A stretch of 64,000 bases of DNA, taken from positions 26,840 to 90,839 of the forward strand of contig JAINCQ010000020.1 in NCBI GenBank assembly GCA_036574205.1, in the 5' to 3' direction. Of this stretch, positions 1 through 64,000 are shown in pieces. Below the pieces are notes generated by a model, which saw only the letters and a list, made by a program, of their open reading frames with translations, was not told the DNA's origin and did no database searches. The DNA is from Elusimicrobiota bacterium (lineage in GTDB: Bacteria > Elusimicrobiota > Elusimicrobia > Elusimicrobiales > UBA9959). The position numbers and the translations under genes are program-made. How positions within the stretch are numbered: the first letter of the stretch is position 1; each line of letters starts with the position of its first letter.

Positions 1-294
1 CTTATAATAGGCTTTTCATTTGGTATGGTGATGACTATTATACCTGTGCTTCCATCTGGACTTGGCGCAATGGAGGTCGTTATATCAGGCTTTTATTCAA
101 ATTGTGGAATTCCTCTTGAGTCAGCCATATTTGCAAGCCTTGTCTTTAGAATTTTCTATTACATAATTCCATCAATAATAAGTATGGTAATGTTTTACGG
201 AATGAAAATAGTAGAACCTGATATTGATAGAGATGATTTAGATTATATTGAAAAAAACGGGAGGAAGAATGATAGAAAAATTCATGAAAAATGA
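1..294 (+). CDS. 3' part of a UPF0104/lysylphosphatidylglycerol-synthase-TM (flippase-like) membrane protein, truncated by the window edge
   Basis: Motif IIPVLPSGLGAMEV...SAIFASLVFRIFYY is typical of the LPG_synthase_TM C-terminus; the frame is open from the window start. Confidence 0.7.
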   Translation, partial: LIIGFSFGMVMTIIPVLPSGLGAMEVVISGFYSNCGIPLESAIFASLVFRIFYYIIPSIISMVMFYGMKIVEPDIDRDDLDYIEKNGRKNDRKIHEK

Positions 295-775
295 ACCTGT
301 AATATCACCAAAAGCCTATATCCACAAAACTGCTGTTATAATAGGAAATGTGGAAATTGATGACGATGTTTCTGTCTGGCCATATGTTGTTTTAAGGGGA
401 GACATAGATAAAATAAAAATAGGCAAAAGAAGCAATATACAGGACCTTTCTGTTTTTCATCCAAACAGAAACAAACCTATTATAATTGGTGAAAATGTAA
501 CTGTAGGACATGGGGCTATTGTCCATGGTAGTGTAATAGGGAACAACTGTCTTATAGCTATGAATGCCACTGTAATAGATAGCCAGATAGGTGATAATTG
601 TCTTATAGGAGCAAATTGTCTTATAACTCCAAATTCTAAAATTCCTCCAGGTTCATTGGTTGTTGGCGTTCCATTTAAGATAGTAAGGGAACTAACAGAT
701 AAAGAGATAAAAGCCATATCTGAATCAGCTGAGGATTATTTTAATCTTATGAGTGCATATATGGGGAATAAATGA
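269..775 (+). CDS. Gamma carbonic anhydrase family (YrdA/PaaY-like) hexapeptide-repeat protein
   Basis: VVLRGD, SNIQD, TVGHGAIVHG metal-ligand His motifs; ATG at 269 follows GGAGG. Confidence 0.9.
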   Translation: MIEKFMKNEPVISPKAYIHKTAVIIGNVEIDDDVSVWPYVVLRGDIDKIKIGKRSNIQDLSVFHPNRNKPIIIGENVTVGHGAIVHGSVIGNNCLIAMNATVIDSQIGDNCLIGANCLITPNSKIPPGSLVVGVPFKIVRELTDKEIKAISESAEDYFNLMSAYMGNK

Positions 776-1140
776 AAAAAATATTGATCATAGAAGACAA
801 CAGGCAAACAACATCTGTTCTTAAAGAGATTTTTGAAAAGGAAGGGTATGCTGTAATTACAGCAACTGATGGAATTGATGGGATCCGGCAGGCAAAACAT
901 CAGCTACCAGATCTTATTCTTCTGGATCTTTTACTCCCCAAAATAAGTGGATTTGATATATGTCTTAAGTTAATGCAGGATGACAAGACAAGAAAAACCC
1001 CAATTATAATAATTTCTACTCTTGCTGACGAAAAACAAACCAGAGAGAAATTAAAGACATGCGAGGTTGTAAGATTTATGAAAAAGCCATACACTATTGA
1101 AGATCTTATACAGGAGATTAAAAATATCTTAAAAAATTGA
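772..1140 (+). CDS. Single-domain response regulator (receiver domain)
   Basis: ILIIED, PDLILLDLLLP (phospho-acceptor Asp), KP motif. Confidence 0.9.
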   Translation: MKKILIIEDNRQTTSVLKEIFEKEGYAVITATDGIDGIRQAKHQLPDLILLDLLLPKISGFDICLKLMQDDKTRKTPIIIISTLADEKQTREKLKTCEVVRFMKKPYTIEDLIQEIKNILKN

Positions 1141-1910
1141 ATATAGATTTTCAAATGAACCAAAGTATATTATCAGAAATTTATCAATTACTATATCAAA
1201 AATTTGGTCCTCAGGGATGGTGGCCAATATGCGACAAACAGACAGGAATTTCAGTTTACAGAAAAAATTTTTTTGGAAAGTTAAGCTCAACTGAAACTTT
1301 TGAAATAGCAATTGGAGCGATATTAACACAGAACACTACATGGAAAAACGCTGAAAAAGCTATTTTTTCGCTTAAAAAAAACTCAATACTTACTCCAAAA
1401 TCCATTCTTTCATCCCCAAAAAAGACTTTATATAAACTTATAAGATCCAGCGGATATTACAAACAAAAAACAAAAAAAATAATTGAATTTTGTCTATGGA
1501 TTCAAAAAAATGGCGGAGATCTTAAAAGAATATTAGGAATAAAAAAAGGAGAGATATTAAGAAATGAGTTGCTTCAAATAAATGGAATAGGCAGAGAAAC
1601 TGCGGATTCTATCTTGCTTTATGCTGGATATCTGCCTTTTTTTGTTATAGATGCTTATACAAGACGTTTATATTCAAGAGTATTTCTAGATCCTACCGTT
1701 TATAAATATGACGAACTTCAAAATATTTTTGAAAAAAACATTGATAAAAACTTTAAAACATATATGGAGTTTCATGCTCTTATAGTGAAACTTTCAAAAG
1801 AATATTGTTTTAAATTTGAGCCTGCTTGCGAAAAATGCATTATTTCAAAATATTGTAAAAAAGGAATTCTGTATGATAAAAATAAAAGAAAAGATAGAAA
1901 ATTATCTTAA
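1137..1910 (+). CDS. HhH-GPD / endonuclease III-related DNA glycosylase with 4Fe-4S motif
   Basis: GPQGWWP, GAILTQNTTWKNA, GIGRETADSILLY, C-terminal C-x6-C-x2-C-x5-C; alternative start ATG 1155. Confidence 0.85.
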   Translation: MNIDFQMNQSILSEIYQLLYQKFGPQGWWPICDKQTGISVYRKNFFGKLSSTETFEIAIGAILTQNTTWKNAEKAIFSLKKNSILTPKSILSSPKKTLYKLIRSSGYYKQKTKKIIEFCLWIQKNGGDLKRILGIKKGEILRNELLQINGIGRETADSILLYAGYLPFFVIDAYTRRLYSRVFLDPTVYKYDELQNIFEKNIDKNFKTYMEFHALIVKLSKEYCFKFEPACEKCIISKYCKKGILYDKNKRKDRKLS

Positions 1911-2916
1911 CAATGAAAATATAAAGTCAGCATTAAAACTTGTAAGAAAACTGAATAAGAAATCTTCTTATTACTTTTACTATATGGCTCAAATAAAACG
2001 GATGATGGGATTTATGAAAGAGGCGGAAAAATATTACCTTAAAGCCATAAAAGGAGGTTTAAAACTTGAAAAACAGGATTATCTTGACTGTCTTTTAAAG
2101 TTAGCCTCTATTTCAAGGTCATTTGGTTTAAAACATCAGAGCCTTAAATACCTTAATATGGCTTTTAAAATAGATCCACAAAATACAAATGTGATTCTTG
2201 AAAAAGCTATGTATTTCAGGATGATAGGGGACTTTGATAATTCAATTAAAGTTATGAATACTTTGCTTAAAAAGTATCGTAGGGAAAAAGATTTTCAAGG
2301 CATTTCTTATATTTTATGGGCAAAAGGGGGAATTTACAGGCTTTCAGGCAAATTGAAACTTTCAATTTCATCATATCGTAGCGCATATCATTATAGCTTA
2401 AAAGCAAAAGACCTATCCCTTAAAATATACTCTCTTTTAGGACTTGCCGGGGTTATGAGGATAAGTGGGGATGTGAAATCTTCCTTAAAAACATATCTTA
2501 AAGCTAAAAAATATATTTCTAAAAATGATATCTTTGCCTCTGCCTATGTTTATTGCGGAATAGGAAATTCATTAAGGCAGATGGGGGATTTAGATAATGC
2601 CCTTAAAAACTACAAAAAATCCTATCTGCTCTATTTAAAAACAGGAGATTTTCTTGATCTTGGGCTTGTTTTATGGGGGATAGGAGAGTGTTATAAACGA
2701 AAAGGAAAATTTTCTTCGGCATTGAAATATTTTAATAAAGCGTCAGGTTTATTTAATAAAGGTTTTGAACCAAGAGGTAAAATATTGAATATGATGTCTA
2801 TTGCCCAAATTTATTATCTTACAGGTAATATCAAAAAAGGAAGAAAAATTTATGATCTTGCATATTCGCTTTCAAGAAAGAATAATTTATCCACATATCT
2901 TGAAATTTTTACATAA
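1873..2916 (+). CDS. Tetratricopeptide repeat protein
   Basis: Repeated ~40-aa helical units (LWAKGGIYRLSG, YCGIGNSLRQMG, LWGIGECYKRKG); ATG at 1873 chosen as start. Confidence 0.8.
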   Translation: MIKIKEKIENYLNNENIKSALKLVRKLNKKSSYYFYYMAQIKRMMGFMKEAEKYYLKAIKGGLKLEKQDYLDCLLKLASISRSFGLKHQSLKYLNMAFKIDPQNTNVILEKAMYFRMIGDFDNSIKVMNTLLKKYRREKDFQGISYILWAKGGIYRLSGKLKLSISSYRSAYHYSLKAKDLSLKIYSLLGLAGVMRISGDVKSSLKTYLKAKKYISKNDIFASAYVYCGIGNSLRQMGDLDNALKNYKKSYLLYLKTGDFLDLGLVLWGIGECYKRKGKFSSALKYFNKASGLFNKGFEPRGKILNMMSIAQIYYLTGNIKKGRKIYDLAYSLSRKNNLSTYLEIFT

Positions 2917-2945
2917 TACTTACGCTATATGCTAAAATATATTCT

Positions 2946-3623
2946 ATGAGATCCTTATATTTTTTTGCTTTTTGTTCATTTTTTTTATCTATTTCTATTT
3001 TTGCCGAGGATAAAAAAAGAGATTTTTTGATGGGGAGTATTGTAAAAAGTGATTTATGGGAGATAGATCGTAAGAATAATATTGAGTATTTTAAAAAAAA
3101 TGTTTCATTCAGAAATGATAGATTTTTTTTTAAATCAGATAACGCAATTTATGATCATAATAATAAAAAATGGAATGCTTATGGAAATGTTTATGCTAAA
3201 GACAATATAGAGAAAAACTCTTTTATTGAAGTTTTTTGTGGTAAAGCAAATTATAATGAAAATAATGAAGAAGTGTTTATGGAGTCATTTCCAGATAAAA
3301 ACAAGTTTATATATTATAATGATAATAAATATCCTTATACTGCCTATTCATATAAAGCAATTGCAAACAATTTCTCAAAGGAGATACTTTTTACAGGAGC
3401 CTTTGAACTTCATACATCAAGTATTTCTGCTTATAGCGATAATGCTTTTTATAGAGAGATTGATAAAACTTTTGAATTAACATCTTCCCCTTATCTTACA
3501 GGTTCAAACCACTCTTATAATTTTAAAATTACAGGAGAAAAGATAAAGATTTTCAAAGATGAACGGAAAGCATATATTACAGATAATATATATGGAGTTA
3601 TAAGTTCTGAAAAAAAAGAATAA
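2946..3623 (+). CDS. Exported LptA/OstA-like beta-jellyroll protein
   Basis: Signal peptide, repeated beta-strand pattern (AYGNV, ILFTG), directly upstream of lptB. Confidence 0.6.
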   Translation: MRSLYFFAFCSFFLSISIFAEDKKRDFLMGSIVKSDLWEIDRKNNIEYFKKNVSFRNDRFFFKSDNAIYDHNNKKWNAYGNVYAKDNIEKNSFIEVFCGKANYNENNEEVFMESFPDKNKFIYYNDNKYPYTAYSYKAIANNFSKEILFTGAFELHTSSISAYSDNAFYREIDKTFELTSSPYLTGSNHSYNFKITGEKIKIFKDERKAYITDNIYGVISSEKKE

Positions 3624-3634
3624 AATCTTTCAAT

Positions 3635-4354
3635 ATGAAACTTGAAACTAAAAAACTTGTAAAAATATACAATAAAAAGAGAGTTGTAAATGGAATATCA
3701 ATATCGATTTCTTCAGGTGAGATAGTTGGACTTCTTGGTCCAAATGGGGCAGGAAAATCCACAACATTCAATATGATAATAGGGTTTATTGAACCTGATG
3801 AGGGGAAGGTATTTCTTGATGAAAGAGATATATCTTTAGAACCGGTTTATAAAAGAGCAAGACTTGGACTTGGATATCTGGCACAGGAGCCTACTATATT
3901 CAGGGAATTAACTGTAGAAGAAAATCTTATAGCCATAATTGAAAGAAACGAAAAAGATAAGAAAATAATTAATGACAGAGCTTCTGATCTTCTTAAAGAA
4001 TTTTCTATCGAGCATCTAAAAAAACAAAAGGCCTCTACCCTTTCAGGAGGAGAAAAAAGAAGACTTGAAGTAGCAAGGGTTATGGTAAACAACCCAAAAA
4101 TTATAATGCTGGACGAGCCCTTTGTAGGGATAGACCCTATAACTGTTAATGATCTTAAAAATATCATAAAACACCTTAAAAAAAAGGGTATAGGAATTTT
4201 AATAAGCGATCATAATGTGAGAGAAACTCTTTCAATAGTGGATAGGGCATATTTAATATACAGGGGTGAGGTTCTTGTAGAAGGGGACTCAAAGAAGCTT
4301 ACTGCTGATGAAAGGGCAAGAAAGTTTTATCTTGGCGATGATTTTTCTTTGTAA
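3635..4354 (+). CDS. lptB: LPS export ABC transporter ATP-binding protein
   Basis: GLLGPNGAGKSTTF, GYLAQE, LSGGEKRRLE, LDEPFVGIDP, DHNVRETL, YLG terminus. Confidence 0.95.
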   Translation: MKLETKKLVKIYNKKRVVNGISISISSGEIVGLLGPNGAGKSTTFNMIIGFIEPDEGKVFLDERDISLEPVYKRARLGLGYLAQEPTIFRELTVEENLIAIIERNEKDKKIINDRASDLLKEFSIEHLKKQKASTLSGGEKRRLEVARVMVNNPKIIMLDEPFVGIDPITVNDLKNIIKHLKKKGIGILISDHNVRETLSIVDRAYLIYRGEVLVEGDSKKLTADERARKFYLGDDFSL

Positions 4355-4356
4355 AG

Positions 4357-4890
4357 ATGAAAAAATTTTTTTTGATTTCGATTTTATTTTTGTTTTCCTG
4401 TAATAGAAATAAAGATGAAATATTTATCAGCAAAAATACTTTTATAAAAAAACTATCAATAGATCATATTAAAGACAATGAAAAAAGATGGACGCTTTTC
4501 TGCGATAACGCTATAGTTGATGAAGAAAAAAACTTTTTTAAATGTTATAAGACAAAAATAAAGGTTTACAAGGATAATAAGATTGCTTCAATTATAACAT
4601 CTGAAACTGGATATGGGGATATTTCTGTTAATTCTTTTTATCTTAAAAATAATTGTCAGATTATATCATATCTGGAAAACATTGACCTTCTAACCCAAAC
4701 AATAAATTTTGACTCAAAAAATGAAAAAATTTATTCCAAAGATATAACAAAAATATTAAGAAAAAAAGAAAACATAGAGATTATTTCAAAAGGTTTTGAG
4801 GCAAAAAGCGATCTTTCCAATATAAAATTTTTTAATCACACCACCCATATGATAAACAGTAATTTGCATGACATAAAACCCAAAATATAA
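4357..4890 (+). CDS. lptC: LPS export periplasmic protein LptC-like (possible lipoprotein)
   Basis: N-terminal hydrophobic stretch ending FSC, jellyroll-like repeats, C-terminal GFEAKSDL; adjacent to lptB. Confidence 0.65.
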   Translation: MKKFFLISILFLFSCNRNKDEIFISKNTFIKKLSIDHIKDNEKRWTLFCDNAIVDEEKNFFKCYKTKIKVYKDNKIASIITSETGYGDISVNSFYLKNNCQIISYLENIDLLTQTINFDSKNEKIYSKDITKILRKKENIEIISKGFEAKSDLSNIKFFNHTTHMINSNLHDIKPKI

Positions 4891-4893
4891 ACC

Positions 4894-5865
4894 CTATATT
4901 ATTCCTTCTTTTATCAGATCCCTTTCGTCTATTATCCCTACTACTTTTTTAGAATCATCAACTACTGGAATATTGTCTATCTTTTTGGAATGCATTATAT
5001 TGGCCGCCAGTATTGCCATTTCATTTTGATTTATTGAAATTGGATCTCTGGTCATATGTTTTTTTATGCTGTCTTGAAGTTTTATGTTATTAAAGTTTCT
5101 TCTTATATCCCCATCAGTAAAAAAACCAACAAGCCTTTTTTTTGAATCAACTACTGAAACCGCTCCAACCGATGTTTTTGTCATAGCAGAAATCGCATCT
5201 TTTATTTTTTTGTCAGCGGAGATAACTGGATTGGCTTTTCCTTTTCTCATTATATCAGAAACTTTTACATAAAGTAATCTTCCTATATTTCCACCAGGAT
5301 GATTTAGAGCAAAATCTTTTTTACCATATCCTTTCATTTTCATTAATGTTATAGCAATAACATCACCAAAAACCATCATTGCAGTTGTTGAAGATGTAGG
5401 AACTATGTTATGTGGACACGCCTCGCCGGGAGTTTTAAGATTAATGGTTATATCTGAAATAGATGATATTTTAGAGTTTTCATTATTAGTAATAGCGATT
5501 ATCTTAACTCCCTTCTTTTTTATAATAGCAGCAAACTTATTTGTTTCTGATGTGTCGCCTGAGTTTGAAAATAAAATAGCAATATCTTCTTTGAATATTA
5601 TTCCAAGTTCGCCATGAAGCGCTTCTACAGGATGAATAAAAAGACTTTGAGTTCCAGTTGAAACCAGTGTAGAAGCTATTTTTTGAGCCACAAGCCCTGA
5701 TTTCCCAACACCGCTTAATATTATCTTACCTTTTGAATTTAATATTAAATCCATCATTTTTAAAAAATTTTTATTTATGGCTTTATCCTTCAAAGATTTT
5801 AAAGCATCAATCTCAGATTCAATAACTGCTTTTGCAAACTTTATTATATTCTGTTTCTCTATCAT
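4894..5865 (-). CDS. kdsD: Arabinose-5-phosphate isomerase (KpsF/GutQ family, SIS + CBS)
   Basis: GVGKSG, HPVEALHGELG, PTSSTTA, HPGG, C-terminal CBS pair. Confidence 0.95.
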   Translation of the reverse strand: MIEKQNIIKFAKAVIESEIDALKSLKDKAINKNFLKMMDLILNSKGKIILSGVGKSGLVAQKIASTLVSTGTQSLFIHPVEALHGELGIIFKEDIAILFSNSGDTSETNKFAAIIKKKGVKIIAITNNENSKISSISDITINLKTPGEACPHNIVPTSSTTAMMVFGDVIAITLMKMKGYGKKDFALNHPGGNIGRLLYVKVSDIMRKGKANPVISADKKIKDAISAMTKTSVGAVSVVDSKKRLVGFFTDGDIRRNFNNIKLQDSIKKHMTRDPISINQNEMAILAANIMHSKKIDNIPVVDDSKKVVGIIDERDLIKEGII

Positions 5866-6131
5866 GGCTGGGGTTTTTTATATGGATAAAGCCAGGGGGT
5901 CATTTCGGCTGGAATTATCCTTTGATCGTAAGGAGGCGGAAGTTTATGTAAAATGCCGCTTAATAGAAAATATAAAACCCCCAGGGTTATATAGATAATT
6001 GAAAGAGTTTTAATATGCCACTTAGTATCACAGAACCAAACGGGAGGTTTAGATAGATCTTTGCCGCATTTTTTACAAAACTTTAGATTAGCTTTATTTT
6101 CAAAACCACAGTCCGGACACTTCATAACCAC
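5862..6131 (-). CDS. Zinc-ribbon membrane protein
   Basis: CPDCG...FCKKCG followed by one TM helix; translationally coupled between kdsA and kdsD. Confidence 0.75.
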   Translation of the reverse strand: MVMKCPDCGFENKANLKFCKKCGKDLSKPPVWFCDTKWHIKTLSIIYITLGVLYFLLSGILHKLPPPYDQRIIPAEMTPWLYPYKKPQP

Positions 6132-6132
6132 C

Positions 6133-6966
6133 TCACATAATAGATTTTACCAATTTATCCAATTTATTTAAAATACTCACATAACTTTTTACTTCAGCAA
6201 GCGGAAGTGAATTACTTCCATCGGATAACGCCTTTTCTGGATTTATGTGAGTTTCAAAAAAAACACCTGCAATTCCCTGAGCAACCGCAGATTTAGAAAG
6301 TGGAAGAATAAATTGCCTGTCTCCCCCTGTTTTAAAAGCAAGTCCGCCAGGTCTTTGAACTGAGTGTGTGGCGTCAAAAACGATTGGATAGCCAAATTGC
6401 TTCATTATTTCAAAACCTCTCATATCCACGACAAGATTGTTATAACCAAAAGTAGTTCCTCGTTCAGTAATTATGATTTTATTATTCTTAGTAGATTCTA
6501 TTTTTTTTATTATATTTTCCACTTCATATGGCGATAAAAACTGTCCTTTTTTAACATTAACAGCTTTTTGAGTTTCACCTGCAGCCAGAACCAAATCAGT
6601 CTGCCTGCACAAAAAGGCGGGTATCTGTATTATATCCGCTACCTCTTTAACTTTTTGAGCCTGATCAGGAAGATGTATATCAACCAATATTGGCAGTTTA
6701 AATTTTTGTTTTACAGTTTTAAGTATTTCAATTGCTTTATCAAACCCGATCCCCCTAAAAGAATTTATTGAACTTCTATTTGCCTTGTCAAATGAAGCCT
6801 TTGCTACAAATTTAGAGTTTAAGATTTCAAAATATTTTTTTAAATCCGAAATAGTTTTAAGATAATTATCCCTGCTTTCTATAACACAGGTTCCAGCTAT
6901 ATACACAAGCGGCAGATCGTTTGAAAAGATTATATCATCTGATATCTTAACCACTTTAGATTTCAT
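6133..6966 (-). CDS. kdsA: KDO 8-phosphate synthase
   Basis: KASFDKANRSS, QIPAFLCRQTDL, KKGQF, FDATHSVQRPGG. Confidence 0.97.
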   Translation of the reverse strand: MKSKVVKISDDIIFSNDLPLVYIAGTCVIESRDNYLKTISDLKKYFEILNSKFVAKASFDKANRSSINSFRGIGFDKAIEILKTVKQKFKLPILVDIHLPDQAQKVKEVADIIQIPAFLCRQTDLVLAAGETQKAVNVKKGQFLSPYEVENIIKKIESTKNNKIIITERGTTFGYNNLVVDMRGFEIMKQFGYPIVFDATHSVQRPGGLAFKTGGDRQFILPLSKSAVAQGIAGVFFETHINPEKALSDGSNSLPLAEVKSYVSILNKLDKLVKSIM

Positions 6967-8560
6967 CAGCTCTCCTTAAAAGACATGTTTTCACAAAATT
7001 AACAAATAAAGGATGCGGGGAAAGCGGTCTTGAGTTAAATTCGGGATGAAACTGAACACCTATAAAAAATGGATGATTTTTGTACTCTATTATTTCAACA
7101 AGTTTATCTTTAGAGTTAAAACCTGATATCTTCATTCCTTTTTTTTCAAATTTTTGAATGTAAATATTATTGAATTCAAATCTATGTCTGTGCCTTTCCA
7201 AAATAGTGGTCTTTTCATAAATTCTATATGCAAGTGTCCCTTTTTTGATAGAACATGGATAATTTCCAAGTCTCATTGTTCCACCCTTATTAACATTTTT
7301 CTGTCCTTCTATCAATGTTATTACAGGATCTTTGGTCTTAGGATTAAATTCAAGGGAATGTGCTGTTTTAAGGTTTAAAACATTTCTTGCAAACTCTATC
7401 GCAGCACATTGCATTCCAAGACATATTCCAAGAAAAGGGACTCCATTTTCTCTTGCTATTTTTATAGCATATATTTTGCCTTCTATTCCTCTTTCACCAA
7501 AACCACCTGGTATTATAAGTCCATTTGCACTTTTTATTGTGTTTTCTATAAAATCAAATTTTTCTTCTGTATCAAGATATACTATTTCAAGATTAGCATC
7601 ATTGGCAATAGAAGCGTGAAGCAGTGCTTCATTAAGCGATTTATAGGAATCTTTAAGTTTCGTATATTTTCCAGCCATAACTATGCTGATTTTTCTGTAT
7701 TTATCCATTTCTTTTACTTTAGAAACAAACCTTTCCCAGTCTTTCGCATCATATTGATTACTTCTAAGTCTTAAAAGCATCATTATCTGTTCGTCTATTC
7801 CCTGTTTTTTTAAAAGTTCAGGGACTTCATAAATACTTTTCACATTATGCACTTCTATTATAGCCTCAAGTGGGACAGAAGAAAATAACGCTATTTTTTT
7901 CTTAAGCTCAGAGTTCAAAGGTTTTTCAGATCTAGTAACTATTATGTCTGGATCTATCCCTATCTCCCTTAATTTTGTGACTGAATGTTGAGTAGGCTTT
8001 GTTTTAAGCTCATCAGTTGAGCTTAGATATGGCACAAGCGTCACATGAATATAAATCACATCACTTGTATTTCTATTTATTTTCATTTGTCTTGCAGCTT
8101 CTAAAAAAGGAAGGCTTTCTATATCTCCAACAGTCCCTCCTATTTCTATTATAACTATATCATATCCTTCTCCAGCTTTTATGAATCTATTCTTAATTTC
8201 ATCTGTAAGATGTGGAATTATCTGGACAGTCTGTCCCAGATAAAGTCCTTTTCTTTCCTTTTCTATAACAGCGCTATAAACTTTTCCTTCGGTTATGTTA
8301 CTGTCAGAAGACATCTTTACTTCCACAAACCTTTCATAATGTCCTAAGTCAAGATCTGTTTCAGCTCCATCTTCAGTAACAAAAACCTCACCATGCTGAA
8401 ATGGGCTCATAGTTCCAGCGTCAACATTTAGATAAGGGTCACACTTTATCATATTGATCTTAAATCCATGAGATTTCAATAACCTGCCAATTGATGCGCT
8501 TGTTATTCCTTTTCCAAGCGAACTAACAACCCCACCAGTTATGAATATATATTTAGCCAT
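6956..8560 (-). CDS. pyrG: CTP synthase
   Basis: TGGVVSSLGKG, GGTVGDIES, GICLGMQ, RHRHRFE, QFHPE. Confidence 0.98.
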   Translation of the reverse strand: MAKYIFITGGVVSSLGKGITSASIGRLLKSHGFKINMIKCDPYLNVDAGTMSPFQHGEVFVTEDGAETDLDLGHYERFVEVKMSSDSNITEGKVYSAVIEKERKGLYLGQTVQIIPHLTDEIKNRFIKAGEGYDIVIIEIGGTVGDIESLPFLEAARQMKINRNTSDVIYIHVTLVPYLSSTDELKTKPTQHSVTKLREIGIDPDIIVTRSEKPLNSELKKKIALFSSVPLEAIIEVHNVKSIYEVPELLKKQGIDEQIMMLLRLRSNQYDAKDWERFVSKVKEMDKYRKISIVMAGKYTKLKDSYKSLNEALLHASIANDANLEIVYLDTEEKFDFIENTIKSANGLIIPGGFGERGIEGKIYAIKIARENGVPFLGICLGMQCAAIEFARNVLNLKTAHSLEFNPKTKDPVITLIEGQKNVNKGGTMRLGNYPCSIKKGTLAYRIYEKTTILERHRHRFEFNNIYIQKFEKKGMKISGFNSKDKLVEIIEYKNHPFFIGVQFHPEFNSRPLSPHPLFVNFVKTCLLRRADEI

Positions 8561-8579
8561 AAAACCTCCAGAAAATAAT

Positions 8580-9320
8580 CTATTTAATGTTTTGAGCGTA
8601 ATTCTCCGCTTTCTTTATATCAGCAGGAACATCTATTGCCGGTCCTTGATCTTTAACTAAAACAGTCCCTATAATAAATCCATTATCAATAGCTCTTAAC
8701 TGCTCAAGCCTTTCAAGAACTTCGTTTTTAGTTTGGGGGAGAGAAACAAATTTTCTTAAAGACTCTTTCCTGTAAACATAAATACCGCAATGTTTAAAAT
8801 ATGGGACTTTTTCTGACAATTTAGAAAGGCTATGATGATATGGGATAGGTAACCTTGAAAAATAAACTGCCCTTCCATCATTTCCGATAGCTACTTTTAC
8901 GCAATTTGGATTATTTATATCTTTAATGTCAGATATTTTTGATACAACAGTTGTTATATCAAATAAGTTTTTTTCTTTAATTTTAAGCCAGGCTTTTCTT
9001 ATTGTATCAGATTTTATAAAAGGTTCATCAGCCTGCAAATTTACCACTATGTCATAATCTTTATTTTTAACCACCTCCCATACTCTATCACTTCCAGATT
9101 GGCATTTTTCACTGGTCATTACCGCCTTTGCATTTATTTTAATAGCAAAATTCATAACTTTTTCATTTTCCGTTGCAATAATGATCTCATCAGCTATATT
9201 AGCTTTTGCGGCCTTTTCCCATACCCATTGAAGGATAGGTTTTCCTAAAAGTGGGAATAGGACTTTTCCAGGAAATCTAGTTGAAGCGTAACGCGCTGGT
9301 ATAACTATTACTGTTTTCAT
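8580..9320 (-). CDS. kdsB: CMP-KDO synthetase
   Basis: IPARYASTRFPGK, NLQADEP, YFSR, LEQLRA. Confidence 0.96.
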   Translation of the reverse strand: MKTVIVIPARYASTRFPGKVLFPLLGKPILQWVWEKAAKANIADEIIIATENEKVMNFAIKINAKAVMTSEKCQSGSDRVWEVVKNKDYDIVVNLQADEPFIKSDTIRKAWLKIKEKNLFDITTVVSKISDIKDINNPNCVKVAIGNDGRAVYFSRLPIPYHHSLSKLSEKVPYFKHCGIYVYRKESLRKFVSLPQTKNEVLERLEQLRAIDNGFIIGTVLVKDQGPAIDVPADIKKAENYAQNIK

Positions 9321-10321
9321 TTATTTATAGCCTCTATTAGTTCCTCAACAGTTGCTGTAGCTGTTCCTAATTTGGCAACAACTATCCCTGCAGCATAGTT
9401 TGATATAACCGCTGAAGTTAATATATCCTTTGAGCAGGCATAAGCAAGAGAAAGAACCGATATTACGGTATCACCTGCTCCAGTTACATCATAAACTTCT
9501 CTTGCTTCTGTGGGTATATGAGAGATTTTGATTTTACCATTAAAATTATCAAAAACTGTCATCCCATTTTCGCTCTGAGTTATTATAAGAGATTTTAACC
9601 TTAGCTTTTTAACTATTTCAACTCCAAGCTTCTCTATATCTTTCTGTTCCTTTGATTCAATTTTTCTCATTCCAGAAAAAGCTTCAGTAATATTAGGGGT
9701 CATAGATGTTATTTTTTTATATGAAAAAAAATGTTCTATTTTTGGATCTACAAAAATTGGAATATTAAATAAGTTAGCTTTTGAAATAGAATATTCAATT
9801 ATTTCCTTTGAAAGGACTCCCTTGCCATAATCAGATAAAATGATAGCATCAACTTTCTTTTTTATCACCTCATCTATGTTATATAATATTTTCTTTTTAA
9901 TTTCATGGGTATAGGAAAATTTTACTTCCTTATCTATTCTTACTATCTGTTGATGTTCAGCTATCGCCCTCGTTTTTTCTGGAGTTTTTTGAAAATCACT
10001 TTTTATTATATAATCTGTATATATATTGCCTTTTTTCCCAATCATTGATAAGATCTCATCACTAGCCAAATCGTTTCCTATGACTGATACAAGATATGAT
10101 TTAGCTCCAAGATCTGATATGTTATTTGCCACATTGCTTGCTCCACCGAAAGAAGTTTTTTGCGAAACTACCTCAAGCACAGGAACCGGCGCTTCCGGAG
10201 ATATTCTTTTCACTTTCCCAAATATATATCTATCAAGAATTATATCCCCGATTATGGCTATTTTTTTATTTTTAAACTCTTTTATTATTTTAAGAAGGGT
10301 TTGTTTTGATTTTCTATCCAT
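9317..10321 (-). CDS. rfaE1: D-glycero-beta-D-manno-heptose-7-phosphate kinase (stand-alone HldE kinase domain)
   Basis: RISPEAPVPV, GGASNVA, DVTGAGDTV; no C-terminal adenylyltransferase domain. Confidence 0.92.
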   Translation of the reverse strand: MDRKSKQTLLKIIKEFKNKKIAIIGDIILDRYIFGKVKRISPEAPVPVLEVVSQKTSFGGASNVANNISDLGAKSYLVSVIGNDLASDEILSMIGKKGNIYTDYIIKSDFQKTPEKTRAIAEHQQIVRIDKEVKFSYTHEIKKKILYNIDEVIKKKVDAIILSDYGKGVLSKEIIEYSISKANLFNIPIFVDPKIEHFFSYKKITSMTPNITEAFSGMRKIESKEQKDIEKLGVEIVKKLRLKSLIITQSENGMTVFDNFNGKIKISHIPTEAREVYDVTGAGDTVISVLSLAYACSKDILTSAVISNYAAGIVVAKLGTATATVEELIEAINK

Positions 10322-10420
10322 ATAATATATTATATTAAAGAATAGTTAATACAAAAAGTTTTTTTGAATATTTAACTCAATTTTTTTAAAGGCCAGTTTT
10401 TTTATATATAATTATATGAG

Positions 10421-11899
10421 ATGAAAAAAATACTCATTATAAGATTTTCTTCCCTTGGCGATATAATACTTACTTTTCCTGTTCTTAAAAACATAAAGCT
10501 TAATGACAAAAACATCAAAATTTTTTATCTTACGAAAAAAAACTTTTCAGCTGTTTTACGATCAAATCCAAATGTGGATAAGGTTTTGGAGTTTAATGGT
10601 TTTTTAAATACAATTTCGCTTTTAAGAAAAGAAAAGTTTGATATTTTAATAGACCTTCACTCAAATCTTAGAAGTTTTATTTTTACCAGATTTATTATTT
10701 CTAAAATAAAAATAAGATATAATAAAGATTCCATATACAGACGACTTTTCGTTAACTTCAGGTATATATCTCCAAGATTAAAAAAACATGTGGTGGAAAA
10801 ATATCTTGAGACTATTTCAAAATTAGGGTTTAAAATTTATTCAAAAGATTTAGAGATAGAAAATGTAAATCTTTCACAACAATTAGAAAAAAAACCAAAA
10901 AAAATTTTAATTATACAAACTGCGTTTTTAGGCGATTTATTTTTAACACTTCCAATGATAAAGGAAATAAAATCTAAAATTAAAGATTCTTATGTCGCTA
11001 TCTTAATAAGAGGCGAAAATGAAAAAGCTGTTGAAAAGGTAGAAGGTATTGATGAAATAATTTCTGATTGGAAAACAGAGAGAAGTTTTTTTTCTGAGTT
11101 TAAAAGACTATTAACTTTAATAAAATCCAAAAACTTTGAGATAGCGATAATTCCTCATAGATCATTAAGATCAGCTATGCTTGCTTTTCTTGCAGGAATT
11201 AAAATAAGAATAGGATTTGATATTAAACCAGCTTCTTTATTTTATACACATGTTTTACCATTTGAGTGGCTTATACATGATTCCAAAAGAAACAGTATGC
11301 TTCTTTCTCCATTAATTGGCACAAATCTTATAGAATTTCCAGAGATAAAAGAAGATTTGGGTGAAAAATTTTCAATTCTTTCAAAGATTTCTCCTCTTAT
11401 AGTTTTAAACACCTCTTCTGTCTGGCCAACAAAAAGATGGCCAGATTATAAGTTCATAGAATTATCTTTGAAATTATATGAAAAATATAAGGCTCCTGTG
11501 GTGTTGATAGGAAGCAAAAAAGAGGAAAGTTATATAAAAAACATAGAAAATGCTCTTAGGGAAAAATGTATAAATATAACGGGCAAAACAACACTTGGGG
11601 AATTGATATCCATCATAAAAAAAGCTGATGTTTTAATAACAAACGACTCAGGTCCAATGCATATAGCATCTGCTACTTCAACCCCGGTGATAGCCATATT
11701 TGGACCAACGACCAGGGAACTTGGCTTTTATCCTTGGGGGAAACATGCAAGAGTTATTGAGAAAAAAATTAAATGCAGACCATGCAGACTCCATGGTTCA
11801 AATTTATGTCCGAGAGGACATTTTTTATGTATGAAAACAATAAAAGTAAATGATGTTTTAAACGAGACACAAAAAATTCTAAAATATAAATATGGATAA
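10421..11899 (+). CDS. waaF: GT9 LPS heptosyltransferase with duplicated N-terminal domain
   Basis: Two N-domain starts (ILIIRFSSLGD; ILIIQTAFLGD) and one C-domain (KRWP, NDSGPMHIA, IFGPT). Confidence 0.8.
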   Translation: MKKILIIRFSSLGDIILTFPVLKNIKLNDKNIKIFYLTKKNFSAVLRSNPNVDKVLEFNGFLNTISLLRKEKFDILIDLHSNLRSFIFTRFIISKIKIRYNKDSIYRRLFVNFRYISPRLKKHVVEKYLETISKLGFKIYSKDLEIENVNLSQQLEKKPKKILIIQTAFLGDLFLTLPMIKEIKSKIKDSYVAILIRGENEKAVEKVEGIDEIISDWKTERSFFSEFKRLLTLIKSKNFEIAIIPHRSLRSAMLAFLAGIKIRIGFDIKPASLFYTHVLPFEWLIHDSKRNSMLLSPLIGTNLIEFPEIKEDLGEKFSILSKISPLIVLNTSSVWPTKRWPDYKFIELSLKLYEKYKAPVVLIGSKKEESYIKNIENALREKCINITGKTTLGELISIIKKADVLITNDSGPMHIASATSTPVIAIFGPTTRELGFYPWGKHARVIEKKIKCRPCRLHGSNLCPRGHFLCMKTIKVNDVLNETQKILKYKYG

Positions 11900-12698
11900 A
11901 TTATTATGGGCTTTGCCATTAATTGGAGCTTATTCTTTTAGATGGAGCTGGTGGTTTAAGAATAAAAAAGGATTAAATGTTCTTGTTTATCATAAAATAG
12001 GTTATCCACCAAAAGATAGTAAATTAAAGGAATTATGGGTTACCCCTGAAAGGTTTGAAAAACATATTTTGTGGCTTAAGAAAAATGGATATAAAGCCAT
12101 TGTTTTTTCCGAGTTACTAGATTACTATAAAAATAATAAACCTGTAGATAATATTGTGCTTATAACTTTTGATGATGGATATGAAAATAATTATAGATAT
12201 GCTTATCCAATACTAAAAAAATATGACTCAAAAGGGAATATCTTTGTTGTTTATAACACAATAGGCAATGTGAATATATGGCATAATCCTGAAACTGAGG
12301 CGTGGCAAAATATGGCGACAAAGGAAATGCTTATAGAAATGAGCGAAAGTGGGGTAATTGAATTTGGAGCTCATACAATGAACCATCCACGCCTTGAAAA
12401 AATTCCTCTGGAAGATGCGGCTTGGGAAATAAGGGAATCAAAAAAACAACTTGAAAATTTATTAGGCAAAGAAATAATTTCTTTTGCTTATCCTTATGGA
12501 AATGGAGCTTATAACCAAAAGATAAGAAAAATAGTTCTAAATTCTGGATATATCTTTGATTTTAGTTTTAAACAGGGCAAAACCTCCTGGCCCTGGGAAA
12601 GAGAAACCAACCCTATAGATAGGCTTTTTATAGAATATGACGACAGTTGTTTTGATCTTATGCTTCACATCAAAAAAGGAATTGATAGGGTCTTTTGA
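11892..12698 (+). CDS. Polysaccharide deacetylase (CE4/NodB family)
   Basis: VLVYHKI, ITFDDGY, GAHTMNH, FAYPYG. Confidence 0.9.
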   Translation: MDKLLWALPLIGAYSFRWSWWFKNKKGLNVLVYHKIGYPPKDSKLKELWVTPERFEKHILWLKKNGYKAIVFSELLDYYKNNKPVDNIVLITFDDGYENNYRYAYPILKKYDSKGNIFVVYNTIGNVNIWHNPETEAWQNMATKEMLIEMSESGVIEFGAHTMNHPRLEKIPLEDAAWEIRESKKQLENLLGKEIISFAYPYGNGAYNQKIRKIVLNSGYIFDFSFKQGKTSWPWERETNPIDRLFIEYDDSCFDLMLHIKKGIDRVF

Positions 12699-13774
12699 TG
12701 GATATCGAAAAAATTAGGAATGAAATAAGAAAGAAGTTCTGGGGTGCTTTATTGCTTAAATTTTTAAGCTTCATATATTATTTTCTTTTTATTACAAAGA
12801 AAAAAGGACATGATATTGGATTATTGAAAGTCAATAAGTATTCAAAACCAGTAATATGTGTTGGGAATATTTCATCAGGGGGAACAGGAAAAACAACTTT
12901 TGTTATATCCATTTCAAAAAAACTTTCTAATATAGGAATTAGACATACAATAGTCTTGAGAGGATATAAAAGCGAATCTAAATATAATGATATAATTGAT
13001 TTAAACGACACTAACTTTGATAGACTTATGTTAGATCCTGCTATAAGTGATGAAAGCAAATTAATAGCGCTTTCTTTAAAAGGGCTTGGGGTTCCGGTCA
13101 TTTCATCCAAAAACAGAAAAAAGTCGATAGAATTTGCAATTCATAATTACAATCCACAGCTAATTATAATGGACGATGGTTTCCAGAATTTTTCAATCAA
13201 AAAAGATTTAAGTATAGTTATAATAAATCTAAATATGATTGAAGATTTTTTGCTTCCTTTTGGAAATCTAAGGGAAAGTTATAACGGAATTAAAAGAGCA
13301 GACTTTATTATTTTAAATCATTGCGAGCTTTTTGAAAAAGACTTTATAAAAAAATCTGTGGAAAAGATTTCAAAGTATTCAAATAAAAAAATTATAGAAG
13401 CATTTTACAAGCCTTGGGGATTTCTGGATTTAATAAAAAACGAAAAAATAATCCTTTCAAAATTCAAATGGAAAGAAGTTGCTATATTCTCTGGAATAGG
13501 TGATAATAGTCAGTTTAAAAAGTTGCTTGAAAAATATGGTTTTATTATATCAAAATCCTGGCAGTTTTCTGATCACCATAAATATTCTATTCAGGAATTA
13601 GAATCAATTAATAAAATAAGAGAATCTTTGCCGTTAATTACTACATTAAAAGATGCAGTTAAGTTTTATTCTCGTGCAAAAGAAATATTCAGAGAAAAGA
13701 TCTATGCTCTGGATGTAGATATTGTAATTGATGACACCACTGTTATATCAAAAATACAAGAAATATCAAAATGA
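12695..13774 (+). CDS. lpxK: Tetraacyldisaccharide 4'-kinase
   Basis: VICVGNISSGGTGKT, RGY, DDGFQ, PFGNLRE, DHH, TTLKDAVK. Confidence 0.92.
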   Translation: MMDIEKIRNEIRKKFWGALLLKFLSFIYYFLFITKKKGHDIGLLKVNKYSKPVICVGNISSGGTGKTTFVISISKKLSNIGIRHTIVLRGYKSESKYNDIIDLNDTNFDRLMLDPAISDESKLIALSLKGLGVPVISSKNRKKSIEFAIHNYNPQLIIMDDGFQNFSIKKDLSIVIINLNMIEDFLLPFGNLRESYNGIKRADFIILNHCELFEKDFIKKSVEKISKYSNKKIIEAFYKPWGFLDLIKNEKIILSKFKWKEVAIFSGIGDNSQFKKLLEKYGFIISKSWQFSDHHKYSIQELESINKIRESLPLITTLKDAVKFYSRAKEIFREKIYALDVDIVIDDTTVISKIQEISK

Positions 13775-14334
13775 AAATAATATACCTGCCTTCAAAAATT
13801 TTAAAACCTTCCATATTCCTGGATAGAGATGGTGTAATAAACAAAGATGTTGAAGGAAAATATATAACTTCTATAAAAGATGTTAAGATATACAAATCTG
13901 CGATAGAGGGTTTGAAAAAAATCAACCTTGATAAATATCATCTAATAATAATTACAAACCAATCAGCTATAAATAGGGGGCTTATAGATTTAAAGCAGTT
14001 TAAAAAGATAAGCGATTATATAATTGAAGAACTTAACAAGCACAATATTAAAATAAATGCTGTTTATTTTTGCCCGCACAGGCCAGAGGAAAATTGTAAA
14101 TGTAGAAAGCCCAAAACTGGACTTATTGAGGAAGCTATTTTGGATTACAAGATAGATATTAAGAAATCTTTTTTTGTTGGAGATAAAAAAACAGATATTG
14201 ATACGGCAAAATCAGCGGGGATAAAATCAATATTTGTTGGGACGGGGCAGGCAAAAAATCAGAGATTAAAATACAAAAAAATAGAAGCTGATATCACAAT
14301 AAAAGATTTAAGAGAACTTAAGAAATATGTTTAA
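13771..14334 (+). CDS. gmhB: Heptose-1,7-bisphosphate phosphatase (HAD IIIA)
   Basis: FLDRDGVIN, ITNQS, CPHRPEENCKCRKP, GDKKTD. Confidence 0.9.
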   Translation: MKIIYLPSKILKPSIFLDRDGVINKDVEGKYITSIKDVKIYKSAIEGLKKINLDKYHLIIITNQSAINRGLIDLKQFKKISDYIIEELNKHNIKINAVYFCPHRPEENCKCRKPKTGLIEEAILDYKIDIKKSFFVGDKKTDIDTAKSAGIKSIFVGTGQAKNQRLKYKKIEADITIKDLRELKKYV

Positions 14335-15106
14335 AATATTTTTAATAATTTCCTCTTTCTTAAATTCCTTTGAAAATCCTTTTGATTTTTATAAAAAAGT
14401 TAATACCGATACATGTGATCTTTGCGGAACGACCTATCATTATGAAATATACTGGGGGTTTATAAATGTTGGATCTGCTAAAATAGAAATCGATTCAATC
14501 GTTGAAATTTCAACAACAAGTTATGCCTATAAAATAATAGCCACAGCACATTCAAATTCTTTCATAGATGGAATTTTTAAAGTGAGGGATACGAATATAG
14601 CGTTTCTTGACATCTTGCTTAAAAAATCATATGGATATTACAAAGATATAAATGAGGGAAATTATTTTTTAAAAGAATATACTTTTTTTGACTATAATCA
14701 AAAAAAGTTTTACGGAGAAAAATCTATAAACAAAAAAGAACCCAAAAAGCATTCTGGTGATATTTTTGAATCTGTATACGATGTTCTTTCATCTTTGTTT
14801 CTTTATATAGGCACAAAAGACGAGATAAAAAAGGAAAGAAGCATAAACATAATAACAACAAAGCCATGGACACTTAAGGTTATAAATCACGGTATAGAAA
14901 TTGTAAAAACGGAAATGGGAAAATTTAATACTTACAAACTTGAGCCAAAGGTTGGAGAAGAAGGAATTTTTATGTCAAAAAAAGGAAGAAGCCTTTATGT
15001 TTATATATCAAAAAATGAAAGATTTCCAGTTCTACTTAAAGCCGAAGTTTTTATAGGAAGCGTTTCTGCAAAACTTGTCAAAATTGATAAAAAAGAAAAA
15101 AGATGA
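14327..15106 (+). CDS. DUF3108-like exported/outer-membrane-associated protein
   Basis: YEIYWGFINVG, FKVRD, DVLS, PVLLKAEVFIGSV pattern. Confidence 0.7.
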   Translation: MFKIFLIISSFLNSFENPFDFYKKVNTDTCDLCGTTYHYEIYWGFINVGSAKIEIDSIVEISTTSYAYKIIATAHSNSFIDGIFKVRDTNIAFLDILLKKSYGYYKDINEGNYFLKEYTFFDYNQKKFYGEKSINKKEPKKHSGDIFESVYDVLSSLFLYIGTKDEIKKERSINIITTKPWTLKVINHGIEIVKTEMGKFNTYKLEPKVGEEGIFMSKKGRSLYVYISKNERFPVLLKAEVFIGSVSAKLVKIDKKEKR

Positions 15107-15140
15107 GAAGAACGGTCTTTTTTGCTATAATAATTTTATA

Positions 15141-15665
15141 ATGAAACTAAAGTTAGTTTTGCTGTTGAATATAGTGTTTTTTGTTCAAATCCCCTGTTAT
15201 GCTTTTTTAATCTCCCCTTCATATAAAGTAACAAACATATCTACATATAATACTCCAAACTCAGAATATAAAATTTCCTACAGTTACAGGCTTTTTGGCA
15301 ATATAATTGGAACAGGATATGAAGGATTTAGCGGAGCAACTATAAATCTTTATCCTGAAGTCTTAGGTCTTTCCAGAGGTCCGGAGGTTACGGTTGAAAA
15401 AGCTTATGCTTTTCCAAATCCATGCAACCTGAGATATGGTTGCAATGGAGTAGCTTTTACAAAATTAACTCTTATTTGTGAAATACGCATATTTACTATC
15501 TCAGGGGAGCATGTTGCAACAATAAATAAAAATTCCAACAATGAAAGTATAAGCTGGGATCTGAAAGATAAAAATGGCAAAATAGTTTCAAGTGGACTTT
15601 ATATATTCTATATAAAAGATAATGGAGGAAATACAAGAAAAGGAAAATTGGTAATTATAAGATGA
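15141..15665 (+). CDS. Small secreted protein consisting mostly of a T9SS-type-A-CTD/FlgD-Ig-like domain
   Basis: Signal peptide from ATG 15141; AFPNP...IRIFTISGEHV...SWDLKDKNGKIVSSGLYIF...GKLVIIR. Confidence 0.75.
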   Translation: MKLKLVLLLNIVFFVQIPCYAFLISPSYKVTNISTYNTPNSEYKISYSYRLFGNIIGTGYEGFSGATINLYPEVLGLSRGPEVTVEKAYAFPNPCNLRYGCNGVAFTKLTLICEIRIFTISGEHVATINKNSNNESISWDLKDKNGKIVSSGLYIFYIKDNGGNTRKGKLVIIR

Positions 15666-15694
15666 AATCTTTAAATAATATTTGTGGAGGACAT

Positions 15695-18600
15695 ATGCTT
15701 TTTAGATTAATTTTATTTTTATTCTTTTTTATTCCAGCAATAAAATCATTTTCAGGAGAAATCAAATCCGGTTCGGTTCCAAACTCAATAGTTTATCAGG
15801 GTAGGGTTGAAAAAGATAATGCGCCTTTAAATGGGCTTATGCATATAATATTTAGAATATACGAATACCCAAGTGGAGGAACACCAGTATGGACAAGTAG
15901 TGAATATTTAACTGAAGCAAGAGCAGGTATATTTTCAGTTACAATAAGCTCAATACCAATTTCTATTTTTTCTAATGGAAAAACTCTTTATTTAGAAGTG
16001 GAGATAGAAGGCGAAAAGCTTTCACCAAGAGAGCCAATAAATAGTGTTATATACTCAATGGTTGCTAAAAAACTTGAAGATGGGGCATTTGTTCATTTTA
16101 GCTCTTTTACTGTTGGAACAAACCCAAATGCAATAGGCCCTTCAGGTCAAAGAGCAATAATACTGGATGGGGGAATATATACAGACAGGATATGCTTCAC
16201 GGATAATAGTTGTATATCTACAGTCGGAGGATCATCGGCAGTTAATGAGGTATTCTCATCGACAACCGTTTATTTACGATCTGATAGCGACAACAATGGA
16301 AGTGGGGATATAATTTTTCAAACAGCTACAACACCTAAAGCTATAATAACAAACTCAGGTAATATGGGAATAGGGACAACTACACCTTCTGAAAAACTTG
16401 TAGTAAATGGAAGCGCTACAATAACAAATAACCTCATAATTGGCGAAAATCTCTATTTATCTGGAAATTTTAACAATGGAATAATAAGAGGAATAAATAA
16501 TGAACAAATAAGTATTGGACAAAGTAATGATAGAATAGATTTTATTATAAATGGTTCAACTCAAATAACTGTAAATAATGATAGACTTGGTATAGGAACG
16601 CCAAACCCATCTGAAAAACTTGATGTTAACGGCAATATAAAGGCGCAAGACATAACCGCAAATAACCTCATAGTTTCAAACGAAATAAAAAACAATACTG
16701 GAAATCTTATAATTCAAAAAACTGTTTTATCAAATGTTGGTATAGGAACTGATACCCCAAAAGAAAAACTTCATGTTGCTGGAACGATTAAAGCAGACCT
16801 TGGAATATCAGCAGCCACAGCTACCTTCACTTCAGATGTTAATATTTTAGGCAATTTAAATGTAAGCAATTTTGGAAGGACTATTACTCTTTCATCTACC
16901 ACAATTTATGGAACTCTTGATGTAAAAGGTGGATTTACTTTAAATAATGATAATATAGCAGCTTTAGCATCAACTCAAACCTTTACTGCTCAAAATACTT
17001 TTTTAAATCAACTTACAATTTCAAGCCATGTTTTAATAAATAATTTTTCAAGGCTTGCAGTTGGTTCCCAGAGTTTTATATATCCCATGTCAACCTATCT
17101 TCAGATAGGGGACTCAAATCTAACCTCTTCAACTGCAACTCTATATATGTCAGCAGGAGCAAATTCAAACGGCAATATAATTTTTTATAGGGGATCAAAT
17201 AAAGTGGCTTCTATTAAAACATCCGGAAATAATTTAAATATTACATATGGAAACTCTGATATACAAAAAACTTATATAGATGAGTCACATTTTAAAATTT
17301 ATAATTCTACTGTTATAATTTCTCCATCAACTGATGATTTAAACCCTGCAATTTATGTAAGTGGAAATTCAAACGTAGGTATAGGAACTACTAACGCAAA
17401 TCACAAACTTACTGTTGCCGGAAATATCAAATTAACTGGAGTTGGAACTGGAATAATTTTTAATGATGGTACAATACTTACATCAAGCGGTTCTCTATCT
17501 GTTGGAGCGATATCAAATACAGGTGATGCGGTCATAGTTGCTGACTCAGACAATAATGGTTATGGTTCTATAGTGATGAAAGTAAAAGATAACACAGCAA
17601 TGGCAATAGATAATACGGCAAAAATAGGAATAGGGACTCTTTCTCCTTCCGATAAACTTCAAGTTATAGGTGGAGATGTTGTTATAGGAAACACATTAAA
17701 TCCCTATTCTCAGGACGGCAAAGAAGACCTTATAGTCGCCGGGAATATAGAAGTTGATGGGATGTTAAAACAAAGATCTTCAATACCAGTTGAGTTTACC
17801 TCATTATATGTATCCAATGATGTATTTCTTTCAACTGCTTCAGGATATAGAACAGGGATAGGGACCATTTCTCCGTCTGAAAAATTGGATGTGAATGGAA
17901 ATATAAGAGCAACTGGAAACATAAAAATAGAAGGGTTAAGCGCAAGTAGAATAGTTGCAACTGATGGATTTAAGATTCTTTCAAGTTCTATAACAGCTGA
18001 TAACCTTAGAAGTTCGGTTTCAGGCACAACGGGGACTGGCAATCTCGTTTTTAATACTGTCCCTTCCTTTACAACAGGAATAACTGTAAATGGATATGGA
18101 AACTTTACAGGAATCACTGCCTCAAGCGGAACATTCACTGCCACAGGTCAATATAGTATTCAAAGTTCATCTGGAATTTTAATTTCAGCCGGAACAGTCA
18201 ATCTAAACAATACTGCAAGAATAAAAAATTCACCTGAGCCACTTGAAAATCAGGATGTTGCGACAAAATATTATGTAGATCAAATTGGTGGGGGAGCAAG
18301 CGATGTAGGAGCATGGGTCAAAACTGGAAATAATCTTGGAACATATAATAAATTAGGGAGCACAAACCCAAAAGATGTTGTTTTTATAAGAAACAACTCG
18401 ACTCAATTTACTATGACAGCTTCTGGTGTAAATTTTTCTGTACCAATTTTATCAGGATATTCTATTACTGCCTCAAGTGGAACATTTACAGCCACTGGTC
18501 AATATAGTATTCAAACTTCATCTGGGATTTTAATTTCAGCCGGGACAGTCAATCTAAACAATACTACAAGAATAAAAAATTCACCTGATCCACTGGAAAA

Positions 18601-19879
18601 TCAGGATGTTGCGACAAAATATTATGTAGATCAAATTGGCGGGGGAGCAAGCGATGTAGGAGCATGGGTCAAAACTGGAAATTCTCTTGGAATATATAAC
18701 AAATTAGGAAGTACAAACTCAAAAGATGTTATTTTTATAAGGGACGACATAACTCAATTTAGTATGACAGCTTCTGGTGTAAATTTTTCTGTACCAATTT
18801 TATCAGGATATTCTATTACTGCCTCAAGTGGAACATTTAGCTCTGGAATACAGGTAAATAGTGGAAAAATAGTAACTCCTGCTTTTCAAATGACTACTGG
18901 CGCCTCAGACGGATACTTTTTGGTATCAGATGGAGCTGGTAATGCTATATGGAAAGACGCAACCAGTGCAGGGTTGGGTGATAAAGTAGTTGGAAATGAA
19001 GTACTTGATTCTTATGATAGCTCTTTAACAAGGACAGGTAGTGGAACATCTCTATCTCCATATAAATTAAAACTTAATCTTTCAAATCCAAATACATGGA
19101 CCGCCACTCAAACTTTTAACAAGGGAATTACTGCTTCAACAATTACTGTCTCAGGATTTTCAACTGCTGGTTTTGTCAAAAATGATGCAAGTGGAAATTT
19201 AAGCGGTGGAAATTCAATTTCCGCCACAGATATCCCAAGAAGTAGTCTTGTTAATGGTACAGGCATAAGTATGACTGGAACTTTAACAAATAGACTTGTA
19301 GGTTCTGAAGGTAATGTTACTATAAATGTAGCAGCAAATGTTCCCACTTCTGTTACTAATGATACAAATGTAACTGGTTCTATAACAAGTAACGTTTTAA
19401 CTTTGGGGTGGGCAGGACAACTTGGATTAAGTAGAGGTGGAACAGGTGCTGATTTAAGCGGTGCTGCAGACGGTCCTATTAAAAAATCTGGATCGTCTTT
19501 AGGAGTTTATGCTATAAGTCTTTCAACAGATGTGGTTGGAACCCTCCCAGCTTTAAAAGGCGGAACTGGAATAAGCGGAGCAGGTGGAACTGCAAATAGA
19601 ATTTTATTAACTACTAATGGCTCAAGTTGGTCGGCAGGACAAATTAATTTAAATTCAGATCAAGTCACCAATACTCTACCGGTTTCTAAAGGCGGAACTG
19701 GAAGCACATCTTATACAACAAACCGGCCAATAATTTATAATGGCACAAATTTAGTTTCATTCAACGGTTTTAATGGAAGTTTTACCGTTGCAAAATCAAC
19801 TAATCCAGCTGCCGGTTGTATGCAATTAAATTACCAATATGGCATATTAACTTCAACCGATAGTGTTTCATGCCCATAA
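15695..19879 (+). CDS. Large secreted phage-tail-fibre-like / mosaic adhesin protein
   Basis: GGAGG before ATG 15695, signal peptide, YQGR N-domain, repeated GIGTxxPxxKLxVxG units, two DVATKYYVD motifs, C-terminal LPxxKGGTG motifs. Confidence 0.8.
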   Translation: MLFRLILFLFFFIPAIKSFSGEIKSGSVPNSIVYQGRVEKDNAPLNGLMHIIFRIYEYPSGGTPVWTSSEYLTEARAGIFSVTISSIPISIFSNGKTLYLEVEIEGEKLSPREPINSVIYSMVAKKLEDGAFVHFSSFTVGTNPNAIGPSGQRAIILDGGIYTDRICFTDNSCISTVGGSSAVNEVFSSTTVYLRSDSDNNGSGDIIFQTATTPKAIITNSGNMGIGTTTPSEKLVVNGSATITNNLIIGENLYLSGNFNNGIIRGINNEQISIGQSNDRIDFIINGSTQITVNNDRLGIGTPNPSEKLDVNGNIKAQDITANNLIVSNEIKNNTGNLIIQKTVLSNVGIGTDTPKEKLHVAGTIKADLGISAATATFTSDVNILGNLNVSNFGRTITLSSTTIYGTLDVKGGFTLNNDNIAALASTQTFTAQNTFLNQLTISSHVLINNFSRLAVGSQSFIYPMSTYLQIGDSNLTSSTATLYMSAGANSNGNIIFYRGSNKVASIKTSGNNLNITYGNSDIQKTYIDESHFKIYNSTVIISPSTDDLNPAIYVSGNSNVGIGTTNANHKLTVAGNIKLTGVGTGIIFNDGTILTSSGSLSVGAISNTGDAVIVADSDNNGYGSIVMKVKDNTAMAIDNTAKIGIGTLSPSDKLQVIGGDVVIGNTLNPYSQDGKEDLIVAGNIEVDGMLKQRSSIPVEFTSLYVSNDVFLSTASGYRTGIGTISPSEKLDVNGNIRATGNIKIEGLSASRIVATDGFKILSSSITADNLRSSVSGTTGTGNLVFNTVPSFTTGITVNGYGNFTGITASSGTFTATGQYSIQSSSGILISAGTVNLNNTARIKNSPEPLENQDVATKYYVDQIGGGASDVGAWVKTGNNLGTYNKLGSTNPKDVVFIRNNSTQFTMTASGVNFSVPILSGYSITASSGTFTATGQYSIQTSSGILISAGTVNLNNTTRIKNSPDPLENQDVATKYYVDQIGGGASDVGAWVKTGNSLGIYNKLGSTNSKDVIFIRDDITQFSMTASGVNFSVPILSGYSITASSGTFSSGIQVNSGKIVTPAFQMTTGASDGYFLVSDGAGNAIWKDATSAGLGDKVVGNEVLDSYDSSLTRTGSGTSLSPYKLKLNLSNPNTWTATQTFNKGITASTITVSGFSTAGFVKNDASGNLSGGNSISATDIPRSSLVNGTGISMTGTLTNRLVGSEGNVTINVAANVPTSVTNDTNVTGSITSNVLTLGWAGQLGLSRGGTGADLSGAADGPIKKSGSSLGVYAISLSTDVVGTLPALKGGTGISGAGGTANRILLTTNGSSWSAGQINLNSDQVTNTLPVSKGGTGSTSYTTNRPIIYNGTNLVSFNGFNGSFTVAKSTNPAAGCMQLNYQYGILTSTDSVSCP
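18113..18838 (+). repeat. In-frame tandem duplication, 351-bp (117-aa) unit, about 2 copies
   Basis: ACTGCCTCAAG at 18116, 18467 and 18818; CAGGATGTTGCGAC at 18251 and 18602. Confidence 0.92.
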
Positions 19880-19880
19880 A

Positions 19881-21146
19881 TTAAATTTTAAATATTTCCT
19901 TAATTATTTTATCTGTTGCGCCTTTAAGAGACAAAAGCGCTTTATTGGAATTTAAAGACGCAGTAATAAGATATTTTTCTGATAAAAGAACTTCTATTCT
20001 TGATTTTAAATCATATTCATCTTTTACAACAAATCCTCCCTTATATTCTATGAGTCTTTGGGCAGCTTCTTTCTGGTTAAAATAATTTGGTCCAAAAAGA
20101 ACTGGCTTTGAAAAGATTGATGGCTCAAGAAGGTTATGCCCACCGATTTTATTAAGAGTTCCTCCAACAAAACATATACAGGATAAAAAATAAAATTTTA
20201 ATAGAACACCTATTTTATCCACTATCAAAATTTGAGTATCAAATAAATTTATCTTTTCCTCATTGCTTTCGCCAATATCAGAAAATTTCAAATATTTTAA
20301 TCCAATTTTTTTTATCTTTTCTTCAAAGAAACGAGTTTTTTCCACATGTCTTGGAACAATTATATATTTTATATTTTCCTTATCATAAATAAGGTCATAG
20401 CTCTTAAGTATTATATCTAACTCTTCTAAATGAATACTTCCGAAGGTTATTAACTTTTTTTTATCAAAACCTATTTTACTTAGCAAAAATTTTATATCGT
20501 CTGCATCTGATGTTTTAACATATACATCATATTTTGTGTTACCACTAACATATATTTTTTCTTTATCTATAAAATGGGAAAACCTTTTAGCGCTTTCCTC
20601 ATTTTGAACAAATATCTTCAAAGCTTTCTTAAATGAATATTTTAAAAGAGGAGATATGATTTTATACAGAGTAAAAGAGTTTTCTGAAATTTTTGCATTT
20701 ATATAATAAAGTTTTGACCTTTCAGAGCATACTTTAACAAAACTTGGCCATAACTCAGTCTCAGCTATAAATATAAAATCTGGATTTACCTTTTTTACAA
20801 ATTTTTTGATAACTGGATAAAAATCAAAAGGTATTATAAAAGCATTTTCAGTTATCTGTTTTGCTGCCAAAAGTGCTGTTTCTGTAAAAGTAGTTATGAC
20901 TATGGTATAGTTGGGGAATGAGTTTTTAAAAAATTCTATAATGGACTTTATCGCATTTATCTCACCTATAGAAGAGCAATGAAAAAGGACCGTTTTATTT
21001 TTGAAAGCTTTGATCTCTGGAAAAATTCTTTTAATCCAGTATTTAAAAGTAAATGATTTTGTTCTTATAACTATAACTAACGGAAATGAGATAATAATAA
21101 AAAAAGGAATGAGGGTATTATAAAATAAAAACAAAAGAAAGCCCAT
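19881..21146 (-). CDS. waaA: Kdo transferase
   Basis: HCSSIGE, PFD, ETELWP, GNTKYD, VPRH, GGHNLLEP. Confidence 0.92.
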   Translation of the reverse strand: MGFLLFLFYNTLIPFFIIISFPLVIVIRTKSFTFKYWIKRIFPEIKAFKNKTVLFHCSSIGEINAIKSIIEFFKNSFPNYTIVITTFTETALLAAKQITENAFIIPFDFYPVIKKFVKKVNPDFIFIAETELWPSFVKVCSERSKLYYINAKISENSFTLYKIISPLLKYSFKKALKIFVQNEESAKRFSHFIDKEKIYVSGNTKYDVYVKTSDADDIKFLLSKIGFDKKKLITFGSIHLEELDIILKSYDLIYDKENIKYIIVPRHVEKTRFFEEKIKKIGLKYLKFSDIGESNEEKINLFDTQILIVDKIGVLLKFYFLSCICFVGGTLNKIGGHNLLEPSIFSKPVLFGPNYFNQKEAAQRLIEYKGGFVVKDEYDLKSRIEVLLSEKYLITASLNSNKALLSLKGATDKIIKEIFKI

Positions 21147-21758
21147 TTATTTTTTCTTCTTTGTAACCCATTTAAGATAAAAAAAACGGGTATATAAAGG
21201 TTTAAAAGAATCGTTTTCAAAAAAAACTGAAATTTTATTAGATAAAAGTCTTTCAGAAAGTTCTTTAAGAGGAAATTCAACTAATTTTTTTCCATCAACA
21301 TAGAGATAAACGGGGTCTGATACTTCAAAATTTTCTTTTTTTGATTCTTCAGCTACCATTTCACAAACAGACTTTACTGCCGTGTTAGAATAAACATCCA
21401 TAATAATTTTTGAAACTGCTAATTCAAAATCTTCAAGTAACGCCATTTTTTGCTCTATATCAGATCCCATAGTTATTATTACAAATGAATAAATATTACA
21501 ACCCTTTGTGTCCAAAGAGGAAATTATGTCTTTTCCAAAAAGTTTCTCCATCTCTATCATTTCTATTGTGTCATAAACAGCTGATGGAGATAAGTATGAT
21601 ACAAAGTTTGAAACATATTCTTTGAAATTTTTTTCATAATTTTCTTTGCCGCCAAATAATTCAATAGCATCTATCCCTTCTTTCTTTGATTTTCTCTCTA
21701 TATCATAATAATAAATTGGTATTTTAAAATTTTTTACCTTTCTCATTTTTTTCAACAA
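21147..21758 (-). CDS. Hypothetical protein, possibly a degenerate methionine-synthase activation-domain-like protein
   Basis: Weak resemblance (FVIITMGSDIEQ...IIMDVYSNTAV...KPLYT); tightly packed between secF and waaA. Confidence 0.45.
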   Translation of the reverse strand: MLKKMRKVKNFKIPIYYYDIERKSKKEGIDAIELFGGKENYEKNFKEYVSNFVSYLSPSAVYDTIEMIEMEKLFGKDIISSLDTKGCNIYSFVIITMGSDIEQKMALLEDFELAVSKIIMDVYSNTAVKSVCEMVAEESKKENFEVSDPVYLYVDGKKLVEFPLKELSERLLSNKISVFFENDSFKPLYTRFFYLKWVTKKKK

Positions 21759-21772
21759 CTACTATTTTAGGA

Positions 21773-22645
21773 TTAGTCCTTTTGCCACTGGTATGTAAGA
21801 GTGGTTGCTATAGCAACAGTTGAGTAAACTCCAGAAATAGTTCCTATAAGCATACAAAAAGCAAAATCATTTATAGCTGATCCACCCATCAAATATAAAA
21901 ATAATAGAACACCAAAAACTGTTACGGAAGTAATTATGGTCCTTGAAAGGGTTTCATTTATACTTGTGTTTATTATTTCACCAAGCGGCATTTTCGGAAA
22001 TTTTCTAATATTTTCTCTCATCCTGTCAAATATAACTATAGTGTCGTTTATGGAATATCCTGCTATAGTCAACAGTGCCGCCACTATAACAAGATCAATC
22101 TCTCTGTTCGTAATGGACATTGCTGCAATAGCGACTAAAACATCATGCAACAAGGCTATAACTCCTGTTATGCCCCATACTGGATTTGTAAATCTAAAAG
22201 CTATATAAACTATTATTCCAAACATAGAAAGTATAATTGCAAATATAGCTTTTCTTGCAAGTTCTTTTCCAACAACAGGACCAACAAAATCTCTTTTCTC
22301 TTCAATAAACTTAAGGGCTTTAGAATTTAAAATATCTATTATTTTATTGGCATATTCATTAACATTTTCCTGTTTGCCTTTAACCATTATCCCAAAAGAA
22401 TTATCATAGCTTCTTATCTGACAGTCAATCCCTCCTTCTTTAAGTATTTTCCTTAATGTTCCTATATCTATTTTTTCTTCAAACTTAAGTTGTAACATCG
22501 TTCCACCGACAAAATCAAGTCCAAGGTTAATACCTTTCAGATATATTGAGATAAACCCACTTATTATTACAATAATAGAAATAGCAAAAAAATAATATCT
22601 TTTACTGATGAAATTTATGTTAGTTTTTGGAATAATTTTAATCAT
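21773..22645 (-). CDS. secF: Protein translocase subunit SecF
   Basis: GLDFVGG, VGPVVG, LLHD, GYSINDTIVIFDRMRE. Confidence 0.96.
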   Translation of the reverse strand: MIKIIPKTNINFISKRYYFFAISIIVIISGFISIYLKGINLGLDFVGGTMLQLKFEEKIDIGTLRKILKEGGIDCQIRSYDNSFGIMVKGKQENVNEYANKIIDILNSKALKFIEEKRDFVGPVVGKELARKAIFAIILSMFGIIVYIAFRFTNPVWGITGVIALLHDVLVAIAAMSITNREIDLVIVAALLTIAGYSINDTIVIFDRMRENIRKFPKMPLGEIINTSINETLSRTIITSVTVFGVLLFLYLMGGSAINDFAFCMLIGTISGVYSTVAIATTLTYQWQKD

Positions 22646-22654
22646 AAAATCCTC

Positions 22655-24088
22655 CTATATTTTTAAGTCCTTTGGATTTGAAGTCAGCCAGAACTCATAA
22701 ATAATCCTTGTTACATACACAGAAGTAAACACACCTATTAAAAGGCCTATTGTTAAAGTTGTCGCAAATCCTTTAACAGGACCCGAACCAAATTGAAATA
22801 AAAACACACTTGTAATCCAAGTTGTCAGGTTTGAGTCAAATATGGCGCTCCAGGCTTTTTCATAAGCGGTGGAAATAGTTATAGGTATAGGTTTTTTAAG
22901 TAATAATTCTTCTCTCATCCTTTCAAGTATAAGAACATTAGCATCAACTGCCATTGCCAAGCTCAATATCATGCCTGCTATTCCGGGCAAAGTCAATGTT
23001 GCATTGAAATATGATAAAGATGCAAGAAGAAAAAGGAAATTAAAAGCAAGAGCAATAGATGCAATAAATCCACCTCCTGAATAATAAATAATCATAAAAA
23101 TAACCACAAAAGAAAATCCGATAAGACTTGCTCTTAAACCTTTTCTAATAGAATCTTCTCCAAGCGTAGGACCAACAACTCTTTTCTCTATTATTTTAAC
23201 AGGAGCTGGTAAAGCACCGCTTCTTAAAACCAGAGCAATATCTCTTGCTTCCTCCATAGTAAAATTTCCTTCAATTATGCCTTTGCCTCCTGTTATTTTT
23301 GTTTTAATTCTGGGGGCTGTATAGACAACATCATCAAGTACTATAGCAAGAAATCTTCCAACATTTTTGCCAGTATAATCCTCAAATATCTTTCCACCCT
23401 CTTTATTAAAAGAAAATGCTATATATGGCATCCCAAATTGAGAATCAGTTTGAACCCTTGCATTTTCAAGATATGCACCCGTTACTACAATAGAAGACTC
23501 AAGGACATAATATTTTACCTCAGATGTGCCTTCCTCTGATTTTCCTTTAAGTATAGTTAGATTTTTGGGAAGCATTTTAGCTATATATGGGTCTATTGCT
23601 CCTGTATTATCTATTGCAGGTCTATCAAGCTTTGAAATTTCAGAAAGAATATTTGCGCTGGTAGTGGATTCATCAACAAGCATAAATTTAAGTTGAGCAG
23701 TTTTACCTATTAAAGCCTCAGCCTGTTCTGTTTTAGATATTCCAGGCAGATCAACACTAATCCATCTATCTCCAACTTTTGCTATTGGTGTTTCAGCTAT
23801 TCCATAAGCATCAACCCTATTTCTAACTATCTCTATTGCTCTTTGCATAGCATCCTGCAATTTTTCATTTTTATCAAGTTTATCTATCTCAAGCTCAAGT
23901 AAAAGGTGTGTGCCACCTCTTAAGTCAAGCCCCAAATTAAGTATATGTTTAGGTCTTTGTTTCATTGCTTCTAATTTTTCTCTTTCCAAAGCAGATTTAA
24001 AATACCAATCAAAAGTTGGATAAAGTAGAAACAATGAAATTATTATCAGTCCTATCACTAAAGACATTTTCCAGTGAAGCGCTTTCAT
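22655..24088 (-). CDS. secD: Protein translocase subunit SecD
   Basis: LGLDLRGG, LRSGALP, VGPTLG, AVDANVLILERMREE. Confidence 0.96.
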   Translation of the reverse strand: MKALHWKMSLVIGLIIISLFLLYPTFDWYFKSALEREKLEAMKQRPKHILNLGLDLRGGTHLLLELEIDKLDKNEKLQDAMQRAIEIVRNRVDAYGIAETPIAKVGDRWISVDLPGISKTEQAEALIGKTAQLKFMLVDESTTSANILSEISKLDRPAIDNTGAIDPYIAKMLPKNLTILKGKSEEGTSEVKYYVLESSIVVTGAYLENARVQTDSQFGMPYIAFSFNKEGGKIFEDYTGKNVGRFLAIVLDDVVYTAPRIKTKITGGKGIIEGNFTMEEARDIALVLRSGALPAPVKIIEKRVVGPTLGEDSIRKGLRASLIGFSFVVIFMIIYYSGGGFIASIALAFNFLFLLASLSYFNATLTLPGIAGMILSLAMAVDANVLILERMREELLLKKPIPITISTAYEKAWSAIFDSNLTTWITSVFLFQFGSGPVKGFATTLTIGLLIGVFTSVYVTRIIYEFWLTSNPKDLKI

Positions 24089-24115
24089 ATATACTCCTTT
24101 TTAGATATAAGATAT

Positions 24116-24391
24116 TTAACTATTTAAAACTGTGGTTATTGCAGATTTTAAAGCAGTTACTTTAACATTTTTAGAGATTTCAAGCTCTATCTCAGAGTCT
24201 TTTATTGAAACAACAGTACCTATTAAGCCCCCTACGGTAATAACCCTATCTCCGGATTTAATGTTTTCAAGCATTTTTTGTCTTTCTTTTGCCTGTTTTT
24301 GTTGCGGCCTTATTAAAAGGAAATAAAATATAACTATCATTATTATAAAAGGAAACATTTGAGCTAAAATACCTGGTTGAGATGAGTTCAT
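24116..24391 (-). CDS. yajC: Preprotein translocase subunit YajC
   Basis: FYFLLIRPQQK, GDRVITVGG. Confidence 0.95.
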   Translation of the reverse strand: MNSSQPGILAQMFPFIIMIVIFYFLLIRPQQKQAKERQKMLENIKSGDRVITVGGLIGTVVSIKDSEIELEISKNVKVTALKSAITTVLNS

Positions 24392-24463
24392 CTTCTCCTC
24401 CTGATTTTAAAATACACTTATTATTTTATCATATTTAGAAAATAAATAATATTATGAAATGGA

Positions 24464-25597
<1,134 letters not shown>

Positions 25598-25614
25598 TTA
25601 ATCCTCATTATTAT

Positions 25615-26676
25615 TTAAATTATCAAACAGGAATCTCCATAGGAATAAAATCTATATTTTTCCTTAACCGCTTCTTTATATGCTTTAAACAAAAGTTCTT
25701 TACCACAAAAAGCGGCTGTCATATAAAGAGGGGGAGAATCCGGAACATGAAAGTTTGTTATAAAAGCATCAGCTACAGAAAATTTATGTCCAATACTTAT
25801 AAATATATCTGTTTCGGTTTCTCCCGCTTTTACAAATCCATCTCTGGTTTTCATTTTTTCAATCGTTCTCATTGTAGAGGTTCCAACCGCAAAAATTCTT
25901 TTTCCATTTTTTTTAGTTTCATTAATTATATCTGCTGCGGCAGGTAATATCCTGCAATATTCACCGGGCATAACAAAATTTTCAGGATCTTCCCTTACCA
26001 TTTTAAAAGTTCCCCATCCAATATGAAGCAATATTTTTACCACTTTAACACCCTTAGATGATATTAAATTAAGAAGTTCTTCTGAAAAATGAAATCCAGC
26101 AGTTGGAGCTGCAACAGAACCGGGCTCTTTTGCAAAAACAGTTTGATATCTTAGATCATCTTCATAAAAACTGTTTTTTTCTTCGATCTTTTTCCTTCTT
26201 TTTTCTATGTAAGCTGGAAGGGGAATTTTACCATACTTTAAAATATAATCATCAGTTATTGGGGATTCAAAATAAAAAACAAAACTTCCATCATCTTTTT
26301 TTTTAATTTCAAGTATTTTTATTCCACCTTCAAGAAAATATTTTTTTGACGGATTTATCTTTTTAGAAAGGGCAATCCAACTTTTACCATCCTCCCCAAT
26401 TTTTTTTAAAAGAAGTATATCTTTTTTATTCCCCATCTCATCAGTTAAATATATTTTATTTTTCACAACCATTGTCTCATTTAAAATGATACAATCCCCG
26501 GGATTTAAATAATTTATTATATCGTAAAAAAATGAATGTTTTATAGTTTTGTCTTTTCTGTTTATAATCATCAATCTTGAATTATCTCTTTTTTCAAGAG
26601 GAAAAGGAGCTATTAAATCAGATATTTCAAGTTCTCTGAACTCGCTTAATTCAGTTGCCATAACCAAGTTTTTCAA
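25615..26676 (-). CDS. queA: SAM:tRNA ribosyltransferase-isomerase
   Basis: YQTVFA, GSVAAPTAG, VGTS, TNFH, YRFYSYGD; start may be 26661. Confidence 0.93.
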   Translation of the reverse strand: MKNLVMATELSEFRELEISDLIAPFPLEKRDNSRLMIINRKDKTIKHSFFYDIINYLNPGDCIILNETMVVKNKIYLTDEMGNKKDILLLKKIGEDGKSWIALSKKINPSKKYFLEGGIKILEIKKKDDGSFVFYFESPITDDYILKYGKIPLPAYIEKRRKKIEEKNSFYEDDLRYQTVFAKEPGSVAAPTAGFHFSEELLNLISSKGVKVVKILLHIGWGTFKMVREDPENFVMPGEYCRILPAAADIINETKKNGKRIFAVGTSTMRTIEKMKTRDGFVKAGETETDIFISIGHKFSVADAFITNFHVPDSPPLYMTAAFCGKELLFKAYKEAVKEKYRFYSYGDSCLII

Positions 26677-27808
26677 AATCTATAATTTTAGAACCGGGAT
26701 AATAAAAACTAAGTATTTTTTTATAATTATAACCCTTATCTGCCATAAATCTTGCTCCATCCTGACATAACCCAACACCATGACCCCATCCTTTTCCATA
26801 AAACTTATAGCCGCTAGCAAGTTTTTCTATCTTTGTGATAAATGTGCTTTTTAAATCATAAGTTCCTATAAAGTTTCTAAAATCTTTAGCCTCCAATTTA
26901 ATATTTCCCCTGTCAGTTTTAAAAAGTAACTTTATTGCCCTTCCAGATCGGTCTTTTGAATATATCTTAATATCCTTTACCTTTGTTGCTCCATATCCGT
27001 TTTTATTTATGAATCTTAAAATATCTAAGTTCGTAATATATATATACCATTTTGCATTCCTGGAGTATTTATAATAAGGATCGGATACGCCTTTAAGAGG
27101 CAAAATTACGTTTGAATTCCACGCTCCACTAGGGGTTGTTGTATGTCCACCAGAATTTGCATGATAATAAGCATAAAATATATCATCTTTATATGAAAGA
27201 ACCTCTCCACGTGTTTCATTGACTGCAGAGATTATCTGAGGAGATATATTTTCAAACCCTGTGTATACCTGATGGGATGTAGTATTTGTCATATCATACT
27301 CTGCATTTTTATCAATAGATTTCAATGTATATGTTCTTGCCGCCACAGCCTGTGCTTTTAATGCTTCTATAGGCCAGCTTACTCCCATCTCAGGTCCTAA
27401 AACACCCCATAGATATCTTTCTAAATCTACATACTCTATTACGTTTATATATCCATTTTTATTTAAGAATTTAAATTTTCCACGATATTTCTTATCATTA
27501 ATAATCAAATAACTTGATGGATTATTGCTTTCAATATATATTGGAGAAAGAACTTTTTCATCTGTTATAAGCAAAAAATTATCACCTTGTGGAATTATCT
27601 CATAATTAGAATTTTCCAGAAGAATATATTTTTCTTTAGTTTTTTCTTCATAAACATAAACCGATCCAAATGTTTTTATGTTCACTTTTGAAACCCCTTT
27701 CTCAATAAGTATCCTTACCTCAATAGATTTAGAAATACCATCAGCGCTAAAAATAAAGCTAGATGAAAAGAAGTAAAAAATAAAAAAAAATTCAAAAAAG
27801 AGTTTCAT
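26651..27808 (-). CDS. SpoIID/LytB-family lytic transglycosylase
   Basis: LERYLWGVLGPEM, EALKAQAVAARTY, QVY, GWGHGVGLCQ. Confidence 0.92.
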   Translation of the reverse strand: MKLFFEFFFIFYFFSSSFIFSADGISKSIEVRILIEKGVSKVNIKTFGSVYVYEEKTKEKYILLENSNYEIIPQGDNFLLITDEKVLSPIYIESNNPSSYLIINDKKYRGKFKFLNKNGYINVIEYVDLERYLWGVLGPEMGVSWPIEALKAQAVAARTYTLKSIDKNAEYDMTNTTSHQVYTGFENISPQIISAVNETRGEVLSYKDDIFYAYYHANSGGHTTTPSGAWNSNVILPLKGVSDPYYKYSRNAKWYIYITNLDILRFINKNGYGATKVKDIKIYSKDRSGRAIKLLFKTDRGNIKLEAKDFRNFIGTYDLKSTFITKIEKLASGYKFYGKGWGHGVGLCQDGARFMADKGYNYKKILSFYYPGSKIIDFEKLGYGN

Positions 27809-28805
27809 TTTTTTTAGCTACAATGCCAAGATGTTTATATGATTTTTCGGTAAGTATTCTACCTCGCGGAGTCCTTTGTAGAAAGCCAGATTTTATAAGA
27901 TATGGCTCTATAACATCAGCTATAGTGTCAATTTCTTCTGAAAGAGCAACAGCAATATTTTCTATTCCAACAGGTCCGCCATTAAATTTTTCTGCTATTG
28001 TTTTAAGCAGCATTCTATCAAGATTATCAAGTCCCTGTGAATCTATCTCCATAGCTTGAAGAGAAGAAGCAGCTATATCTTTCGTAATCACCCCATCTCC
28101 TTTTATTTCAGCAAAATCCCTTATTCTTTTCAACAACCTATTTGCTATCCTTGGAGTTCCGCGGGAGCGCCTCGCTATTTCCATAATACCATCTTGTGTG
28201 GTTTTAATTTTTAATATAGATGCTGAACGCTTTATTATTTCTCCTATTTCACTTTCATCATAAAAACCAAGATTCTCTATAATTCCAAATCTATCCCTTA
28301 AAGGAGTAGTTAAAAGTCCACTTCTTGTGGTAGCTCCTATTATAGTAATTCTGGGAGTTTTTATCTTCAATGTTGTAGCCCCAACTCCTTTTCCAGTATT
28401 TATAAAAAAATAAAAATCTTCCATAACAGGATAAAGCGCTTCTTCAACTGAAACATTTAATCTATGTATTTCATCTATAAAAAGAACATCTCCATCAGAA
28501 AGTTCGCTTGTCAAAGTAGCAGCAAGATCGCCCGGTTTTGTAAGAACAGGACCCGATATTACTTTTATATTTACTCCCAATTCATTGGCTATTATATAAG
28601 AAAGTGTCGTTTTGCCAAGACCCGGGGGGGCGTAAAAAAGGCAATGATCAAGTGGTTGTTTCCTTTTCCTGGCAGCTTCTATATAGACCCGCATATTTTC
28701 TTTCATTTTTTTTTGTCCAATAAATTCATCCAGAGTCTTTGGTCTTAAAGAATATTCAAAAGCTTCTTCCTCTGGATTAAGATTTTTATTGTATATATAA
28801 TCCAT
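27792..28805 (-). CDS. ruvB: Holliday junction branch migration helicase
   Basis: LRPKTLDEFIGQ, PPGLGKTT, FIDEIHR, RGTPRIANRLL. Confidence 0.98.
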   Translation of the reverse strand: MDYIYNKNLNPEEEAFEYSLRPKTLDEFIGQKKMKENMRVYIEAARKRKQPLDHCLFYAPPGLGKTTLSYIIANELGVNIKVISGPVLTKPGDLAATLTSELSDGDVLFIDEIHRLNVSVEEALYPVMEDFYFFINTGKGVGATTLKIKTPRITIIGATTRSGLLTTPLRDRFGIIENLGFYDESEIGEIIKRSASILKIKTTQDGIMEIARRSRGTPRIANRLLKRIRDFAEIKGDGVITKDIAASSLQAMEIDSQGLDNLDRMLLKTIAEKFNGGPVGIENIAVALSEEIDTIADVIEPYLIKSGFLQRTPRGRILTEKSYKHLGIVAKKNETLF

Positions 28806-29420
28806 TTAAACCCCTGATAATTTTTTAAGTGAAAGCTTTATTAAATCCTCTATATTTATATTTTTATCTTTAAACTCTTCTCCCACAGTATTAACAGCCA
28901 TACGAGCATCAGAAAGTTTATATCCAAGACCGACCAGAGCGTTTATTGCTGTTTCATAATGTTTGGAAAAAACTGTAAAAGAATATTTAGATTGCTCTTC
29001 TGTTTCAAGTCTGTCAACCTTATCTTTAAGAGAATCAATTATTTTTTGGGCGGTTTTAGGAGTAAAGCCAAAAAGATTTTTCAAAGTCTTAATATCCTGA
29101 GTTTTAATAGCTTTTTTAAAATCAGAGACAGATTTCAGTATTTTATTAAGATAATCCATTGCCTTTTTAGCTCCTGTATCTGGAACCGAATCGCAAAGTA
29201 AATTAAAAATTACTTTCTCACTGAGACTTAAAAATCCATACATCTTTCCGCCTTCATAAGGGCTGAAAGAATTATGAATATAAAACTCACATATTGAATT
29301 TATTGAAATTTTTGAAATATCAAAGTCGCATAAAAAGATTTCCCATCCTATTCCATTATTTTCTACCAAAACGTTATTGCCAGAAATATTTATTACTTTT
29401 CCCTTAAGATAGGATATCAT
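28806..29420 (-). CDS. ruvA: Holliday junction binding protein
   Basis: MISYLKG, YGF, HhH motifs, ALVGLGY; located between ruvC and ruvB. Confidence 0.9.
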   Translation of the reverse strand: MISYLKGKVINISGNNVLVENNGIGWEIFLCDFDISKISINSICEFYIHNSFSPYEGGKMYGFLSLSEKVIFNLLCDSVPDTGAKKAMDYLNKILKSVSDFKKAIKTQDIKTLKNLFGFTPKTAQKIIDSLKDKVDRLETEEQSKYSFTVFSKHYETAINALVGLGYKLSDARMAVNTVGEEFKDKNINIEDLIKLSLKKLSGV

Positions 29421-29902
29421 AATAAAATACCTGTTGAACGCATCCTTATATCCACAAGTGCTATTGCTATTGCATCAGCTATATCAGGATAAATAGTATT
29501 TTTAATTGAAAAAAGGGTTCTAATTACATTTTGAATCTGTTTTTTGTTAGCGTTTCCATTGCCAGTTATATTTTGCTTTATGGTTTTAGGATTATATTCT
29601 TTATATTCTATTCCCAAGTTTTCAAGAGCAAGCAGTATCACTCCCCGAGCGTGAATTGTAAGGCTTTGAGTTTTGATTTTATTTATAAAAAAAACTTCTT
29701 CTATAGCTGCGCAATCAACGTTAAACTCCATTATTTTTTTAGTCAGCTGTTCATATATAACTTTTAGTCTTTTTGAAAGAATCATATTATGTGGAGTTTT
29801 TATAAGACCAAAATCTTTGAGCATAATTTTATTTTTTTCAGATGAGAGAACAGCCCATCCAGTGTCTTCAAGCCCGGGATCTATTCCTATTACTGTCTTC
29901 AT
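29417..29902 (-). CDS. ruvC: Crossover junction endodeoxyribonuclease
   Basis: IGIDPG, AIEEVFF, ARGV, GNGNANK, DIADAIAIA. Confidence 0.95.
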   Translation of the reverse strand: MKTVIGIDPGLEDTGWAVLSSEKNKIMLKDFGLIKTPHNMILSKRLKVIYEQLTKKIMEFNVDCAAIEEVFFINKIKTQSLTIHARGVILLALENLGIEYKEYNPKTIKQNITGNGNANKKQIQNVIRTLFSIKNTIYPDIADAIAIALVDIRMRSTGILL

Positions 29903-30663
29903 TATTCTTTTATAAGTTTATCAAGTAATTCTGAAGGTATATCAAAATTAGAAAAAACATTTTTTACATCATCATGATTTTCAAGCTCATCCATCATAGT
30001 AACTATCTTTTCTGCCAGCTCAGCATCTGAAACTTTAACCTCATTTTTAGGTATCATTGTGGCTTCCGCAGAAGAAACATTTATTTTTCTTTCAATAAGT
30101 TTATTTTTAATTTCTTCAACCTTATCAGGAGAAACAAAAATTTCATAAAACTCAGTATCCGGTTCATTTTTAATATCTTCCGCTCCTACATCTAATGCTA
30201 TATTAAAAAGATCATCTTCAGAAATAGAATTTTTAGGAACTGTTATATATCCTCTTCTTTCAAAAATCCAGCTAACACAACCAGTAGTTCCCATATTTCC
30301 GCCATGTCGTTCAAGTATAACTCTGAGTTCATTAAAAGTCCTATTTTTATTATCAGTTGTTGCATCAATCATTACAGCAATACCAGCTGGTCCATAACCT
30401 TCATAAGTTATTTCTTCATAAACGGCTCCTGGTATCTGTCCAGTTCCTCTCATTATTGCTCTTTTAACATTATCAAGCGGCATATTTACTTCTTTCGCGT
30501 CATCAATAGCCTTTCTCAATCTTGGATTTTTGTCTGGGTCTCCACCACCCATTTTTGCAGCAACTGTTATTTCCTTTATTAATTTTGTATAAATTTTGCC
30601 TTTTTTTGCATCATTTGCAGCTTTCTTATGTTTAATTCCAGCCCAATGCGAATGTCCACCCAT
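29902..30663 (-). CDS. yebC: YebC/PmpR family protein
   Basis: MGGHSHWAGIKHKK, YEGYGPAG, TDNKNRT. Confidence 0.96.
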   Translation of the reverse strand: MGGHSHWAGIKHKKAANDAKKGKIYTKLIKEITVAAKMGGGDPDKNPRLRKAIDDAKEVNMPLDNVKRAIMRGTGQIPGAVYEEITYEGYGPAGIAVMIDATTDNKNRTFNELRVILERHGGNMGTTGCVSWIFERRGYITVPKNSISEDDLFNIALDVGAEDIKNEPDTEFYEIFVSPDKVEEIKNKLIERKINVSSAEATMIPKNEVKVSDAELAEKIVTMMDELENHDDVKNVFSNFDIPSELLDKLIKE

Positions 30664-30752
30664 AACTGTTCCTCCTTAATTTATCGCAATATCTTACTAT
30701 ACAGACTAATATTTATTTTATAAAATATAATCTTATTTTACAAACTGTCCGT

Positions 30753-30825
30753 GCCCCCTTAGCTCAAAGGATAGAGCAGCTGCCTTCGAAGCAGTCGGTT
30801 AGAGGTTCGAGTCCTCTAGGGGGCA
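30753..30825 (+). tRNA. tRNA-Arg (anticodon TCG), CCA not encoded
   Basis: GCCCCCT/AGGGGGC acceptor stem, D-loop with GGA (A20), anticodon stem GCTGC/GCAGT around loop CTTCGAA (TCG 30786-30788), T-arm AGAGG-TTCGAGT-CCTCT. Confidence 0.95.
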
Positions 30826-30838
30826 TGCTGGTACTGAC

Positions 30839-31190
30839 CAACAGCGGTAAGCTGTTGCGCGAGGTGAGAACAGCCTTTAGAGCAAAACCTAAACGGTTTT
30901 GCGTGCTGTTCGCAAGGCCGCAGTTTGCCTTGGGCTATGCAGGCAAACGAGGCGGGGTCGCGCAAGCCGTCAGGGCTATGCGTGACAGAACAGCCTTTAG
31001 AGCAAAACCTAAACGGTTTTGCGTGCTGTTCGCAAGGCCGCAGTTTGCCTTGGGCTATGCAGGCAAACGAGGCGGGGTCGCGCAAAGCCCACCAGGCTTA
31101 TGCGTGACTCGAAAGCCCGCAGGCAAACTTGGGCATACAGTTTGCCGAGGGGGAAGGGTTTGAGAAAAATTTTGCAGTGAGCAAAATTTA
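30839..31190. repeat. GC-rich structured repeat array immediately 3' of tRNA-Arg (two 120-bp units plus degenerate flanking hairpins)
   Basis: 30867-30965 is identical to 30987-31085; each unit folds into three hairpins; hand count gives 69/120 GC in one unit. Confidence 0.9.
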
Positions 31191-31220
31191 TTTGTAGAAA
31201 AGTTCCTTTTAAATATTAAA

Positions 31221-31378
31221 ATCCCTTCCCCCTTGATGGGGGAAGGTGAGGATGAGGGTGAAATAATTAAATCTCCTTGCTGATGCTTATGTTTCCTCTC
31301 ACTTGATAGGAGAAGAATAAGGTGAGGGTGAAAAATAAAATCTCCTCACCCTAACCCTCTCCAAAAAAGGAGAGGGAA
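31221..31378. repeat. Three boxC-like purine/pyrimidine-biased palindromic elements
   Basis: CCTTCCCCC-TTGAT-GGGGGAAGG+TGAGGATGAGGGTG (31224-31260); degenerate copy 31293-31333; inverted copy CCTCACCCTAACCCTCTCC-AAAAAA-GGAGAGGG (31344-31376). Confidence 0.75.
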
Positions 31379-31513
31379 TATAACAATTAAACCGTCCCGG
31401 AAGGTAATACTCAAAAGTCTGCAGCAAAATATTTAATACAACAAACCCCATTTTTTTGAATTGCTCATATATTAATGCCTCATAAAACAAGATGTTTTGT
31501 ATAATATTTTAAT

Positions 31514-33538
31514 ATGAAAAATATTTTAGTATTCTTAATCATAGTCTTCCATTATTCTTTTTTAACTGCAGTTGAAGATTTAAACAAAATATATGAGGGA
31601 GCTGTAAATTCTTGGAAACACGGCAGGGTATCAGATGCAATTGGCGGATTTGAATATATTGTTTATAATTCAACAGATGATGATATAACACTCAAGGCAG
31701 GAAGGGAACTGGTAACGCTTTTAAATGAAACGAATGAAAACTCTCTTGCTATCGCATATATAGATAAATTAAAAGCTATTTCCAAAAATGATCCATATCT
31801 TGAATTTGAAAAGGGGATTGCTCTTTATTCCTTAAATAAATATAAACAGGCTGAGGAATCTTTTGATAACATTTTTACTATGACATCAGATGAAGATCTG
31901 ATATTTTTTTCAAGATTTATAAAATCAATGCTTGAAATGGATTTAAGTGGTTATGAAAAAGCATTGGATGAACTTCAGACTGTTTATAAAAGATATCCTG
32001 CGCTTCTTGCGCCGTCAACATATATGGTTTCTTATCTATATAAAAAACTTGGGAAAAAAATGCCAGCTTTAAATTTCTTGAAAGACTCCTTAAAATACGA
32101 TTCTCAAAACATTCAGGCTTTAATAGATTTAGCGCAAATCTATGATGATGCATCTTACTACTTACCTGCCTGGCAGTCATATTTCACATTAAAACAATTA
32201 GACTATACAAATCCATATTTTGAAAAAAAATCTAATAAGCTTATAAAAAAACTTGGGAAAAAACCTGATGAAATATTTTACTGGTCAAGGCTTGGCTGGC
32301 CGGTGCATAACGAACCGCTTAAAAACACAAAAAAACTAACACCATTAAAAATAGGATTATACTGCGATAATTTAAAAAATCTTTCTTACCTTGATTCATT
32401 TTATTTTATATCCAACTCAGATTTTGAAATCTATGATAGTGTTTTAGGTAAAACATTTTCAGGTAAAAAAAATATGCAATATAAAGTTGAGTATATAAAG
32501 TCCAACAGGATATATGAACTTAAAGATAACTCAAATTCAAAACTATACTCCACACGTGTTAATTTTGAAATAAGACTTAAAGATCCAAATGGGGTTATCC
32601 TTATCAAAAACCCATCTATTCTAAAAGATTTCTTTGGGGTTAACAGAAGCGATAAAGAGGTCTCTAATAAGATAGAGATTATCGTTTCAACAACTGGAAT
32701 GAAATTAATAAATCATACTTATTTAGAACATATACTCCCATCAATTGTCTCTTCTATAAAAGGACCAAAAGAAACATATGAGGTTATAAAAGCGCTTACA
32801 ATACTTGTAAGAACAAAATTAACTAAGGATATAACGGAGAAAAAAACATATATACCTGACAATGATGATTTATTTGAATTTAAAGGTTTACAATATGAAA
32901 AAGAACAATATGTATCTGCCATGAATGAGACAGCTGATAGTATTTTGATAGATAAAAATTCATCTATTTACAATGTTTTTTACTCCATAAACGCAGCAGG
33001 AATGACATACTCAAATGTAAATGATAATTCATCAAAACCAGAATATATTACGCCATTTTCACTTTTTAAATGGTTAGCATTTGATTTCTTAAAAAAACCA
33101 GCATACTCTCTTCCCATAGATCAAACCCAGCTTTCTGAAGCTATATGGCTTTTGGTTCTTGAACCAAAATGGATTGAAGATAGGATAAATGAAAAGTATA
33201 AAGTTGGTAAGATAAAAAACATAATAGTTTTAAAAAGAGATGATTTTGGTATAGTAAAATCTATTAAAATAGAAGGGACAGCCGCTGATATTGAAATAAA
33301 TGGAGAAAAGGAGATATCGAGATTTATTTCAGGGGGGGTATTAAGGTCAAATCTTTTTTTTATAAGACCAATTATGAAAGGCAATTTTCCACGCTTTTTT
33401 ATTGTAAGAGGTGCAGGAACAGGTAATTTTAAAGGAATGTGTATATATGGCGCAAATTACCTTGCCAAAAATATGGGCTATAAATATAATCAAATAATAA
33501 GACACTACTTCCCGGATGCAGTATTAAAGGAAAAATGA
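31514..33538 (+). CDS. Exported TPR + degenerate SpoIID/LytB-domain protein
   Basis: Signal peptide, TPR-like helices to ~aa 240, then a SpoIID-like region (EVIKALTILVRT, LRSNLF, YNQIIRHYFP). Confidence 0.75.
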   Translation: MKNILVFLIIVFHYSFLTAVEDLNKIYEGAVNSWKHGRVSDAIGGFEYIVYNSTDDDITLKAGRELVTLLNETNENSLAIAYIDKLKAISKNDPYLEFEKGIALYSLNKYKQAEESFDNIFTMTSDEDLIFFSRFIKSMLEMDLSGYEKALDELQTVYKRYPALLAPSTYMVSYLYKKLGKKMPALNFLKDSLKYDSQNIQALIDLAQIYDDASYYLPAWQSYFTLKQLDYTNPYFEKKSNKLIKKLGKKPDEIFYWSRLGWPVHNEPLKNTKKLTPLKIGLYCDNLKNLSYLDSFYFISNSDFEIYDSVLGKTFSGKKNMQYKVEYIKSNRIYELKDNSNSKLYSTRVNFEIRLKDPNGVILIKNPSILKDFFGVNRSDKEVSNKIEIIVSTTGMKLINHTYLEHILPSIVSSIKGPKETYEVIKALTILVRTKLTKDITEKKTYIPDNDDLFEFKGLQYEKEQYVSAMNETADSILIDKNSSIYNVFYSINAAGMTYSNVNDNSSKPEYITPFSLFKWLAFDFLKKPAYSLPIDQTQLSEAIWLLVLEPKWIEDRINEKYKVGKIKNIIVLKRDDFGIVKSIKIEGTAADIEINGEKEISRFISGGVLRSNLFFIRPIMKGNFPRFFIVRGAGTGNFKGMCIYGANYLAKNMGYKYNQIIRHYFPDAVLKEK

Positions 33539-34674
33539 AAATAATACATGTTATAACAAAATTAGAGCTTGGTGGAGCACAACAAAATACTTTATGGACC
33601 TGTAAAAATTTAGATATAAATAAGTTTGATACTACTCTTGTCTGTGGTAAAGGTGGAATATTAGATAAAGATGCTCAAACTAATGTTTCAAAAATAATAT
33701 TTTCAAAATATTTAGTAAGAGAAATATCACCATTCAAAGATATGATGGCTTTTTTTGAACTATTTTTCATATTTAAAAAGGAAAAGCCTGATATAATACA
33801 TACTCATTCTTCCAAGGCTGGAATAATAGCAAGAATTGCTGCTTTTTTGGCAGGCGTTAAAAAAATTATTCATTCTTATCATGGTTTTGGTTTTAACAAC
33901 TCTCAACCTGCTTTGATAAGGTATTTTTATATATTACTTGAAAAAATTTCTGCTATATATACTGATGCTTTTATATTTGTTTCAAATGATAACATAAAAA
34001 CAGCAATGAAATATAAAATAGGTAATCCAGAACGATATAATTTAATAAGAAGTGGAATAAATCTATCAAAATTTTCAAAAGAAAAAGACTTTTCTTTCCT
34101 TGAAAATCTGGGAATAACAAAAAATAACTCAAAAATAATCTCCACAGTGGCAAATCTAAAGCCTCAAAAAAATCCTCATGATTTTATAAAAATAGCTGAA
34201 CAGATAATCAAAAAAGGGATTGACGCATATTTTATATATGCTGGGGGAGGCAAAAATATAAATTATTTCAGAAAACTGGTTAACGAAATGGGAATTGCCA
34301 CAAGATGCATTTTTGTTGATTGGGTTTCAGAACCATTTAAAGTTTATCGGGCATCAGATATCTTCCTTCTCACTTCTTTGTGGGAAGGACTTCCGCGAAG
34401 TCTTATTGAAGCAATTTGTAGCGGAGTCGTTCCAGTATGTTATAAAACTGATGGGGTTAATGATATAATAATAGATGGAGTAAACGGCTTTATGGTTGAA
34501 CAAAAAGATATTGCTAAAGCATCTTCAATAATAGAAAAACTCATCACAGACAATGAGTTTTATGAAAAGATAAAAAATAATGTATTGAAAACTAATCTTA
34601 ATGAGTTTGATATAGACAATATGGTAAAAAAACAAGAAATTCTTTATACAACTTTGATGGAAGAACATGCCTGA
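33535..34674 (+). CDS. Glycosyltransferase family 4
   Basis: IHVITKLELGGAQ, HTHSSKAG, SLWEGLPRSLIEA. Confidence 0.92.
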   Translation: MKIIHVITKLELGGAQQNTLWTCKNLDINKFDTTLVCGKGGILDKDAQTNVSKIIFSKYLVREISPFKDMMAFFELFFIFKKEKPDIIHTHSSKAGIIARIAAFLAGVKKIIHSYHGFGFNNSQPALIRYFYILLEKISAIYTDAFIFVSNDNIKTAMKYKIGNPERYNLIRSGINLSKFSKEKDFSFLENLGITKNNSKIISTVANLKPQKNPHDFIKIAEQIIKKGIDAYFIYAGGGKNINYFRKLVNEMGIATRCIFVDWVSEPFKVYRASDIFLLTSLWEGLPRSLIEAICSGVVPVCYKTDGVNDIIIDGVNGFMVEQKDIAKASSIIEKLITDNEFYEKIKNNVLKTNLNEFDIDNMVKKQEILYTTLMEEHA

Positions 34675-35605
34675 GATATCAATAATAGTACCAATATATA
34701 ACGAAGCGGAAAATATATCCAATCTTTGTAAGGAGATTGCATCAGTTGAAATTGAAGATTTTGAGGTTTTGCTTGTAGACGATGGTAGCAAAGATGGAGG
34801 ATGGGAATTGATAAAAGAAATTTCAAAAAAAGACAATAGATTTAAAGGAATAAAATTGTCCAGAAACTTTGGACAAACTGCTGCAATTAAAGCCGGGATT
34901 GAAAATGCAAAAGGAGATATAATAGTAACTATGGATGGTGATCTTCAAAACGATCCACAAGATATCCCGACACTTATATCATATGTAAGAAAAGGATATG
35001 ATGTAGCAAGTGGATATAGAAAAAATAGAAAAGACCCGTTTTTAACAAGAGTTTTACCTTCTAAAATTGCAAACTATATAATATCAAAAATAACAGGGAT
35101 TCATCTTAAAGATTATGGCTGCACACTGAAAGCATATAAAAAAGATATATTAAAAAAAATAGATTTATATGGAGAAATGCATAGATTTATACCGGCGCTT
35201 TGTGGATATGCAGGAGCAAATATAATTGAAATTGAAGTAAATCACAGGCCAAGGATGAGGGGAAAATCAAAATATGGGATATCCAGAATATTTAAAGTGA
35301 TTCTGGATTTAATGATAGTCAAGTTTATGGGTAATTTTATAACAAAACCAATTTATTTTTTTGGGTTCTTTTCAATAACATTTATATCTATTTCTTTCGC
35401 TTTTTTTTTGATAACTCTTTATAATAAATGGTATAATAATATTTTTGTGAAAGACCAGCCGCTTTTTTTGGTGGCAATCTTTCTTTCTCTTATAGGAATA
35501 CAGCTTGGACTTATAGGTGTAATAGCTGAGATGCTTACAAGAATTTATTATTCAAAAGAGAAAAAAGATTATTATATAAAAGAGACTACATATGATAAAA
35601 AATGA
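34667..35605 (+). CDS. Glycosyltransferase family 2 (ArnC/GtrB-like polyprenyl-phosphate GT)
   Basis: PIYNE, VDDGSKD, RNFGQ, DGDLQNDP, two C-terminal TM helices. Confidence 0.92.
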   Translation: MPEISIIVPIYNEAENISNLCKEIASVEIEDFEVLLVDDGSKDGGWELIKEISKKDNRFKGIKLSRNFGQTAAIKAGIENAKGDIIVTMDGDLQNDPQDIPTLISYVRKGYDVASGYRKNRKDPFLTRVLPSKIANYIISKITGIHLKDYGCTLKAYKKDILKKIDLYGEMHRFIPALCGYAGANIIEIEVNHRPRMRGKSKYGISRIFKVILDLMIVKFMGNFITKPIYFFGFFSITFISISFAFFLITLYNKWYNNIFVKDQPLFLVAIFLSLIGIQLGLIGVIAEMLTRIYYSKEKKDYYIKETTYDKK

Positions 35606-36065
35606 ATTTATTTATGATTTTAAAAAAATATTCGAAAATGGAGGACTGTGCGAATCATTTGATATTAATATCGATTCATTCAAAGATTCTTTCAGCAATA
35701 TGGTTCAACCTGAAAATATTTATGTGGAAATTGTTTTCTCTGTTTTAGACAATTCTATATCTTTAAAAGGTAGAATAGAAGCTTCGGTCAAGCAATTATG
35801 TTCAAGATGTGGAATGCCTTTCAAAACTGTTTTAAAAGGTGATTTTGAAGATCTATATCCTACAGGTAATAATGAAATTGATATACAACCTTTGATAAGG
35901 GAAGCATTGACATTAAGCGAACCTATGAAAGCCATATGTTCTCCCAATTGCAAGATGCAACATCTTGAGTATTTTGACTATAAAAGATTTGATATAAACG
36001 CTGAAAAACAAGGAGCTTATTATGCCAAATCCAAAACGAAAACACACAAGATCCAGAAGAGATAA
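35592..36065 (+). CDS. yceD: YceD/DUF177 family protein
   Basis: CSRC, IREALTLSEPMKAICSPNC; upstream of rpmF. Confidence 0.8.
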   Translation: MIKNEFIYDFKKIFENGGLCESFDINIDSFKDSFSNMVQPENIYVEIVFSVLDNSISLKGRIEASVKQLCSRCGMPFKTVLKGDFEDLYPTGNNEIDIQPLIREALTLSEPMKAICSPNCKMQHLEYFDYKRFDINAEKQGAYYAKSKTKTHKIQKR

Positions 36066-36231
36066 AAGAAAATATCAGAGCTGGAAACTTGAATTAACAA
36101 ATCTTTCCGTCTGTCCCAATTGTGGAGCTCTTAAAAAGCCGCATATTGTCTGCCCTTCATGTGGTTATTACAAGGGTAAGATAGTTATAAGCAAAAAGGA
36201 TAAAAGCAAAGAAAACAAAGAAAACAAATAA
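36022..36231 (+). CDS. rpmF: 50S ribosomal protein L32
   Basis: MPNPKRKHTRSRRDKR, CPNCG...PHIVCPSCGYY. Confidence 0.97.
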   Translation: MPNPKRKHTRSRRDKRKYQSWKLELTNLSVCPNCGALKKPHIVCPSCGYYKGKIVISKKDKSKENKENK

Positions 36232-36246
36232 ATAGTCTATAAACCT

Positions 36247-37281
36247 ATGAAAATAGCTATAGATGCTCATGGTGGAGATTTTGGAATAAAACCTAATATT
36301 GAGGCAAGCATTAGGGCAGTAAAGGAATTGGATGTAGAAATAGCTATTGTCGGAAAAGACTCAGAAATAAGAGATGAATTCAAAAAAATAGGTTTCTCCA
36401 ATTTACCACCCAGGATAACAATAGTAAATTCAACAGAAGTAATAGATATGGGAAAAGAGCCTGTTGAAGAATGCAAACTTAAGCCAGATTCATCTATTAT
36501 GGTAGGATGTGAACTTGTCTCTTCAAAAAAAGCTGATGCGTTTATATCCGCCGGGAATTCAGGAGCCATAATGGTGGCTTCATTACTTAAAATAGGGAGA
36601 ATAAAAGGTGTTGCAAGACCCGCAATAGCTGTTTCATTCCCTACCGAAAAAGGCTTTTCGCTTCTTCTTGATGCTGGTGCAAATATGGATTGTCGTCCTT
36701 ATCATATGTTTCAATTTGCAATAATGGGAAGTATATATGTAAAAAATATAATGGGGATAGAAAAACCAAAAGTGGGAATACTCTCAATAGGTGAAGAGGA
36801 GACAAAAGGAAATTCAATAGTTATAGAAACAATTGGATTGCTTAAAAATTGTTCTTCGATTGATTTCTATGGTCCTATTGAAGGAAGAGATATACCCTAT
36901 CAGATAGTGGATGTTATAGTTACTGACGGTTTTACTGGCAATATAGTATTAAAACTTTCTGAGGGATTGGCACGTTTTTTGTTTTCAAATATCAAAAAGG
37001 AAATAGACAAAAAATGGTTTTACAAAATCGGTGCTCTTATTCTTAAGAAAATATTTGTTGAACTAAAGAAAAAATCCGATCCTGATGAGTTTGGTGGAGC
37101 ACCTCTGCTTGGAATAGATGGGATAGTCATTGTTAGCCATGGCAAATCTTCTTCCTACGCAATGTTTAACGCAATCAAAAATGCAAAAAATCTTATATCT
37201 CAAAATATTATAGAAAAAATAAAAAGTGAAATAGCAAAAACCCTTGAGGGAACAAAAACAGTAGTTTTATCAGAAGATTAG
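36247..37281 (+). CDS. plsX: Phosphate acyltransferase
   Basis: IAIDAHGGD, SAGNSGA, LDAGAN, DGFTGN, GGAPLLG. Confidence 0.96.
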   Translation: MKIAIDAHGGDFGIKPNIEASIRAVKELDVEIAIVGKDSEIRDEFKKIGFSNLPPRITIVNSTEVIDMGKEPVEECKLKPDSSIMVGCELVSSKKADAFISAGNSGAIMVASLLKIGRIKGVARPAIAVSFPTEKGFSLLLDAGANMDCRPYHMFQFAIMGSIYVKNIMGIEKPKVGILSIGEEETKGNSIVIETIGLLKNCSSIDFYGPIEGRDIPYQIVDVIVTDGFTGNIVLKLSEGLARFLFSNIKKEIDKKWFYKIGALILKKIFVELKKKSDPDEFGGAPLLGIDGIVIVSHGKSSSYAMFNAIKNAKNLISQNIIEKIKSEIAKTLEGTKTVVLSED

Positions 37282-37289
37282 GAGAATAA

Positions 37290-38033
37290 ATGGAAATACT
37301 CAAAGGAAAGGTTGCAATAATCACAGGGGCCGCCTCCGGAATAGGAAAGAGAATTGCGGAAAAATTTGCAGAAAGCAAGGCTAATCTAGTTCTTACTGAC
37401 ATAAATGATGATATCAAAGTTAGAGCGGAAGAATTAGCTAAAAATTACTCTATTTCAGCAATAGGATTAAAGCATAATGTTTCTATTGAACAGCAATGTA
37501 AAGAGGTTGTTGAAAAAACTATTGAGATTTTTAAAAAAATAGATATATTGATAAATAATGCAGGCATTACCCGGGATGGTTTAGCAATAAAAATGAAAGA
37601 AGAAGATTTTGACAGTGTAATATCGGTCAATTTAAAAGGTCCATTTCTTATGTCAAAACATTCATTTGTTTATATGTCAAAGCAAAGAAGCGGAAAGATA
37701 GTAAACATTTCTTCAATAGTTGGACAGACAGGACAGGCTGGACAGGCAAACTATTCAGCATCAAAGGCTGGACTTATAGGGCTTACAAAATCCCTTGCGA
37801 GAGAATTTGCAAGAAGGAATATTAATGTAAATGCAATTGCTCCAGGATTTATAGCCACAAAAATGACAGAAAAGTTAGATGAAAAAGCTATTTCAACAAT
37901 TATACAACAAATACCACTTCAAAGACTTGGTACGGTTGATGATGTGGCAAACCTTGCGCTTTTTTTATCATCGGATGAAAGCTCATACATAACAGGGCAG
38001 GTAATAGGGGTTAATGGTGGACTTTATATGTAA
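37290..38033 (+). CDS. fabG: 3-oxoacyl-ACP reductase
   Basis: TGAASGIG, NNAGITRD, YSASK, APGFI. Confidence 0.93.
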   Translation: MEILKGKVAIITGAASGIGKRIAEKFAESKANLVLTDINDDIKVRAEELAKNYSISAIGLKHNVSIEQQCKEVVEKTIEIFKKIDILINNAGITRDGLAIKMKEEDFDSVISVNLKGPFLMSKHSFVYMSKQRSGKIVNISSIVGQTGQAGQANYSASKAGLIGLTKSLAREFARRNINVNAIAPGFIATKMTEKLDEKAISTIIQQIPLQRLGTVDDVANLALFLSSDESSYITGQVIGVNGGLYM

Positions 38034-38099
38034 TTTTTTGCGATATATATTCTAAAAAAGGTATAATAATATTTTATATTAAAAGGGAGGAAAAAAAAG

Positions 38100-38351
38100 A
38101 TGGCGATGACAAGAGAAAATATAGCAGAGGAGATAAAAAAGCTTATATCGGAATCAATCTCTACCGATATAAACGAAATAAAAGAAGATTCTAAATTTGT
38201 TGATGATCTGGGAGCAGATTCATTAGATATAGTAGAGCTTGTTATGGCGATGGAAACAAAGTTTGATATTGAAATACCGGATGAAGATGCTCAAAAAATA
38301 AAAACAGTGGGAGAAGCAATAGACTATATCTCCAAAAAACTTTCCAAATAA
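38100..38351 (+). CDS. acpP: Acyl carrier protein
   Basis: [14 protein letters not shown]. Confidence 0.97.
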
Positions 38352-38357
38352 GTCAAG

Positions 38358-39029
38358 ATGTTTTTTGATTATAGCGAATTGGAAAAGAGGATAGGGTATT
38401 TTTTTAAAGACAAAAAATTGATAGACAAATCTTTAACTCATAAATCATATTCAATAGAAAGGAAAATTCTTTATAATAATGAAAGGCTTGAATTCCTTGG
38501 AGACAGCGTTATAGGTCTTATAGTTTCAGAATATTTAATCAAAAAATATTCCGAAAAAGATGAAGGATATCTTTCTAAAATAAAATCCTATATGGTTTCT
38601 TCAAAAAATCTTTATAAATGGGCAAAAACAATAGAATTGGATAAATACATAAAACTTTCAAAAAGTGAAATTTCAAGCGGTGGTAGGCTTAACTCAAAGT
38701 TAATAGCAAATGCTTTTGAAGCATTTATAGGAGCGATATATCTGGATGGCGGGTTTGAATATGCCAAAAAATTTATAGAAAGATTAATAAAAGAGACAGG
38801 TAGTTTTTTGCCATCCGATTATAAATCAGAAATTCAGGAATATTGTCAGAAAAGATACAAAACCCTTCCCTACTACAAGTTAATTTCTCAAACAGGGCCC
38901 GATCATGAAAAACTTTTTAAAATCGCCCTTTTTATAAATAATCAGAAAATATCCGAGGGGGAAGGGGCAAGCAAAAAAGAAGCAGAACAGGATGCTGCCA
39001 GAAAAGCTATTATTGCCATAGGATTATAA
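38358..39029 (+). CDS. rnc: Ribonuclease III
   Basis: NERLEFLGDS, FEAFIGAIYLD, C-terminal dsRBD. Confidence 0.96.
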   Translation: MFFDYSELEKRIGYFFKDKKLIDKSLTHKSYSIERKILYNNERLEFLGDSVIGLIVSEYLIKKYSEKDEGYLSKIKSYMVSSKNLYKWAKTIELDKYIKLSKSEISSGGRLNSKLIANAFEAFIGAIYLDGGFEYAKKFIERLIKETGSFLPSDYKSEIQEYCQKRYKTLPYYKLISQTGPDHEKLFKIALFINNQKISEGEGASKKEAEQDAARKAIIAIGL

Positions 39030-39050
39030 GAATACTATTTTGGAGGAATT

Positions 39051-40262
39051 ATGTTATTTGAATTAACTGAAAACCAGAAAGAAATACAGAAGTTATCTAG
39101 AGATTTTGCTCATAACATACTCAAACCTCTTTCATATGAATATGATGAAAAAGAAGAGTTTCCAGAGGTTTTGTTCAAGCAATATAAAGACTCAGGTTTC
39201 TACTCTATAATCTATCCTGAAATTTATGGTGGTATAAATGGAGGTCTTACCGGACTTTGCATATGTATTGAGGAGCTTTCTAAAATTGACGGATCTTTAA
39301 CACTTTTACCAGCCACACATGCTCTTGGTGCAATTCCACTTATACTCTTTGCAAATGATAGCCAGAGGGAAAAACTTTTTCCACTTTTTGCCTCAGGACA
39401 GAAAATAGTAGCATTTGCTTTAACAGAACCTCAATCCGGTTCAGATGCAACTTCCATAACCACAGCAGCGAAAAAAGACGGAGATTATTATATTATTAAT
39501 GGGATGAAACACTTTTGCTCTTCCGGAAATATATCAGATATATATGTCATATTTGCCAAGACAGCACCTGAAAAAGGAGCAAGAGGTATTAGCTGTTTTT
39601 TTGTAGATAAAAACACCGAAGGTTTTAAAATAGGGAAAAAAGAAAAGAAACTTGGAATAAGGTCAAATCCAACCACAGAAATATATCTTGAAAATGTCAG
39701 GGTTCCAAAAGAAAATCTGATTGGAAAGGAAGGATTTGGAATATTTATTCTACAGGAGACTTTTGATTATTCAAGACCAGGTGTTGCGGCCCAGGCAATT
39801 GGTATGGCAGAAGGAGCTTTAGATATTACAATTAAATACCTTAAAGAAAGAAAACAATTTGGTCAATCAGTTTTGTCATTTCAGGGCGTTTCTCATAAAA
39901 TTGCAGAACTTGCTACAAAGCTTGAAGCCGCAAGGGCTTTTTTATATTCAATAGTTAAAAAAATGGATGAAACATATATTCCAGCTTTTGAAAATGCTAT
40001 TAAAAACAAAACTCCTTTAAGAGATGAAATTAAAAAACTTTCCCCAACCAGATGGACTAAATATTCTGCTATGATAAAACTTTATGCAAGTGATGTTGCT
40101 TTTGAAATATGTCAGGAGTGTGTTACTCTGTGTGGAGGGATTGGTTATATGAGGGACTTTGGACTTGAAAAATTTATGAGAGATGCAAAAGTCACACAAA
40201 TATATGAAGGTGCAAATAACATTCAAAAAAATGAGATAGCTCTTGCTTTAACCAAAGAATAA
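39051..40262 (+). CDS. Acyl-CoA dehydrogenase
   Basis: FALTEPQSGSD, RKQFG, GGIGY, RDAKVTQIYEG. Confidence 0.93.
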   Translation: MLFELTENQKEIQKLSRDFAHNILKPLSYEYDEKEEFPEVLFKQYKDSGFYSIIYPEIYGGINGGLTGLCICIEELSKIDGSLTLLPATHALGAIPLILFANDSQREKLFPLFASGQKIVAFALTEPQSGSDATSITTAAKKDGDYYIINGMKHFCSSGNISDIYVIFAKTAPEKGARGISCFFVDKNTEGFKIGKKEKKLGIRSNPTTEIYLENVRVPKENLIGKEGFGIFILQETFDYSRPGVAAQAIGMAEGALDITIKYLKERKQFGQSVLSFQGVSHKIAELATKLEAARAFLYSIVKKMDETYIPAFENAIKNKTPLRDEIKKLSPTRWTKYSAMIKLYASDVAFEICQECVTLCGGIGYMRDFGLEKFMRDAKVTQIYEGANNIQKNEIALALTKE

Positions 40263-40358
40263 AATAATCTTCATATTAGTAATAATCCACTACCTAAATA
40301 AGAGGAAAAATTTAAGGGAGTTAACTTTAAACTTCAAAGAGATATATTAAAATCTTTT

Positions 40359-40958
40359 TCAAAATCCATTTTCTTTTAAAAAATCCAGTGTTATTTTTTT
40401 TTCTTCTTTGTTTAGATATTTAGCAATTATATCAAATTCTATGTTTACAAAATCGCCTGTTTTTAAAAATTTTAAATTTGTTTTTTCATAAGTATGAGGA
40501 ATTACCGCTACATCAAATATATTGCTTCTTAAATTAAATGGAGTAAGACTTATTCCATTTATGGCTATTGAACCTTTTTCAGCTAAATATTTAAAATCTG
40601 AAACCTTAAAGCTAAAAACATATGAATCACTTTGTTTTTCTATATTATAAATCCTGCCAAGTTCATCAATATGCCCGCTCAAGATATGACCACCTATTCT
40701 ATCTCCAAGCTTTAATGCTCTTTCCATATTAACATATAATCCTGGCTTCAAATATTTAAAATTTGTCCTTTGATAAGTCTCGGGGCTTATATCAAATAGT
40801 ATTTTTTTAGTATCAAAATCACTAACTGTAAGGCAGACCCCATTTATGCTAATGCTCTCTCCATCTTTAAGATCTTTGTAATGATTTTCAACAGTTATCT
40901 TTCTATCAGTTAATTTTATTATTCTTGAGATTTGTTCAACTATTCCGGTAAACATCAC
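40359..40958 (-). CDS. ribE: Riboflavin synthase (alpha)
   Basis: MFTGIVE, GVCLTV, GGHILSGHID, GISLT. Confidence 0.95.
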   Translation of the reverse strand: MMFTGIVEQISRIIKLTDRKITVENHYKDLKDGESISINGVCLTVSDFDTKKILFDISPETYQRTNFKYLKPGLYVNMERALKLGDRIGGHILSGHIDELGRIYNIEKQSDSYVFSFKVSDFKYLAEKGSIAINGISLTPFNLRSNIFDVAVIPHTYEKTNLKFLKTGDFVNIEFDIIAKYLNKEEKKITLDFLKENGF

Positions 40959-42034
40959 TCCCTCTCATAAACTGCCATGATATCATCATCTAAAATTTTA
41001 TACTTTTTTAAAACAAGTTTTAAGCCCAAATTATTATTTTTAGTTTTTAAGATAAAATTAAAACCTTCAATTCCATCTTTTCCTATCAAAAGAGGGGCAA
41101 AAAAAACAATAAGTCTATCAAATAGATTGTGCTTTATGAAACTTCCGACGGTTTTTCCACCTCCCTCCACTAATATATGTCTAATTCCTCTGTTATATAA
41201 CGTTTTTATTAATTTTTTCAAATTAAGTTCTTTTTTAAATTTCATATTTATAATTTCAACATTAAAAGGATATTTATTGGACTTTACCTCGGAAATTATA
41301 TAAATCTTTCTTTCTTTAATTTTAAAAATCCTTGAATTTAATGGAGTTTTCAATTCTCTATCTATTATGCAGATATCAGGATTTTTTCTGTAATTGCAAT
41401 ATCTTATATTTAATAATGGATCATCTTTAATTATGGTATTAACACCCACCAAAATACAATCAGACTCTGCTCTAAAATAATGAGAGTACTGTCTTGATTT
41501 TTCTGAGGTTATCCATTTTGCATTATAGCTTTTATTTGCTATTTTTGAGTCAATTGATGTCCCAAGTTTAAGAGTGATATAAGGAAGATTTTCTTGCATA
41601 TTTTTAAAAAATGGTTTGTTTAATTCTATGGATTCTTCTTCTAAAATACCATACTCCACTTCAATATTATTTTTTTTAAATAATTCGATAGATTTTCCAG
41701 TATTTAAAGGATTGGGATCTAAAGTTGAAAATACAACTTTTTTTATTTTTGATTTTATTATCAAATCAGTACAGGGGGGGGTTTTACCATAAGTAGAGCA
41801 AGGTTCAAGACTCACATATATTGTAGAGTTTTTTAATTGCTGGGGAGAAAGTTTTTTTATGGCGTTTACTTCAGCATGTGATTTTCCAAACTCCTTATGA
41901 TATCCTTTTGATAGGATTTTGCCGTCTTTTACTATTACAGCTCCAACCTTTGGATTTGGATGAACAAAAACCCCGCCTTTTTTAGCTTCCTCAATGGAAA
42001 GTTTTATAAATTTTTCATCTTCATTTATACTCAT
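40955..42034 (-). CDS. ribD: Riboflavin biosynthesis deaminase/reductase
   Basis: PNPKVG, HAE, LEPC...PPC, VEGG. Confidence 0.95.
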   Translation of the reverse strand: MSINEDEKFIKLSIEEAKKGGVFVHPNPKVGAVIVKDGKILSKGYHKEFGKSHAEVNAIKKLSPQQLKNSTIYVSLEPCSTYGKTPPCTDLIIKSKIKKVVFSTLDPNPLNTGKSIELFKKNNIEVEYGILEEESIELNKPFFKNMQENLPYITLKLGTSIDSKIANKSYNAKWITSEKSRQYSHYFRAESDCILVGVNTIIKDDPLLNIRYCNYRKNPDICIIDRELKTPLNSRIFKIKERKIYIISEVKSNKYPFNVEIINMKFKKELNLKKLIKTLYNRGIRHILVEGGGKTVGSFIKHNLFDRLIVFFAPLLIGKDGIEGFNFILKTKNNNLGLKLVLKKYKILDDDIMAVYERE

Positions 42035-42056
42035 TGGAAGTTTTTATAGATTTTTG

Positions 42057-42518
42057 TTATTTTATTTGATCAAACAAGTTTGCCATCTCAAGTGCGGTCA
42101 TTGCTGCATCAAAGCCCTTGTTGCCTTGCTTTGTCCCGGCTCTTTCTATAGCCTGTTCAATATTGTCTGCAGTTATTATTCCAAAAGCAACCGGGATTTC
42201 TTTATCAACTGAAACCATCGCTATTCCTTTGGCAGTTTCAGATGCTATATAATCAAAATGAGGGGTATCACCTTTTATTATAGCACCGAGAGCAATTATA
42301 GCATCATAATTTTTGCTGGTTAATTTTTTTACTGTTACAGGAATTTCAAAAGCCCCGGGTACCCAGAAAATATCTACTTTATTTTCCTCAACTTCATGTC
42401 TTTTAAGGCAATCAATAGCGCCATCAAGAAGTCTATTTGAAAGCAAACTATTGAATCTTGAAACTACTATGGCAAACCTTTTTCCGCGTCCACTAAGCTT
42501 ACCTTCTATATTTTTCAT
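42057..42518 (-). CDS. ribH: Lumazine synthase
   Basis: [22 protein letters not shown]. Confidence 0.97.
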
Positions 42519-42527
42519 ATTTCCTCC

Positions 42528-43727
42528 TTATAACAAATGACCTAATTTAAATTTTTTTGTAATCAAATATTTTTTATTATATATATTAGGTTGAATCTTT
42601 ATTGGCATCCTGTCAATTATTTCTATGCCGTAAGCTTTAAGTCCTATTATCTTCTTAGGGTTGTTAGTCATTATAATCATTTTCTTTATGCCAATATCCG
42701 AAAGTATTTGAGCTCCGATTCCATAATCTCTAAGGTCTGGCTTAAATCCTAATTTTTTATTAGCCTCAACTGTATCATATCCTTTTTCCTGAAGATGATA
42801 TGCTCTAATTTTGTTTCCAAGCCCTATACCTCGCCCTTCCTGCCTCATATAAAGTAAAACCCCAGCATTTGCTTTGCTTATAATCTTAAGCGCTTTTTCA
42901 AGCTGATAACCACAATCACATTTAAGCGAGCCAAAAACATCTCCGGTTAAACACTCTGAATGAACCCTAACAAGGACCCTGTCATCTTTCCTTATCTTAC
43001 CCTTTATTAAAGCTGTATGTTCCACACCTGTAAGTTTTTCTCTATAAACCCTGATTTCAAACTCTCCGTATTTTGTAGGAAGATTTGCTTTTGAAACAAA
43101 TTCTATAAGAGTTTCTTTTTTTCTTCTATACTCTATTATTTTTTCTATGGATGTTATCTTTAAATTATGTTTTTTTGCAAAATCAATCAAATCATTAAGC
43201 CTTGCCATCCTACCATCATCCTTCATTATCTCACAAATAACAGCAACAGGAGGTAAGGATGCCAGTTTCATCAAATCAATAGCAGCCTCGGTATGTCCAG
43301 CTCTGACAAGAACACCACCTTCTCTGGCAAGAAGGGGAAATATGTGCCCTGGCTTTGTAAAATCTCGAGCTTTTGATTTGGGATTCGAAATAGCTTTTAT
43401 TGTCTTGGCTCTGTCAGCTGCAGATATTCCAGTTGTAACACCTTTTCTGGCATCAACGCTTATAAGCCAGTTCGTTTTATATGGATCAGAATTTACTTTA
43501 TCCATTGGATAAAGATCCAGCCTTTTGGCTATATTTTTATCAATTGGTACACAGATAAGTCCTCTTGCATATTTAAGTATGAAGTTTACGTTTTCAGGAT
43601 TTGCAAATTTAGCTGATAATATTACATCACCCTCATTTTCCCTTGACTCATCATCAACAACTATAACCATCCTACCTTTTTTAATATCTTCTACTGTTTC
43701 AATAACACTGTTAAGAGTTTTCTCCAT
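42528..43727 (-). CDS. ribBA: Bifunctional DHBP synthase / GTP cyclohydrolase II
   Basis: DDESRENEGD, RAGHTEA, RVHSECLTGD, CDCG, QEGRGIGL. Confidence 0.97.
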   Translation of the reverse strand: MEKTLNSVIETVEDIKKGRMVIVVDDESRENEGDVILSAKFANPENVNFILKYARGLICVPIDKNIAKRLDLYPMDKVNSDPYKTNWLISVDARKGVTTGISAADRAKTIKAISNPKSKARDFTKPGHIFPLLAREGGVLVRAGHTEAAIDLMKLASLPPVAVICEIMKDDGRMARLNDLIDFAKKHNLKITSIEKIIEYRRKKETLIEFVSKANLPTKYGEFEIRVYREKLTGVEHTALIKGKIRKDDRVLVRVHSECLTGDVFGSLKCDCGYQLEKALKIISKANAGVLLYMRQEGRGIGLGNKIRAYHLQEKGYDTVEANKKLGFKPDLRDYGIGAQILSDIGIKKMIIMTNNPKKIIGLKAYGIEIIDRMPIKIQPNIYNKKYLITKKFKLGHLL

Positions 43728-43771
43728 AGATATATTATATTAAAAGAAAAAGATATGTTAAAATGATTTTT

Positions 43772-45928
43772 ATGACAAAAAGAAAAAGGCAAAACGAATC
43801 TATTCAAATCAAATCAAATGAAGATTTATTTAAAAAGAAAAACATTATAGCTTTTTTCTTCCTTATTATCATCTCATATTTTACACTCAAAACATATTTT
43901 TTGAGATTTCCCATTAATATAGAAGCTTTTATTTCTTCATTAAACCCGTTTGAATACCTAACATTAAATATTTATAAAACTGCCTATTATAATCTAAAAG
44001 AAATTTCTAAAATGATCCTTTTACTATTATCTATTTTAGGATGGGGAAATATTGCGATAAAAATATCAAAAATAAATGAAGATACAAAAGAAAACCTTAT
44101 CCTTAAATATGCTCTGGGACTATGCATCATATCAGCATTTTCTATGTTAACAGGTTTTTTAGGATTAATAAAGACTACTCTATATATAGGCTTTCTTACA
44201 ACAGGCATTTTTATCTGGTTTTATTATTTCATCAAATCAGGGTATAAAATTAAAACATCATTCAAAACAGATATAATTTCTAATAAGATATTCTTCATTA
44301 TTTTTTTGATTATTGTCGTTATAAATTTAGTTCAATCCCTTGCTCCGGAAATATTCTATGATACTCTCGTATATCACCTTGGAGTGCCAAAATGGTGGTT
44401 CCTCGAAGGGAAGATAAAGGATATGCAATACAATATCTACAGTAAACTGACCTTAAATCATTCGGTTATATATCTTTTTTCTCTTGTAAATTTTGGAGAA
44501 CAGACTCCGCTTCTGGCAAATTTTCTCACTTCAATATTTTGTTTTATAGCAATAGGATGGGGATTTAGAAAATATATCACGGAAAAAACCTCGCTTACTG
44601 CAGCAATTATTTTTTATTCAATATTTCATGTCTCTCAATCATCTCAATCTGCTACAAGCGATATTATAGCAGCTTTTTTTATCATTATCTCTTTTTATTC
44701 CATGATAAAATACACTGAAACAGGCAGGAAAATATGGCTTATCTATACAGGACTTTTTTGTGGATTGGCTTTTGGAACTAAATATAACACCGCATTTATA
44801 ATAATAGCCATATTTTTAATCAATATTTATAAACAAATAAAAGAAAAAAGACTTTCTTTTAAACAAACACTAATTGAAACCCTTCTGTTCTCAGCATTTT
44901 TCTCTGTTTTTACATTTCCATGGTTAGTTAAAAATTTTTTAAACTATTCAAATCCCTTATTTCCTTTTGCGTATTCAATCTTTAACAAAAATCTCTCTTC
45001 TATAGACACAGATAAAATAAATGGACTTATGCTTGAAATAAAACAGTTTCAAAAGTTTGATTTTATATCATGGATTAAGCATCCTTTTCTTATTTCAACA
45101 GGACAGATTCCAAACTCCGAATTTTTTACTCCATTATTTATGCTTGTTCTTCCTCTTGGATTATTCAACAAAAAAAGAAAAGAGTTTTTAGCTTATCTCT
45201 GGCTTACCTTTGGCTTTTCCTGGTTTATGTGGTCTTTTAGTTCTACAACAATAAGACACCTTTTTTCTTCATATTTTGCTGCTTCTATTATAGCCGCATA
45301 TTACATAAATGAAGCTTTTTATGGGATTACTCAAAAAATGCTTAAATTTCTTTTTTACCTTATACTGATATCAACTATATACTGGCTGATATTATCTATG
45401 AAAAACGAAGGCAGATATCTTGTGGTCACAGGAGTTATATCAAAGGATGAATATCTTTCCGTTTCTCATCCAAGATATCCAAATCCATCTTATGCGGTTT
45501 ATAAATATATAAACGAAAATCTTAAAACTTCCGATAGAATTTTAATAATAGGTGATTCAAAAACATTCTATCTTGATAGACGTTTTGAAGCAAGCTCAGT
45601 CTTTGACCGAAATCTTTTAATAGATACTGTTATAACCTCGAAAAAACCGCAGGATATATATTTAAAATTAAAAGAAAAAGGGATAACACATATTCTTCTA
45701 AATGTAAATGAGGCTTTCAGGACAAATAAGGGTTATAACATCTTCTACTGGGAACCTGGCGAAATATCAAAGTTTCACGATTTTTTCAATAAACATCTTT
45801 CTATAGAAAAAGACTATGAAAAAATAGCTGATGGAAGATATCTGGAAAAAGTTATTCTTTATAGGCTTGTAGAGAATAATCAAAATCCATCCGTAGATTA
45901 TATATCACAAATATCAAACTTGAAATAG
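43772..45928 (+). CDS. Polytopic membrane protein, GT-C (PMT/ArnT-like) glycosyltransferase fold
   Basis: Many TM helices, loop motif PEIFYDTLVYHL, GTKYN, NPLFPF; start 43772 preferred over 43763 because the -10 box overlaps 43763. Confidence 0.65.
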   Translation: MTKRKRQNESIQIKSNEDLFKKKNIIAFFFLIIISYFTLKTYFLRFPINIEAFISSLNPFEYLTLNIYKTAYYNLKEISKMILLLLSILGWGNIAIKISKINEDTKENLILKYALGLCIISAFSMLTGFLGLIKTTLYIGFLTTGIFIWFYYFIKSGYKIKTSFKTDIISNKIFFIIFLIIVVINLVQSLAPEIFYDTLVYHLGVPKWWFLEGKIKDMQYNIYSKLTLNHSVIYLFSLVNFGEQTPLLANFLTSIFCFIAIGWGFRKYITEKTSLTAAIIFYSIFHVSQSSQSATSDIIAAFFIIISFYSMIKYTETGRKIWLIYTGLFCGLAFGTKYNTAFIIIAIFLINIYKQIKEKRLSFKQTLIETLLFSAFFSVFTFPWLVKNFLNYSNPLFPFAYSIFNKNLSSIDTDKINGLMLEIKQFQKFDFISWIKHPFLISTGQIPNSEFFTPLFMLVLPLGLFNKKRKEFLAYLWLTFGFSWFMWSFSSTTIRHLFSSYFAASIIAAYYINEAFYGITQKMLKFLFYLILISTIYWLILSMKNEGRYLVVTGVISKDEYLSVSHPRYPNPSYAVYKYINENLKTSDRILIIGDSKTFYLDRRFEASSVFDRNLLIDTVITSKKPQDIYLKLKEKGITHILLNVNEAFRTNKGYNIFYWEPGEISKFHDFFNKHLSIEKDYEKIADGRYLEKVILYRLVENNQNPSVDYISQISNLK

Positions 45929-45959
45929 TTTGCTTAAAAATTTGATATCATATAAAAGT

Positions 45960-47366
45960 ATGGAAAAATTATATTCTTTATCCCCAATAGATGGAAGATA
46001 TCATTTAAAGGTTGATGAGTTAAGAGATTATTTCTCTGAACTTTCTTTAATAAATCACAGAATATACGTTGAATGTGAATATTTTATATTTCTAATTCAT
46101 TATCTTCATTCAAAAAAGAAATTAGATAAAAACCTTTCTAAGAAAGAAATAGATGAGATAAGAGAAATTTATAAATATAAAGACAAAAATGCTTTTGAGG
46201 TAAAAAAAATAGAATTTTTAGGTGATAAGAATATAAAACCAACGAATCATGATGTTAAAGCAGTTGAATATTATTTGAAAAAAAATTTTTCAAAAAAGAT
46301 AAAAAACAATATAGAGTTTGTACATTTTGGCCTGACATCTGAAGATGTAAACAATATATCTTACTCAATAATGATATCCAGATTTATAAAAGAAATATAC
46401 CTTCCACAAATAGGATTGTTACTTAATTCATTAAGCAAATTTATAAATAAATATTATGCAGCTCCCTTTCCGGCAAGAACTCATGGGCAGATCGCATCTT
46501 CTACAACCTTTGGCAAGGAAATAAAAGTCTTCTACGAAAGAATAAGAAGGAAAAGAAACCTTATTAAAAATGATGTGTTAAGTGTCAAATTAAATGGCGC
46601 GGTAGGGAATTACAATTCTTTTTTTGCAGCATATCCAGAGATAAACTGGATAGACTTTACAAAAAAATTTATCAGATACCTAAGTCATAACCTTAAAATT
46701 GAATTAAAAACCAATTTATTTACAACCCAGATTGAAAATCATGATTCATGGGTTGAGTTATTTGACGATATAAAACACATGAATAGTATCTTGATTGGTT
46801 TTTCACAGGATATATGGAGATACATAAGTGACGAGTTTCTGTGTTTAAAGCCAGTTGATGGAGAAGTTGGCTCATCAACAATGCCCCACAAGATAAATCC
46901 AATTAACTTTGAAAACGCCGAGGGAAATTTTCAAATTGCAAATTCTTTATTTGAACTTTTTTCAGCCAAGCTCCCGATATCAAGGCTTCAAAGAGATCTT
47001 ACAGATTCAACTGTTGAAAGAAATATAGGAGTCGCTTTTGCTCATACTATAATAGCAGTTAAGTCTTTAATTGAAGGGTTATCAAAGATAGATTTAGATG
47101 AGGCAAAAGCATTAAAGATTATTAAATCTCATCCAGAAGTATATTCAGAAGCAATTCAAACTATATTAAGAAAATACGGTTTTAAAGAAGCCTATGAAGA
47201 ATTAAAAAAATTGACAAGAGGCAATAAGGTTACTGAAAAAGAACTGGAAAACTTTGTTGAAAAATTGAATATCACAGAAAAAGCAAAAAAAGAGATAAAA
47301 TATGTTCTATTAAAGCCTTACACTGGAATAGCGGATAAATTAGCTATCTACAAGACGGAGGAATAA
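45960..47366 (+). CDS. purB: Adenylosuccinate lyase
   Basis: SPIDGRY, TNHDVKAVEY, HFGLTSED, RTHGQ, GSSTMPHKINP. Confidence 0.96.
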   Translation: MEKLYSLSPIDGRYHLKVDELRDYFSELSLINHRIYVECEYFIFLIHYLHSKKKLDKNLSKKEIDEIREIYKYKDKNAFEVKKIEFLGDKNIKPTNHDVKAVEYYLKKNFSKKIKNNIEFVHFGLTSEDVNNISYSIMISRFIKEIYLPQIGLLLNSLSKFINKYYAAPFPARTHGQIASSTTFGKEIKVFYERIRRKRNLIKNDVLSVKLNGAVGNYNSFFAAYPEINWIDFTKKFIRYLSHNLKIELKTNLFTTQIENHDSWVELFDDIKHMNSILIGFSQDIWRYISDEFLCLKPVDGEVGSSTMPHKINPINFENAEGNFQIANSLFELFSAKLPISRLQRDLTDSTVERNIGVAFAHTIIAVKSLIEGLSKIDLDEAKALKIIKSHPEVYSEAIQTILRKYGFKEAYEELKKLTRGNKVTEKELENFVEKLNITEKAKKEIKYVLLKPYTGIADKLAIYKTEE

Positions 47367-48379
47367 TGGTGGATGTTATAGTTGGTTTACAGGGTGGAGA
47401 TGAAGGAAAAGGCAAAATAGCGGCATATCTTGCTATCAAAGATAAATATGATTATTGTGTAAAAGTTGGCGGTCCAAATGCTGGACATACGGTTTTTTAT
47501 AAAGGAAAAATATTTCCTCTTAAATCAATTCCTGCGGGGTTTGTAAACCAAAAAACAAAACTTGTTTTATCATCTGGAACTTATATACTGATGGAATGGC
47601 TGTTAAGAGAGATAAAGGAAACTGAAACCGAAGAAAGAATAATCATAGATCCAAATTGCGTTGTAATAACAGAAGAGCAAAGAAATATTGAAAGGAATAA
47701 TTCGCATTTAATGAATTCCATAGGAAGTGTTGGAACCGGTCTTGGGATAGCGATAAAAGACAGAATAGAAAGGAAAAAGATAAAATTTGCCAAAGATTTC
47801 AAAGAATTAAAAAAGTATATAAAAGATATTCCTCATTTATTAAACACTGAATTATCAAAGGGGAAAAAGATTCTTATAGAAGGGACTCAAGGATTTAAGC
47901 TTTCCCTTCTACACGGAGAATATCCATTTACTACATCAAGAGATACAACTGCTTCCACATTCTTGGGAGAAGTTGGTCTGGGGCCCAAATATGTAAAGGA
48001 CGTATATGGAGTCATTAAACCATATGTTTCAAGGGTTGGTCCGGGCCCGCTTGAGAAAGAAATAAAAGACCCGGTAAAACTTGAAAAATATCACAATCAA
48101 GGAAGAGAGATAGGGAGTGTAAGTAAAAGACTGAGAAGAATTGGTGAGTTTGAATTTGAGAATACAAAAAAAGCAATAATGATAAATTCAGCTACTAAAC
48201 TAGCAGTTACACATTTTGATCTTTTAACCGGTCCTATTAAGAAATTATCTGAGATAAAAGCAAAAGAAGCTAAAAAATTTTTAAAAGTTATTGAAAAATT
48301 ATCTGAAACATATCCATATCCCCAGCTTACTATCATATCTGTTGGACCAAATACTGAGGATGTCATAGATTTAAGATGA
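47366..48379 (+). CDS. purA: Adenylosuccinate synthetase, short (archaeal-type) form
   Basis: GDEGKGK, GGPNAGHT, EGTQG, YPFTTSRD; only 337 aa. Confidence 0.9.
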   Translation: MVDVIVGLQGGDEGKGKIAAYLAIKDKYDYCVKVGGPNAGHTVFYKGKIFPLKSIPAGFVNQKTKLVLSSGTYILMEWLLREIKETETEERIIIDPNCVVITEEQRNIERNNSHLMNSIGSVGTGLGIAIKDRIERKKIKFAKDFKELKKYIKDIPHLLNTELSKGKKILIEGTQGFKLSLLHGEYPFTTSRDTTASTFLGEVGLGPKYVKDVYGVIKPYVSRVGPGPLEKEIKDPVKLEKYHNQGREIGSVSKRLRRIGEFEFENTKKAIMINSATKLAVTHFDLLTGPIKKLSEIKAKEAKKFLKVIEKLSETYPYPQLTIISVGPNTEDVIDLR

Positions 48380-49164
48380 TAATAATAGTTTGCGTCAAAG
48401 GCATACCAGAAGAAGAAAATATAAAATTTGATGAGAGGGGTAATCTCATAAGAAAAAAGGAAAGTTTTATTATAAATCCCCCAGATAATTATGCTCTTGA
48501 GCATGCTCTTATGTTAAAAGATCTGCATAATTTCAATGTAATAACACTTACAATGGGACCGCTTGATTTAGGGGAAGATTTGATTAGATATACAATAGCG
48601 AAAGGATCTGATGATGGATATATATTGTCAAGCCAGTCGCTTAAAGGAGCGGATGCCTACATAACTTCTTTGATGCTTTCTAAAGCTATCAAAAAAATAG
48701 TCGCTGACAATTCTTTCATGGTCTTTTGCGGTGTTAAATCAAATGATGGGGAAACAGGAATTGTTCCTGCTCAAATAGCAGAACGGCTTTCTATCCCTGT
48801 CATAATAGGAGCAAAAAAAGCAAGATATGAAAATGGTAAAATCCTCGCTTCAATTTCATCAGGCAATACTATAACTGAATATCAAGCTTCTCCAAATTGC
48901 CTTATTTCTTTTGAAATATCTATTGAAACTAAAATAAGAGTCATCTCTTTAAAAAACAAAATAAAGTCTCGTTCTTTTATACCTAAAAAGTTAAGTTTAG
49001 AGAATATCGGGGTGCTGGATTTGAATTTTGACGCTATGTCAGAAAGTCCAACTGAGGTAATAAAAATAGATAAAAATCAGAAAACAACCTCAAGGAGCAC
49101 AAAAGAAATAAATATTGAGGATGCAAATGAAATAAAAGAAATAAAAAAGATTATATATGAATAA
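48376..49164 (+). CDS. etfB: Electron transfer flavoprotein beta subunit
   Basis: IIVCVK, INPPD, TMGP, GADAYIT, DGETGIVP. Confidence 0.88.
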   Translation: MIIIVCVKGIPEEENIKFDERGNLIRKKESFIINPPDNYALEHALMLKDLHNFNVITLTMGPLDLGEDLIRYTIAKGSDDGYILSSQSLKGADAYITSLMLSKAIKKIVADNSFMVFCGVKSNDGETGIVPAQIAERLSIPVIIGAKKARYENGKILASISSGNTITEYQASPNCLISFEISIETKIRVISLKNKIKSRSFIPKKLSLENIGVLDLNFDAMSESPTEVIKIDKNQKTTSRSTKEINIEDANEIKEIKKIIYE

Positions 49165-50050
49165 AACTCTAATAATAACATCAAAGGAAAATTTTAATGA
49201 AATTTCATTTTTTGTACACCAAAAAGGAGCAAAACCAATAATTGCAGTAATATTTTCATCAAATAACATAGATATTGAAAAAACTTTTGTTGATAAAGCT
49301 TATCTGCTTATATCAGATAATATTCTGGATCTGGACGTTAACTCTATTAAAAAAATAATAGATTTTGAAAAACCGTCTTTGATTATATCAGATTCAACTC
49401 TTTTGACAAAGTTTGTTATCGCAAAACTTTCAATAAAATTAGGGTGCGGTGTGCTTACGGATTGTTTTGACTATAAACAGGAAGATAAAGATATAATAGC
49501 CCTTAAATATGCTTATGGATCAGAGGCTGTGGCTAAACTTCGCCTAAGATCTAAAATCAAGATAATAACTCTTTCTAAAAACAAGCTGGATAATCGTATT
49601 TCTGGAGAAAAAAACACAGAGTATCAATATATAACACCTGAATATATGAATCTAATTAAAAAAACTTATCAAGAGCTAAAACAATCAAAATTACCAATAG
49701 ATAAAGCAAATAAGGTTATAGGAATAGGTAGAGGAGTAGATCCACAAGATTTTGAAATCATAAAAGAATTTGCACATAAAATAAATGCCACAATAGGATA
49801 CACCCGCCCTGTTGTTTGCGATGGATTAGGTGATTGTGATTTTCAAATTGGAATAACAGGAAAAATTATTTCACCAAAACTGTATATAGCAATAGGGATA
49901 TCTGGAAAGGAACATCATATAAAGGGGGTGGAAAACGCAAAAACAATAATATCAATAAACAAAGACCCCAACGCCCCTATAAAAGAATATTCCGATTATT
50001 TTATATGCGCTGATTACAAAAAAGTCATTGAGATTTTAAAAGATAATTAG
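49157..50050 (+). CDS. etfA: Electron transfer flavoprotein alpha subunit
   Basis: GRGV, QIGITGK, PKLYIAIGISG, INKDPNAPI. Confidence 0.88.
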   Translation: MNKTLIITSKENFNEISFFVHQKGAKPIIAVIFSSNNIDIEKTFVDKAYLLISDNILDLDVNSIKKIIDFEKPSLIISDSTLLTKFVIAKLSIKLGCGVLTDCFDYKQEDKDIIALKYAYGSEAVAKLRLRSKIKIITLSKNKLDNRISGEKNTEYQYITPEYMNLIKKTYQELKQSKLPIDKANKVIGIGRGVDPQDFEIIKEFAHKINATIGYTRPVVCDGLGDCDFQIGITGKIISPKLYIAIGISGKEHHIKGVENAKTIISINKDPNAPIKEYSDYFICADYKKVIEILKDN

Positions 50051-50161
50051 TTTGACTTATAAATCCATAAAATAAATTTATCTAAAAAATCATTGTAAAA
50101 ACAAACATAATTTAATAAAATCAAATTAGGGAAATATAGTTTATTCTTAAAGGAGAGTTTT

Positions 50162-51517
50162 ATGAAAACAAAAAAACAGGCAATTAAAAAAATATCTAAG
50201 GAAGAACTCATAAAAAAAGCTAATAAACCAGCTGAAGACGCAATGAAGATGCATCCATTTTATAAAGGGAAAATAGAAATAACCCCAAAAGCTTGTATAA
50301 GAGATTATGACGATTTTGCGATATGGTATACACCCGGGGTTGCTGCTGTATGTAAGGATATCCATAAAAATCCTGAAAAAGTATTTGAGCATACAAATAA
50401 AGCCAATACTGTGGCTGTTGTAACAGATGGGACAAGAATTTTGGGTCTTGGTGATATTGGTCCTGAAGCTGGAATGCCAGTTATGGAGGGAAAATCGATG
50501 CTTTTTAAATATCTTGGGGGGGTGGATGCTGTTCCAATATGTCTTAAAACAAAAGATCCAGATGAGATAATTAAAACCGTAATTAATCTAGAGCCATCAT
50601 TTGGTGGAATAAATCTTGAGGACATAGAACAGCCAAAATGTTTTTATATATTGGATGAGTTAAGAAAAAGAATGAATATTCCGGTATGGCATGATGACCA
50701 GCAGGGGACAGCAACCGTTTCTCTTGCAGGACTTATAAACGCTTTAAAAATAGTAAATAAAAAAATATCCGATGTAAAAATAGTTCTTTTAGGTGCTGGA
50801 GCAGCAAATATAAGGATAGGTAGTTTATATATGAAGTATGGTGCTAAACCGGGAAATATAATATATGTTGATTCAAAAGGAACACTTCATAAAGGAAGAA
50901 CCGATCTTCAAAAAAACCGGGAAAAATGGCATATGTGTCAAATAACCAATGAAAACCAGATTGTTGGAACTCTTGAGGATGCGCTTAAAGGAGCGGATGT
51001 GTTAAGCGCCGCTTCCACACCGGGACCTGATGTTATAAGAAAAGAATGGATTGCTAAGATGAATAAAGATGCTATAGTTTTTGCCACAGCAAATCCAATA
51101 CCAGAAATCTGGCCATGGGATGCAAAAGAGGCTGGAGCAAAAGTTGTAGCAACAGGAAGGAGCGATTTTCCAAATCAGGTTAATAACTCTCTTGGATTTC
51201 CAGGAATATTTAGAGGAACTTTAGATGTATACGCAAAGACAATAACCGATGAAATGTGTATTGCCGCTGCCGAAGCTCTTGCAAAATATGCTGAGAAAAA
51301 GGGACTAAACGAAAATTATATAATTCCCACAATGGATGAACCCCAGGTATACATAGAAGAAGCAATAGCTGTAGGGCTTAAAGCAATAGAGCAGCAAATT
51401 GCAAGAATAAAACTCAGTGAAAAAGAGCTTAGAAAATCCGCAGAAGAAAAAATAGAAAGAGCAATAAAAGACACAAAAATAAGGACAGAAAAAGGAATAA
51501 TTAAAAATTATAAATAA
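50162..51517 (+). CDS. NAD(P)-dependent malic enzyme
   Basis: YTPGVA, GLGDIGP, MEGK, NLEDI, HDDQQGTA, GAGAA, ATGRSDFPNQVNN. Confidence 0.95.
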   Translation: MKTKKQAIKKISKEELIKKANKPAEDAMKMHPFYKGKIEITPKACIRDYDDFAIWYTPGVAAVCKDIHKNPEKVFEHTNKANTVAVVTDGTRILGLGDIGPEAGMPVMEGKSMLFKYLGGVDAVPICLKTKDPDEIIKTVINLEPSFGGINLEDIEQPKCFYILDELRKRMNIPVWHDDQQGTATVSLAGLINALKIVNKKISDVKIVLLGAGAANIRIGSLYMKYGAKPGNIIYVDSKGTLHKGRTDLQKNREKWHMCQITNENQIVGTLEDALKGADVLSAASTPGPDVIRKEWIAKMNKDAIVFATANPIPEIWPWDAKEAGAKVVATGRSDFPNQVNNSLGFPGIFRGTLDVYAKTITDEMCIAAAEALAKYAEKKGLNENYIIPTMDEPQVYIEEAIAVGLKAIEQQIARIKLSEKELRKSAEEKIERAIKDTKIRTEKGIIKNYK

Positions 51518-51581
51518 AACGAACAACTTATTTGCTTTTAACAAAAATATTCATATCATTTTTGTATAATATATATTATAA

Positions 51582-51655
51582 GGCACCGTAGCTCAGTTGG
51601 TTAGAGCGGGCGTTTCATAAGCGTCAGGTCGGAGGTTCGATCCCTCCCGGTGCCA
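51582..51655 (+). tRNA. tRNA with CAT anticodon, probably elongator tRNA-Met; CCA not encoded
   Basis: GGCACCG/CGGTGCC stem (G1-C72 paired, so not initiator), loop TTCATAA, T-arm GGAGG-TTCGATC-CCTCC; Ile2 not fully excluded. Confidence 0.9.
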
Positions 51656-51727
51656 GTTATGCTATAATAAACATAGAATACCAAACTGGAGATTTTAAAG
51701 GTATAAGAGGGGTAGAAATAAAGAAAA

Positions 51728-52195
51728 ATGGATGAAATAATACTCACAGAAGAAGGATATAGAAAATTGAGAGAGGAACTTAATAAGTTATATGCTGAAA
51801 AACAGGATATAAATCAGGAACTTCAAGAAACAAGAGAACAGGGAGATTTAAGCGAAAATGCTGGATACCAATATGCAAAAGAAAAACAACTCAGGATTTT
51901 AAGAAGAATTTCAGATCTTGAATTAATGATTAAAAAAGCTAAAATAGTAAATCTTTCTGAGGTTAAAAAAGATGAGGTTAGAATTGGTGCAAAAGTGAAG
52001 ATAATAGATAATGAATCAAAAGAGGAAAAGGTTTATTCTATCGTATCAAGCATCGAATCAGATCCTTTAAATGGAAAGATATCAATAGATTCTCCACTTG
52101 CTAAGGGATTAATTGGAGCTAAAGTAGGAGAGACACGACAAATAATTTTACCAACCGGCAAAAAAGAATTTACAGTGTTAAATATAGAGTACTGA
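51728..52195 (+). CDS. greA: Transcription elongation factor
   Basis: LTEEG, GDLSENAGY, ISIDSPLAKGLIG. Confidence 0.95.
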   Translation: MDEIILTEEGYRKLREELNKLYAEKQDINQELQETREQGDLSENAGYQYAKEKQLRILRRISDLELMIKKAKIVNLSEVKKDEVRIGAKVKIIDNESKEEKVYSIVSSIESDPLNGKISIDSPLAKGLIGAKVGETRQIILPTGKKEFTVLNIEY

Positions 52196-52218
52196 TAATG
52201 ATATAAGAGGAGGAAAAA

Positions 52219-53568
52219 ATGGCTTTCTGGGGACAGAAGAACGAACCTGATAAAACACCAAATCAATCTGATAATATTAATATTTCTAAATATTCTTCAC
52301 TTGAAGAGGCTTATAACGACTTGCTTAATTCAAAGACAAAATCTCCCGCTATAGACCTTGCAATAAAAATGAGTGATATGATATTAGAATATGCGATAAA
52401 AGAAAGAGCTAGCGACATACATATAGAAGGACAGGCTCAAAATCTTAGAGTAAGATTCAGAATAGACGGTATACTTCATGATGCTTTAAATGTTCCTAAA
52501 AATCCTCAACTTCCTTTGACCCAGAGAATAAGAGTCTTAGCCGGTTTTGACCCAGAGCCCCCATCATCATATAGGAATGAAGAAGGTAGATTTCAGAAAA
52601 TAATAAACAACAAAGCAATACAGGTCCGGGTTTCTTCGTTTCCAACTATAAATGGAGAGAAACTTGTTTTAAGGGTTCTTGATAAAGGACAGCTTGGACT
52701 TGATATAGAGCAACTTGGAATGCATGCAGATACATTATCTATTGTTAAAAAAATAATAAGAAACCCTTATGGTATATTCTTTATAACAGGGGCAACTGGT
52801 TCTGGAAAAACTACCACTTTATACGCTATGCTCAAAAACATAAACTCTCCTTCTATAAATATAATAACTCTTGAAGATCCAGTAGAATACAGACTTGAAG
52901 GTATAAATCAGGCTCAGATAAATGTTAAAACTGGATTTACATGGTCTGAAGGACTAAGGACAATTTTAAGACAGGATCCTGATGTTATTATGGTAGGTGA
53001 AATAAGAGATTACGAAACAGCTGAAATAAGCTTAAGAGCAGCTTTAACCGGACATCTTCTTTTTACAACCATACATACCATTAGCGCGCCAAGCACAGTA
53101 GAAAGACTTTTTGAGATGGGGATCCCACCTTTTCTAATGGCTTCTTCAATGATAGGAGCCATGTCTCAAAGGCTTGTAAGAAAGGTATGCCCTAAATGCT
53201 CTAAAAAAGCAGTACCTCCTACTGAGGCAAGCGTAAATGAATTTATAAAAAATATGGATCCATTTGAAGGTAAAATAGTTAAAGAGATGCTACTTCAACC
53301 AAATGCTGAATATCGTGTTGCTAAAGAGGATGGTTGCCCTGAATGCAGAAATACAGGCTATATGGGTAGAACAGGTATATTTGAGCTTATGATAATGAAC
53401 GAAGATATAAGAAAAGAAGTTTTAAATCACGCCACAACTGATATAATCAAGAAAACAGCCATTCAAAGCGGCAAAATGAAAACTCTTCTTATGGATGGTA
53501 TATTAAAAGCGAGAGCTGGTATAACAACTCTGTCTGAAGTAATAAGAGTTACTGCAACAATGGTTTAA
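52219..53568 (+). CDS. PilB/GspE-family secretion/pilus ATPase with short N-terminus
   Basis: ASDIHIE, GATGSGKTTT, TLEDPVE, LRQDPD, TGHLLFTTIH, CPKC...CPEC. Confidence 0.92.
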   Translation: MAFWGQKNEPDKTPNQSDNINISKYSSLEEAYNDLLNSKTKSPAIDLAIKMSDMILEYAIKERASDIHIEGQAQNLRVRFRIDGILHDALNVPKNPQLPLTQRIRVLAGFDPEPPSSYRNEEGRFQKIINNKAIQVRVSSFPTINGEKLVLRVLDKGQLGLDIEQLGMHADTLSIVKKIIRNPYGIFFITGATGSGKTTTLYAMLKNINSPSINIITLEDPVEYRLEGINQAQINVKTGFTWSEGLRTILRQDPDVIMVGEIRDYETAEISLRAALTGHLLFTTIHTISAPSTVERLFEMGIPPFLMASSMIGAMSQRLVRKVCPKCSKKAVPPTEASVNEFIKNMDPFEGKIVKEMLLQPNAEYRVAKEDGCPECRNTGYMGRTGIFELMIMNEDIRKEVLNHATTDIIKKTAIQSGKMKTLLMDGILKARAGITTLSEVIRVTATMV

Positions 53569-53574
53569 TAATCA

Positions 53575-54534
53575 ATGAATCCGGGCGCTGTGCTAAAATT
53601 TGGGGGGAGCTCGCTTGCTAATAGCCAAAAATTAGCTTTTATTGCAAGAAAAATAAAAAAAATAAGCAAAAAATATAAAAAAATTATTATAGTGCTTTCC
53701 GCTCCAGCAAATATAACTGACAATCTTCTTGAACTATCCTCAAAATTCAAACAAATACCATCGGCTACTGATATGCTTATGTCAGCAGGAGAAACAATAA
53801 GCATCTCTATGATGGAGATGGCGCTAAACTCAATAAATGTCAAATCAAAGGCGCTAAATCCTTATCAGGCAGGGATTATCACCGACTCAAAACATCTTGA
53901 CGCAAATATCCTTTATATAAAAAAGGAAGGAATAACCAGGCTTTTAGATAAAAATATTATTCCAGTAATTGCAGGCTTTATAGGCATAAGTGAAAAATTC
54001 GAACTTACCACACTTGGAAGGGGTGGGTCTGATTACACAGCAGTTTATCTTTCCGATGTATTTAAATCAGATTGCTTTTTATATAGTGATATAAAAGGGG
54101 TTTATTCTGCAAATCCTTCCAAAATAGAAAACGCTATTAAGCTTGATGAGATTTCTTATGTTGAACTTTTTGAAATTACAAAGGTTGATTCCTGTGTAAG
54201 ACAAAATAAAGCTATGAGGTATGCGGAAAAGAAAAATATTTCTTTGCATTTAGGTTCTATTTTTAGCAATGAGTCTCCAACTCTTATACGCAAAAAAACA
54301 AGAGAAGATATTAGAATAAAATATCTTTCAATAAACTATGAAGATGAAAAGACAACAATAAATTTTATAGGTGAAAATATTTCAAAAAATAAAAATATAA
54401 TTGATAAAATAAAAAGCAGTTTTAATAAAATAGAGATAGAATCCAATCACAGAATTAAATCAGAATTAAACCGATATATTGAAAAAGAAGAACTCATAAA
54501 AATATATAATTATTTTATTAATCCCAAAAATTAA
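53575..54534 (+). CDS. lysC: Aspartate kinase (short; regulatory ACT region reduced)
   Basis: VLKFGGSS, GE, AGF, TTLGRGGSD, SDIKGVYSANP. Confidence 0.8.
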   Translation: MNPGAVLKFGGSSLANSQKLAFIARKIKKISKKYKKIIIVLSAPANITDNLLELSSKFKQIPSATDMLMSAGETISISMMEMALNSINVKSKALNPYQAGIITDSKHLDANILYIKKEGITRLLDKNIIPVIAGFIGISEKFELTTLGRGGSDYTAVYLSDVFKSDCFLYSDIKGVYSANPSKIENAIKLDEISYVELFEITKVDSCVRQNKAMRYAEKKNISLHLGSIFSNESPTLIRKKTREDIRIKYLSINYEDEKTTINFIGENISKNKNIIDKIKSSFNKIEIESNHRIKSELNRYIEKEELIKIYNYFINPKN

Positions 54535-54629
54535 AACTCTATGTTATACTCCACCAAAAATTAAAAGATAGTTTAATCAAGCATCTAAATTTTAAAATCT
54601 ATAATTAAAGCCAATCAAGTTTTATCTTT

Positions 54630-55988
54630 TTAATTTTTTGCTTTTAAATACATCCCTGATGGTTTTAAAAAAGAAGAATTGTTATAAACTATTTCTCCTC
54701 TAAGAATAGACATTTTGACCTTTCCATAAAGCTCAAAACCTTCATAAACTGAATAATCGCATTTATGATAAAGATTTTTTGCTTTGACTTTAAATTTTTC
54801 ATCTGGATTGAAAACACAAAAATCTGCCCAAAAACCTTTTTTTATCTCTCCTTTACCATAAATTCCAAAGATCTTTGCTGGATTTTTAGAAATCAACTCA
54901 AGCATTTTATAAGTAGATATATATCCCGGTTTTACAACATACGTATATAAAAGTGAAACAAGAAGCTGCGATGAGGCTATACCCATAGGAATTTTAGTAA
55001 GATCATTTTTGAATTTTTCTTTATCCTTAGACATAAAAGCGCAGCTATCAGTGGCAACTGTATCAAAATATTTAAGAAGTTTAAGCATCTTAAGCCTATT
55101 ACTTTCATCTCTTAGAGGAGGGGTAAAAGTAAATAAATATGAGTCTTTTTTCTTATATATAGAGTCATTAAAAACAAAATAATGAGGAGATGTTTCAGCA
55201 AAAATCTCATATCCTCTTTCTTTATACTCTTTTATTATTTCAAAAGACCTGGCTGATGAAATATGAACAAAATAAATCTTTGCTCTAAATTTTTCATTGA
55301 GTTTTAAAAGCTTAAAAATAGCATAATTTTCAGTAAACTCATCTCTTATAATAGGATGAAATTTTATTGATTTTGCATTTTTCCCATACTTAACTAAATT
55401 ATATGATATTAAATCTTCCGACTCAGCATGAACGCATACAACTATTCCAAAACGTTTTGCATTTTCCAGAATAGCTGATATTATAAACTCATCACTCATA
55501 AGTCCGCGTAACTTATAAGCCGTAAATATTTTAATTGATTTTGCTCCAATTTTAGCTATTTTTTCAATTCTTTTTTGAGCTTCTAAAGGTGTTTTTATAT
55601 TCTTAAGAACAAAATGAAAAGAATAATCTGCGTAAGAATCTTTTATCTGAGTTAACCTTTCATTTAAATCTTTTTCAACATCCTTATAATCCCCATCAGT
55701 AAAATCTATATAGGTTGTTATCCCGCCAGAAAGACAAGCTTTTGAACCTGATATGAAATCATCCGAATTAAACTTGTTTTTTTCAATCTTAAGATTGAAA
55801 TGGGTATGAGAATCAATTAAGCCAGGGAAAAGATATAGAGATTTGAGATCCAGAATATTATATCCCTTATAAGAAAAAGATGACCCAACAGAAATCCTCT
55901 CGATCAAACCATTTTTAACAAAAACGTTGCATTTTTTAAATCCACCATCTGTTGCAATGATGGCGTTTTTCAATGCCAATTTTTTCAT
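54630..55988 (-). CDS. Dihydropyrimidinase/hydantoinase-type amidohydrolase
   Basis: PGLIDSHTH, GGITTYIDF, KIF, VHAE, VHIS, ETSPHY, PPLR, NPAKIFG. Confidence 0.85.
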   Translation of the reverse strand: MKKLALKNAIIATDGGFKKCNVFVKNGLIERISVGSSFSYKGYNILDLKSLYLFPGLIDSHTHFNLKIEKNKFNSDDFISGSKACLSGGITTYIDFTDGDYKDVEKDLNERLTQIKDSYADYSFHFVLKNIKTPLEAQKRIEKIAKIGAKSIKIFTAYKLRGLMSDEFIISAILENAKRFGIVVCVHAESEDLISYNLVKYGKNAKSIKFHPIIRDEFTENYAIFKLLKLNEKFRAKIYFVHISSARSFEIIKEYKERGYEIFAETSPHYFVFNDSIYKKKDSYLFTFTPPLRDESNRLKMLKLLKYFDTVATDSCAFMSKDKEKFKNDLTKIPMGIASSQLLVSLLYTYVVKPGYISTYKMLELISKNPAKIFGIYGKGEIKKGFWADFCVFNPDEKFKVKAKNLYHKCDYSVYEGFELYGKVKMSILRGEIVYNNSSFLKPSGMYLKAKN

Positions 55989-56188
55989 TCCTGTTTTTTT
56001 GAAGAAAATAATACCGCAAAACTAACCACAGTAGAACCTATTATAATAAAAGAATAAAGCGCCACAAACCCCCATATTTGATCAAGAGTTGTAAGGGTTT
56101 TAACTGTAAGGTTAAAAAAATGAACAGAGAAAGCGACAGAGACTATCCAGAACACTAAAAAAATAGCTTTAACAATATAACTCACCAT
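55985..56188 (-). CDS. Small two-TM membrane protein
   Basis: Two hydrophobic helices; ATGA overlap with the downstream amidohydrolase. Confidence 0.6.
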   Translation of the reverse strand: MVSYIVKAIFLVFWIVSVAFSVHFFNLTVKTLTTLDQIWGFVALYSFIIIGSTVVSFAVLFSSKKQE

Positions 56189-56235
56189 AATAAAATTTTA
56201 CAATTTTTATAAGCAAAAAAATCAACAGAATATAT

Positions 56236-57147
56236 TTAAATTTTAATTTCACTGCGTTCAAATTTACACAAAATATCTTTTGCTATTAATATATCTTTTT
56301 TGATTCTTGTAATAAGAGTTTTAGCGGAAGAAAATTTTTTTTCATCTCTTATCCTGGAAACAAACTTTATTTCAATATTTTTGCCATATATATCTTTGTT
56401 AAAATCAAATATATGAACCTCACATATAAGAGCATTATTAAGAGTTTTCAATGTTGGCCTTGTCCCTATACTTGCCACTCCGCTATAACTTTTATTTTGA
56501 AGATAAATTTTAACTGCATAAACACCCCTTGGAGTAATTTTTAAGGGATCCGTTTTAAGATTGGCTGTGGGAAACCCTATTTTCTTTCCAACCCCCGCTC
56601 CTTTTACAACAATCCCGCTTAAAGAATACATTCTTCCAAGACATATATTGGCATCCCTGATGTTTCCTTTATGTAAAAAAGACCTTATTAATGAAGAAGA
56701 AACCTTATGTTGATTATATTTAATAAAATCTATAATCTGTAAATCTATTGAATTCTCAATGCAAAAATCAACAAGCCATTTATTATTACCTTCCCTGTTA
56801 TAACCAACTGAAAAATCCTTTCCTACAACTATAAATTTTGGCTTATATTTTCTTATCACATAATCATAAAAAAAACGACTGGCTGATAGATTCCTTATCT
56901 TTTCGGTAAAATCAACTGATTCTACAATATCTATTTTATTTTCATAGATAATTTTTTCTCTTTCTTGAGGAAGAGTTATTAAGTTATTTAATTGCCTTTT
57001 TAAGATACAAAGCCTTGGAGGTATGGGGAAATATATAACAACAGTTTTCAGGTTATGAATAAAAGAATAATTTGTTAAAATAGAAAAAACCTTCTGATGT
57101 CCTAAATGAACTCCATCGTAAGTACCTATAGTTATGGCATATCTCAT
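56236..57147 (-). CDS. ribF: Riboflavin kinase / FAD synthetase
   Basis: GTYDGVHLGH, SSSLIR, GFPTAN, GTRPT, EVHIFDF. Confidence 0.95.
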   Translation of the reverse strand: MRYAITIGTYDGVHLGHQKVFSILTNYSFIHNLKTVVIYFPIPPRLCILKRQLNNLITLPQEREKIIYENKIDIVESVDFTEKIRNLSASRFFYDYVIRKYKPKFIVVGKDFSVGYNREGNNKWLVDFCIENSIDLQIIDFIKYNQHKVSSSLIRSFLHKGNIRDANICLGRMYSLSGIVVKGAGVGKKIGFPTANLKTDPLKITPRGVYAVKIYLQNKSYSGVASIGTRPTLKTLNNALICEVHIFDFNKDIYGKNIEIKFVSRIRDEKKFSSAKTLITRIKKDILIAKDILCKFERSEIKI

Positions 57148-57836
57148 TTTTTTAAAAGACTGACCACACTTTTATAATCCATCTTTTCTATAACGGAAAC
57201 AGATGTTGCCTGTTCCAGTTTGTATTCTCCTATCTCAAGTCTTCTAAGAGACGCAAGCGCGGCCCCACACCCTAAAAGTTGTCCAATATGATGGGCTATA
57301 GAGCGAATATAGGTTCCGCTTGAACATTTTATTTTAAAAGATAAAACGTTTTTGTTAATCTCCCAGGACAACCATTTTATATTCACCATTCTGTTTATAA
57401 CTGGCACAGATTGATTTTTTCTTGCAAGTTTATATAATGTTTCTCCTTTATATTTGACCGCGGAATAAGGGGGAACTCTTTGATGAACATTTCCACTTAA
57501 AAGAGAGATTGCCCAGGTAATATTCTCCTTTTTTATTTTTGAAACTTCATTCTTTTTTAAAATTTTTCCATCCATATCCCAAGTATCGGTTTCTATGCCA
57601 AGATTTATGCTTCCTTCATATACTTTTTCTAATTTAATAAATTCACTCTGTCGCAATGTGTATTTACCAACAAGAATTATAAGTAGCCCAGTTGCAAGAG
57701 GATCAAGCGTTCCAGCATGTCCAACTCTTTGAATATTCAATTTTTTTCTAAATAAATCAACAACATCATGAGATGTAATTCCACCTATTTTGTCAACAAA
57801 GGCTATTCCATAGATATCAATAAAATTCTTTGTCAT
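57144..57836 (-). CDS. truB: tRNA pseudouridine(55) synthase
   Basis: TSHDVV, GHAGTLDPLATG, CSSGTYIRS. Confidence 0.95.
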   Translation of the reverse strand: MTKNFIDIYGIAFVDKIGGITSHDVVDLFRKKLNIQRVGHAGTLDPLATGLLIILVGKYTLRQSEFIKLEKVYEGSINLGIETDTWDMDGKILKKNEVSKIKKENITWAISLLSGNVHQRVPPYSAVKYKGETLYKLARKNQSVPVINRMVNIKWLSWEINKNVLSFKIKCSSGTYIRSIAHHIGQLLGCGAALASLRRLEIGEYKLEQATSVSVIEKMDYKSVVSLLKK

Positions 57837-58843
57837 TTTCGATTTTTCCTTATTTCTCTTAGTATTGCATTAACAAGTTGATTATATTCCATTCTATTTA
57901 TTGATATTTTAAAACCACTTGCATTTTTATGTCCACCGCCGCCAAAAGCCATAGCAACCTTTGCTACATCTATTCCGTTATTTGATCTAAAAGCAACTGA
58001 ATAAGTATTATTAACCTCTTTTATTAGTACAGAAACACCAATATTTTTCAACATCATTGGATAATTGACTATATTCTCACTATCCTGTGGTCCTGCTTTA
58101 AAATCATTAAAATCTTTTTTTGATATTTTCATTATTGCTATACCATCTTTGCTTATAATCAGACTTTCAATGGCTCTTGCAAGAAGCCTGAGATTTTGAT
58201 ATGTTGTCTTCATAAAAAAATTATCATTTATTTTATTAAAATTAAATTTATGACGTAAAAGTTCAGCGGATATAATATGAGTCATAGGATTTGTTTGAGG
58301 ATAGTGAAATCTTCCAGTATCAGTAACTATTCCGCTATAAAGTAATATCGCCATTTTTTTGTTTATAGCAACATTCATTTTTTTAAAGATATACCAGATT
58401 ATTTCAGCTGTAGAGGAGGATTTAAAATCAAGAAGATTTAGATCAGCATACCTTTTTGCTGTTTTATGATGGTCTATGCTTATTGAGGTTTTAAAATTAA
58501 GATTTGAAACTTCAATACCCGATCTAGATGGCACAGAACATTCAAAAAAGACAGCAACATCATAATCTTTCCTCTTTAGAGAATTTTTTACCACCGAAGA
58601 ATGAGGTAAAAATTTTAAATTTTCAGGCAAAGGATCTTTAGAATAAACATCTACTTTTTTGCCTAGACTTTTAAGATAATCATAAAGCGCAAGCATGCTT
58701 CCACAGGCATCGGCATCAGGGGTAAGATGAAGAGTTAAAAAGAAACTCTTATTTTTATTAATTATCTCTTTAAAACACATAATATCCTGAGTTTTTATCA
58801 TACTCATAAAATCCTTTTCTGTGATTTTAAATGTATATTTCAT
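57833..58843 (-). CDS. nrnA: DHH/DHHA1 phosphoesterase (NrnA-like)
   Basis: HLTPDADA, IDHH, TDTGRF, GGGGHKNASG. Confidence 0.9.
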   Translation of the reverse strand: MKYTFKITEKDFMSMIKTQDIMCFKEIINKNKSFFLTLHLTPDADACGSMLALYDYLKSLGKKVDVYSKDPLPENLKFLPHSSVVKNSLKRKDYDVAVFFECSVPSRSGIEVSNLNFKTSISIDHHKTAKRYADLNLLDFKSSSTAEIIWYIFKKMNVAINKKMAILLYSGIVTDTGRFHYPQTNPMTHIISAELLRHKFNFNKINDNFFMKTTYQNLRLLARAIESLIISKDGIAIMKISKKDFNDFKAGPQDSENIVNYPMMLKNIGVSVLIKEVNNTYSVAFRSNNGIDVAKVAMAFGGGGHKNASGFKISINRMEYNQLVNAILREIRKNRK

Positions 58844-58870
58844 TTTAATAAAATTAAGTTTTTGATTTAA

Positions 58871-59248
58871 TCAGATAGAGTTATTTTTATCTGACTCTGC
58901 TTTTATATTTTTTAGTATCTCCTCTATTTTCATGGCTTTTAAAGGAGTCGGATCAAACTTAAAAATTATATTCGGTATAAACCTGGTTCTAATCCTCTTT
59001 CTTATTATTTCTTTTATTTCTGGAGAAATCGAGGAAAAAATGTCCATAAATTTTTCAACTTTTTTCTCTCTTATGCCTTCATCTTCATCAAAAACGGAAA
59101 AAAAAACATAAATTGTCTTTCCGCGCTCGGCAACCTCAAGGTCCGTTAAGGTAAATAATCCAATCTCTTTTAACTCCTCCATATTAGATATGGCAAGGTT
59201 TATTTCATTTAAAAACATTGACTTGAGTTTTTCACTTCTCCAGTTCAT
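58871..59248 (-). CDS. rbfA: Ribosome-binding factor A (divergent)
   Basis: Position after infB; RTRFIPNIIFKFD motif. Confidence 0.75.
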   Translation of the reverse strand: MNWRSEKLKSMFLNEINLAISNMEELKEIGLFTLTDLEVAERGKTIYVFFSVFDEDEGIREKKVEKFMDIFSSISPEIKEIIRKRIRTRFIPNIIFKFDPTPLKAMKIEEILKNIKAESDKNNSI

Positions 59249-61604
59249 TTATCCTTCTGGTTCTTTCTTCTTTTATATAGGCTAAAAGAATATCTCCTTC
59301 CAATATACTTTTGAAACCATCAATAAGAACTCCGCACTCATATCCTTTTTCAACTTCCTTCACATCTTCCTTGAATCTTTTAAGTCCCATTATTTTTCCT
59401 TCTCCGACAATTTCCTCGCCCCTGAATATTTTTATAAGAGCATTTCTCATAAGTTTTCCCTCAATGACAAATGAACCTGCAACTTTGCCAAGAGAAAGAT
59501 CAAATATCTGCCTCACCTCTGCTTTTCCAATTTCTACTTCAACTATTTCAGGCTCAAGCATTCCATTTAAAGCAGCTTTCATATCTTCAAATAATTCATA
59601 TATTACCTTATATATCCTTATTTCAACCCCGTTAGCCTTTGCTTTTTCTTTTATATCATCCTGTGCTTTTATATTAAATCCAAATATTATTCCATTAGAA
59701 GCTTTAGCTAATGCCACGTCAGATTCATTAACATCGCCAATACCAGTATGCAAAATATTAATAGCAACTTCTGAATTAGCAAATTTTTCAAGACTGTCTC
59801 TTATAGCTTGAAGCGAGCCATATACATCCGTTTTTAATATTATGTTTAGCTTTTTTATAAGATTTTGTTCCATATCACTCTTTAAAGATAAAAGAGATAT
59901 GTTCTTTTGATGAAGTATGTTGTCTTTTCTTATTTGTTTTCTATTTTCAGCTATCTCTCTTGCTTTTTTTTCAGATTCAACTACCTTTAAAACATCTCCC
60001 GGAACAGGCAACTCATCATTAATTCCTAAAACCTCTGCCGGCATAGAGGGTAATATTTCCTTTAACCTCATGCCTCTATCGTCTATAAGGGCTCTAACTT
60101 TTCCAAATGTTGTCCCAACTACAAAACTATCACCTATTTTTATCTTGCCTTTTGTGCATATAATAGTAGCAAGAATTCCTCTTTTTGAATCCTTCTTGGC
60201 TTCAACAACAACCCCAAGACCTCTGAGATCATAATTTGCCTTAAGCTCCATTATCTCAGCCTGTAATAATATAATTTCAAGAAGTTTGTCTATATTAATT
60301 TTCTTTTTAGCTGAAATCTCTATCATCGGAACCTTTCCACCCCATTCTTCAGGTATTAAATCATAAGAAGAAAGTTGCTGTTTTATATTATTTGGATTTG
60401 CCTGCGGAAGATCTATTTTATTTATCGCAACTACTATTGGAACATTGGCTGCTTTTGCATGATTTATTGCTTCAACAGTCTGAGGCATTACACCATCTGT
60501 GGCAGAGACGACAAGAACCACTATATCGGTAACCTTTACTCCCTGAGCCCTCATTGCAGTAAAAGCCTCATGACCAGGAGTATCAAGAACAGTTATATTA
60601 CCCTTGGGGGTTCTTACCATATATGCACCTATATGCTGAGTAATCTGACCTGCCTCGGTATCTACCACATTTGATTGCCTTATAGCATCAAGAAGGGTTG
60701 TTTTGCCGTGGTCAACATGTCCCATTATCGTTATTACAGGCGGGCGAGGTTTCATTTTAGAAGGATCATCTATCTCCTCAACCTCAGCTATAGCCGTATC
60801 TTCAAAAACTGGAATAAATTCAAGCTCATATCCATAATCAAGACTGACAAGAGCAGCAACATCTTCATCAAGTTTCTGGGTTATAGAAGCAAATATTCCC
60901 ATACTCATAAGCTTTTTAATTAAATCAACTGGTTTTATTTCAAGTTTTTCCGCAAGATCCCTTACTGTCAAAGCAGTAGAAACTTTAATTTTCTTATATT
61001 CAACGCCTTCTTTTTTTTCTATTTTTGGCCTTTCTTCCTTTACTGGTTCTTCCTTTGGTTTTACAGGTTTATGTTGCTGGGTAGAAGGGGGAAGTTTCTC
61101 GTGTTTTTTCTTTTTCTCTTCATGTTTTATCTCTACTTCTACAAATCCCAAGTTAGCATCAACAGGTTTGCCATGTTTTATATCATATGTCAGAAAATCA
61201 TTTTCTTTATCCTTGGTTATATCAGAGGTTTTAAGTTTTTTGTGGCTAAGATCGGATACTTCTTTTTTCTCCTCAGATACTTTTTTAACCTCTTCTTTTT
61301 TTATTAATTCTTTCTTTTTTTCAACTATAGAAGACTCTTTTTTTGAGGTTGTTTTTTTCTCTGTTTTAACTTCCTTTTTTAACTGTTTGGTTTTTTCTTT
61401 TTTTACTTCTTCCTTATTCTCTTCAGCAACTTCAGGTTGTTTTTGAACAGCTTTTTCTTTTTCTTGCTTTGCTTTAAGTTTCTCCATAAAAGCTTTTAAC
61501 TTTTCTTTATCTGGTTGTTTTTTTGGGGTTTCTTTTTTTCTTCCAGTTATTTTATCTATTGAAACTTTTATTATTTTCTTGTCTTCTTTGCTATTATCAG
61601 ACAT
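59232..61604 (-). CDS. infB: Translation initiation factor IF-2
   Basis: RPPVITIMGHVDHGKT, DTPGHEAF, NKID; K/E-rich N-terminus. Confidence 0.98.
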   Translation of the reverse strand: MSDNSKEDKKIIKVSIDKITGRKKETPKKQPDKEKLKAFMEKLKAKQEKEKAVQKQPEVAEENKEEVKKEKTKQLKKEVKTEKKTTSKKESSIVEKKKELIKKEEVKKVSEEKKEVSDLSHKKLKTSDITKDKENDFLTYDIKHGKPVDANLGFVEVEIKHEEKKKKHEKLPPSTQQHKPVKPKEEPVKEERPKIEKKEGVEYKKIKVSTALTVRDLAEKLEIKPVDLIKKLMSMGIFASITQKLDEDVAALVSLDYGYELEFIPVFEDTAIAEVEEIDDPSKMKPRPPVITIMGHVDHGKTTLLDAIRQSNVVDTEAGQITQHIGAYMVRTPKGNITVLDTPGHEAFTAMRAQGVKVTDIVVLVVSATDGVMPQTVEAINHAKAANVPIVVAINKIDLPQANPNNIKQQLSSYDLIPEEWGGKVPMIEISAKKKINIDKLLEIILLQAEIMELKANYDLRGLGVVVEAKKDSKRGILATIICTKGKIKIGDSFVVGTTFGKVRALIDDRGMRLKEILPSMPAEVLGINDELPVPGDVLKVVESEKKAREIAENRKQIRKDNILHQKNISLLSLKSDMEQNLIKKLNIILKTDVYGSLQAIRDSLEKFANSEVAINILHTGIGDVNESDVALAKASNGIIFGFNIKAQDDIKEKAKANGVEIRIYKVIYELFEDMKAALNGMLEPEIVEVEIGKAEVRQIFDLSLGKVAGSFVIEGKLMRNALIKIFRGEEIVGEGKIMGLKRFKEDVKEVEKGYECGVLIDGFKSILEGDILLAYIKEERTRRINELEK

Positions 61605-61623
61605 ACAAAAACTCCTTTAGATT

Positions 61624-62910
61624 TTACTTTTCCTTTCCCTGCTGTTTCTGGTTTTCAAGGTATTTTTTAACTGATTCCAAAATTTTCTGAGCAGTTTTAT
61701 CACCTATACCAGAAAGGCTTGATAGGTCATCCGGAGTCATATTTGCTATCTTTTCTGGTTCATTATAACCCATCTTTACCAGGGTCTGAGCCGCTTTTTG
61801 AGTTATCCCCTCTATTTCAGTTAATCTTGCAACCTGTTTTTTAAAAGACTGAGTAGATTCGTTCTGTTTTTCAGTTTCTGATTTTATCTCAAAGCTATAT
61901 TCCGTCAATTTCTCAACAAGCATCTTATTAATTCCATCTCTTCCAAACGCCAATTCTACCTGATCGTCTGGGACAACAATTATTGCAATTTTATTGCTCT
62001 TATCTATTGAAACAGAACTGACCTTTGCGGGAGAGAAAGCTTTGGCAATTATCTGAACTATATCTTCAGAATAAGGTATAAGATCTATCTTTTCATTTGA
62101 CAACTCAGCCATAATTGCCTTTATCCTTGAACCCTTTACCCCAACACATGCTCCAACTGGATCTATTTTAGGTGAATTACTTTTGACTATAACCTTTGAT
62201 CTTACCCCGGGCTCCCTAACAATCTGTACTATTTCGACAATACCTTCATAAATCTCTGGAATTTCATTTTGCAGTATTGCCTTCATAAACTCTATAGAAG
62301 CTCTTGAAAGTATTATCTGAGGAGTTTTTGTTTTTTCAACTCTTTGAATTATGGCTTTTACCCTATCATTCACACTATATCTTTCTCTTCTTATTTGCTC
62401 TGAAAACGGAAGTACTGCCTCAGCCTTTCCAAGATTTACAAGTAAATCCCTGTTATTTATATGTGTAACAAGTCCTGTTACTATTTCTCCAATTCTTGGG
62501 GCAAATTCATTATAAGTTTTATCCCTTTCAGATATTCTTATCTTCTGCAATAATGTCTGCTTGGCTATTTGAGACGCTATTCGCGAAAAATCCTCAACCT
62601 CTACTGGAATTCTTATATTTTCTCCTACTTTAGCATCTGGCTTGTATTTTTTTGCGTCATCAAGAGATATTTCAAGTTCTTCTATAGCTATATCATCAAC
62701 TACAGTTTTAACAAAATAAGCCTTCATCTCCGCCGTATTTGGATCAACCTCAGCCTCTATCTGAACAACCTTACCATAATATTTTCTCAAAGCTGTGACT
62801 ATAGAATCGGATATGGTTTTAAATATCTCCTCTTTTTTAATGTTTTTATCTTTTTCAAGCTGCTCTATTATTGCCATAAATTCATTTTTGCTTTTAAATA
62901 ATTTATCCAT
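61624..62910 (-). CDS. nusA: Transcription factor NusA
   Basis: S1/KH domains, REPGVRSK, DPVGACVG, C-terminal HhH. Confidence 0.95.
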   Translation of the reverse strand: MDKLFKSKNEFMAIIEQLEKDKNIKKEEIFKTISDSIVTALRKYYGKVVQIEAEVDPNTAEMKAYFVKTVVDDIAIEELEISLDDAKKYKPDAKVGENIRIPVEVEDFSRIASQIAKQTLLQKIRISERDKTYNEFAPRIGEIVTGLVTHINNRDLLVNLGKAEAVLPFSEQIRRERYSVNDRVKAIIQRVEKTKTPQIILSRASIEFMKAILQNEIPEIYEGIVEIVQIVREPGVRSKVIVKSNSPKIDPVGACVGVKGSRIKAIMAELSNEKIDLIPYSEDIVQIIAKAFSPAKVSSVSIDKSNKIAIIVVPDDQVELAFGRDGINKMLVEKLTEYSFEIKSETEKQNESTQSFKKQVARLTEIEGITQKAAQTLVKMGYNEPEKIANMTPDDLSSLSGIGDKTAQKILESVKKYLENQKQQGKEK

Positions 62911-62923
62911 ATATCTCTCCTTA

Positions 62924-63388
62924 TCAATTTATTTTTTTAAAAATTTCGTTATCATCAGGATTAAGCCTTACTTCGTTTATATCATTTAAATTAAATTTCA
63001 AACCATCTTCAAAATAAACTATATTATCTTTAAAATCCACTATTTTTGAATAATAAGTTCTTGTTCCATCAATAGGTTGTTTCAATATTATCTTCACATC
63101 TCTTCCCTTAAATCTCTCAAAATCTTTAGGTTTTTTTATTAATCTATCTATTCCAGGGGATGAAACCTCAAGAATATAGGGGGTATCAATCAAAGAATTT
63201 ATATCTATAAAGGATCCAATTTTTTCAGACCATTTTTCGCAATCATCTATTCCAACATTTCCCTGCTCTTTGTCTATAAATATCTGAATAACAAGACTTC
63301 TGGCTCTATGAATTTTTATATCAATTATCTCAAAGCCAGATCCTTCAAATAGCGGCAACAGTTTTTCTTCTATTTCAAAGCTATTCAT
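62924..63388 (-). CDS. rimP: Ribosome maturation factor
   Basis: IDDCE, YILEVSSPGIDR. Confidence 0.95.
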   Translation of the reverse strand: MNSFEIEEKLLPLFEGSGFEIIDIKIHRARSLVIQIFIDKEQGNVGIDDCEKWSEKIGSFIDINSLIDTPYILEVSSPGIDRLIKKPKDFERFKGRDVKIILKQPIDGTRTYYSKIVDFKDNIVYFEDGLKFNLNDINEVRLNPDDNEIFKKIN

Positions 63389-63405
63389 AAATCAGTCCTC
63401 ATAAT

Positions 63406-63434
63406 AAAAAAGTGGCTTTTTGAGCCACTTTTAA
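63406..63434 (-). promoter_or_regulatory. rimP leader hairpin (terminator-like attenuator)
   Basis: 10-bp stem AAAAGTGGCT/AGCCACTTTT (63408-63417/63423-63432) with a U-tract on the - strand, ~20 nt upstream of the rimP start. Confidence 0.75.
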
Positions 63435-63534
63435 TAAAAACGGATAATATCTTATTCCGTTAGAACTCACAGCCTAAAGGCCTTATTAATATGATATCAT
63501 AATTAAATCAGAAAAACAATACCTTGTATGAGTT

Positions 63535-64000
63535 CACGAGTTCAAAACGCTAGTGCAACAAAAGAACATATCTGCCGTATAATAAGAGCTAGATTTGAAA
63601 TACAAACACTTAAACAAGTATGAGCGTGACAAACTGTTAGTTTTACGAATGCGAGGGTTAAAATTCAGGGAAATAGCGAAAATTCCAAAATCGCAGCCCC
63701 AGCACGTTATCACATAAGCTTGAGAAGGAATAGTTCACGTAAAGGGCATTACTTACCGCACAAAGCACAAGAGAAAGCGGAAAAGAGGCTTAAGAAAAGC
63801 CACAAGAAGAAAAGGCTCAAAACCTATGCCTTAAGATTAGATGTTGAGAATATGCTTATGAAAGGTTGGTCGCCAGAAATTATATCTGGTCGTCTTAAAA
63901 TGCTTAACGGAGGCAAGTGTGTAATAAGCCACGAAAGCATATACCAGTGGATATATAAAGAAGCGCCGTATCTGAAAGGCTATTTAGTTCGTGGTCGTGA
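63535..64000 (+). mobile_element. IS30-family insertion sequence remnant (left end plus 5' part of transposase)
   Basis: IR-like end ...CTAGTGCAACA (to 63560); HTH and WSPE.ISGRL / ISHESIYQWIY motifs. Confidence 0.8.
63595..64000 (+). pseudogene. IS30 transposase with two frameshifts, runs off the window
   Basis: MKYKHLNKYERD...FREIAK (frame a, TAA at 63715) / NRSPSTLS (frame b) / LRRN...GWSPEIISGRL...ISHESIYQWIY (frame c). Confidence 0.8.

Follow-up and report, generated by a model that had tools for sequence, protein, structure and literature searches.

Directly behind the tRNA-Arg(UCG) gene of an Elusimicrobiota bacterium (Elusimicrobiales, UBA9959) stands an array of GC-rich hairpins containing a perfect repeat, and this locus raises the question of what kind of element the array is and how it came to be placed at the end of a tRNA gene. 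The array lies within a window of 64,000 nucleotides, the whole stretch of DNA analysed herein (assembly GCA_036574205.1, contig JAINCQ010000020.1, positions 26,840 to 90,839 of the forward strand). A sequence-only reading of the window had considered two possibilities: a structured RNA array co-transcribed with the tRNA, or a non-autonomous REP- or MITE-like element that targets tRNA genes and is mobilised in trans. In the present study, the array was compared with the remainder of its genome, with related genomes and with known RNA families and mobile elements.

Results

The repeat at the window locus

The repeat has the coordinates claimed for it previously: positions 30867-30965 and 30987-31085 are 100% identical over 99 nt, with a start-to-start spacing of 120. 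The jump in GC content right after the discriminator was also confirmed, as 100-nt windows give 0.52-0.61 over 30750-31149 compared with 0.23-0.40 in most flanking stretches and approximately 0.3 for the region. The 374 nt following the tRNA-Arg gene fold at -168.2 kcal/mol on the plus strand (z = -7.9, equalled by 0 of 100 shuffles), and the opposite, minus strand of the array reaches -151.8 kcal/mol (z = -8.0), leaving the plus strand 16 kcal/mol better. A permissive Rfam scan (E <= 10) of 30000-32500 matched the tRNA alone.

On the flanks of the array, the minus strand carries yebC-ruvC-ruvA and the plus strand encodes a 674-aa protein that belongs to no Pfam family and, after it, a glycosyltransferase; none of these neighbouring genes is a recombinase. 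No plus-strand terminator-like site, such as a GC-rich hairpin with a U run that could serve as intrinsic terminator of the tRNA gene, was found within 30826-31500, and hence none separates the tRNA from the array. A single public DNA run, which carries the label of a hot springs metagenome, contains the window stretch, and none of its contigs spans the repeat: unique contigs break off at 30892 and start again at 31350. The number of U units reported below for this locus is therefore the number as assembled.

A modular family behind tRNA genes

The source genome (G000) is a 95%-complete draft of 1.85 Mb in 43 contigs with 31.4% GC, in which the arrays sit at contig ends. Three modules were delimited using BLAST and iterated nhmmer, namely P (~38 nt), U (~120 nt, in 0-2 copies) and T (~95 nt), and they follow one another in the order P-T or P-U(1-2)-T. 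The nhmmer matches in this genome form 27 clusters, of which 22 lie directly 3' of a co-oriented tRNA gene, 5 are cut by contig ends and 0 lie elsewhere; the five cut clusters either continue the arrays of tRNA-Glu(CUC), tRNA-Glu(UUC) and tRNA-Asn or begin inside U units. Because the modules recur in this manner, a random origin of the window repeat is excluded. Of the 43 tRNA genes, 22 have trailer modules behind them, without exception on the strand of the tRNA; the single tmRNA gene of this genome is empty. Each trailer opens immediately after the discriminator, first with a U-GCU..CUAAG leader and then with a 7-bp hairpin.

The arrays reiterate the whole unit (copy, P, T) in tandem, each unit being bounded by a copy of the tRNA 3' end, and the last unit is often cut at a variable point, with the result that the duplication can extend 5-60 nt beyond the discriminator. 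At four other loci (two loci in C1, and C7 and C18), arrays contain two units that have diverged from each other, and the two U units of the window differ in H3 according to the internal/terminal pattern seen at other loci. One array contains a 2.8-kb methylase islet of restriction-modification type directly after the tRNA-3' copy.

When the window locus is divided into these modules (Table 1), the P module begins directly after the discriminator A at 30825 of the tRNA-Arg(UCG) gene, in which CCA is not encoded. The 3' two thirds of U unit 1 form a T-like core under model R1 (62.9 bits), and the H3 of U unit 2 is of the type that precedes T units at other loci. In the T unit, H2 is composed of outer pairs 31116-31118/31149-31151 and inner pairs 31122-31128/31140-31146, and the loop of H3 is of the GUGA type. 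The hairpins that had been noted on either side of the repeat proved to be real parts of these modules, with 30839-30857 as the P hairpin, 31122-31146 as H2 of the T unit and 31168-31189 as the top of H3.

Table 1. Features of the tRNA-Arg(UCG) locus, in window coordinates
Feature	Position	Strand	Remarks
Promoter-like site upstream of tRNA-Arg	30698..30726	+	9/12 consensus positions, from a consensus scan only; candidate (putative) start of a tRNA-plus-trailer transcript
tRNA-Arg(UCG)	30753..30825 (Rfam); 30752-30826 (ARAGORN)	+	70.1 bits (Rfam)
P module	30826..30863	+	U-GCU..CU.A. leader, then 7-bp hairpin 30839-30857 with GGUAA loop
U unit 1	30867..30986	+	120 nt; hairpins H1-H3; internal-type H3
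U unit 2	30987..31108	+	122 nt; first 99 nt identical to unit 1; terminal-type H3
T unit	31104..31199	+	96.1 bits, E 2.6e-22; GAAAG junction, H2, long A/U-rich hairpin H3
Degenerate remnant in place of the 17-nt tRNA copy	31200..31210	+	best tRNA match has 9/17 mismatches

A copy of the tRNA 3' end and its complement

The helix that closes a P-T unit includes sequence copied from the adjacent tRNA. Its 3' strand is a 17-nt copy of that tRNA, from nt 57 in the T loop to the discriminator (nt 73), and the junction of the copy is invariably between C56 and R57. Among the 29 T units of the source genome, 16 have an exact local 17-nt copy, 2 have one mismatch, 1 has three, and in 10 the copy is degenerate, the window T unit being counted among these ten. 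Exact copies were also observed in 38 of 47 units elsewhere (seven other genomes and one metagenome contig), including tmRNA units in two species. The earlier statement that no tRNA 3' end is duplicated thus stands for the window locus, where the remnant has no match to tRNA-Arg(UCG), and does not hold across the family. A foreign tRNA copy is present in two units, one of the Leu(GAG) type at a Leu(CAA) locus of the source genome and one of the Asn type at a Gly locus of another genome, demonstrating transfer between loci.

In P-T units, the 5' strand of the closing helix, designated anti-T, complements the adjacent tRNA over nt 57-64. Over 41 anchors, 9 of which are U-type or spurious rows that lower the observed score, complementarity to the local tRNA was observed at 249 of 328 positions, compared with 198 +/- 5.5 when tRNA assignments are permuted (0 of 10000 permutations reach the observed value). 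The match tracks the variable tRNA positions 57, 59 and 63, and where the tRNA-His genes of two congeners differ in the T loop, it tracks this difference as well. When the following GAA is included, the pairing of anti-T with the real tRNA could extend to nt 54-64, and in the predicted fold of a tRNA-Ser with its P-T unit, anti-T alternatively pairs with the real tRNA. Anti-T types do not sort with the subfamilies of H3. At the window locus, which is of the P-U-U-T type, the place of anti-T is occupied by the generic GUGAC end of U unit 2, and the tRNA copy has decayed beside another repeat. This neighbouring repeat, E2 (31211-31418), behaves like REP/BIME.

Structure and strand of the modules

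The T unit is a three-way junction consisting of the closing helix, H2 with a conserved loop of 11-13 nt, and the long A/U-rich hairpin H3. In 36 T units (29 from the source genome and 7 from relatives), 92.3% of the cells of this fold are paired, compared with 84.9% in column shuffles (the observed value is attained by 0 of 500) and at most 52.9% in slid controls, and double-sided changes occur in 17 pairs compared with 9.6 in shuffles (0 of 500). Pairing amounts to 88.1% in the closing helix, helix 1 of T alignment A2, where 4 of the 7 pairs have double-sided changes, and the arm-swapped H2 of the window T unit is one among the covariants of H2. G-U pairs are present at 62:95 in 24 of the 36 units and at 64:93 in 31 of 36; as these would be A-C on the opposite strand, the T fold belongs to the tRNA-sense strand. 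The unpaired loops and junctions of the T unit are conserved in four genera.

In the P hairpin, pairs 26:45, 27:44 and 29:42 of alignment A1 show 9, 3 and 12 double-sided changes, respectively. The three hairpins previously described for each U unit were recovered in the RNAalifold consensus of 22 U units, with double-sided changes in 9 of 36 pairs, the covariation being seen in H1 and H2. U units score 58-63 bits under the model built from T units, and the U HMM in turn matches P-T regions. We therefore read U as a derivative of the T plan, in which a generic helix takes the place of the helix of tRNA copy and anti-T. A further candidate structure, in which the clamp and the copy form a hairpin resembling a T arm, is possible in some units; it was not treated as a feature of the family because units with a GCAACC clamp cannot form it.

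Distribution and turnover among relatives

Of 61 sampled genomes of the bacterial family, 8, belonging to 4 of 13 genera, contain the element according to the T covariance model, with 36 matches in the source genome, 31 in its congener G001 and 7, 5, 2, 4, 5 and 1 in the others. The placement 3' of tRNA genes, for which the sequence-only reading had proposed to search this and related genomes, holds outside the source genome as well. In the congener, 20 of 23 loci lie just downstream of a tRNA or tmRNA gene in the same orientation, a contig end truncates 1, and the remaining 2 are orphans in which tRNA-3' fragments persist; in five further genomes, 17 of 18 loci lie 3' of a co-oriented tRNA or tmRNA gene. 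Three more loci came from a metagenome scan; two of these have a tRNA and the third is cut. A conserved 25-nt motif of H3 was found at only 4 loci of the genome collection, in three Elusimicrobiales MAGs, and had 0 matches in viral contigs. True U units were observed in the source genome only, among the genomes examined.

The set of tRNA genes that carry the element changes between sister species. The eight sites at tmRNA, Val(UAC), Val(CAC), Thr(CGU), Arg(GCG), Arg(CCU), Pro(GGG) and one Met gene are filled in the congener and empty in the source genome, where the orthologous sites have unrelated AT-rich trailers. The identity of T cores is 0.78 and 0.75 within the two genomes, compared with 0.715 between the congeners at the same tRNA and 0.718 at different tRNAs. 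T cores are closer within than between genomes and have therefore been homogenised or spread within genomes, not inherited locus by locus.

Enzymes and tRNA processing genes

Searches of the source genome for Phage_integrase, RVT_1, Y1_Tnp and Cas1 did not bring out a mobilising enzyme, although in a 95%-complete genome an enzyme could be missed. Phage_integrase has only 2 matches, both Xer-sized (300 and 314 aa) and neither at an array. RVT_1 (reverse transcriptase) has 0 matches and Cas1 has 1. Y1_Tnp has 3 matches, all inside sugar-gene clusters; among the 61 family genomes, the Y1 transposase family is present in 50 and was not found in the carriers G010 and G014.

Concerning processing, CCA is encoded at 2 of the 43 tRNA genes of the source genome, neither of which has trailer modules, and two genes of the PolyA_pol family (CCA-adding type) are present. 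For RNase Z, a 280-aa metallo-beta-lactamase protein is the best candidate, its match being weak (88 bits compared with a cut-off of 293).

Discussion

Comparison with RtT RNA and other trailers

The closest known architecture is that of RtT RNA (RF00391), the 178-bp repeats of the E. coli tyrT-tyrV operon (gene rttR). To our knowledge, the function and the origin of these repeats, known behind tyrT for about 45 years, have remained unsettled. Several properties are shared. First, both are GC-rich, multi-branched tRNA trailers on the tRNA strand that are reiterated in tandem. Second, every unit is terminated by a copied tRNA 3' end whose start lies inside the T loop; in E. coli K-12, 4 RF00391 units (133-138 bits) follow tyrT and tyrV, each ending in a 19-nt copy of the tRNA-Tyr 3' end. 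In the Elusimicrobiales modules, such an ending is found in the family and is not found in the window T unit. Third, the closing helix in the Rfam consensus of RtT pairs an internal segment with the tRNA-3' copy, as does helix 1 of our T alignment. The two differ in that the window stretch has no RF00391 match at E <= 10 (gathering threshold 45 bits), and in that the copy has 19 nt with CCA in E. coli and 17 nt without CCA in the modules described herein. Moreover, annotation of RtT in the stretch examined is confined to tyrT/tyrV, whereas the Elusimicrobiales family stands behind 22 of 43 tRNA genes, and tmRNA in relatives, each locus having its own matched copy and anti-T, with the extra modules P and U. 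Because the RtT covariance model does not match, the likeness is architectural only and could be convergent. The earlier statement that the array could not be assigned to a known family therefore holds with regard to Rfam matches; it overlooked the architecture of E. coli RtT RNA, which had not been considered.

A second comparison is provided by Methanopyrus kandleri, in which about half of the tRNA genes are followed, at a distance of approximately 10 bp, by a palindromic motif that its authors proposed as a signal for 3' maturation (PMC5217627). This motif is also a lineage-specific structured element behind roughly half of a thermophile's tRNA genes; in contrast to the present modules it is a single palindrome with two 5-nt arms 9 nt apart, and its description mentions neither a tRNA copy nor modules or tandem arrays. 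Literature searches covering repeats downstream of tRNA genes, repeats in Elusimicrobia, partial tRNA repeats, tRNA trailers and rtT did not yield a description of the Elusimicrobiales module family.

A proposed family of co-transcribed trailer modules, probably spread by recombination

Herein, we propose that the array of the window is one locus of a lineage-restricted family of co-transcribed, RtT-like tRNA-trailer modules that have been spread and homogenised by recombination, and we assign this reading a probability of roughly 0.6. Co-transcription with the tRNA is likely because the array lies on the tRNA strand, no terminator-like site intervenes and the G-U pairs are strand-specific. 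With the promoter-like site ahead of the tRNA, these features agree with read-through into the array from the tRNA promoter. According to the proposal, the modules would be transcribed from the tRNA promoter as a part of the precursor, and a cut after the discriminator would free the tRNA. The same cut may leave a stable, GC-rich trailer RNA, comparable with the rtT RNA of E. coli, which has been reported as a stable trailer RNA; the stability proposed here would follow from the GC-richness. The arrays might grow, shrink and become truncated through unequal recombination between the repeats formed by the 17 nt and P, and ectopic gene conversion might copy arrays between tRNA loci and homogenise them within a genome. 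Anti-T would stay locally complementary through selection on the helix or through template switching between inverted arms, which is a known mechanism. Regarding the role of the trailer RNA, we think a structural or processing function likeliest, such as protection of the 3' end, punctuation of the precursor or insulation from downstream genes. The window locus itself counts against the proposal in that it has neither hallmark, the local copy or the matched anti-T, and so does the weak match of the RNase Z candidate. In addition, recombination alone does not easily account for how a naive tRNA locus first gains an exact copy together with a matched anti-T. What is novel in the present study is the genome-wide spread of RtT-like trailers, with the RtT plan extended to about half of the tRNA genes and, in relatives, to tmRNA. 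The combination of a locally fitted copy and complement with turnover between sister species offers dozens of natural replicates per genome, which bear both on the origin of the modules (recombination, template switching or an insertion activity) and on whether a trailer RNA acts on its own tRNA.

Mobile-element readings

The modules share with REP/BIME and MITE repeats that they are short, non-coding, hairpin-rich, multi-copy and prone to break assemblies. The earlier suggestion of a repeat element directed at tRNA genes was right in so far as the modules are multi-copy and restricted to tRNA 3' flanks, and the REP- or MITE-like character ascribed to it was not borne out. Unlike REP/BIME, the modules are strictly at tRNA 3' ends, never away from tRNA arrays, in one orientation, and the proposed linkage of the motif to Y1 (RAYT-like) genes was not found; as the Y1 family is widespread and yet was not found in two carriers, mobilisation by RAYT was dropped. 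A MITE was rejected on the grounds that the ends (U-GCU.. and ..UUUG-clamp) are not inverted repeats, that the duplication is variable and at least 17 nt, and that neither a protein-coding relative nor an autonomous partner was found.

The first arrival at a naive tRNA, left unexplained by recombination, is the reason for keeping an insertion-element reading of another kind, which we nevertheless consider unlikely. A non-autonomous mobile element would target the 3' ends of tRNA and tmRNA genes with an enzyme acting in trans; staggered cuts 17 bp apart (at C56/R57 on one strand and after N73 on the other) would receive P-T or P-U-T, nt 57-73 would be the target-site duplication, and anti-T would act as a guide pairing with the target, comparable with IS200/IS605, the bridge RNAs of IS110 and group II introns. 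Such an element would account for the precise insertion 3' of the discriminator and the constant 17-nt duplication seen at many tRNAs and at tmRNA, for orthologous sites filled or empty between congeners, for the stacking of units in tandem at the same site, for an anti-T complementary to the local target and for T cores without a locus-wise vertical signal. However, a candidate enzyme is lacking among two Xer-sized proteins, one Cas1, no reverse transcriptase and a Y1 family that does not track the carriers; terminal inverted repeats were not seen, and viral contigs have no match. That the duplication frequently continues past N73 for 5-60 nt and enters a second, truncated unit agrees more with tandem duplication than with a clean target-site duplication, and the independence of anti-T types from H3 subfamilies indicates that the supposed guide is not inherited with the element.

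Possible action on the cognate tRNA

Turning from the origin of the trailers to their possible action, the matched antisense, the decoy and the predicted alternative pairings led us to keep a tRNA-specific riboregulator, which in our judgement is improbable. Under this reading, anti-T would be antisense to the T loop and stem of its own tRNA, with the copy as a decoy of the 3' end, and the switching of anti-T between tRNA and decoy would gate the folding or the 3' processing of the precursor; in a variant, the released RNA would bind the cognate tRNA or a factor that binds tRNA ends. The agreement of anti-T with the local tRNA at the three variable positions, its potential pairing, with GAA, with up to nt 54-64, the alternative pairings predicted for tRNA-Ser, the conservation of unpaired loops and junctions and the equal plan of E. 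coli RtT are all consistent with such a device. Against it, P-U-T units, that of the window included, have no matched anti-T and often no decoy, and half of the tRNAs are without the element while the carrier tRNAs differ between congeners, which argues against an essential role.

A broader generalisation, rather unlikely as we see it, is that RtT-type trailers are a general class, expanded over the genome in this lineage, that provides each tRNA with a private RNA made of a T-loop antisense and a 3'-end decoy. If true, the class would represent either an RNA device that gates or checks the folding and 3' processing of the cognate tRNA, or an RNA-guided element targeting tRNA ends that inserts without a classical transposase, and at least 20 matched loci per genome would make the 45-year-old RtT question testable.

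Attachment-site scars and assembly artefact as improbable readings

Attachment sites in tRNA genes reportedly fall into several sublocation classes, a scheme ascribed to Williams in 2002. As with the modules, the attL/attR repeats of prophages, ICEs and islands are repeats of tRNA or tmRNA 3' ends that start in the T loop and bracket inserted DNA. Scars left by phages, plasmids or islands using tRNA genes are nonetheless a very improbable explanation of the arrays. In its favour, direct repeats from the T loop to the 3' end are described as the classic mark of integrase-type elements (PMC9897764), tmRNA is used as well, and a methylase islet stands right after a tRNA-3' copy in one array. The DNA between the repeats is, in contrast, a structured module of 125-400 nt, gene-less save for this islet and shared as a homologous insert by more than 20 tRNAs; the searches gave no dedicated integrase, the two Xer-sized genes lying away from the arrays, and the viral contigs are again without a match. 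Furthermore, a single integrase would require more than 20 different attP sites.

That the perfect 99-nt duplication is a mis-assembled multi-copy repeat is hardly credible: no contig of the single public run spans it, its summed depth climbs from about 12 to 60-680 and many arrays end contigs, but diverged two-unit arrays exist at the four other loci, the window units differ in H3 by the pattern found elsewhere, and the family is present in seven other genomes and three metagenome contigs.

Two practical points apply to the source assembly and its annotation. The arrays end many of its contigs, and partial tRNA copies can confuse annotation. In addition, one array harbours the islet of restriction-modification type.

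Variation within the tRNA-linked arrays

Several departures from the simple succession of P, U and T modules were observed in the arrays of this genome and its relatives. First, some T units in relatives reach a length of 140-165 nt because additional GC-rich hairpins have been inserted in the loops of H2 or H3, as observed at the tRNA-Gly(UCC) locus of the related genome G002 (L023/L065) and at four loci of the congener G001 (L046, L047, L039 and L064). These expansions are lineage-specific and distinct from the U units of the present genome, G000. Second, the host gene may be a tmRNA gene: in both G001 (L044) and G002 (L077), this gene bears a P-T unit in which the last 17 nt of the tmRNA are exactly repeated, and in the former CCA follows the distal copy; the tmRNA gene of G000 is without a unit.

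Third, the tRNA copies themselves may be arranged unusually. At the tRNA-Gly(CCC) locus of G000, two additional copies of the tRNA 3' half, about 56 nt each and thus exceeding the usual 17 nt, precede the first P-T unit. No tRNA was called upstream of two T units in G001 (L052 and L056), one of which ends in a Ser-type tRNA copy and shows a T-arm-like stretch 100 nt upstream of the unit, and the other of which is preceded by a lone tRNA-3' fragment; both look like arrays separated from their tRNA. Fourth, the tRNA-Asn array of G000 harbours an islet that encodes a 226-aa protein without a Pfam family and a 523-aa Eco57I/N6 DNA methylase; it lies exactly 3' of a 17-nt copy of the tRNA-Asn 3' end, with a new P-U unit behind it. 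Therefore, the arrays are able to bracket cargo.

Features beside the window array and elsewhere in the genome

For the ORF downstream of the window repeats, no Pfam family was found at E <= 0.001. The E2 repeat, composed of the palindromic hairpins CCUUCCCCC/GGGGGAAGG and CCCUCUCC/GGAGAGGG, forms 46 clusters in both orientations across G000 (about 9.8 kb in total), 10 of which adjoin a T unit while 36 lie away from any; where E2 abuts a T unit, the tRNA copy is degenerate. The summed contig depth rises to 680 over E2, compared with about 12 in unique flanks. The family behaves like REP/BIME elements. It is a second repeat family, unrelated to the P, U and T modules.

Positions of the features discussed (G000)
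Feature	Location	Strand	Remark
674-aa ORF	window 31514-33538	+	directly 3' of repeats
E2 repeat	window 31211-31418		begins directly after T unit
tRNA-Gly(CCC) locus	C31:34660-34862 (L011)		partial tRNA duplications
2.8-kb islet	C30 (L087 1-3008)		in tRNA-Asn array
Y1-transposase-like gene 1	C7:33384-34088		IS200/RAYT-type
Y1-transposase-like gene 2	C7:37048-37686		IS200/RAYT-type
Y1-transposase-like gene 3	C36:32459-32905		IS200/RAYT-type

All three Y1-transposase-like genes are set in sugar-metabolism clusters, and one contains an in-frame TGA; this gene family is present in 50 of the 61 genomes of the bacterial family.
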